A stretch of DNA of 32,000 bases from Crocosphaera subtropica ATCC 51142 (GCF_000017845.1 NC_010546.1:1-32000), one strand, 5' to 3'. Positions 1 to 32,000 are shown, counted from the stretch's first letter. Program-made: numbers and translations. The notes: generated by a model from the letters alone, not told the origin.

Positions 1-921
1 TTAGAACGTGATACAAGCGCTTTCTTCTTCAATCACTAATTGGTCTAGTTCTCTTTGCATCGTCTCAACCACTTGACGGTAGCATTGGTGAACGTACTCT
101 CGATCATGGGAAGCTGACTGGCCGTATCGCTCAAAAATAATCGGTGGACAGACGCGAGTATGTAATTTCAGGGGAAAAGGAATATTGGGCAATGGGCCAA
201 TAGCCACTCCCCAAGGCCAACCCAAGTAAATAGGAAAAACCCCCGGATCGATTCCTCCCAACCAAGGCATTCCCCAACGATGCAGTTGTTGCAAGTGAGG
301 GTAAATATCCTCCAGTACAATTAACGTCGAATGAGCGCCATAGGAAATAAAGGGGATAATGGTCACGTCTTCTTGGAGGGCTAGTTGAATAAACCCTCGA
401 TGTCCTTGAAAATTAATGCGATGTCGTAAGTGATAAGGTCGAAATACATCTTTGGCCCCACCAGGATAGATTAAAAGGGCAGATCCTCGGCGTAGTGCTG
501 TTCTGGCAAGTCTGGGAGTCGGTTGGATCGCCCCCACTTGAGTCGCCAAATGTGCTAATCCAGGGAGAAATTGCCAAATTCGGCGATCCATCAGGGCATA
601 AGCCAGTCGTTTTGTGCCAAATTGTCGAAACCAATCATAGGTCATCATCACGGTATCCGGTGCGGCCAATCCCCCATTGTGAGAACCAATCAAGAGAACT
701 TTTCCGTTTTTGGGGATGTGTTCCCAGCCATCGGTTTGCACACGAAAATAATGTTGATAAATCCAGCCAAAAAACGGCATTAATTCTTCAATAATCTGGG
801 GATCTCGTTCCTCCAAAGAAAGTCCTGTTAGGGTATGAGGGGGAGCCTTGGACGCTTTGAGATATAAATTCAGAAAAACAATGATCGACGACATTAGATC
901 CAGTGATTGTTTAAATTTCAT
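1..921 (-). CDS. LPLAT/PlsC-superfamily (DGAT-like) acyltransferase, 306 aa
   Basis: Track ORF 1..1104. I place the start at the ATG at 919-921 (MKFKQSLDL...), which overlaps the TGA of the upstream dehydrogenase as ATGA; the longer N-terminus would lie inside that gene. Motifs GSHNGGLAAPD and IYPGGAKD fit glycerolipid acyltransferase blocks. Stop TAA at 1-3. Confidence 0.75.
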   Translation of the reverse strand: MKFKQSLDLMSSIIVFLNLYLKASKAPPHTLTGLSLEERDPQIIEELMPFFGWIYQHYFRVQTDGWEHIPKNGKVLLIGSHNGGLAAPDTVMMTYDWFRQFGTKRLAYALMDRRIWQFLPGLAHLATQVGAIQPTPRLARTALRRGSALLIYPGGAKDVFRPYHLRHRINFQGHRGFIQLALQEDVTIIPFISYGAHSTLIVLEDIYPHLQQLHRWGMPWLGGIDPGVFPIYLGWPWGVAIGPLPNIPFPLKLHTRVCPPIIFERYGQSASHDREYVHQCYRQVVETMQRELDQLVIEEESACITF

Positions 922-1919
922 GGGACTAAGACCGCTGCTCCTTTGATCTTTCCTTGTCGTAAACAGTCTAAGGCAACATTTGCTTCTGTGAGAGGAAAAG
1001 AAGACACCTGGGTTTGGATAGGAATTTGTTTGGCTAAAGCGAAAAAATCTTCTCCGTCTTGGCGAGTCAGATTGGCAACAGAGCGTAAAACCCGTTCTTG
1101 CCACAAAATTTTGTAAGGAAACGAAGGAATATCACTCATATGAATGCCAGCACAAACGACCACACCCCCAGGGGTAACCGCTTTTAAAGCCACAGGAACT
1201 AACGCTCCAACAGGGGCAAAAATAATCGCTCCATCAAGACTATCTGGAGGGGATTGCTCTGACCCCCCAGCCCACACTGCTCCAAGGGACCGGGCAAAGT
1301 CTTGTCCAAGCTCATCTCCAGGACGAGTAAACGCATACACTTGTCGTCCTTGATGACGGGCCACTTGAAGGAGAATATGGGCTGCAGCACCGAACCCGTA
1401 AAAGCCGATTTTCTCTCTGTCTCCGACTAAACGATAGGAACGATAACCAATTAATCCAGCACACAGCAGGGGAGCGACTTCTAAGTCAGAATAACGTTTG
1501 GGAATAGCAAAACAAAACTGTTCATTGGCCACAGTGTATTCTGCATAGCCTCCATCTAAGTGATACCCGGTAAATCTAGCCTTCTCACAAAGATTTTCCT
1601 GCTGAGTCCGACAGTAACAACAATGTTGACAGGTTCCTCCCAACCAAGGGACTCCGACTCGTTCCCCCAGAGAAAATCTCTTCACCCCTTTTCCCACGGC
1701 TTCGACGGTTCCCACAATTTCATGTCCTAAAATTAAGGGAAATTTAGCCTGAGTTAATTCTCCATCGACAATATGTAAATCCGTACGACAGACCCCACAA
1801 GCTTGTATTTTGAGCAACAGTTGTTTGTCGTCTGGTTCAGGAATAGGACGTAATTCAAGACGCAGTTTCTCTTTAGCTGCTTCCAAAACCATCGCTCGCA
1901 TCATCTGTTTGACCTCCAT
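918..1919 (-). CDS. Zinc-dependent alcohol dehydrogenase (MDR family), 333 aa
   Basis: GVCRTDLHIVDGEL, GHEIVG and a CxxCxxC structural-zinc cluster (CQHCCYCR), plus a GFGAAAH Rossmann motif. The track start at 1925 is TTG; the ATG at 1917-1919 is preceded by GAGGGAGAG. Confidence 0.9.
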   Translation of the reverse strand: MEVKQMMRAMVLEAAKEKLRLELRPIPEPDDKQLLLKIQACGVCRTDLHIVDGELTQAKFPLILGHEIVGTVEAVGKGVKRFSLGERVGVPWLGGTCQHCCYCRTQQENLCEKARFTGYHLDGGYAEYTVANEQFCFAIPKRYSDLEVAPLLCAGLIGYRSYRLVGDREKIGFYGFGAAAHILLQVARHQGRQVYAFTRPGDELGQDFARSLGAVWAGGSEQSPPDSLDGAIIFAPVGALVPVALKAVTPGGVVVCAGIHMSDIPSFPYKILWQERVLRSVANLTRQDGEDFFALAKQIPIQTQVSSFPLTEANVALDCLRQGKIKGAAVLVP

Positions 1920-2016
1920 TGCCAATTCTCTCCCTCAAAATGCTTCAGTCTTGCTGGTTATGACTATTTTTCAAGGGAGAGTCCATTTTGAACCTGGGAA
2001 ATTTTCGAGTTTGTCT

Positions 2017-2214
2017 TTAAACCATTGTCCTAGACAGTCGGAACGCCCAGACAGTCAAAATCCCTGCTAGGATAACTGCTGCTACAGAGAGAACAAACGG
2101 CACTGTCCATGCTCCTACCATTGCTGGCCATTGAAATATAATTCTCAACAAATGTAATGATCCAATTAAGGCAAAGATAACACCCGAAATCATTAAATAT
2201 AGTTTTTCAGTCAT
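2017..2214 (-). CDS. Small two-TM membrane protein, hypothetical (65 aa)
   Basis: Two hydrophobic helices (ISGVIFALIGSLHLL and VPFVLSVAAVILAGILTVWAF). ATG at 2212-2214 is preceded by GGAGGAA at good spacing; the track start at 2229 is TTG. Confidence 0.45.
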   Translation of the reverse strand: MTEKLYLMISGVIFALIGSLHLLRIIFQWPAMVGAWTVPFVLSVAAVILAGILTVWAFRLSRTMV

Positions 2215-2457
2215 GGTTCTTTCCTCCAATTTATTCGCTCTTCTCGCGAGAAAGAACTCCTTAATTTTATTGTAGCAATTTGCTCATTGAAAAAGTTAGA
2301 GAAAATTTCGGCTGATTTATTTTGTTAACAGTTGAGATCACTGGTCAGTTTTTGCAACAACTAGCAGATAATAAGGTCAGACAGAGACGGAGTAACCAGA
2401 ATCATATCTGCACGACGTGGTCGCACTCCGACTTCCTAACTCGGAACTCATGTTATT

Positions 2458-5400
2458 TCACCCTGTCGTGTCTTGGTTAACCGACACTAAAGGTTTGTTT
2501 CCCTGAAAGTTTTTTGTCTGGTTAGCTGGGGGAGATTTGGGCATCAACCACTTGCCAAATTGGGCGTAAAGTGCAGGAATTACCAGTAAAGTTAAAGCTG
2601 TAGAAGTAAATAAACCCCCTAACACCACAATCGCTAAAGGTTGCAAAATTTCATTACCAGCACCCGAAGCAACGGCTAACGGTAACATTCCCAAAGCTGA
2701 GGTTAAAGCGGTCATTAAAATGGCATTCACTCGGTCAAGAGAACCCTTAACAATGACATCTTTCAGTTTCATTCCTTGTGCAAACTTGTTATTATAATTA
2801 TCTACCAGTAATAAACCATTACGAACCGCTACCCCAAATAAGGTAATAAAGCCAATTAAAGAGGCAATAGACATCACTCCACCACTGAAAATGATGGAAA
2901 CAATACCCCCTACTAAAGCTAAGGGTAAATTAATCATAATGGCGATAGTAGCAGGAAAAGATTTGACCGAGAAGAACATCAAAATGGTGATAATAATGGC
3001 CGCTAAAATACTGTACACCAAGAGATTATTTGTTGCATTTTGTTCCGCTTCAAACTGACCTCCATATTGAACAAAATATCCTTTGGGTAACTGTACCTGT
3101 TGACGAATAGTTTCTTGAATATCTGCCACCACACTGCCTAAGTCCCTTTCTGCTACATTCGCAGACACCACAATTAAACGGGAAACATCTTCACGGTTGA
3201 CTACATTTGCCCCCATACCATAGGTTACCTTAGCCACAGCACTCAGGGGAATCATTTGACCTGTGGGGGTAGAAATAGGAATAGAACGAATAGCATCTAA
3301 ATTATTGCGTTTTGAAGGGTCTAAACCGACCGTAATATCAATTAATTGCTGATTATCGGGTATTTGAGCAACCACTTGACCATTTAATGCTGTTTCCACC
3401 ACCTCAGAAATGCCTTGCATGGTTAACCCATAATTGGCTGCTGCGCTGCGATCATACTGTATTTGCACTTGACGGATGGGTAATTGAGGTTCAAGCTGTA
3501 AATCGACAATACCTTCTATGGGTTCAATAGCATCTCGTACCTGTTCCCCCACCTGACGCAGTTCAATTAAGTCAGGTCCAAAAATCTTAATAGCGATCGC
3601 ACTTCTAACCCCCGATAACACTTCATCCATGCGATGGGAAATAAACCCCCCAATATTGGGAGCTACCCCAGGCAACTCTAAAAACGCTTCCCGTAGCTGT
3701 TTAACGCTGTTTTCACGGTCTTTGAGAGCAAGATCACTCAATTCTACATCCACATGAGCCATACTCACTCCTGCCCCGTCTGCATCCCCTGGCGCGCGTC
3801 CAGCCCTTACCTGTACCCATTCATACAAAGGATTATCTTTGAGGGAGTTATAAAGAGCCATTCCTGCACGGTTGGTCATGTCTAGAGATACCCCAGGAAA
3901 TAACACCATTGAGTTAACCATTGATTTTTCTTGAAATTCTGGTAAAAATACCCGTCCTAAACTGGGAACAATGGCAAAGGTAGCAATTAAAGCAGCCAAA
4001 GCGCAACAGAGAATAATTTTCGGCAATTTTAACGATAAATTGAGTAAAGGACGATAATGCTTGATAACGAAACGAGAAATGAATGTGCCATCTGGGGGCA
4101 AAGTTTGATTGGCTAATAAAATAGCACACAACGCAGGAGAAACAGTCATCGCTACTAAGGTAGAGGCAGCAATAGACAATAAATAAGCCAACCCCATCGG
4201 GGCAAAAATTCGCCCTTCTACCCCCGTTAAACTAAAAATAGGGGCAAACACCACAATAATAATCACGGTGGAAAAAATTACCGCCAGTCTAACCTCAACG
4301 GAGGTGTCATAGACCACTTGAAAAGGATGTTTTGGGTTGTCCTGTGCTTGGTTGTTGCGGAGTCCCCTGTAACAGTTTTCCATATCCACAATGGAATCAT
4401 CCACCACTGAACCAATGGCTACCACTAACCCCCCTAGAGTCATGGTATTGATGCCTAAACCAAAGGCTTTCATAAACAATAAACCAATGATTAAAGACAG
4501 GGGAATGGCACTAAGGGTGATCATCGCAGTGCGCCAGTTCATCAAAAATAACAACATGATCACCGAAACGATAATGATCCCTTGAATGAGAGAACCACTG
4601 ACATTGCGAATAGCAGCATCAATAAAATTAGCTTGACGAAAGGTTCTGGCAATGTTTACATCTGCTGGAAAGGTAGTCTCTAAAGAGGCGATGACTGTTT
4701 CAACGGCTTTCGTAACTGTGGGGGTATCCACATCAGGCTGTTTATTAATCATCATTACCACCGCAGGTTGCCCATTAAAACTACCATCTCCCCGTTTTAA
4801 TGCCGATCCGGTTTGCACTGTTGCCACATCTTTGAGCAAAATGGGTTCACCGTCTTTAACTTTAACTACGGATGTTTGTAAGTCTTCAATGGTTTGGACT
4901 TTTCCTATTCCACGAATTAATAATTCTTGGCCGCCTCCAATGAGAAAACCGCCAGGAGCGTTAGAATTCGATCCTTTGGCTGCTTCGGTAACATCTGTGA
5001 GAGAAACATTAAGCGATCGCAATTTTTCGGGGTCAACTAAAACCTGTTCTTGTCGTTCATCTCCCCCATATACCGTGACTTGAGAAACCCCTGGAACCGA
5101 GAGAATTTGATTACTGACCGTTCCTTCTACCAAGCGACGCAACTCCATGAGAGAGGTTTGTCCGTTGACAGTAAAAGCGTATTGTAAAATGGTGCCTAAT
5201 GGAGAGACTAACGGCGAAATTTCAGGAGCATGGGCATTTTCGGGGAATTGACCACTAATTTGTTGTAGTCGTTCGGTCACTGCTTGTCGGGCTTTGTAAA
5301 TGTCGGCATTTTGGTCAAATACTACTTGTACCATCGATAACCCAACCTTTGAGGAGGATCTCACCGTGGTTACGCCTGGTAAGCCATTGACTGCGCTTTC

Positions 5401-5619
5401 AATGGGTACTGTAATTTGTGCTTCTATTTCTTCTGGGGCAAGTCCAGGAACTTCTGTTTGAACATCCACTTGAGGGGGAGCAAATTCAGGAAACACATCT
5501 AAGGGCATTTGAGTAATATTAACAATACCCCATAAAGTGATTAAAATTGCTCCAATAACAATTAACCATCGTTGGGTAATAGAATTTTTTATAATCTGAT
5601 TAAGAAGAGAATTCAGCAT
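2458..5619 (-). CDS. CusA/CzcA-family heavy-metal efflux RND transporter (1053 aa)
   Basis: Length, 12-TM layout and sequence throughout are typical of HME-RND pumps (N-terminal IIKNSITQRWLIV, GGLVVAIGSVVDDSIV, LMTALTSALGMLPLA). ATG at 5617-5619. Confidence 0.95.
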   Translation of the reverse strand: MLNSLLNQIIKNSITQRWLIVIGAILITLWGIVNITQMPLDVFPEFAPPQVDVQTEVPGLAPEEIEAQITVPIESAVNGLPGVTTVRSSSKVGLSMVQVVFDQNADIYKARQAVTERLQQISGQFPENAHAPEISPLVSPLGTILQYAFTVNGQTSLMELRRLVEGTVSNQILSVPGVSQVTVYGGDERQEQVLVDPEKLRSLNVSLTDVTEAAKGSNSNAPGGFLIGGGQELLIRGIGKVQTIEDLQTSVVKVKDGEPILLKDVATVQTGSALKRGDGSFNGQPAVVMMINKQPDVDTPTVTKAVETVIASLETTFPADVNIARTFRQANFIDAAIRNVSGSLIQGIIIVSVIMLLFLMNWRTAMITLSAIPLSLIIGLLFMKAFGLGINTMTLGGLVVAIGSVVDDSIVDMENCYRGLRNNQAQDNPKHPFQVVYDTSVEVRLAVIFSTVIIIVVFAPIFSLTGVEGRIFAPMGLAYLLSIAASTLVAMTVSPALCAILLANQTLPPDGTFISRFVIKHYRPLLNLSLKLPKIILCCALAALIATFAIVPSLGRVFLPEFQEKSMVNSMVLFPGVSLDMTNRAGMALYNSLKDNPLYEWVQVRAGRAPGDADGAGVSMAHVDVELSDLALKDRENSVKQLREAFLELPGVAPNIGGFISHRMDEVLSGVRSAIAIKIFGPDLIELRQVGEQVRDAIEPIEGIVDLQLEPQLPIRQVQIQYDRSAAANYGLTMQGISEVVETALNGQVVAQIPDNQQLIDITVGLDPSKRNNLDAIRSIPISTPTGQMIPLSAVAKVTYGMGANVVNREDVSRLIVVSANVAERDLGSVVADIQETIRQQVQLPKGYFVQYGGQFEAEQNATNNLLVYSILAAIIITILMFFSVKSFPATIAIMINLPLALVGGIVSIIFSGGVMSIASLIGFITLFGVAVRNGLLLVDNYNNKFAQGMKLKDVIVKGSLDRVNAILMTALTSALGMLPLAVASGAGNEILQPLAIVVLGGLFTSTALTLLVIPALYAQFGKWLMPKSPPANQTKNFQGNKPLVSVNQDTTG

Positions 5620-5651
5620 TTTTAAAATTAATGGATGAGCTTATCAAAAAT

Positions 5652-5782
5652 CAGTAATTTAGGAGTCAGAAATTAATCCCCCCAACCCCCCTTACTAAGG
5701 GGGGCAAAGATTACTGTAGGATGGGTTAGACGGTGATAATTTATGGCGAGACAAAGAATCTAAAAATCCGTCGTAACCCATC
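5652..5782. repeat. Nested palindromic extragenic repeat (MITE-like fragment) between the adaptor-like and pump genes
   Basis: CAGTAAT (5652-5658) pairs with ATTACTG (5710-5716) and encloses the perfect hairpin CCCCCCTTA-C-TAAGGGGGG (5686-5704). A second hairpin is GATGGGTTAGACGG (5720-5733) with CCGTCGTAACCCATC (5768-5782). The AACCCATC motif recurs at 23181 and 25987. Confidence 0.45.
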
Positions 5783-5810
5783 ATTTCAGTTAAAATTTAT
5801 TTCTATTTGA

Positions 5811-6437
5811 TCAAGAATTTTTCTTTTTGCCACCACTACCCATAACCGCTAATGCACCACCCACTAATACCACAACACCCCCACCAATAGCAGCTACTGT
5901 CATCATCGGAAAACCCCCTGATGTTTCTGCTGTTGCTGACTCAGACGCTTTAACGGCATTTTCTGCATCCTCACTCTTAGAAGTCGTTTCAGGAGTCATC
6001 ATAGGTTCTGATGTTGCCTCAGTTTCCGCCGTTTTGGTTTTGCGAGACTCAGCATACAAGGATAAACTTCCCTGAGTCACTAATTGTTCCCCAACGGATA
6101 ACCCTTCTGTCACTTCCATTAAGTCCCCTTGGGTTTCCCCTGTGGTAACTTCTACCGGTTCATAAAAATTCTCATATTTGACAAAAACCAGTTGTTTTCC
6201 GTCTGCTTCTACCAATGCAGTTACAGGAATCATTACCCCATTAGTTGAGGTTTGTTCAATGGGAGTAACCATAATACCCAAAACTTGATCATTTTCGGGG
6301 TTAACTTCTACTCTTTCAATACCACCTGTGGCTTGAAATTCATCCCCATGGCCCACATGGGAAAGCACAACGGTAGCTGCACCAAGGGTTAAACTAAGAC
6401 TTAAAAGACTCATCAATGACAGAGATTTCATCATCAT
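5811..6437 (-). CDS. Short RND periplasmic-adaptor-like protein with signal peptide and C-terminal TM anchor (208 aa)
   Basis: Signal peptide, His-rich SHVGHGDEF, then a segment resembling only the C-terminal membrane-proximal part of CusB/CzcB-type adaptors (IPVTALVEADGKQLVFV...EPVEVTTGETQGDLMEVTEGLSVGEQLVTQG). This is followed by a T/E/S-rich linker and a Gly-rich TM helix plus KKKNS. Three consecutive ATGs at 6429-6437; GAGGA abuts them. Confidence 0.7.
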   Translation of the reverse strand: MMMKSLSLMSLLSLSLTLGAATVVLSHVGHGDEFQATGGIERVEVNPENDQVLGIMVTPIEQTSTNGVMIPVTALVEADGKQLVFVKYENFYEPVEVTTGETQGDLMEVTEGLSVGEQLVTQGSLSLYAESRKTKTAETEATSEPMMTPETTSKSEDAENAVKASESATAETSGGFPMMTVAAIGGGVVVLVGGALAVMGSGGKKKNS

Positions 6438-6487
6438 TCCTCACATTAAACAGGGTTGATCCAAATTTTTAAATAGTCTGCCATAGG

Positions 6488-6511
6488 TTAGATGAAATCT
6501 AGGTGAAATCT
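6488..6511 (-). promoter_or_regulatory. Direct-repeat box (copy A) upstream of the adaptor-like gene
   Basis: The minus strand reads AGATTTCACCTAGATTTCATCTAA: two ATTTCA(C/T)C half-sites 11 bp apart, 51-74 nt upstream of the ATG at 6437. It matches 7273..7296 at 21 of 24 positions. Confidence 0.5.
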
Positions 6512-6522
6512 CTTGAAGAATT

Positions 6523-7227
6523 TTACAAACTATTTTGATCTGCGTTTTCTCTGTTCAATTCTTGTGCCAAAAAATAACGATAAATACTAGGTAAATGAGG
6601 AGTCATAGAATTATCTTCAATTCCACCCCCTAAACTTGTCCAAACATTAGATAATTTTCTTAATACTTCTTCGACTTGATCTTGTTTGAGTAAAGTTAAT
6701 AAATCTACGTTCCATTGATGATGATCTTTGAGCCAACGATAAACCACAATGTCCTGATATTTTGGTTCAAAACTATAGATATATTGTCTATAATTTTTCT
6801 GAGGGTTTGGATGATATTTTCTAGCTTTTTCTTGCCAAGTAGAATTCAAAAATTGATAGCGTCCGGCTGCGGTTGAACAGTTCCCTCTATTGGGTCCAAT
6901 ATTAATTGGTATGCACTGATCCGGATGTTGTTGAAGATTATGAACATGACTACCACCATATAAGAGATAATAGGAATTTTTATGATTGGATTCACTGGCA
7001 GAAATCGTTAACATTAAAGCCCGAATATAAGGATCACCGCCAGACATTTCGAGTTCAGGTAAATGAGTAACTAATGATGGATTAACTAAAGGTTGAGTAT
7101 TTTTTTTGAAACTATAAACTAATCCAATTAATCCAACAACGATGATTAAATTAAATACTAATTTATAAGGTTTTTTCAGTCTATATTTTGTGCCTTTGCG
7201 TTTGGGTTGGGAATGTTGAATAATCAT
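6523..7227 (-). CDS. GH104 (phage-lambda-lysozyme-like) lytic transglycosylase with N-terminal TM anchor (234 aa)
   Basis: ISASESN...YYLLYGG...HP...STAAGRYQFLNSTW matches the lambda R / GH104 signature as I know it. An N-terminal hydrophobic helix (LVFNLIIVVGLIGLVY) is present. ATG at 7225-7227. Confidence 0.75.
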   Translation of the reverse strand: MIIQHSQPKRKGTKYRLKKPYKLVFNLIIVVGLIGLVYSFKKNTQPLVNPSLVTHLPELEMSGGDPYIRALMLTISASESNHKNSYYLLYGGSHVHNLQQHPDQCIPINIGPNRGNCSTAAGRYQFLNSTWQEKARKYHPNPQKNYRQYIYSFEPKYQDIVVYRWLKDHHQWNVDLLTLLKQDQVEEVLRKLSNVWTSLGGGIEDNSMTPHLPSIYRYFLAQELNRENADQNSL

Positions 7228-7272
7228 AAAATATTGAACAATATATTAAAATTTTTGTAAGTTTACCACAAA

Positions 7273-7296
7273 TTAGATGAAATTAAGGTGAAATTT
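7273..7296 (-). promoter_or_regulatory. Direct-repeat box (copy B) upstream of the GH104 gene
   Basis: The minus strand reads AAATTTCACCTTAATTTCATCTAA, 46-69 nt upstream of the ATG at 7227, with the same 11-bp phased half-sites as copy A. Confidence 0.5.
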
Positions 7297-7380
7297 TATA
7301 AAACAATAAAACAACTAACTAATTAGGTATTTTTTTATTTACCTTTGAAATAATATTCGTGTCCAAAAGATACTTAATAT

Positions 7381-7635
7381 TCAAAAGTTAATTTCTCTCC
7401 CTATACTTCTATCTCTTAAATCAACAAAGTCCTCATCTGTAAATTCGATCCCCTCCTTTTCCATCTGTTCACGAAATCTAAGGGTCATATCCCAGAAGGT
7501 ATCATCATTATCTATAATTTGTTCCTGATTATTTGTTTTCACATCTGATAACTTTAAACGTAATATTTCAAACAAATAAGTTATATCTTCCTGAGATAAA
7601 TCATCAAGGGAGTTAATTATTTCTTGTAATGTCAT
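7381..7635 (-). CDS. Small acidic protein, possibly an orphan antitoxin-like ORF (84 aa)
   Basis: ATG at 7633-7635 preceded by GAGGAA. Acidic and helical, its C-terminal ...DLRDRSIGREINF resembles tails of cyanobacterial antitoxins. No toxin ORF follows it. Confidence 0.4.
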   Translation of the reverse strand: MTLQEIINSLDDLSQEDITYLFEILRLKLSDVKTNNQEQIIDNDDTFWDMTLRFREQMEKEGIEFTDEDFVDLRDRSIGREINF

Positions 7636-7717
7636 GGAGTCATTTCCTCTGAGTATAAGATTAGAAAATATATAAATCTTTCCTAAGTTAACTAAAGTCT
7701 ATCGCAAAATCGATAGT

Positions 7718-8119
7718 TTACATTTGTGTCAAAACGATTGGTAAATACTGACTAAAGTTAATAAAATCTTTGTCTGTTGTAAAAATTTCATAATTTCTAC
7801 GATTTGCCGTTGCACAAATCAAAAAGTCTGTGTTTGATCCTTGAATACCATGACGACGACAAATATTAAAATACTATGCTGCTATTTCATAGTCTTCCGT
7901 ATCTGTTAATAAATTAGGGAAAGCTTGAAGATTATTCCTCAATTTTTCAAACTGTTCTCGGTGTTTAATACCCGAAAGAATTTCCTGTCTAACTGTTCCT
8001 AAAAGAAGAACTCGACCATCAGTAATTAAATCTCTCAATGTTTGAGTTATGACATCGTTAGTTTGTTGTCTTTTTCTGAATGCTAACGACCAAATACAAG
8101 TATCAACAATGACTTTCAT
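7718..8119 (-). pseudogene. vapC: VapC PIN-domain toxin interrupted by an in-frame TAG
   Basis: Track ORF 7874..8119 (MKVIVDTCIW...EDYEIAA) stops at TAG 7874-7876. The same frame continues YFNICRRHGIQGSNTDFLICATANRRNYEIFTTDKDFINFSQYLPIVLTQM to TAA 7718-7720. That continuation is the conserved PIN C-terminal half, including the TTDKDF acidic motif. Confidence 0.8.
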
Positions 8120-8316
8120 GATTGATTACGTTGTTGTTTGTAGTCATAGTCATCTTCGTATTCAATTGTGCCAAATAATTCGGTAATTTCTAGTTGTTTT
8201 CGTCGTTGAACATACTCTTTTAAAGCTGCTTCAACTACTTCACGTTTAGTGCTATGTCCACCGATTTTTAATGCTTCTTGAATTAATTGGTCGTCAATCT
8301 CTAAATTGGTCGCCAT
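8116..8316 (-). CDS. vapB: VapB-family antitoxin (DUF2191-like, 66 aa)
   Basis: MATNLEIDDQLIQEALKIGGHSTKREVVEAALKEYV is the canonical VapB/DUF2191 N-terminus. There is a 4-bp ATGA overlap with vapC. Confidence 0.8.
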   Translation of the reverse strand: MATNLEIDDQLIQEALKIGGHSTKREVVEAALKEYVQRRKQLEITELFGTIEYEDDYDYKQQRNQS

Positions 8317-8423
8317 ATCACTATTTACCTCAAATCATGTATTATATTTGTATTTATTTTACAAATTCTCCACCCAAAAATAGTAACAAATTATACAAAA
8401 TACGCCTCAAAATGTTCATAAAA

Positions 8424-8759
8424 TTAATCCACCGCAAATTCTGTATATTCTCTAACTAAAGGTTCATGAAAAGCTAAGACAATATCTTGTTTAGGAACAC
8501 CTAAATTAACTAATTCATTAGCAATTCCGATCTCAGTTCCATCATGTTGTATCCAAATTTTATCATTTTTAATATCTAGGTGTAAAACACAACCATAAAC
8601 GGATTGACGATTTTTCCACCCCGTATAGACCACTTGATAATGATCTCGTTCTCTATCAAAAATTAGTTCTGTTTCTATGTCTTCATCTGAGGGACTCCCC
8701 TGAGCATATTCTGTTAATAACTGTTGAATATAAAGGCGATACTCTGCTATTTTTTCCAT
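8424..8759 (-). CDS. xisI: XisI family protein (111 aa)
   Basis: YRLYIQQLLTEYA...DRERDHYQVVYTGW...HLDIKNDKIWIQHDGTEIGIANELVNLGVPKQDIVLAFH is the typical XisI sequence. Confidence 0.9.
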   Translation of the reverse strand: MEKIAEYRLYIQQLLTEYAQGSPSDEDIETELIFDRERDHYQVVYTGWKNRQSVYGCVLHLDIKNDKIWIQHDGTEIGIANELVNLGVPKQDIVLAFHEPLVREYTEFAVD

Positions 8760-9163
8760 TGTAAAATGACCTCCTTTGTCGGATCATAAATTAGTAAGCT
8801 CAGTTAAAAACGCTCAATGATCATTTCCACAAAGGGAAGACTAAAAAATGTTTGATAAACCCCTTGTGGAATCGCTAAATAGAGAAAACGCTCAGGTTGT
8901 TTGTTTTCCAAAGCAACTCGATAGTTAAGAAATTGACCGAGTGCTGTATGAAATTCCGAAATGTTTGATGTTCCGACAAAACTTTTAATTTCTACGGCAA
9001 TTTTTTCTCCGTCTTTTTCGGCGGCAATCATTCTCTCTGTACCGAGATCAATTTGCATATCCACCCGACCAACACGAATTCTTAAAGGGTCATCTGTAAT
9101 GCTCCAACCCTCTTTTTCTAATCCTTTTCTCACCGCATGATGAAAGATATCTTTAGCAGACAT
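8747..9163 (-). pseudogene. xisH: XisH family protein with an in-frame TAA 19 codons before the ancestral stop
   Basis: Track ORF 8804..9163 (MSAKDIFHHAVRKGLEKEGWSITDDPL...) ends at TAA 8804-8806. The same frame continues LSLLIYDPTKEVILQWKK to TAG 8747-8749, which is the conserved XisH C-terminus and overlaps the xisI start as in intact pairs. Confidence 0.8.
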
Positions 9164-9321
9164 ATATCAAGAAATAAGCCAACCTGATCGTTATTAATCA
9201 TAGCATTTTATAAGGATTTCTGTAGAGTGAAAAGTATAAATTTTATTAAAAAAACTTGACTTCCCCCCTTGTGTTCGCGTGAACTACTACTATATAAAAA
9301 AATGACTAAGATGGCGTAATC

Positions 9322-10008
9322 ATGCGAATACTCCTAGTAGAAGACGAAGAAGACTTAGGACTAGCCATAAAACAGGTTTTAGTTAGTGAAAAGTATATTG
9401 TTGATTGGGTTGTGGATGGCGTAGAAGCGTGGCACTATTTAGACAATCAATGGACAGATTACAGTGTAGCGATTATTGATTGGTTGTTACCGAAACTGTC
9501 AGGGTTAGAATTATGTCAACGATTGAGATCCCATCAAAACCCCTTACCTGTGTTGATGTTAACTGCTTTGGGACAACCAGAAAACCGGATTACTGGTTTA
9601 GATGCAGGGGCCGATGATTACCTCGTCAAACCCTTTATAATGGAGGAGTTACTGGCACGTTTACGGGCATTACAAAGGCGATCACCCCAATTTCAACCCC
9701 AAACCCTAAGCATCGGTCAATTTAGTCTAGATGACGCAAATAACGCCCTCTGTGTCAACGTTACCCAACCCCCTCAAACCATTCCCTTAACCGTCAAAGA
9801 ATTTCAGATTTTTGCTTATTTGATGAAACATCCCGATCGCATTATTTCGGGGAGTAAAATTCGCAATCAATTATGGGATCTCGATGCTGAACCCATGAGT
9901 AATGTAGTTGCGGCACAAATGCGCTTAATTAGACGAAAATTAGCTAGTTATAATTGTATTTGTCCCATTGAAACCATCCGAGGTCAAGGGTATCGTTTTA
10001 ATAGTTGA
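9322..10008 (+). CDS. OmpR/PhoB-family response regulator (228 aa)
   Basis: Receiver domain (ILLVEDEEDL, IIDWLLP, LMLTA, LVKPF) plus a winged-helix output (LTVKEFQIFAYLM...IETIRGQGYRF). Confidence 0.93.
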   Translation: MRILLVEDEEDLGLAIKQVLVSEKYIVDWVVDGVEAWHYLDNQWTDYSVAIIDWLLPKLSGLELCQRLRSHQNPLPVLMLTALGQPENRITGLDAGADDYLVKPFIMEELLARLRALQRRSPQFQPQTLSIGQFSLDDANNALCVNVTQPPQTIPLTVKEFQIFAYLMKHPDRIISGSKIRNQLWDLDAEPMSNVVAAQMRLIRRKLASYNCICPIETIRGQGYRFNS

Positions 10009-10050
10009 TATCTAACATGATCAAGATAGTGATTAAACTCAGATTGGTGT

Positions 10051-10063
10051 TGACTAATAGTCA
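10051..10063 (+). promoter_or_regulatory. Single C-box-like palindrome overlapping a -35-like hexamer of the methyltransferase gene
   Basis: TGACT-AAT-AGTCA is a perfect palindrome apart from the centre. TTGACT (10050-10055) is followed about 18 nt later by TAACAT, and it lies 62-74 nt upstream of the ATG at 10125. Confidence 0.5.
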
Positions 10064-10124
10064 CATCTTGATTTAACATTTAAATTCAACAAAACATTTT
10101 GTTTTGATTAAGCTTGTACAATCT

Positions 10125-11072
10125 ATGGATCAACAAAAACAACCGAAAAAAAAGACCAATTCGCCATTTCGTTATCCAGGGGGAAAATTTTATGCTAGAA
10201 AATTGATCTTAGCTTCTCTTCCTGAACATGATAGTTATTGTGAACCATTTGCAGGGGGAGCTTCGATATTTTTTGCCAAGCCAACGGTCAAAAATAATAT
10301 TCTGAATGATAAAGACGAGGATTTGGTTAACTGCTATATTTCGATTAGAGATCATGTCGAAAAACTCATTTCATTACTAGATGGAATTCCTGCCAAAAAA
10401 GAATTACACAGTTATTATAAAAATGAATTTCAACCTCAAAATGATTTAGAACGTGCAATGAGGTGGTATTACTTAAATAGAACTTCTTATTCAGGAATTA
10501 TGAAACCTCAGAATTGTTATTGGGGTTATGGAGATAAATACTCTATGCGCCCTGAAAACTGGCCATATCATTTAAGAACTACATCAGAAAGATTGCAAGG
10601 AGTAGATATTTACTGTCTTGATTTTGAGGAGCTAATTGGTTCTTTATCAGATGGCTACTTTCTATTTATAGATCCTCCGTATTTTAATGCAGATCAAGAT
10701 AAATTTTATACTTGTTCATTTACCACAGAGGATCATCAAAGATTATGCTCACTGTTACAAAAAAATAAATCTAAATATAATTTTCTCATTACTTATGATA
10801 ATAGTCCAGAAATAAAAGAAATGTACAATTGGTGTGTTTCTGTACAAGATAATCAATGGAATTATACAATTAATCGTACAGATGATCAGCAAAATAGTAG
10901 AAATTTAGGGGATGGTTATAAAGGTTCAAGATATAAAGGAAGAGAATTATTTATTACTAACTATGATATTAATTCTGTGGTAGGAATTACCCCTTTAAAT
11001 TTAGATCAACAAGGAACAAAAATAAATTCAACAGAAAATAGATATTTACAATTGAGTCTTTTTGAAAATTGA
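10125..11072 (+). CDS. Dam-family (D12 class) N6-adenine DNA methyltransferase (315 aa)
   Basis: FRYPGGK, EPFAGGASIFF (AdoMet motif I) and IDPPYF (motif IV) occur in the alpha-class order. The track start at 10104 is TTG; the first ATG is at 10125. Confidence 0.9.
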   Translation: MDQQKQPKKKTNSPFRYPGGKFYARKLILASLPEHDSYCEPFAGGASIFFAKPTVKNNILNDKDEDLVNCYISIRDHVEKLISLLDGIPAKKELHSYYKNEFQPQNDLERAMRWYYLNRTSYSGIMKPQNCYWGYGDKYSMRPENWPYHLRTTSERLQGVDIYCLDFEELIGSLSDGYFLFIDPPYFNADQDKFYTCSFTTEDHQRLCSLLQKNKSKYNFLITYDNSPEIKEMYNWCVSVQDNQWNYTINRTDDQQNSRNLGDGYKGSRYKGRELFITNYDINSVVGITPLNLDQQGTKINSTENRYLQLSLFEN

Positions 11073-11086
11073 ATTTTGTCTTTATT

Positions 11087-12154
11087 TTAGTATAACAAAC
11101 TTTCTAGATTTTCTAATTTTACCCAAGGACTTAGAGGTTCTCCAGTCTGAGGATCAAAATAAATAACAGGATAATTAGGAATGAAATGACAGTATTTCAT
11201 GTTTAAGTTTTTCAAAACCTCTGGACAAGTTCTATGATAAAGATCATTTCCTTGAGCATCTTTTTTTCCTGTTTTTCTTTTTTTTGTTCTCGTACATTTA
11301 ATAACCTTTTGTCCTGTTTTATTTGAGCCATTTACTGATAATTGATCACTTCTAGCTATATATATCTTATAAAATGCTTCATCTTGAGTAGTAGCATTAA
11401 TTTTAGTTAAAAAATCTTTTGCTTCTTCTGGAGGACACCAATAAAAAAGACCTTGCTCATCTGTTTCATAAAAAGCATTAGCAATTGAAGTAACAACTAG
11501 ATCAAAATCTTGAATAACGTACTGATCATTATGTATCATTAATAACTCAAAATCAAGATTAGTTCTTTTTGCTTTTTGTCGTGCTGCTGTTTCTCCCAAA
11601 GTTCTTGATCTCATACATTTAACTTTGATTCTAGGAATATTATTATCCAGTTTGAATTCACCTTTAGCAGCTAATTTACATTCTGCTGAATAAATTTTGT
11701 CCTGTTCTTGATCATATATAGCAACATCAACATCTTCTAATCCAGTTTGAGCATTGATTTTAGGATTACTTATTTGATATCTTGCGCTAGGTAGAATGTT
11801 AGAAATAAGTGTTTTGATTGTAAATTCAAAAGCTTTTCCCCTAATCATGGGAATAACTTTTGGATCATTTAAAACATCCGCTAGATTTTCCATATCTATG
11901 TTATATTTATGACAAAAATTCTGTAAATTTTCTTGCCATTCGGGGATTAATATTAATTCATTAAGGTTAATATTTAAGGCTTCAGCTAGAGACTTTATAC
12001 AAATAAGGGATGGATTCCTTTTTCCTCGTTCTAACAAACTTATATAAGTTCGATCAACATTGATAATTTCGGCAAGCTGCTCTTGTGATAAATTCTGAAT
12101 GAGTCTCCATTTTTGTAATTTTTGTCCAAATTGTCTGAGAATTTCATCTTTCAT
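11087..12154 (-). CDS. XRE/controller-type HTH fused to a PD-(D/E)XK nuclease; probable type II restriction endonuclease (355 aa)
   Basis: The N-terminus (QEQLAEIINVDRTYISLLERGKRNPSLICIKSLAEAL) is a classic HTH_3 domain. The body carries EDVDVAIYD...IYSAECKLA, a D...(D/E)XK pattern. It is convergent with the methyltransferase, with 14 bp between the stops. The track start at 12172 is TTG; the ATG is at 12152-12154. Confidence 0.72.
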   Translation of the reverse strand: MKDEILRQFGQKLQKWRLIQNLSQEQLAEIINVDRTYISLLERGKRNPSLICIKSLAEALNINLNELILIPEWQENLQNFCHKYNIDMENLADVLNDPKVIPMIRGKAFEFTIKTLISNILPSARYQISNPKINAQTGLEDVDVAIYDQEQDKIYSAECKLAAKGEFKLDNNIPRIKVKCMRSRTLGETAARQKAKRTNLDFELLMIHNDQYVIQDFDLVVTSIANAFYETDEQGLFYWCPPEEAKDFLTKINATTQDEAFYKIYIARSDQLSVNGSNKTGQKVIKCTRTKKRKTGKKDAQGNDLYHRTCPEVLKNLNMKYCHFIPNYPVIYFDPQTGEPLSPWVKLENLESLLY

Positions 12155-12246
12155 GGAGAGTTTGCTCGGCAAATATAAATTATTGAGTGTTTTCAGTTTT
12201 ATTGGCTATATTTACTTATAGTCATTTTTCATCATTAAGCTTTTGT

Positions 12247-12272
12247 TACTCACAGTCCACAGACTGACAGTC
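12247..12272 (-). promoter_or_regulatory. Bipartite C-box-like operator upstream of the HTH-nuclease gene
   Basis: The minus strand reads GACTGTCAGTC-TGTG-GACTGTGAGTA, two GACT-N3-AGT(C/A) palindromes with a TGTG spacer. It lies 93-118 nt upstream of the nuclease ATG and 36-61 nt upstream of the kinase ATG on the other strand. Confidence 0.6.
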
Positions 12273-12307
12273 ACTTTTTGCTCTCTTACATTATTTTTTG
12301 AATAAAA

Positions 12308-13660
12308 ATGAAAACCTCTCAATTATTCCGTCATAGTCGTCTCAGGTTAGCTGTTTGGTACACTTTGGTAATGGGAGTGATTTTAAGTGTATCAGGGTTA
12401 GGAATTTATCGATCTTTAGTTCAGTCTAATTGGAAGGCAATGGAGAGGGAAATAGAATCAATTGCAGGAACCCTTCATGACAGTTTAGAACCGATGTTAC
12501 CCCCTTCAGAGAACCCGACAACGGTATTAAAGGGTATTTTGCCAGAATTGTGTTTAGTGGGACAAACTTGTCATTCTAATCCGAGTTTAATCGAAAGACA
12601 TACCATCGGAATTAGCGATCGCAATACTTACTATATTCGTCTATTTAATCATCAAAGGAAACTGTTAGCTTTTTCCCCTAATCAACCTGATAATTTATCT
12701 CAAACTTTAAACCCTGAACCCTGGCAAACTATTAAAAGTAATGGCATTCGTTATCATCAATTTACGATTATTTTACACAGTTCTGATACCCATGATTTAG
12801 GGATTAATTCTTCTTGGGGTTATTTACAACTAGGACGTAATTTAAAACCCTTTGATGCTGAAGTGAAACGTCTACAAGTCATTTTCATTCTTGGGTTTCC
12901 CTTCGTTTTAGGGTTAGTCGTGATATCAAGTTGGTGGCTTTCCGGGTTAGCCATGCAGCCCATTTATCAATCATACCAACAACAACAACAGTTTACCGCT
13001 AATGCAGCCCATGAACTGCGATCGCCTTTGGCCAGTCTTTTAGCTACCATCGAAGCCATTTTAAGAATACCTCCTTCACAACCCCAAGATTTAAACAAAA
13101 TGCTACATACCTTAGAAAGACAGGGAAGACGGTTAAGTTATTTAGTCACAGATTTATTATTGTTAACTAGTCTTGAAGGACAATCATCGTCTAAAGGGTT
13201 TCAATCTTGTTGTTTAAATGATTTAGTTAGTGATTTGATCGAAGAATTTTCAGAACTTGCTACAGTCGCTAATATTGATCTTATTGAACAAATTCCTGAT
13301 GAGGAAATTGATGTTTTAGGAGACGAATCTCAACTGTATCGTTTAGTATCCAATTTAATGGCTAATGCTATTCAATATACACCTAATGGTGGTGAAGTTG
13401 TTGTAAGTTTAAAGACCAAAGAAAACATGGCATTGATTACAATAAAAGATACAAGGATCGGGATTTCTAGAGAAGAACAAAAACGAATTTTTGAGCGATT
13501 TTACCGTGTGGATAGTGATCGAAATCGAAAAACGGGAGGAACCGGATTAGGATTAGCCATTGCCCAAGCGATCGCCCATCATCATCAGGGTTATATTACT
13601 ATTCAAAGTCAACTGGGTAAAGGTAGTTTATTCACGATTTATCTACCGAGGGCAAAATAA
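12308..13660 (+). CDS. Sensor histidine kinase (2 TM, periplasmic loop, HisKA + HATPase_c; 450 aa)
   Basis: H-box ANAAHELRSPLASL, N-box LVSNLMANAIQYT, G2 GGTGLGLAIA. The G1 box reads DTRIG instead of DxGxG. Confidence 0.92.
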   Translation: MKTSQLFRHSRLRLAVWYTLVMGVILSVSGLGIYRSLVQSNWKAMEREIESIAGTLHDSLEPMLPPSENPTTVLKGILPELCLVGQTCHSNPSLIERHTIGISDRNTYYIRLFNHQRKLLAFSPNQPDNLSQTLNPEPWQTIKSNGIRYHQFTIILHSSDTHDLGINSSWGYLQLGRNLKPFDAEVKRLQVIFILGFPFVLGLVVISSWWLSGLAMQPIYQSYQQQQQFTANAAHELRSPLASLLATIEAILRIPPSQPQDLNKMLHTLERQGRRLSYLVTDLLLLTSLEGQSSSKGFQSCCLNDLVSDLIEEFSELATVANIDLIEQIPDEEIDVLGDESQLYRLVSNLMANAIQYTPNGGEVVVSLKTKENMALITIKDTRIGISREEQKRIFERFYRVDSDRNRKTGGTGLGLAIAQAIAHHHQGYITIQSQLGKGSLFTIYLPRAK

Positions 13661-13674
13661 CTTGATTTTCCCTA

Positions 13675-15171
13675 TTAAATCTGTAGCCACTGACTAATAG
13701 CACCAGGAACCGGTAATAAAATTAGGATTAATAAGGTCAAAGAAAATAAACCCACAAAATCCCTTATATCATCTAATTCTGTCACATCATTAAGAGCCGG
13801 TTGATCCATAATTGGCATTAAAAATAATAAAATTGCCCAAATCAAAAATTCTGGCCGAATCATAGCTAAAACTAACATAAAAATGCGAGTAATTTGACCC
13901 ACAATCACCGCAGTTCTTTGCCCAAACATAGCATGAACAATATGACCCCCATCCAACTGTCCCACCGGCATTAAATTGAGTGCGGTAACAATTAATCCGA
14001 TATAGCCAGCCACTGCTAAAGGATGAAGATGAAGGGCTTTTCCTGCGATAAAACTACTCCCTAAAACCAATTTCACTAAAATAGCAAACAGAAAAGAAAA
14101 TCGAGGATCGAGGGCTTCAATGTTCAGTAAAGAAGCATTTTCAGCCGTCGGCATCGGCACAATTTCTGATAAAGAAATCCCCCATAATAACAGGGGAAGC
14201 GTTATAATGAAACCCCCCAATGGACCAGCAACCCCCACATCAAATAGGGCTTTACGATGAGGAACAGGGGATTTCATTTGGATAAATGCCCCAAAGGTTC
14301 CAAGAAAGAAGGGAATGGGAATAAAATAGGGTAAAGTTGTGGCAATTTTATAGCGAACAGCCGTTAAATAATGGCTAAATTCATGAACCCCTAAAATAGT
14401 AATTAAGCCTAAACTGTAGGGTAATCCTTGTAACAAAACACTGGGATCATTGCTGATAGTTTCTTTCGCAACTCCTGCGATGGAAATCGTGCCAACAAGG
14501 GTGGTGGTTAATAGGGTTAGGAAGAGTAATCCTAGGGCAAATAGAGGCCGTTTTAAATTTTCTTTGCTTTTATTATCTTCAGTTTCACTTTTTGACCAAG
14601 GATTAGGGACTAAAGCAAAAAAGGGCTTTCCTTGTAATCCTTCTTGAAAGAGGATTAAAAAGCGATCGCCAAACACTTGTTCAATATTTTTTTTGATAGA
14701 ATTATAGGCTTTTTCTGGGGCTGTGCGTAGTTTTCCTCGACAGAGAATAGCTTGAGGACGATAATCTAGATTCTGTAAGTAATAGACTCCCCAAGGAAAA
14801 CAATCCCGTAAGGATTTTTCTTCCGTCGCTGTGATAGGACGAACTTGTTCACTGTCTTGAGTAGGTGTGTCTAAGTTTTGAAGTTGTGGGGGTGAATCTG
14901 GAATGGTTTCTTTGGGTTGATCGGATGAGGGAATTTTACCCAGTCGAATTAACCAGACATACAGGGTAAAACAAATAACCAAAGGGACGATAATCCAGAG
15001 AAGGGGAATTTGTTGATCTTCTCCATTCACTTCATACCAGATCGTCCAAACTACCGCCGGCATCATCATTACTAGCCAAATCATCCAGATGGGTGTACGA
15101 GTAATGGGAGCAACGGTTTTCTTGGCCAGGTAGTATGTAATTGCACCTAAAATAATTAATAGTAACCACAT
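13675..15171 (-). CDS. Site-2 protease (M50) family membrane metalloprotease (498 aa)
   Basis: HEFSHY (HExxH) and NLMPVGQLDGGH motifs in a polytopic hydrophobic protein. Confidence 0.9.
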   Translation of the reverse strand: MWLLLIILGAITYYLAKKTVAPITRTPIWMIWLVMMMPAVVWTIWYEVNGEDQQIPLLWIIVPLVICFTLYVWLIRLGKIPSSDQPKETIPDSPPQLQNLDTPTQDSEQVRPITATEEKSLRDCFPWGVYYLQNLDYRPQAILCRGKLRTAPEKAYNSIKKNIEQVFGDRFLILFQEGLQGKPFFALVPNPWSKSETEDNKSKENLKRPLFALGLLFLTLLTTTLVGTISIAGVAKETISNDPSVLLQGLPYSLGLITILGVHEFSHYLTAVRYKIATTLPYFIPIPFFLGTFGAFIQMKSPVPHRKALFDVGVAGPLGGFIITLPLLLWGISLSEIVPMPTAENASLLNIEALDPRFSFLFAILVKLVLGSSFIAGKALHLHPLAVAGYIGLIVTALNLMPVGQLDGGHIVHAMFGQRTAVIVGQITRIFMLVLAMIRPEFLIWAILLFLMPIMDQPALNDVTELDDIRDFVGLFSLTLLILILLPVPGAISQWLQI

Positions 15172-15283
15172 ATTGATAGTTGAGCTTGTATTCAGGATTG
15201 TTCTTCCTAGGGATAATTAACCAATTAAGGAATAATACAGGGATAGCATCTATATTTCTATTGTAGAGAAGTTGTCAACATAA

Positions 15284-15931
15284 ATGAATTTAAACACCAT
15301 TAAAAGTCCTAAACCCCCCCGTCTGTTATTGGAAGGATTATTTGCTTTTGCCCCCAATCGAGAGATTTTAGGAGGAACCGCCTATTTCATTGTAGAAAAG
15401 TCTGGTAACATCTTGATAGATTGCCCTGCTTATCACGATGATTATCTTCAGTTTATACGGGAACAAGGAGGGGTAACATGGCTGTTTTTAACCCATCGTG
15501 GGGGTATTAGTCCTTCTTTGAAATTATGGCAGAAAGCTTTAGAATGTGACATTATCATTCAAGAACAAGAAGCTTATCTTTTACCCACCCTACCAGTTAG
15601 GTCTTTTGAAAGGGAAATAACAATTACTGAAAGGATAACCGGTATTTGGACTCCTGGCCATTCGACAGGATCATCCTGTCTCTATTGGCAACAACATGGA
15701 GGGGTATTATTCACCGGACGACATCTCCTTCCTGAGAAAAATGGCAACCCTGTTCCCCTAAAATTAGAGAAAACCTTTCATTGGGGTCGTCAATTGCAAA
15801 GTGTCGCTCACTTATGCGATCGCTTTTCTGCTGATAGCCTTCATTATATCTGTCCTGGAGCTAATACGGGCTTTCTACGGGGTAAAGGGTTAATTGATAA
15901 CGCCTATGAACGTCTTACTCAGGTTTGTTAA
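15284..15931 (+). CDS. MBL-fold metallo-hydrolase-like protein (215 aa)
   Basis: The layout is beta-lactamase-fold (ILIDCPAY..., WLFLTHRGG, TPGHSTGS). The usual HxHxDH is replaced by THRGG, so the metal site may be degenerate. Confidence 0.75.
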   Translation: MNLNTIKSPKPPRLLLEGLFAFAPNREILGGTAYFIVEKSGNILIDCPAYHDDYLQFIREQGGVTWLFLTHRGGISPSLKLWQKALECDIIIQEQEAYLLPTLPVRSFEREITITERITGIWTPGHSTGSSCLYWQQHGGVLFTGRHLLPEKNGNPVPLKLEKTFHWGRQLQSVAHLCDRFSADSLHYICPGANTGFLRGKGLIDNAYERLTQVC

Positions 15932-16050
15932 ATTAGTTGTCAAAAATAGATCACAATTTTGTTCTCTTTTTGAATTTTTTTAATATTTTTTGATAAACTG
16001 TAACATATAGAAATACTTTTCTCATAAAAGCGTTAGGAGAGCAAATTCCA

Positions 16051-16416
16051 ATGGCAGGATTTTTTGGACTATTTAGTGGACGTAAAGCAAAATTTGTGGA
16101 TGAACAGGACAATACACCGAGTCAACCCCAGAAAAAAGAAGCCTTTTTCTTAGATAATGATTCAGCTAAAACCCTAGGGGATACCGAGTTTATGCGTAAA
16201 CCCATTACCATTAGACGCACCTTTGCTAGAGGTGGTGAACTGGTTCAAGATATCTCGTCCTTAGAAAAGAAAAAAGCAGGAAGTAACAGTGTTGTTTCTA
16301 ATAAATCTAAGGAAACCAGTGCATCCCAAGGAACAACTTCGGTTAATTCAGACCGTCGTAAATCTGATACTAGCATGGATATGTTCCGTAACATGGCTCG
16401 TAATATGAAGAAATAA
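16051..16416 (+). CDS. Hypothetical low-complexity protein (121 aa)
   Basis: ATG preceded by AGGAGA and followed by a strong intrinsic terminator. No recognisable domain. Confidence 0.55.
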   Translation: MAGFFGLFSGRKAKFVDEQDNTPSQPQKKEAFFLDNDSAKTLGDTEFMRKPITIRRTFARGGELVQDISSLEKKKAGSNSVVSNKSKETSASQGTTSVNSDRRKSDTSMDMFRNMARNMKK

Positions 16417-16456
16417 AGAGTATCGTCTTTGGGCAAAAATATCATAAATTTTTTTT

Positions 16457-16488
16457 AGGACTTAATATTAGTTAAGTCCTTTTTTTTT
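16457..16488 (+). terminator. Intrinsic terminator of the 16051..16416 gene
   Basis: AGGACTTAA-TATTAG-TTAAGTCCT (9-bp perfect stem, 16457-16480) followed by T8 (16481-16488). Confidence 0.65.
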
Positions 16489-17700
16489 GTTTGACTTCTG
16501 AAAAATTTTTTGCTCACTGCATAGCAATTTAGCGATCGCTGTGGCGATACTTAGAGATCCTCCTGGTTTTCCTACCCTTTCTTGTCCATTCTTTCTACAG
16601 TTTTCTAAATAATTTTTATCTTTTAAAATAGCTTGGATGGTTTGGGTTGCTTCAGTACAAAGATAGGGATTTTTATAACTTTTTCCAATCGTTTTAACCG
16701 ATATTCCTAATAATCTCATTTGTGCTTCTGCAAAAGCATAAGTAAATTGTGGTCCTTTTCCTGGTAATTGAATCACTGGTTTTCCTAAACCAACCACTTG
16801 TTCTACGGCGGTTCCAGCCATTCCGATCGCTAAATTACAGTTATCAATAATATCAGCAAAAGCTTGATAATAACATTCAATTCTAATCGTATCTTTAACT
16901 AATATTCCCAAAGAGTGATATTGCCATCCTAATTTTTCAGCTAACCGTTTTAAATGCGTTTCTTTAATGGCTTGAACTAAAGCCACTCGAAATTGAACCT
17001 TTTCTAAAGTAGCCAAAGATTCCGATACTTGTAATAATAATTCTAGATTATCAATAGCTTCAGGGACACGACTTCCCGGTAATAAAGCAATGGTTGGAAT
17101 ATTATCATCAAGATGCAAATTTTTTCCCGTCGGGGTTAAAATATCCATGATAGGATAGCCTAAAAAATAAGCGTTATGAAGTCCTTGTTGCTGTAAATCT
17201 TCTGCTGTAAAAGCATCCCTTGTAAAAATAGCTAAACAACGAGGCGATCGCAAACACCATCGAGTTAACCAAGGAAGCTGTAATTTTCCTTCATAAAAAC
17301 TAGAAGTGGATACCAAAAAAGCTACAAAAGGACGACCCGAAATATAGGCCATGGTGACAGGAAAAATATCCCCAACTGCAATAATTAAATGATAACGAGA
17401 ACAGTATTTTAAAAGAGTACGAATTTGATAAATAGTTAAACTAATTAATCCTGCGAACACATCTTTTAATAACGTTAAGGGGTTCATATAAAAAATACCC
17501 CCAGACGGTAAAGTTTTGGGTTGTCCGATCAAGGGTAAATGAAGAGAACGATAAGCATTGCCTTCTCCCACTAAAGGCATTGCTGTAATGGATATATCAG
17601 GCGCAATTTTATGTAATTCCTGGAGAATTAAACTAGCATTAAGGTCTTCTCCATGGCCGTTACTCATAAATAAAACTTCTTTTTTGACCATGATCGCCAT
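16468..17700 (-). CDS. Lipid-A-disaccharide-synthase-related (LpxB-like) glycosyltransferase (about 410 aa)
   Basis: The N-terminal VLFMSNGHGEDLNASLI signature belongs to the cyanobacterial LpxB-related family. The track start at 17781 is TTG; candidate ATGs are at 17700, 17691 and 17667. Confidence 0.78.
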   Translation of the reverse strand: MAIMVKKEVLFMSNGHGEDLNASLILQELHKIAPDISITAMPLVGEGNAYRSLHLPLIGQPKTLPSGGIFYMNPLTLLKDVFAGLISLTIYQIRTLLKYCSRYHLIIAVGDIFPVTMAYISGRPFVAFLVSTSSFYEGKLQLPWLTRWCLRSPRCLAIFTRDAFTAEDLQQQGLHNAYFLGYPIMDILTPTGKNLHLDDNIPTIALLPGSRVPEAIDNLELLLQVSESLATLEKVQFRVALVQAIKETHLKRLAEKLGWQYHSLGILVKDTIRIECYYQAFADIIDNCNLAIGMAGTAVEQVVGLGKPVIQLPGKGPQFTYAFAEAQMRLLGISVKTIGKSYKNPYLCTEATQTIQAILKDKNYLENCRKNGQERVGKPGGSLSIATAIAKLLCSEQKIFQKSNKKKGLN

Positions 17701-17968
17701 CGATAAATTGCTGTGAATTAGTTTGATCTTGTTACCAACTTTTGACTGATAGAAAGAAAAACAGTTACAGAGGATACACAAGAGGTAACTGTCTACTTTG
17801 ATTATTTAGATGAGTTTGACACCTCTCTTAACAAAAGATCATTCTATGGTAAACATAGGAAACAGTACAGAGTAATGATTTCTTAAATAATAGGTTAATC
17901 AGGGGAAGCTTATCCTAAAATAGAAAAAGGTTGAAAATTATTGTAGCTTTTAGGAGTCACCACAACCG

Positions 17969-18325
17969 ATGACACAAGCCACTCAAACCCCCGCAAAAGG
18001 AATTCAACTGACCGAAACAGCCCTTAAGCACGTTTTGATGTTACGGGAACAACAGGGAAAAGACCTCTGTTTGCGTGTTGGGGTTCGTCAGGGAGGATGT
18101 TCCGGAATGTCTTATATGATGGACTTTGATGACCCTAGTAATATTGGCGAACAAGACGAAGTCTTTGATTATGATGGTTTTCAAATCATCTGCGATCGCA
18201 AAAGTCTTCTCTATCTCTATGGCCTCGTCCTCGATTATAGTAACGCCATGATCGGGGGTGGTTTTGAGTTTACAAACCCCAACGCTAACCAAACTTGTGG
18301 CTGTGGTAAGTCCTTTGGTGTTTAA
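17969..18325 (+). CDS. HesB/IscA/SufA-family iron-sulfur cluster insertion protein (118 aa)
   Basis: [15 protein letters not shown] and the C-terminal CGCGKSF cysteine triad. Confidence 0.92.
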
Positions 18326-18356
18326 TCAAGCAATATAGTGTATGTTAAATAATCGG

Positions 18357-18386
18357 GGCAGAAATCGAGTTTTCTGTCTCTTTTTG
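18357..18386 (+). terminator. Probable intrinsic terminator after the Fe-S carrier gene
   Basis: GGCAGAAA (18357-18364) pairs with TTTCTGTC (18371-18378, one G:U), followed by TCTTTTTG. Confidence 0.45.
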
Positions 18387-18406
18387 TCTTCATTCTATTA
18401 CTAAAA

Positions 18407-18832
18407 ATGACTGAAACTGCTGCAACTGCTTTTGAGCAAGGTTTAGAACGTTATAAACAAGGGGAGTCCCTGGATACTTTGATTCCTCATTTCAAACAAA
18501 TCTGCGATCGCGCCCCCAAAAACCCCACCGCTTGGGCCTGTTTAGCTTGGTTATACCTGTTAGCGGATAAACCAGAGTTAGCTCTCAAAGCTGCTAAAAA
18601 AAGCGTTAAAATTGATAATAGACCCCCTCAAGCTAGGATTAACTTAGCTTTAGCTATGTTAGACACCGGCGCAAAAGGAGTGCGGGATCACATCGAAGCG
18701 GCCCAACAAATGATGTCCCTTGACGAAGAGATTCATAAAGATGTCGTTGAAAACATCGAAGATGGATTAAGCCGTAAACCAGACTGGAAAAGTCTCCAGC
18801 GTGTTAAAAAATGGTTATTATCCCCTGAATAA
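18407..18832 (+). CDS. TPR-like helical-repeat protein (141 aa)
   Basis: AWACLAWLYLLADKPELALKAAKKSVKID and ARINLALAML resemble TPR helices. Its stop lies 2 nt before the M48 protease start, suggesting an operon. Confidence 0.6.
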   Translation: MTETAATAFEQGLERYKQGESLDTLIPHFKQICDRAPKNPTAWACLAWLYLLADKPELALKAAKKSVKIDNRPPQARINLALAMLDTGAKGVRDHIEAAQQMMSLDEEIHKDVVENIEDGLSRKPDWKSLQRVKKWLLSPE

Positions 18833-18834
18833 GA

Positions 18835-19710
18835 ATGCAATTATCAAAAACCCAGTTAATCGGATTAAAAGCAGATGATTTTCGTCATCCTTTGGATTTA
18901 GAAGCGACCACAGCGTTAAAACAACTCCCTGGCTTGGATATGATCGTTAGGAGTTTACTGGGTTCTGTAGCCGAACAGTTTTTCTATCTCAATAACATTG
19001 CTTCGAGTGTGTTGGTGAGTGAAAAACAATTACCCCATCTCCATAAATTATTAGTCGAAGCAGCCCGTATTCTCGACTTAGAACCCCCACAACTCTATTT
19101 GCAACAAAATCCTGTTCCTAACGCCTATACCTTCGCTATGCAAGGGAAACAACCCTTTATGGTGTTGCACACCTCTCTAGTGGAAATGTTGACCCCAGAA
19201 GAAATACAAGGGGTCATGGCTCACGAACTGGGACACCTTAAATGTGAACACGGGGTTTATCTCACCTTAGCCAATATTATGGTCTTGGGTGCGAGTTTAT
19301 TACCCACCTGGGGAACGGCGATCGCACAGTCTTTACAAGCGCAAATGTTACAATGGGTGCGTTGTGCAGAATTTAGTTGCGATCGGGCTGCTTTATTGGT
19401 GGCACAAGATCCCAAAGTGGTTATGTCCATTTTAATGAAATTGGCTGGTGGTTCCCCCACCATTGCCCCCCAGTTGAACCTAGAGGCATTTATCCAACAG
19501 GCGAGGGATTATGAAGCCATTAGCAACACCGCTTTAGGAGAAATGTTAAAACAGGCGCAAACGGAACAACTCACCCATCCTGTGCCAGTATTGCGGGCTA
19601 AGGAGATTGATCGCTGGGCTAGTTCTCAAGATTATCACCACTTGTTAGAACAAGGCAAAACAGAGTATAATCAAAAAGCTACGACCAAGGGCGGATGGCG
19701 AAATTGGTAG
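18835..19710 (+). CDS. M48-family (HtpX/Ste24-like) zinc metallopeptidase (291 aa)
   Basis: HELGHLKCEH zinc motif and CAEFSCDRAA. The last 22 nt, including stop TAG 19708-19710, lie inside tRNA-Leu. Confidence 0.88.
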   Translation: MQLSKTQLIGLKADDFRHPLDLEATTALKQLPGLDMIVRSLLGSVAEQFFYLNNIASSVLVSEKQLPHLHKLLVEAARILDLEPPQLYLQQNPVPNAYTFAMQGKQPFMVLHTSLVEMLTPEEIQGVMAHELGHLKCEHGVYLTLANIMVLGASLLPTWGTAIAQSLQAQMLQWVRCAEFSCDRAALLVAQDPKVVMSILMKLAGGSPTIAPQLNLEAFIQQARDYEAISNTALGEMLKQAQTEQLTHPVPVLRAKEIDRWASSQDYHHLLEQGKTEYNQKATTKGGWRNW

Positions 19711-19770
19711 ACGCACCACACTCAAAATGTGGCGGCTTCGGTCATGGGGGTTCGAGTCCCCCTCTGCCCA
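19689..19770 (+). tRNA. tRNA-Leu (anticodon CAA), 82 nt, CCA not encoded
   Basis: Manual fold. Acceptor GGGCGGA pairs with TCTGCCC (one G:U). D-arm is GCG-AAATTGGTAGA-CGC. Anticodon stem is CCACA/TGTGG with loop CTCAAAA, anticodon at 19723-19725. There is a long variable arm. T-arm is GGGGG-TTCGAGT-CCCCC, and the discriminator is A. Confidence 0.93.
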
Positions 19771-19781
19771 TAGAGTTTATT

Positions 19782-20051
19782 ATGTTACAAGATATTATCG
19801 AAGTCCAAACTAAGGAAAATTATCGACTTTATCTTAAATTTGAAGATGGGAATGCAGGAATTATTGATATTAGTCAAGTGATAGATTTTATTGGAATTTT
19901 TGAACCTTTAAAAGATTTAAGCTATTTTAAAACAGTTAAAATCAATCCAGAATGGGGAACCATTTACTGGGAAAATGGCGCAGATTTAGATCCCGATGTA
20001 TTATATTCAGTTATTACTGGCAAACCTATTCCTAATTTTCAGATACAATAG
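19782..20051 (+). CDS. DUF2442-family protein (89 aa)
   Basis: IIEVQTKENYRLYLKFEDGNAGIIDIS...INPEWGTIYWENGADLDPDVLY fits DUF2442. The track ORF start at 19695 lies inside the tRNA and is rejected; the ATG is at 19782. Confidence 0.72.
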   Translation: MLQDIIEVQTKENYRLYLKFEDGNAGIIDISQVIDFIGIFEPLKDLSYFKTVKINPEWGTIYWENGADLDPDVLYSVITGKPIPNFQIQ

Positions 20052-20165
20052 TCAATTACACAAGATTTATAAGAATGGTTATTGAATCTTTCGTTAATCT
20101 ACAAAATTTTTAGAATGCTATACTTAGAATGTGAACTAATTACAGTATAGATAAAATATAAACAA

Positions 20166-20432
20166 ATGAGCAAAAATATTACCTTAGAATTAGTTTTAGA
20201 ACTTGCTAAACAACTTACTCCTATTGAACAAGCGCGCTTAGTTAAAGAAATGACTCCTAATAAACAAACCTTAAACTATGATATCCCAACAGAACCTATT
20301 CCTGATGAAAAACAACGATTAGGATTGAAAAAAGCAGGAGAAGCGGTTGATCAGATGCTTATTAAACATGGTGTTACGGAGGATGAATTAGTTGAAGATT
20401 TTCGTAAGTTACGAGAAGGACATCGTTCTTAA
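20166..20432 (+). CDS. Putative antitoxin of the downstream PIN toxin (88 aa)
   Basis: A small ORF whose TAA overlaps the ATG of the PIN gene (TAATG). No family is recognised by eye. Confidence 0.5.
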   Translation: MSKNITLELVLELAKQLTPIEQARLVKEMTPNKQTLNYDIPTEPIPDEKQRLGLKKAGEAVDQMLIKHGVTEDELVEDFRKLREGHRS

Positions 20433-20749
20433 TGAGTAATGAAACTTGTTTGGTATTAGATGCGAATATTATCATTCGTGCTTTAATGAACAAGAAAAAT
20501 TTATCGGCTGAAAAAGCTCTTGAAACATTAAACATACTACTTAATTTTATTACTATTGTTGATCGATCTTTGTACTCTCAATTTGAAAAAAATGCTCGTG
20601 AACGTATGAGGACACGAGACATAGATGACTGGCCAATTCTTGCCTTATCTCTTGTTTTTAATTGTCCTATCTGGACGGAAGATACTGACTTTTTTTGTGC
20701 TGGTGTCGCAACATGGACAACAGATAGAATACATCTATTGTTTGAGTAA
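20432..20749 (+). CDS. PIN-domain toxin (VapC-like, 105 aa)
   Basis: LVLDANIIIRAL at the N-terminus and IWTEDTDFF near the C-terminus provide the acidic PIN residues. It is shorter than typical VapC proteins. Confidence 0.65.
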   Translation: MSNETCLVLDANIIIRALMNKKNLSAEKALETLNILLNFITIVDRSLYSQFEKNARERMRTRDIDDWPILALSLVFNCPIWTEDTDFFCAGVATWTTDRIHLLFE

Positions 20750-20792
20750 TGATTAGATATTTATAGGTTTTATTGAAATTAGAATTCAGGCA

Positions 20793-21369
20793 ATGTTAAC
20801 CACTAAACCTCGTTTCCAAACCTTTAAAGAATATCTAAAATACGATGATAATTCAGATAAACTTTACGAATTATTTAATGGAAAATTGATAGAAATTACT
20901 CCAGAATCAGGTTTAAATATTGAAATTGCTAACTTTCTTTTTCTTAAATTTGCTTCATTAGTAGGACATCGTAGAGTTAGGGGCCATGGGTTAGAATTAG
21001 AAGTGAGAGGAGAACCCAAAAACCGTTATCCTGACTTAACGATTATTCGAGAAGAACATATACAACAACTCTCAAAAAGGAACACCATTCGTCTGTTTAT
21101 GTCACCTCCTTTATTAGTGGTTGAAGTGGTTAGTCCTGGTGATATTCAAAGAGAAAGAGATTATATTGCTAAAAGAATACAATATCAAGATTGTTGTATC
21201 CCTGAAATATTGGATTGTTGATCCTCAAACACAAACTATTTTAGTCTTAGAATTGAAAGGAGAAAGTTACCAAGAAGTGGGTAACTTTAGTCAGGATAAT
21301 TTAGTTAAATCTCCTAATTTTCCAGAACTCAAGTTAACTGTTGCTGAAATATTTCAAGGTATCTCTTAA
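20793..21369 (+). pseudogene. Uma2/DUF820-family endonuclease disrupted by a 1-nt frameshift
   Basis: Frame 1 (20793..21221) ends ...YQDCCIPEILDC*. Frame 2 continues YWIVDPQTQTILVLEL...FPELKLTVAEIFQ. The conserved Uma2 motif IPEYWIVDP is restored by deleting one A from the run at 21205-21207. Confidence 0.8.
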
Positions 21370-21412
21370 CTAGCTCTTTTCGCATTGATCATTTTCGTTG
21401 CTTCATTTAGTA

Positions 21413-22405
21413 TTATTTTATAACTTTTTTTAAGTATTTTAAAAATTTTTCTGAGTCAGCAAAGTAATTAGGATAACCTTTTTTTAAATCTTGTATTGAT
21501 TTTGCTTCTACTAAAACTACATTACTTTCGGGACTATTTTTTTCCGTTTTTATATATTCTTCTGTAGCTAAATTAATTTGCTTCGTTCGGAAAAATTGTA
21601 TGTTGAGAAAATTATTTTCAGGGTTTAAAATTAAGAGGAAAAACCCATTTCTACTTTTTGATTCTTCTAGCACTTCTCCCATAATGCTATAAACTGTAAG
21701 CTTTTCCATTACTTTTAGTTTCTTTTCGTAATTCTTAATTTCTCTAGTAATTTTATTGGATACATTTTGTTTTCTTTCTAGATTGTCCATCGCTTTACTC
21801 ATATAATCGAAAAAAGTGAACCAATCATCATCCCCATTACCTGTTTTTAATTGTTGTTTTGTAAATGTATCAATTGTTTCTACAGCAGTTGCCCAGTAAT
21901 GTTGAATTTTACTTCTAATTTGAATTTCAATTCGTAAATCTTTATATTCTTCCTTTTTCCCACAATATTTAGATATTAAATGAATACTTCTATATCCTGA
22001 TTCTTTAGGTGATGTTATATAGTCATCAATTTTCTGTATATCTAAACTGGGTGATGTTTTAATATCATTAACTAACTTATAAACTCCATCAACACTATTC
22101 AAAATTATCCTACAGCCTCCTATATCTTGCATTCGATGTAATTTCATAGTGGAAAAACGTTCCAGTTCATTTTTAATTGAAACTATTCGTTTTAATCTTT
22201 GAGTAATAAGAAAATCTGGGTCGATAGTTCTCGCTTTATTTCTTAGTGAACTTTGTACATTATTTAATGGGAAAGCGTGTGATCCTCGCCAATTACTTAA
22301 AATTTCTGAGGCTTCATCGAAACTTAACTTGTCTGATTTACCTATTAACGCATCACCTGCTTTTCCTACTTGTGTTTTAGAGTATTCTGGTTTAATCCAT
22401 GTCAT
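21413..22405 (-). CDS. RelA/SpoT-domain nucleotide pyrophosphokinase, small-alarmone-synthetase/toxSAS-like, with a 130-aa C-terminal extension (330 aa)
   Basis: All synthetase motifs are present: RLKRIVSIKNELER, MQDIGGCRII, SGYRSIHLI and EIQIRSKIQHYWATAVE. The C-terminal third is Lys/Glu-rich without a recognisable domain. No adjacent small ORF is present. Confidence 0.85.
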   Translation of the reverse strand: MTWIKPEYSKTQVGKAGDALIGKSDKLSFDEASEILSNWRGSHAFPLNNVQSSLRNKARTIDPDFLITQRLKRIVSIKNELERFSTMKLHRMQDIGGCRIILNSVDGVYKLVNDIKTSPSLDIQKIDDYITSPKESGYRSIHLISKYCGKKEEYKDLRIEIQIRSKIQHYWATAVETIDTFTKQQLKTGNGDDDWFTFFDYMSKAMDNLERKQNVSNKITREIKNYEKKLKVMEKLTVYSIMGEVLEESKSRNGFFLLILNPENNFLNIQFFRTKQINLATEEYIKTEKNSPESNVVLVEAKSIQDLKKGYPNYFADSEKFLKYLKKVIK

Positions 22406-22446
22406 ACATTTACCTGTAGTATTACCAATTTTTTAGACTCTGTAAC
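22406..22446. repeat. 41-bp leader segment, copy 1 (immediately upstream of the RelA/SpoT-like start codon)
   Basis: ACATTTACCTGTAGTATTACCAATTTTTTAGACTCTGTAAC matches 23404..23444 at 36 of 41 positions. Confidence 0.8.
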
Positions 22447-22492
22447 CTATTAAGGTATAATTTGAACTTAATCAAAAGTCAGCATCTTTCCT

Positions 22493-23080
22493 TTACCAAA
22501 TGTCTGTCAAATCTAAAGTAAAGTCAGGTAAAACTCCTTCTCCTGATAGAAATTGTGGATTTTCTAATATTTCTACTTCTTGATCAGGACGATAAATTTC
22601 TACTTGTTGTTGTCGTCGATTAATTAACCATCCGAGTCTTGCACCATTCTCCCGATATTCTTGCATTTTAAGCCGTGTTTTCTCCAGAGAATCACTAGGA
22701 GACATTAATTCAACCACAAAATCAGGACACAAAGGGGCAAATTTCTCTTTTTCAGCAGCCGTTAAACCATTCCACCGATCTTTATGTATCCAAGACGCAT
22801 CCGGCGATCGCTCTGCACCATTGGGAAGTTTAAACCCTCCCGAAGAATCAAAGGATTTTCCTAACTGACTTTGACGACTCCAAGCTCTTAATTGATAGGT
22901 TAACTCAGCATTGCGATCGCTGGTTTCACTTCCTGTGGGTGGCATTATGATTAATTGTCCGGTTGCGGTGCGCTCAAATCTCAAATCACGGTTATTTTGA
23001 CAAAGCTGAAAAAACTGCTCGTCAGTTAAATCAATATCTAAATTGAGAGGTGCAGATAAACTGACGGTATTACTGTTCAT
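22493..23080 (-). CDS. Uma2/DUF820-family endonuclease, intact (195 aa)
   Basis: LIIMPPTGSETSDRNAELTYQL, SPDASWI and PDFVVELMSPSD fit the Uma2 PD-(D/E)XK pattern. The gene contains two HIP1 sites. Confidence 0.88.
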   Translation of the reverse strand: MNSNTVSLSAPLNLDIDLTDEQFFQLCQNNRDLRFERTATGQLIIMPPTGSETSDRNAELTYQLRAWSRQSQLGKSFDSSGGFKLPNGAERSPDASWIHKDRWNGLTAAEKEKFAPLCPDFVVELMSPSDSLEKTRLKMQEYRENGARLGWLINRRQQQVEIYRPDQEVEILENPQFLSGEGVLPDFTLDLTDIW

Positions 23081-23403
23081 ATTATCTTTTTTATACCACT
23101 ATGATTATTTAGATAGCTAATATAATTATAACGGAGTTAAACGAAGTGTAGGCTAACTCCTCATTAACTATTAACCTAAATAACCCATCATAAGACAATA
23201 AAAAGTGGATAATTAACACTGTATCTTAATCAAGCTTGTAGGGGCTTAATAATATTAAGGCCCTCAACAAAGACGATTAATTTCTGTTTCATCTTCCTTA
23301 TTATCACAACTAAATTTTTAATCTCTGATTATTTCAAAAGCATCAGAACAAGGTTTTAAAACCTCATTAAAAAATAATCATAATTATTATCATCTACATT
23401 CTG

Positions 23404-23444
23404 ACACTTACCTGTAGTATTCCCAATTGTTTAGGCCCTGTAAC
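23404..23444. repeat. 41-bp leader segment, copy 2 (in a 474-bp non-coding stretch)
   Basis: ACACTTACCTGTAGTATTCCCAATTGTTTAGGCCCTGTAAC lies 998 bp from copy 1 in the same orientation. No ORF follows it. Confidence 0.8.
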
Positions 23445-23554
23445 ATCTCATAGCGTTTCTTAGACTCATTAGAAATCTAAAGGCAAAATCGGTAATTTGC
23501 CCTTAGAAATTCAATAACTAACAATCCTCGGAGTCGTACTTTGATGACCTAACC

Positions 23555-24754
23555 TTAATAATTAACAGCCGTACAGCCGATTTGAGATACGTCAGAATCA
23601 GGCATAATGGCACCGCATAGGTTAGCATTGGTCAAGTTAGAATCACTCAAGTTAGCATTCTCAAGATTGGCTGCAGCTAAATTAGCCCCACTCATATTAA
23701 TATCTTTTAATTGAGCAGAAGTGAGCATCGCATCACTCATATTTGCACCTACTAAGTAGGAAGAATTGAAAACAGCCCCCACTAAATTAGCATCACTAAA
23801 ATTAGCATTTTCCATATTAATCTCTGTTAGATTAGCATGAGCTAAATTAGCATGACTGAAATCAGTATTCACTAAATAGGAAAGATGAAAATTGGCCTCC
23901 GGTAATGTGGCGTAACTGAAATTAGCCCCTTCCATATTAATGTCACTGAGTCTTGCGCCGGTTAAGTTAGCATATCTGAAATCTGAGTTAACTAAATAAG
24001 CATGGTGCAAATTCGCATTCTCTAAATTAGCATTTCTGAGATTAGCCTCATGAAGATTAATGTCTTGCAAGTTGGCACCGGTTAAGGTTGCCCCTTGAAG
24101 GTTGGCATAACTCACATCTGCATTATAAGAAGCAGCTTCAGGAATAACAATGGCTCCAACGCCCCCTAATACTGCCCCAGGAATGGCAAAGGGAACAGCT
24201 AATAACGCCATATCAAAAGCGGTTTTTGCTGTACTATTTCTCGGATAGTCTGTCGTAAAATCAGTATAAGAAAGATTGGCCCCTTCTAGATTAGCCTCTT
24301 TGAGTTTAATCCCTCGTAAATAAGCCCCAGTTAAATTTGCATTACGGAGATTAGAACCAGTCAGAATCGCCCTTTCTCCATCGTGAAGGGTAAAGTCTGC
24401 ACCCTGAAGGTTTGCCCCTTCTAAGTCAGCATCCGCCATTAAAACCCCTCTCATTTGGGCTTCTTGAAGATTGGCATTGCGAAAAGTAACACCATCCATG
24501 TCTGCGTTGACTAAATTAGCCCCTTTTAGGTTGGCATTGCTTAGGTTAGAATTATGCAGTTTACTGTTAATGAGATTGGCATCTTCAAGATTTGCACCGC
24601 TTAAATCTAAGTTTCGTAAATCAGCATCTTGTAAATCACAGCCAATACACTCTCCTGTTTCCATTAATTGTTGCAAATCTGCTGCATTTTCAGCCCTAAC
24701 GATAGGGGTTAAAGCTAATGATGTTAATACAAGAATTCCTGTAAGAGTTTTCAT
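23555..24754 (-). CDS. Secreted pentapeptide-repeat protein (399 aa)
   Basis: Signal peptide MKTLTGILVLTSLALTPIVRA, then long A(D/N)Lxx runs. These are interrupted at about aa 166-211 by a hydrophobic Gly/Ala/Pro-rich segment. Confidence 0.9.
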   Translation of the reverse strand: MKTLTGILVLTSLALTPIVRAENAADLQQLMETGECIGCDLQDADLRNLDLSGANLEDANLINSKLHNSNLSNANLKGANLVNADMDGVTFRNANLQEAQMRGVLMADADLEGANLQGADFTLHDGERAILTGSNLRNANLTGAYLRGIKLKEANLEGANLSYTDFTTDYPRNSTAKTAFDMALLAVPFAIPGAVLGGVGAIVIPEAASYNADVSYANLQGATLTGANLQDINLHEANLRNANLENANLHHAYLVNSDFRYANLTGARLSDINMEGANFSYATLPEANFHLSYLVNTDFSHANLAHANLTEINMENANFSDANLVGAVFNSSYLVGANMSDAMLTSAQLKDINMSGANLAAANLENANLSDSNLTNANLCGAIMPDSDVSQIGCTAVNY

Positions 24755-25147
24755 AATATCCCTCGTTATTGTTACTATTTTTTTGAATTTGATTAAATAA
24801 TTGTCTATTTCAATTGAAAATTACATTCTATTTTTTGATCAATACACCAGAGATGAAGTTGCCAATAAAAAATGAAAAGCTTCCCCCTTGATCAACATTA
24901 AAAACTTGATCTTTCAATACATTATGTTATTCTAAGAGAATGTAAACTCTTCAATTTGCCCCGTCCTCACATCCACCTGGCTCCCTGGGCTTTCTATTTC
25001 AATTATGTCTTGTTCTTGGTCAGAAATTGTAGACAATCTTAAGAAAGTTCACATTTCTCAATGTAACTTAAAATAAAAAGAAGATCAAATAATTCGAGGA
25101 TAATTTAATAGTAGGATCAAAGAAGAATCGTTTTGGGGCGTTTATCA

Positions 25148-25804
25148 ATGTCGTCTGTTTTTTCCGATCATCCTTTGAGCAAGGCCATTCCTTTAGATAA
25201 AATCCGCTACAATGAGCAAGGATTAGTTCCTGCGATCGCTCAAGATTATTTAGATGGGACAGTGCTAATGTTGGCTTGGATGAACCAAGAATCATTACAA
25301 AAAACCTTAGAAACGGGGGAAACTTGGTATTGGAGTCGTTCTCGACAAGAATTATGGCATAAAGGTGCAACCTCTGGCCATATTCAGAAAGTTAAATCCA
25401 TCCGTTATGATTGTGATAGCGATGCGTTGTTAATCAGTATCGAACAAGTGGGAGATATTGCCTGTCATACAGGAGAAAGAAGTTGTTTTCATCAACTAGA
25501 AGAAAATGAAAAACTAGCCCCTCCGGCGGATACTTTATCGGGCCTTTATGAAATCATTTGTCAACGTCGAGATAACCCAGTAGAAGGTTCGTACACTCGG
25601 AAATTATTAGAAGGGGGAGATAACAAAATTCTCAAAAAAATAGGGGAAGAAGCAGCAGAAGTGGTCATGGCCTGTAAAGATGACGAAAAAGAGGCGATCG
25701 CATCAGAAGTTGCTGATTTGTTTTATCATACTTTAGTGGCTTTATCCTATCATCAGGTCGATATCAAAGACGTTTATCGTAAGTTACAAGAAAGAAAAAG
25801 ATAA
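25148..25804 (+). CDS. hisIE: Bifunctional phosphoribosyl-AMP cyclohydrolase / phosphoribosyl-ATP pyrophosphatase
   Basis: GLVPAIAQD...[12 protein letters not shown]...DCD.DALL (HisI) followed by the HisE helix bundle ([12 protein letters not shown]...[13 protein letters not shown]). The track start at 25133 is TTG; the ATG is at 25148. Confidence 0.93.
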
Positions 25805-25815
25805 CAATTGTCTTT

Positions 25816-25968
25816 ATGACGTTTACCAAGACAGCTAATAGTCTAGAGGAATTTCTTAAACTTCCAGAAACTAAACCAGTTTGTGAATATATTAATGGCA
25901 ACGATGATCATTTACCCATTTTAAATGGTCTTGAGTTAGAGTTAAGTACCAACGAGATTTTTGCTTGA
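25816..25968 (+). pseudogene. Internally deleted Uma2-family remnant (50 codons)
   Basis: The N-terminal Uma2 signature LEEFLKLPETKPVCEYING is joined directly to the C-terminal signature LPILNGLELELSTNEIFA. The TGA sits where family members have Trp (TGG) of ...FAWLK. Confidence 0.6.
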
Positions 25969-26023
25969 CTAAAGATGGGTTAATTCAACCCATCTTCTCA
26001 AGTTCCATTAGTTAAATAGGCTT

Positions 26024-28018
26024 CTAAAATAAACTAGCCACTTGATAAAAAATAAAACTCACAACCCAAGCTAAAACCAATCCATACACCACAGTAAACA
26101 ATGTAAACTTAACACTTTTTGCTTCACTGCGAATGGTTGCCAAGGTAGCCACACAGGGACTATATAACAAACAGAACAACATAAAACTATAAGCTTGAAT
26201 GGGGGAAATGGTTTGGGCTAAAGTTGCTTGAATAGCACCAGGATCAGCTAAATGGTAAATAGTGGCTAAAGACCCAACAATGATCTCTTTGGCAATAAAC
26301 CCAAAAATTAAAGCAATGGTCAATTCTTGAGGAATCCCAATGGGACTTAGGACGGGGGCGAAAAATTCCCCTAAACGCACAGCATAACTAGCATCTCCCG
26401 TTCCTGGTAAGTTGGTCAGCAGTAATACCCCTAATACTCCCACAATGATCCAAGCACCACCTTTCTGCACAAAGGCTTTAACGGCATTTCCTCCGGTTAC
26501 CATACCCACCATCAGAGGAACCCCTAAAGCGATGGTTAACCCGGCACTACCAATGGGGTTAGCAGTTCCTTGGGGTAGGTTAGTCATCAACCAAACCCCC
26601 ACCACTCCGGCGGTAATAAACCCAGTGGCCCGACGAAGAAACTCTCTTAACTCACCCCAACCCCGTAACCAAATCTGTTTGAGGGTGGGAAAACGATAAG
26701 GGGGTAACTCAATAACAAAGGGTTCTTTGCTGGCAAACTGTCCTTTCATTAAAAAGCCAGTTCCAAAAGCCACCAAAAAGCTGATCAGGTACAAAGATAA
26801 CAGTACCAATGGGCCCCAAGTGCGATCAAATAAAGCATCAATGATAAACACAAACACTGTTAAACGGGCCGAACACAGGGCAAAGGGCATAATTAAAATG
26901 GTCAAAAAACGGAGCGATCGCGATCGCATGACCCTCGCCCCCATCACCGCCGGAATATTACAGCCAAACCCCATAATTAACAGGACAAAACTGCGCCCAT
27001 CTAACCCTAACCGATACATGATCGAGTCCATCATGTAAGCAGCGCGAGAAAAATAACCACTGTCCTCAATAATGGCCATCATGAAGAAAAAGATTACCAC
27101 CAGGGGAACAAAGGAAGCGACTGTGGCCAATCCTCCATAGAGTCCATCCACTAAAAAGCCCCTGAAAAACGCTGGCAGTCCGGCTGTCAAGGGATCAATG
27201 GCTACTGTTTGCAACCAAGTGGTAACAGCATCGGCAATATCTTGAGAAGGTAATCCTACTTCCCAGACAAACTCAAACATGAGGTAAACGGTCAAGAAAA
27301 AGAGGGGAAGGCCAATAACCGGATGTAAAAGGAGGCTATCTAGTCGTTGGGTAAAGGTTCGATACAGGTTCGAGGGCATCTTTACGGTGTCCTCTAAGAC
27401 CTCTGCAATAGCTGAAGGAGAGATTTGTTGGTGGGCTTCGATTTTTAGGGTCAAGTCTTGGGGAACTGTAACCGCTTGACTTTGGGCTAAAACTTGGCTA
27501 ATTTTATGTTTTGCCGGGAGAATCCCTCGATTATATTTAGCACTCACTAAGGCCACAGGCATTCCTAGTTTTTCCTCTAGTTTTTGGCTATCGATGTCAA
27601 TGCCAAAATGGTTGGCTTCGTCTACCATATTTAAAATTAAGATGCCTGGGATGCCTAATGCCTTGACTTGAAGGGCTAATCTAATTTGGCGATCAATCTG
27701 TCCAGCGTTGAGAACCACCAAAACTAAGTTAACGGGAAAGCGTTCAAAAAAATCTTGTACCACCCGTTCATCTTCTGAGTAACCTTCTAAATCGTATATT
27801 CCTGGTAAGTCTACAAATTCTACGGTTTCCCCTTCGAGTTCGACTTCTGCTTCCAATAAATCCACCGTTACCCCTGGCCAGTTCCCCACAAAGGCACTGG
27901 CTCCAGTAATCTGGTTAAATAAGGTTGATTTCCCTACGTTGGGCATTCCCAGAACACCCACTCGCTTGTGGGTGAGTTCTGGGTAGAGGGTCACTCCTGG
28001 ACTGTGACAATGGGTCAT
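26024..28018 (-). CDS. feoB: Ferrous iron transporter FeoB (664 aa)
   Basis: The N-terminal G-domain has GMPNVGKSTLFN, DLPG and NMVD, followed by the polytopic permease domain. Confidence 0.95.
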   Translation of the reverse strand: MTHCHSPGVTLYPELTHKRVGVLGMPNVGKSTLFNQITGASAFVGNWPGVTVDLLEAEVELEGETVEFVDLPGIYDLEGYSEDERVVQDFFERFPVNLVLVVLNAGQIDRQIRLALQVKALGIPGILILNMVDEANHFGIDIDSQKLEEKLGMPVALVSAKYNRGILPAKHKISQVLAQSQAVTVPQDLTLKIEAHQQISPSAIAEVLEDTVKMPSNLYRTFTQRLDSLLLHPVIGLPLFFLTVYLMFEFVWEVGLPSQDIADAVTTWLQTVAIDPLTAGLPAFFRGFLVDGLYGGLATVASFVPLVVIFFFMMAIIEDSGYFSRAAYMMDSIMYRLGLDGRSFVLLIMGFGCNIPAVMGARVMRSRSLRFLTILIMPFALCSARLTVFVFIIDALFDRTWGPLVLLSLYLISFLVAFGTGFLMKGQFASKEPFVIELPPYRFPTLKQIWLRGWGELREFLRRATGFITAGVVGVWLMTNLPQGTANPIGSAGLTIALGVPLMVGMVTGGNAVKAFVQKGGAWIIVGVLGVLLLTNLPGTGDASYAVRLGEFFAPVLSPIGIPQELTIALIFGFIAKEIIVGSLATIYHLADPGAIQATLAQTISPIQAYSFMLFCLLYSPCVATLATIRSEAKSVKFTLFTVVYGLVLAWVVSFIFYQVASLF

Positions 28019-28094
28019 AAGATTTTGCTCCTAATGGGTTTCTCTGTATCGTGGCTTTGGTTAGGTTAATAGCAAGATTGAAAAATGATTCTCA

Positions 28095-28325
28095 TCAGCG
28101 CATTTCTAACTCGATGCCTTCAGCTTCGTGTCGTCGCATAGCCACTTCTGTGGTCATTCCTACTCGTACATGAAGGGGCCCTTTTAACCAAGCTTTCCGC
28201 AACAGTTTTACTTCTTGTCCCACAGTGAAACCCATAGCTTCTAGGCGACGAGATAATCCTGGATCATCAATATTGATGGCACTCACAATGGCCGAGTGTC
28301 CCGGTTTGAGGTTTAATAATTTCAT
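28095..28325 (-). CDS. feoA: FeoA-family iron transport protein (76 aa)
   Basis: A small SH3-like FeoA sequence (LKPGHSAIVSAI...RRLEAMGFTVGQEV...GPLHVRVG) directly upstream of feoB. Confidence 0.9.
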   Translation of the reverse strand: MKLLNLKPGHSAIVSAINIDDPGLSRRLEAMGFTVGQEVKLLRKAWLKGPLHVRVGMTTEVAMRRHEAEGIELEMR

Positions 28326-28355
28326 CTTTCCTTTCTCAAGAAATCAAAATATTAT

Positions 28356-28370
28356 TAAGAATAATTCTTA
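28356..28370. promoter_or_regulatory. 7-1-7 palindrome, candidate Fur-type box upstream of feoA
   Basis: TAAGAAT-A-ATTCTTA is a perfect AT-rich inverted repeat 31-45 nt upstream of the feoA ATG. It has Fur-box-like symmetry but is not the consensus sequence. Confidence 0.35.
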
Positions 28371-28862
28371 TCTTTTTCCTTATTTTAATGATTTTAATGC
28401 TTCTACTGGTGACTATTTCATGGAGAATTATGAAGGAAAACGGCTTTTTTATAATCTTAAAATCATCACTTGAAGGTTAATTTTCAAGTTTTTCTGCCCA
28501 CGACAAGGTAAAGAAAATCTTAAGATTTTTCCTGGATAGTAGAAGACTTTGATAATAATTACTCTCAATAGTATTCTATAACAACCTTTTCCAGTGAAAG
28601 ACAAGTTAACAGTATTTTTTAATCTTTTTTAACGTTTTCTTAACCTTAGTGGCATTCTTATTTCTACTTGATATAAGAGTTACGCTTTCTGAATTATCTC
28701 TAAAACATTTTTTGCTTAGCGATCGCCATTAATCTGAAATCGCTTCAGGATTGCTACAAACGCTATATTAAACTCCCCCAAGTGGCAGAAATGGGGGTGT
28801 GTTACTATGGCTGGCGATCTTTCAATTATGAGAGTAAAAACTGCGACGAATATTATGATTAA

Positions 28863-29153
28863 CTAAGATTCATGGGCAATAGTTTTCTCAGTAAATAGAT
28901 AATCTTTCAGTTCCTCATCAAACACTGAGTCTTGACGACGAATCCACTCTAAAAGCATCGCTGCGTGTTCTTTTTCTTCATCTCGATTATGAGCAAGAAT
29001 AGCCTTGAGTTCTTTATTTTTACAGACATCCACTCGTTGGTTATACCAATCGATTGCTTCTAACTCTTCCATCAGTGATGTAATCGCACGGTGCATCTCT
29101 ATGGTTTCACTGGATAATTCATGAATTGGTTCATGATAGCCTTCGTTGGACAT
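28863..29153 (-). CDS. Encapsulated-ferritin-like (EncFtn family) mini-ferritin, no targeting peptide (96 aa)
   Basis: YHEP...MHRAITSLMEELEAIDWYNQRVD...LKAILAHNRDEEKEHAAMLLEWIRRQD matches the EncFtn signature as I remember it, including the EExxH ferroxidase motif. The protein ends right after the ferritin-like helices. Confidence 0.82.
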   Translation of the reverse strand: MSNEGYHEPIHELSSETIEMHRAITSLMEELEAIDWYNQRVDVCKNKELKAILAHNRDEEKEHAAMLLEWIRRQDSVFDEELKDYLFTEKTIAHES

Positions 29154-29684
29154 GACCGTATTCTCCTTTAATTCTTTTTTTATTCAACAAATAGTTGACA
29201 AGTTTTATGCCTAGAGTCTCTGCAATTTACTTCTATTATTATTATAGGATCATCAACCTCATTTTTTATCTAAAATTCACTAAAGTATAATTGTTAATAA
29301 CTATTTATAGTGTTTATAAAGGTTATAAATCTCTAAGAATCTCAATTATATTCCCTAATTTTTTATTCTTATTCTATTTTCTTTCTCCTCCACTCCGGTC
29401 TCCCTGCTCCCCCGCAATCCTAACTAGGATCTTTGTGATCTACTTAGTTTATTGTGACGGTAACTCCTTAAGAATTGATTTTCTGTTTTTCTAGCTTAAG
29501 TTTCTTTGTACTGGGAGAAAACATCTGTTTAACCCGAATTTCTACTTAATTTGATGTTTTTCTACTTAATACAGCCAACAGGTTCTGGAGATACACTTAT
29601 TTTGGGACTGACATCACTTACAAGGTGGCTATAGTGTGTAATCAAAGAAAAACTTAGAATTACCAAAAATACGAGGAAAAAACA

Positions 29685-30089
29685 ATGATGTTGCGTAAAA
29701 TTGCTTCAGTGTCCATCTTAAGTTTAGGTGCTTGTAGCTCATTGCTTCTAAGTTCACCAGCGTTAGCATCACGCCACTGCAAAGATGTGTATCTGAAAGT
29801 CGTTAATAACACTGGTAATCAAATCAAAGTTATTGATCTTGACTATTATGATCCTGCTTACCAAAAATGGCGTTCAGAACCAGTTCCGAATGAAGTCATC
29901 CCTGATGGACAAGTCTGGCAAGAAACCCGAAGACTCGAAAAGGTTAATGAAAAAAATATTCGCATCAGGGTAGAATATCGTATTCCTGATCCTGAGCGCA
30001 ATGGAGGTTGGAGTAGAGAGGTCTTGACCAAGGAATCTTCTCGACAAGTATGCAGTCCAGGTAAAGTTTATGAAATTACTCTAGGGTAA
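29685..30089 (+). CDS. Secreted hypothetical protein (134 aa)
   Basis: Signal peptide MMLRKIASVSILSLGACSSLLLSSPALA, AGGAAAA upstream of the ATG, and a beta-rich mature part with two Cys. Confidence 0.6.
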   Translation: MMLRKIASVSILSLGACSSLLLSSPALASRHCKDVYLKVVNNTGNQIKVIDLDYYDPAYQKWRSEPVPNEVIPDGQVWQETRRLEKVNEKNIRIRVEYRIPDPERNGGWSREVLTKESSRQVCSPGKVYEITLG

Positions 30090-30123
30090 GTTGTACATGG
30101 GAATTACGAAACTGAAAGTTATA

Positions 30124-30235
30124 TAACGTGAGTTCGGTGTTAGGAGTTATTCTTTTGTCAACGGGATCATCGGAAGTTCCGACTTCAAATTTGTTATTAG
30201 TTATCCACAAATTCCCTTTCGTCGAACTCACGTTA
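30124..30235. repeat. 112-bp element bounded by perfect 13-bp inverted repeats (MITE-like or long stem-loop)
   Basis: TAACGTGAGTTCG (30124-30136) pairs with CGAACTCACGTTA (30223-30235). An inner hairpin is GAAGT-TCCG-ACTTC. The element lies between convergent genes. Confidence 0.5.
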
Positions 30236-30291
30236 ATCATGAAAAAAACTAATACTCTTGTCTACAGCTAAAATTCACTCATTTCATTATC

Positions 30292-31380
30292 CTAACCGAT
30301 TAAATCTTGGAACACTTCTTGTACAGCAGGATGAACTAATACCCCGTCTTTGACATTAACCCCTTTAGCTAAACTAGCATCTTTTTCTAAGGCATCTAAC
30401 CCATCATTAGCCAATTTCAACACATAGGGTAAGGTACTATTATTCAAGGCTTGGGTCGCTGTCCAAGGAACGGCACCAGGCATATTAGGAACCCCGAAAT
30501 GAACCACTCCTTCCTCGACATAGGTAGGGGAACTATGGGAGGTGGTGCGTAGGGTTTCGATACATCCCCCTTGATCCACTGCCACATCCACAATAACCGA
30601 TCCAGGACGCATTTTTGAGACTAATTCCCTAGACACTAAAGTTGGGGCGCGTTTTCCTGTGACTAACACTGCACCGATCAATAAATCTGCATTAGGGACT
30701 GCTGTTTCAATGCTAGAAACGTTACTATAGAGCAGTTCTACCCGTGAACCAAAAAGGGTTTCTAAATAAGCTAAACGCTCTACACTGATGTCAAATATTT
30801 GCACTTGCGCCCCCATTCCCACTGCAATACGGGCCGCTTCTGTGCCAACTACACCCCCTCCTAAAATGACCACACGCCCCGCAAAAACGCCAGGAATGCC
30901 CCCTAAAAGAACCCCACGACCCCCTTGTTGTTTTTCTAAATATCTCGCCCCAAACTGTACGGATAAGCGGCCAGCAATGATGCTCATAGGGGTTAGTAGG
31001 GGAAGTCTTCTGTCGGAAAGTTCAACGGTTTCATAAGCAATGGCTGTTATTTGAGATGAGAGTAAAGCTTTTGTTAAGTCTTTATCTGCTGCTAAATGTA
31101 AATAGGTAAACAGTATTTTGGCTGTGTTGAGATAGGGATATTCTTGACTGAGCGGTTCTTTAACTTTTACCACTAATTCTTGTTCCCATGCTTGCGCTGC
31201 ACTGGAAACAATTTTCGCCCCCGCTTGTTCGTATTCTTGGTCTGTAAAACCTGACCCTATTCCGGCTTTGGTTTCTACAGAAACTTGATGTCCTTTATCA
31301 CATAATGCCCTGACACTATTAGGACTTAACCCAACCCGAAATTCTTGATCTTTAATCTCTTTAGGGACACCAATTTTCAT
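30292..31380 (-). CDS. ald: Alanine dehydrogenase (362 aa)
   Basis: MKIGVPKEIKDQEFRVGLSP, the GGGVVGTEAARIAVGMGA Rossmann motif and VDVAVDQGG. The ATG at 31378-31380 is preceded by GAGGAA; the track start at 31392 is GTG. Confidence 0.93.
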   Translation of the reverse strand: MKIGVPKEIKDQEFRVGLSPNSVRALCDKGHQVSVETKAGIGSGFTDQEYEQAGAKIVSSAAQAWEQELVVKVKEPLSQEYPYLNTAKILFTYLHLAADKDLTKALLSSQITAIAYETVELSDRRLPLLTPMSIIAGRLSVQFGARYLEKQQGGRGVLLGGIPGVFAGRVVILGGGVVGTEAARIAVGMGAQVQIFDISVERLAYLETLFGSRVELLYSNVSSIETAVPNADLLIGAVLVTGKRAPTLVSRELVSKMRPGSVIVDVAVDQGGCIETLRTTSHSSPTYVEEGVVHFGVPNMPGAVPWTATQALNNSTLPYVLKLANDGLDALEKDASLAKGVNVKDGVLVHPAVQEVFQDLIG

Positions 31381-31477
31381 ATAATTCCTCACACCTAATT
31401 AATCTTTAATATAGCTTACAAAAACTTTTTGAGAATTGCTAGGATTATCACTGTTTATAACTGTTGCACTTTAAAAA

Positions 31478-32000
31478 CTATGGTTTAGTATTTCCTCCTC
31501 GCAAAAACCAACCTAAAACACCGCTAATAGTAGCAGTGATGCTGATAATCACAAACTGTCTCCAATTCTTTAATTCTCCCACTTTTTCGGCTAAGTCAGG
31601 AATTTTATCGACAGCAGGTTTCCAGGTTTCTAAACGGGTGTCTACCATCACTAATTGTTTATCAACTTCTATTAATTTTTCTTTTAACTGAGTTTGTCCT
31701 TTTTCTACACTGGTGAGTCGAGTGTCAACGTTAGTTAATTGAGTTTCTATACTGGTGAGTCGAGTGTCAACGTTAGTTAATTGAGTTTCTACACTGGTGA
31801 GTCGAGTGTCAACGTTAGTTAATTGAGTTTCTACACTGGTGAGTCGAGTGTCAACGTTAGTTAATTGAGTTTCTACACTGGTGAGTCTTGTGTCAACATT
31901 AGTTAATTGAGTTTCTATATTAGTCAATCGATTTTCTAAGACTTGATGATTACCGATAATCAAATCTTTGAGTTCTTTGAGATCATTTTCTGTGACTTTT
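31478..32000 (-). CDS. Tandem-repeat coiled-coil protein with C-terminal TM anchor, 5' end outside the window
   Basis: The reading frame stays open to position 32000 (KVTENDLKELKD precedes the track start, which is TTG). It has 5-6 copies of TQLTNVDTRLTSVE followed by a hydrophobic helix (FVIISITATISGVLGWFL). Confidence 0.7.
   Translation of the reverse strand, partial: KVTENDLKELKDLIIGNHQVLENRLTNIETQLTNVDTRLTSVETQLTNVDTRLTSVETQLTNVDTRLTSVETQLTNVDTRLTSIETQLTNVDTRLTSVEKGQTQLKEKLIEVDKQLVMVDTRLETWKPAVDKIPDLAEKVGELKNWRQFVIISITATISGVLGWFLRGGNTKP
31705..31914. repeat. 42-bp tandem repeat, five full copies plus a degenerate sixth, inside the coiled-coil CDS
   Basis: The unit is CTACACTGGTGAGTCGAGTGTCAACGTTAGTTAATTGAGTTT. 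Copies start at 31705, 31747, 31789, 31831 and 31873. Copies 1, 3 and 4 are identical, copy 2 differs by 1 nt and copy 5 by 3 nt. Confidence 0.92.

Follow-up and report, generated by a model that had tools for sequence, protein, structure and literature searches.

Five fusions of a controller (C) protein to the N-terminus of a type II restriction endonuclease (REase) were described in 2013: CR.NsoJS138I, CR.Mru1279I and the cyanobacterial proteins Asp90I, Gsp7428I and Oni7112I (Liang and Blumenthal, PMC3850674). The first-pass annotation of the locus reported here, which knew of no characterised C::R fusion, was mistaken on this point: CR.NsoJS138I was shown to be both an REase and a C protein, with the other four fusions described in the same work, and a 2025 review restates the characterisation (PMC12707154). 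The REase parts of these proteins are R.PvuII orthologues that are partnered by a PvuII-type methylase. Their genes have PvuII-type C-boxes upstream, some are convergent with the methylase (M) gene, and the fusion apparently arose more than once. In the cyanobacterial members of this PvuII type the linker is ~25 aa long, and it has been argued that short linkers may block simultaneous dimerisation of the C and REase domains (Liang and Blumenthal, PMC3850674).

Other described systems bear on how this locus may be regulated. In Esp1396I, where C and R are separate proteins, the CR and M units are convergent; the CR promoter has two operators, OL and OR, and the methylase promoter has one, OM, which is more symmetrical (Bogdanova et al. 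2009, PMC2691842; PMC3488213). Of these sites OM has the highest affinity, and it represses M (PMC2691842); crystal structures of C.Esp1396I-DNA complexes show GTC being read by residues R35, T36 and R46 (PMC3488213). The PvuII operator has the form GACT-N3-AGTC-N4-GACT-N3-AGTC with a central GT, and the -35 hexamer is overlapped by its OR; the start codon lies ~35 nt from box 2 in a leaderless mRNA, and a DRTY recognition helix goes together with an xGTG spacer (Mruk et al. 2007, PMC2175313). C.Kpn2I, which has another C-box type and promoter layout, acts as an elongation roadblock and so offers a case of a C protein working from a site downstream of the promoter and not at the -35 (Klimuk et al. 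2018, PMC6237814). Lastly, restriction-modification (R-M) enzymes with their own autoregulating N-terminal helix-turn-helix (HTH) are found in the M.SsoII / M.Ecl18kI type, although in those systems it is the methylase, not the nuclease, that carries the regulator (PMC2760811).

We analysed a window of 32,000 nt from Crocosphaera subtropica (Cyanothece) ATCC 51142. Two convergent genes in this window, cce_0014 (M; 10125..11072, plus strand) and cce_0015 (C::R; 11087..12154, minus strand), probably constitute a mobile type II R-M cassette in which C is fused to R. A search of the literature on R-M systems of Cyanothece 51142 found nothing specific. The locus adds an example to the already known C-REase fusions and is not a new principle; new here are the different nuclease family, the repeated fusion and a displaced leader with three operators. 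The fusion gene is an intact ORF of 355 aa plus a stop codon. We rejected an upstream in-frame TTG (12172) as the start codon because homologues start with MKD-, which aligns from 12154. A separate R-only product from an internal start was likewise rejected, since the junction between the domains has no in-frame ATG, GTG or TTG, and initiation at the first Met (residue 88) would remove the invariant residues C81 and Y84.

Residues 1-70 of cce_0015 (11945..12154, minus strand) form a five-helix XRE-type HTH according to profile, PDB and structure matches, and the proposal that this domain is a genuine R-M controller held up well. The domain matched PADLOC Control_protein (E 1.2e-16) and HTH_3 (E 7.7e-14), and its PDB sequence matches were C.BclI (E 2.9e-10), C.AhdI (E 4.3e-10) and C.Esp1396I (E 8.8e-5). 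C.BclI (2b5a) and C.AhdI (1y7y) are the closest solved structures, with 43-48% identity, and Foldseek superposed the modelled domain on C proteins with an RMSD of 0.6-1.5 Å and TM-scores of 0.83-0.91 normalised to the C protein. Unlike the domain in cce_0015, C.BclI and C.AhdI are free-standing proteins of 74-77 aa. In an alignment with 3clc, residues R17, Q24, R35, T36, S39, R43 and R46 were identical to those of C.Esp1396I and had the same numbering; these include the three residues responsible for GAC/GTC read-out. The combination of a DRTY recognition helix with an xGTG spacer is shared with PvuII.

The remainder of the protein (aa 76-355; 11090..11929, minus strand) is a restriction endonuclease domain that belongs to a type II REase family. 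PADLOC REase_II model PDLC03516 matched residues 75-289 with an E-value of 2.7e-60, and the PD-(D/E)XK-like segment cited in the first-pass annotation (EDVDVAIYD...SAECKLA) is present, consistent with its reading of the body as a restriction nuclease. Conservation and the structural model point to D143...E158-C-K160 (11675..11728, minus strand) as the putative catalytic motif: among 25 homologues D143 and E158 never vary and K160 is kept in at least 90%, and in the model a beta-strand begins at D143 and ECK falls within the next strand. The AlphaFold2 (AF2) model of the nuclease domain has a pLDDT of 90.7. Neither Pfam nor NCBIfam has a model for this nuclease family, and PDB sequence and profile searches matched the HTH domain but not the nuclease part. 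Foldseek matches to the full-length model were dominated by the HTH; with the nuclease part on its own, weak PD-(D/E)XK matches came out on top, the best being I-Ssp6803I (E 6.5e-3). R.PvuII was matched by neither the PDB sequence nor the profile search, and was not among the 50 Foldseek matches listed. Although it shares the architecture of the CR.NsoJS138I type, cce_0015 thus falls outside that orthologous group, and it combines its C domain with an unrelated nuclease that has no sequence or fold match to PvuII, and with a Dam-family m6A methylase. A search of plasmids for the nuclease returned three Acinetobacter "hypothetical proteins".

The methylase gene, cce_0014, for which we prefer the ATG at 10125 over a TTG at 10104, encodes a Dam-family (D12 class) N6-adenine DNA methyltransferase (PF02086, E 4e-30). 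Its match to PADLOC MTase_II had an E-value of 3.5e-79. As regards the GATC specificity of a true Dam, the score against TIGR00571 dam, 114.5 bits, was just below the cut-off of 114.85, and the score against the E. coli Dam equivalog was 59 against a cut-off of 441. The sequence contains IDPPYF (DPPY motif), PDB matches include DpnM and Dam, and none of the names given to methylase homologues was informative. For the recognition site of the predicted system we measured palindrome avoidance in the host DNA around 85 loci (620 kb); in this sample all 6-mer palindromes were depleted and none was outstanding. TTCGAA had the largest z-score (-8) yet an ordinary observed/expected ratio. A BclI-like specificity found no support in the pooled site counts, where TGATCA was not depleted (observed/expected 1.07). 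AGATCT and ATGCAT are missing from the window, and we do not attribute this to the R-M system here.

Upstream of cce_0015, minus-strand positions 12274..12245 read GTGACTGTCAGTC-TGTG-GACTGTGAGTAAC, 91-120 nt 5' of the ATG at 12154. The first-pass annotation had both the sequence and the architecture of this double operator right, but its distance of 93-118 nt needs correcting. Its comparison with PvuII/Esp1396I-type C-boxes is also well founded: 15 of the 16 symmetric positions agree with the published consensus (PMC2175313), and the central GT of the spacer is conserved. The 25-nt composite pattern has one match without mismatches in the window, against a mean of 0.09 in shuffled sequences, and allowing up to two mismatches added only the same site on the opposite strand. 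The simple motif GACTNNNAGT (GACT-N3-AGT) is present at four places in the 32 kb, all of them within the two promoters of the R-M cassette. Its raw count (6 strand-matches against 2.5 expected) was reached by 9 of 100 shuffles and is not significant alone, so the case for the operators rests on their clustering and on their conservation in relatives. In the relatives, the boxes are kept at the same spacing despite divergence of the flanking intergenic DNA, and the own-gene operator is conserved in 15 loci.

C-box 1 (OL-like; 12262..12272, minus strand), found by pattern scan and by comparison with relatives, is the perfect palindrome GACTGTCAGTC. C-box 2 (OR-like; 12247..12257, minus strand) is the imperfect GACTGTGAGTA, and has the same geometry in 15 class-A loci. 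The left half of box 2 and the spacer contribute a -35-like hexamer, TGGACT (12259-12254), much as OR overlaps the -35 in PvuII. A -10-like AATGAT (12231..12236, minus strand), located from geometry at an offset of 21 nt from where box 2 begins, would complete the presumed C-dependent promoter P1. An A/T-rich hexamer was found at this offset, or 1 nt further, in 14 of 15 GACT-type loci; in the related locus L087, an unfused sister, the corresponding position is GCAAAC.

All of the elements described in the first-pass annotation are present, but it overlooked a third box, GACTATAAGTA (12213..12223, minus strand). C-box 3 would cover about +1 to +11 of the predicted transcript, as it begins 7 nt beyond the -10-like hexamer of P1. 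It has the same spacing in L083 and L001, is degenerate in L084 and is absent from all other relatives; a displaced double C-box together with an operator at about +1 is a feature of the window clade only. In this clade box 2 and the start codon are 76-104 nt apart, as opposed to ~35 nt in PvuII. Canonical relatives are like PvuII in their predicted leaderless mRNA, whereas in the window clade the third box occupies the would-be leaderless start position. Esp1396I has no third operator, and a three-box layout has not been described for the PvuII-type fusions (PMC3850674); the third-operator leader may echo the unexplained C box that sits far upstream in the unrelated cyanobacterial PvuII-type fusions. 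By analogy with C.Kpn2I, a C protein bound at box 3 could act downstream of the promoter.

Box 3 could instead be the activator-type operator of a proximal promoter, P2, with the distal pair of boxes left over as a remnant, or serving as an auxiliary tetramer site in a loop with box 3. The candidate P2 (TAGCCA, 18 nt, AATAAT; 12179..12208, minus strand) was identified solely by a consensus scan that yields many chance matches (22 found versus 13.5 expected); like the other promoters discussed here, it is positioned by consensus geometry. It matches the consensus at 9 of 12 positions and is directly 3' of box 3, its -35-like TAGCCA (TAGTCA in L083) starting 5 nt past the box, which is similar to the -35-like TAGACT of canonical relatives that starts 3 nt past box 1. 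In addition, L083 has the block CAATAATTTATATTT in common with the P2 region of the window, and L001 has a perfect TATAAT 8 nt 5' of its ATG. Nevertheless, the distance from box 3 to the P2 -10 differs by ~9 bp between L001 and the window or L083, whereas box 3 and the -10-like hexamer of P1 keep a steady spacing (7-8 nt) in each of the four clade members. We consider transcription from P2 a genuine but unlikely alternative to transcription from P1.

With box 3 placed at the start of the P1 transcript, the displaced double C-box and third operator may be an adaptation to the fusion: the third operator may add an autorepression step that would cap the amount of a nuclease made 1:1 with its own regulator. 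Box 1 might further serve on the plus strand, where the hexamers CTGACA and TACATT, separated by 17 nt, lie just 5' of the ATG at 12308, and this could bring the host rppB kinase gene under the control of the R-M controller. We consider these readings, the adaptation and the link to rppB, rather unlikely.

The promoter of the methylase gene, PM, has a predicted -35 hexamer, TTGACT (10050..10055, plus strand), paired at 18 nt with a -10-like TAACAT (10074..10079, plus strand) that comes from the consensus scan alone. As claimed from the first inspection of the sequence, a single palindrome (10051-10063) overlaps this TTGACT. The core of this operator, OM, is the perfect palindrome GACTAATAGTC (10052..10062; extended, TGACTAATAGTCA), and it covers the -35 and part of the spacer of PM. 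An equivalent of OM, perfect or with one mismatch, is found 5' of M in L001, L004, L005, L007, L059 and L087, among which are both fused and unfused loci. TTGACT overlaps the operator in all of these except L007, which has TTGATT at the same place. OM is degenerate (TTGACTCATCATCAC) in L083, the closest relative, and in the M upstream regions checked it was absent from L003, L006, L008 and L085, indicating that repression of the methylase is not universal. With convergent units, a pair of operators in front of C::R and one operator of higher symmetry in front of the methylase gene, the overall arrangement is that of Esp1396I, whose nuclease and methylase belong to other families.

The complete circuit can be proposed by analogy with PvuII and Esp1396I. 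On entry of the cassette into a cell, the methylase promoter would fire from its near-consensus -35, TTGACT, while transcription of the fusion gene would at first be weak. As the fusion protein built up, its C domains would dimerise and bind OM over the -35, turning the methylase down, and dimers on the perfect distal box 1 would activate the promoter of the fusion gene. At higher concentrations the imperfect box 2, which covers the -35, would be filled, leading to repression; in the window clade, filling of the third box (about +1 to +11) would add to this repression. Because regulator and nuclease are one polypeptide and are fixed at 1:1, the steady-state level of nuclease would be set by the operator affinities. 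The suggestion in the first-pass annotation that a fusion must work with a different timing logic is not established: five other fused relatives (L003, L004, L006, L008 and L085) have the canonical operator-promoter layout, and the operator at the methylase promoter is present in unfused relatives too.

In the model, only ~2 residues separate the last helix of the C domain (64-68) from the first helix of the nuclease (71-83), compared to the ~25 aa linker of the cyanobacterial PvuII-type fusions. Together with the argument of Liang and Blumenthal, this means that the fused C domain cannot be taken for granted as functional. If so short a linker hampers C-type dimerisation, the HTH could have lost its regulatory role and be a decaying remnant or an extra DNA-binding module of the nuclease, with the boxes being relics; ~23 relatives function without any C gene. 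The pattern of selection argues against this. All four members of the window clade are 355 aa long with no indels, and dN/dS is 0.10-0.18 in both domains, with the value for the HTH not above that for the nuclease; purifying selection acts on C and R alike. The clade shows no variation in the recognition helix, VDRTYISLLERGKRNPSL, the boxes have been kept while the DNA around them diverged, and the comparable fusion CR.NsoJS138I retained C activity (PMC3850674). We consider a non-regulatory HTH improbable.

The HTH also has weak matches to the antitoxin/repressor families HipB, CapH and RmrA, as might be expected if cce_0015 were an XRE-nuclease toxin-antitoxin system, or another defence module, beside an orphan Dam methylase. 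By contrast, the strongest family matches are to REase_II, Control_protein and MTase_II, and the nuclease gene adjoins, and is convergent with, a gene of this particular Dam-like methylase clade in 73 of 76 loci spread over many phyla. A function other than R-M is very improbable.

Comparison with relatives shows an ancestry with a separate C gene. Among 80 related genomic loci, ~49 carry a small C gene of its own next to R and abutting it, ~23 have no C gene and 5 are fused; the check proposed in the first-pass annotation, whether C and R are separate genes elsewhere, thus gave a positive answer for most related cassettes. In L087, the closest unfused relative, a 73-aa C protein is 62% identical to the N-terminus of the window protein, the C stop codon overlaps the R start codon (ATGA), boxes are found at -50 and -35, and the OM site is present. 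The fusion probably arose by a short in-frame deletion that took out the C stop and R start codons. Some six or seven clades in the family have fused forms, which may represent roughly six or seven independent events; the locus shows that an overlap of the C stop with the R start codon makes repeated fusion easy. A rule by which fused loci have a perfect box 2 is suggested by L003, L004, L006 and L008, where box 2 is perfect, and by L005, L007, L015, L018 and L059, where it is not. We rejected this rule: the unfused L087 also has a perfect box 2 and the fused L085 an imperfect one, and these loci are not independent of each other. Finally, although the overlapping stop and start codons of most relatives mean that one small lesion could join the two genes, it is barely credible that C and R are truly separate here and joined only by an error of sequencing or assembly, or by a recent mutation that made a pseudogene in this strain. 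The junction NELI-[LSF]-IPEWQE recurs in sequences that are 74-87% identical and were obtained independently from other organisms and samples, it lacks any in-frame start codon, and fused forms are spread over some six or seven clades of the family.

For Cyanothece 51142, cce_0015 and cce_0014 are a likely barrier to transformation. For C-REase fusions in general, of which only one has been tested experimentally, the issue is whether the C and REase domains dimerise competitively or simultaneously. cce_0015 extends this type of fusion to a second, unrelated nuclease family that is partnered by an m6A methylase. The matched fused, unfused and C-less relatives, together with the three-operator variant, are material for testing how well a 1:1 ratio of regulator to nuclease is tolerated, and if there have indeed been roughly six or seven independent fusions, the family would be a natural test bed for the competitive-dimerisation model.

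In Crocosphaera subtropica (Cyanothece sp.) ATCC 51142, the N-terminal part of the product of the HTH-nuclease ORF (11087-12154, minus strand; cce_0015, 100% identity) is a controller (C) protein of the restriction-modification (R-M) kind, as the first-pass annotation had proposed. Residues 1-70 form an HTH_3 domain whose closest solved relatives are C.BclI (E 2.9e-10) and C.AhdI (E 4.3e-10), with C.Esp1396I at E 8.8e-5; next to C.BclI, even the best non-controller PDB matches were weaker by four orders of magnitude. Residues 5-68 match the PADLOC Control_protein models (E 1.2e-16), and the full-length AlphaFold2 model (pLDDT 89.5) superimposes on C.BclI and C.AhdI at 0.6-1.5 Å, with TM-scores of 0.83-0.91 normalised to the C protein. 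In structures of C.Esp1396I with DNA, the GAC/GTC motif is recognised by R35, T36 and R46, and backbone contacts come from R17, Q24, S39 and R43 (PMC3488213). When the 3clc sequence was aligned with the window translation, all seven residues were identical, with the same numbering. The domain has a DRTY-type recognition helix, which is associated with xGTG spacers (Mruk et al., PMC2175313), and the operator spacer in the window is TGTG.

The sequence of the C-terminal body identifies it as a type II restriction enzyme (REase): residues 75-289 match the PADLOC REase_II model PDLC03516 (E 2.7e-60). Searches of this domain in Pfam, NCBIfam and PDB sequences gave no match. Alignment of 25 homologues shows D143 and E158 to be invariant and K160 to be conserved in at least 90%; PKVIPMIRGK, KCMRSRTLG, HNDQY and FIPNYP blocks and three cysteines are likewise conserved. 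The models place D143 at the start of a beta-strand and E158-C-K160 in the next, which is the PD-(D/E)XK arrangement. The top Foldseek matches of the nuclease-only model (pLDDT 90.7) were PD-(D/E)XK enzymes (I-Ssp6803I, E 6.5e-3, then SwaI, HinP1I, Hjc and PA endonuclease), but matches were weak throughout; hence we regard the PD-(D/E)XK fold as likely rather than proven, and D143, E158 and K160 as a putative catalytic motif. A Lys-rich insertion of ~27 aa (within TKKRKTGKKDAQGNDLYHRTCPEVLKNLNMKY; aa 288-322, 11189-11293, minus strand) lies between the invariant C287 and C322; the unfused sister protein P0007 has it too, and most homologues lack it. Together with C310, these two cysteines may make up a metal site. 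The partner gene, cce_0014 (10125-11072, plus strand; 100% identity), encodes a Dam-family, D12-class m6A methylase (PF02086, E 4e-30; PADLOC MTase_II, E 3.5e-79).

We surveyed 80 loci with this nuclease, using one genome per species. In 73 of 76 loci the nuclease gene has a close methylase homologue (56-79% identical) as its convergent neighbour. C and R are separate genes in ~49 of the 80, where the small HTH gene ends at most a few bases away from the nuclease start; ~23 loci had no C gene, five were fused and three were cut off by contig ends. Protein look-ups added further fused relatives from C. aponinum (L001), Rippkaea PCC 8801 (L085) and metagenomes (L083 and L084). In the closest unfused relative, L087, the TGA of the gene for a 73-aa C protein, 62% identical to the window N-terminus, overlaps the nuclease ATG (ATTATGA), and about six codons present there are missing at the window junction (...NELILIPEW... 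versus ...SELFQEIEL*/MNHPEW...). A rough neighbour-joining tree of nuclease domains (~120 clusters) placed 26 fused proteins in about six or seven clades interleaved with unfused ones, and HTH types varied between clades (DRTYIS versus HRTYIGM), supporting repeated fusion within the family. An artefactual fusion was ruled out, since four window-clade members from different sources are all 355 aa without indels, with dN/dS at 0.10-0.18 (HTH domain) and 0.13-0.18 (nuclease domain).

Both operators described in the first-pass annotation are present. A double C-box, GTGACTGTCAGTC-TGTG-GACTGTGAGTAAC (12274-12245, minus strand), precedes the nuclease gene and fits the published C-box pattern GACT-N3-AGTC-N4-GACT-N3-AGTC (Mruk et al. 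2007, PMC2175313), down to the strongly conserved GT in the middle of the 4-nt spacer. The 25-nt composite pattern occurs once in the window without mismatches; allowing up to two mismatches added only the same site on the opposite strand, compared with a mean of 0.09 hits in shuffled sequences. On the methylase side, the palindrome TGACTAATAGTCA (10051-10063) overlaps TTGACT at 10050-10055. The earlier inventory had overlooked a third box upstream of the nuclease gene, box 3 (GACTATAAGTA, 12223-12213), one of four GACTNNNAGT sites in 32 kb, all within the two cassette promoters. The raw count of GACTNNNAGT is not significant by itself (6 strand-matches versus 2.5 expected); the weight of the operator case lies in co-location in the cassette promoters and in conservation in relatives.

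Two operator types occur in the family, the GACT type and the longer TGCTAACTATAGTATGTAGAACTAAAGTTAGCA, indicating that at least two controller/operator types have come to serve one nuclease-methylase pair. TGCTAACTATAGTATGTAGAACTAAAGTTAGCA lies upstream of the C gene in most separate-C relatives (loci L009-L082, e.g. L047 at ~3415-3450). In all 15 GACT-type loci, box 1 (12262-12272 in the window) is a perfect palindrome and the spacer is 4 nt. In 14 of the 15, an A/T-rich -10-like hexamer lies at an offset of 21-22 nt, counted from where box 2 (12247-12257 in the window) starts; L087 has GCAAAC at this position. At canonical loci (fused L003, L004, L006, L008 and L085; unfused L005, L007, L015, L018, L059 and L087) box 2 and the ATG are 33-37 nt apart, which places the ATG 6-10 nt past the hexamer and implies an mRNA with no leader or almost none, a feature demonstrated by experiment in several other CR operons (PMC2175313; PMC2691842). 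Unlike these loci, the window clade has its ATG 76-104 nt from box 2. Box 3 starts 7-8 nt past the hexamer in the window, L083 and L001 and is degenerate in L084; this conserved spacing ties it to the geometry of the presumed C-dependent promoter P1, at a predicted ~+1 to +11. Directly before box 3, roughly where an ancestral leaderless start codon would be (12199-12225, minus strand), stands ATG in the window or GTG in relatives, opening a mini-ORF of 7-9 codons in the window (MTISKYSQ*), L001 and L084. In L083 (~299-373) the GTG shares the reading frame of the main ORF and no stop separates the two, and the gene caller gives protein P0002 an N-terminal extension (399 aa). A single operator covers the methylase -35 in the window, L001, L004, L005, L007, L059 and L087, is degenerate in L083 and is missing from several other loci; its presence in fused and unfused systems marks it as an Esp1396I-like feature that is not fusion-specific.

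We propose a circuit for cce_0014/cce_0015 modelled on PvuII and Esp1396I. The methylase promoter (candidate TTGACT, 18 nt, TAACAT, from a promoter scan) would be active when the cassette enters a cell, and basal expression of the fusion gene would yield protein whose C domains dimerise. Dimers would fill the perfect palindromes first, repressing the methylase from its operator and activating P1 from box 1. At higher concentration they would fill box 3 and the imperfect box 2, which lies over the -35-like TGGACT, both stopping transcription; the C.Kpn2I roadblock is a precedent for a site downstream of a promoter (PMC6237814). Alternatively, box 3 may serve a second, proximal promoter, for which the promoter scan gave a candidate (12208-12179). 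Being one polypeptide, regulator and nuclease are tied to a 1:1 ratio. The linker is nearly absent in the model (helix 64-68, then helix 71-83), making the competitive-dimerisation scenario of Liang and Blumenthal relevant to this fusion.

The earlier view that no characterised C::R fusion is known is contradicted by CR.NsoJS138I, which has both REase and C activities, and by four other PvuII-type C-REase fusions, three of them cyanobacterial (Liang and Blumenthal 2013, PMC3850674; restated in a 2025 review, PMC12707154). The window protein shares their architecture, yet the nuclease part is no orthologue of PvuII and the partner methylase is of the m6A type. The observation is real and its functional reading largely right, but the novelty of a C-REase fusion as such is not upheld; what is distinctive is recurrent fusion inside one family together with a three-operator leader. 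Another PADLOC REase_II model, PDLC03536 (237 positions), matches only aa 20-68, the HTH part, at the model's own N-terminus, suggesting that other C-REase fusions went into its construction; a C domain plus a PvuII-size nuclease would fit its length.

The R-M cassette occupies the gap (10009-12307) between genes for an rppA-like, OmpR-type response regulator (9322-10008, plus strand) and an RppB-type histidine kinase (12308-13660, plus strand), the annotation of which names strain ATCC 51142. A DUF433/DUF5615 gene pair replaces it in Cyanothece sp. BG0011 and Crocosphaera chwakensis (L088, 2590-3500; L089, 1981-3500), so small selfish cassettes seem to use the gap as a landing site. In C. aponinum and Rippkaea the R-M cassette has other neighbours. 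Two small pairs of overlapping or adjacent genes (7874-8316 and 8424-9163, minus strand) lie just upstream of the response regulator gene in the window; the first resembles a VapB/PIN toxin-antitoxin pair and the second XisI/XisH-type proteins. AGATCT and ATGCAT are absent from the 32-kb window (10.3 and 5.1 expected, order-3 Markov model), suggesting other R-M specificities in the host; we do not attribute these absences to this cassette. The convergent methylase and fusion-gene stop codons are 14 nt apart (11073-11086), an interval in which no terminator-like hairpin was found, and the transcripts probably overlap, which could bring antisense or collision effects into regulation. On the plus strand (12264-12292), box 1 contains CTGACA, followed after 17 nt by TACATT, just upstream of the rppB ATG (12308); the match is 9/12, from a promoter scan with many chance hits. 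Should the kinase be transcribed from here, a host signalling gene could come under repression by the R-M controller.
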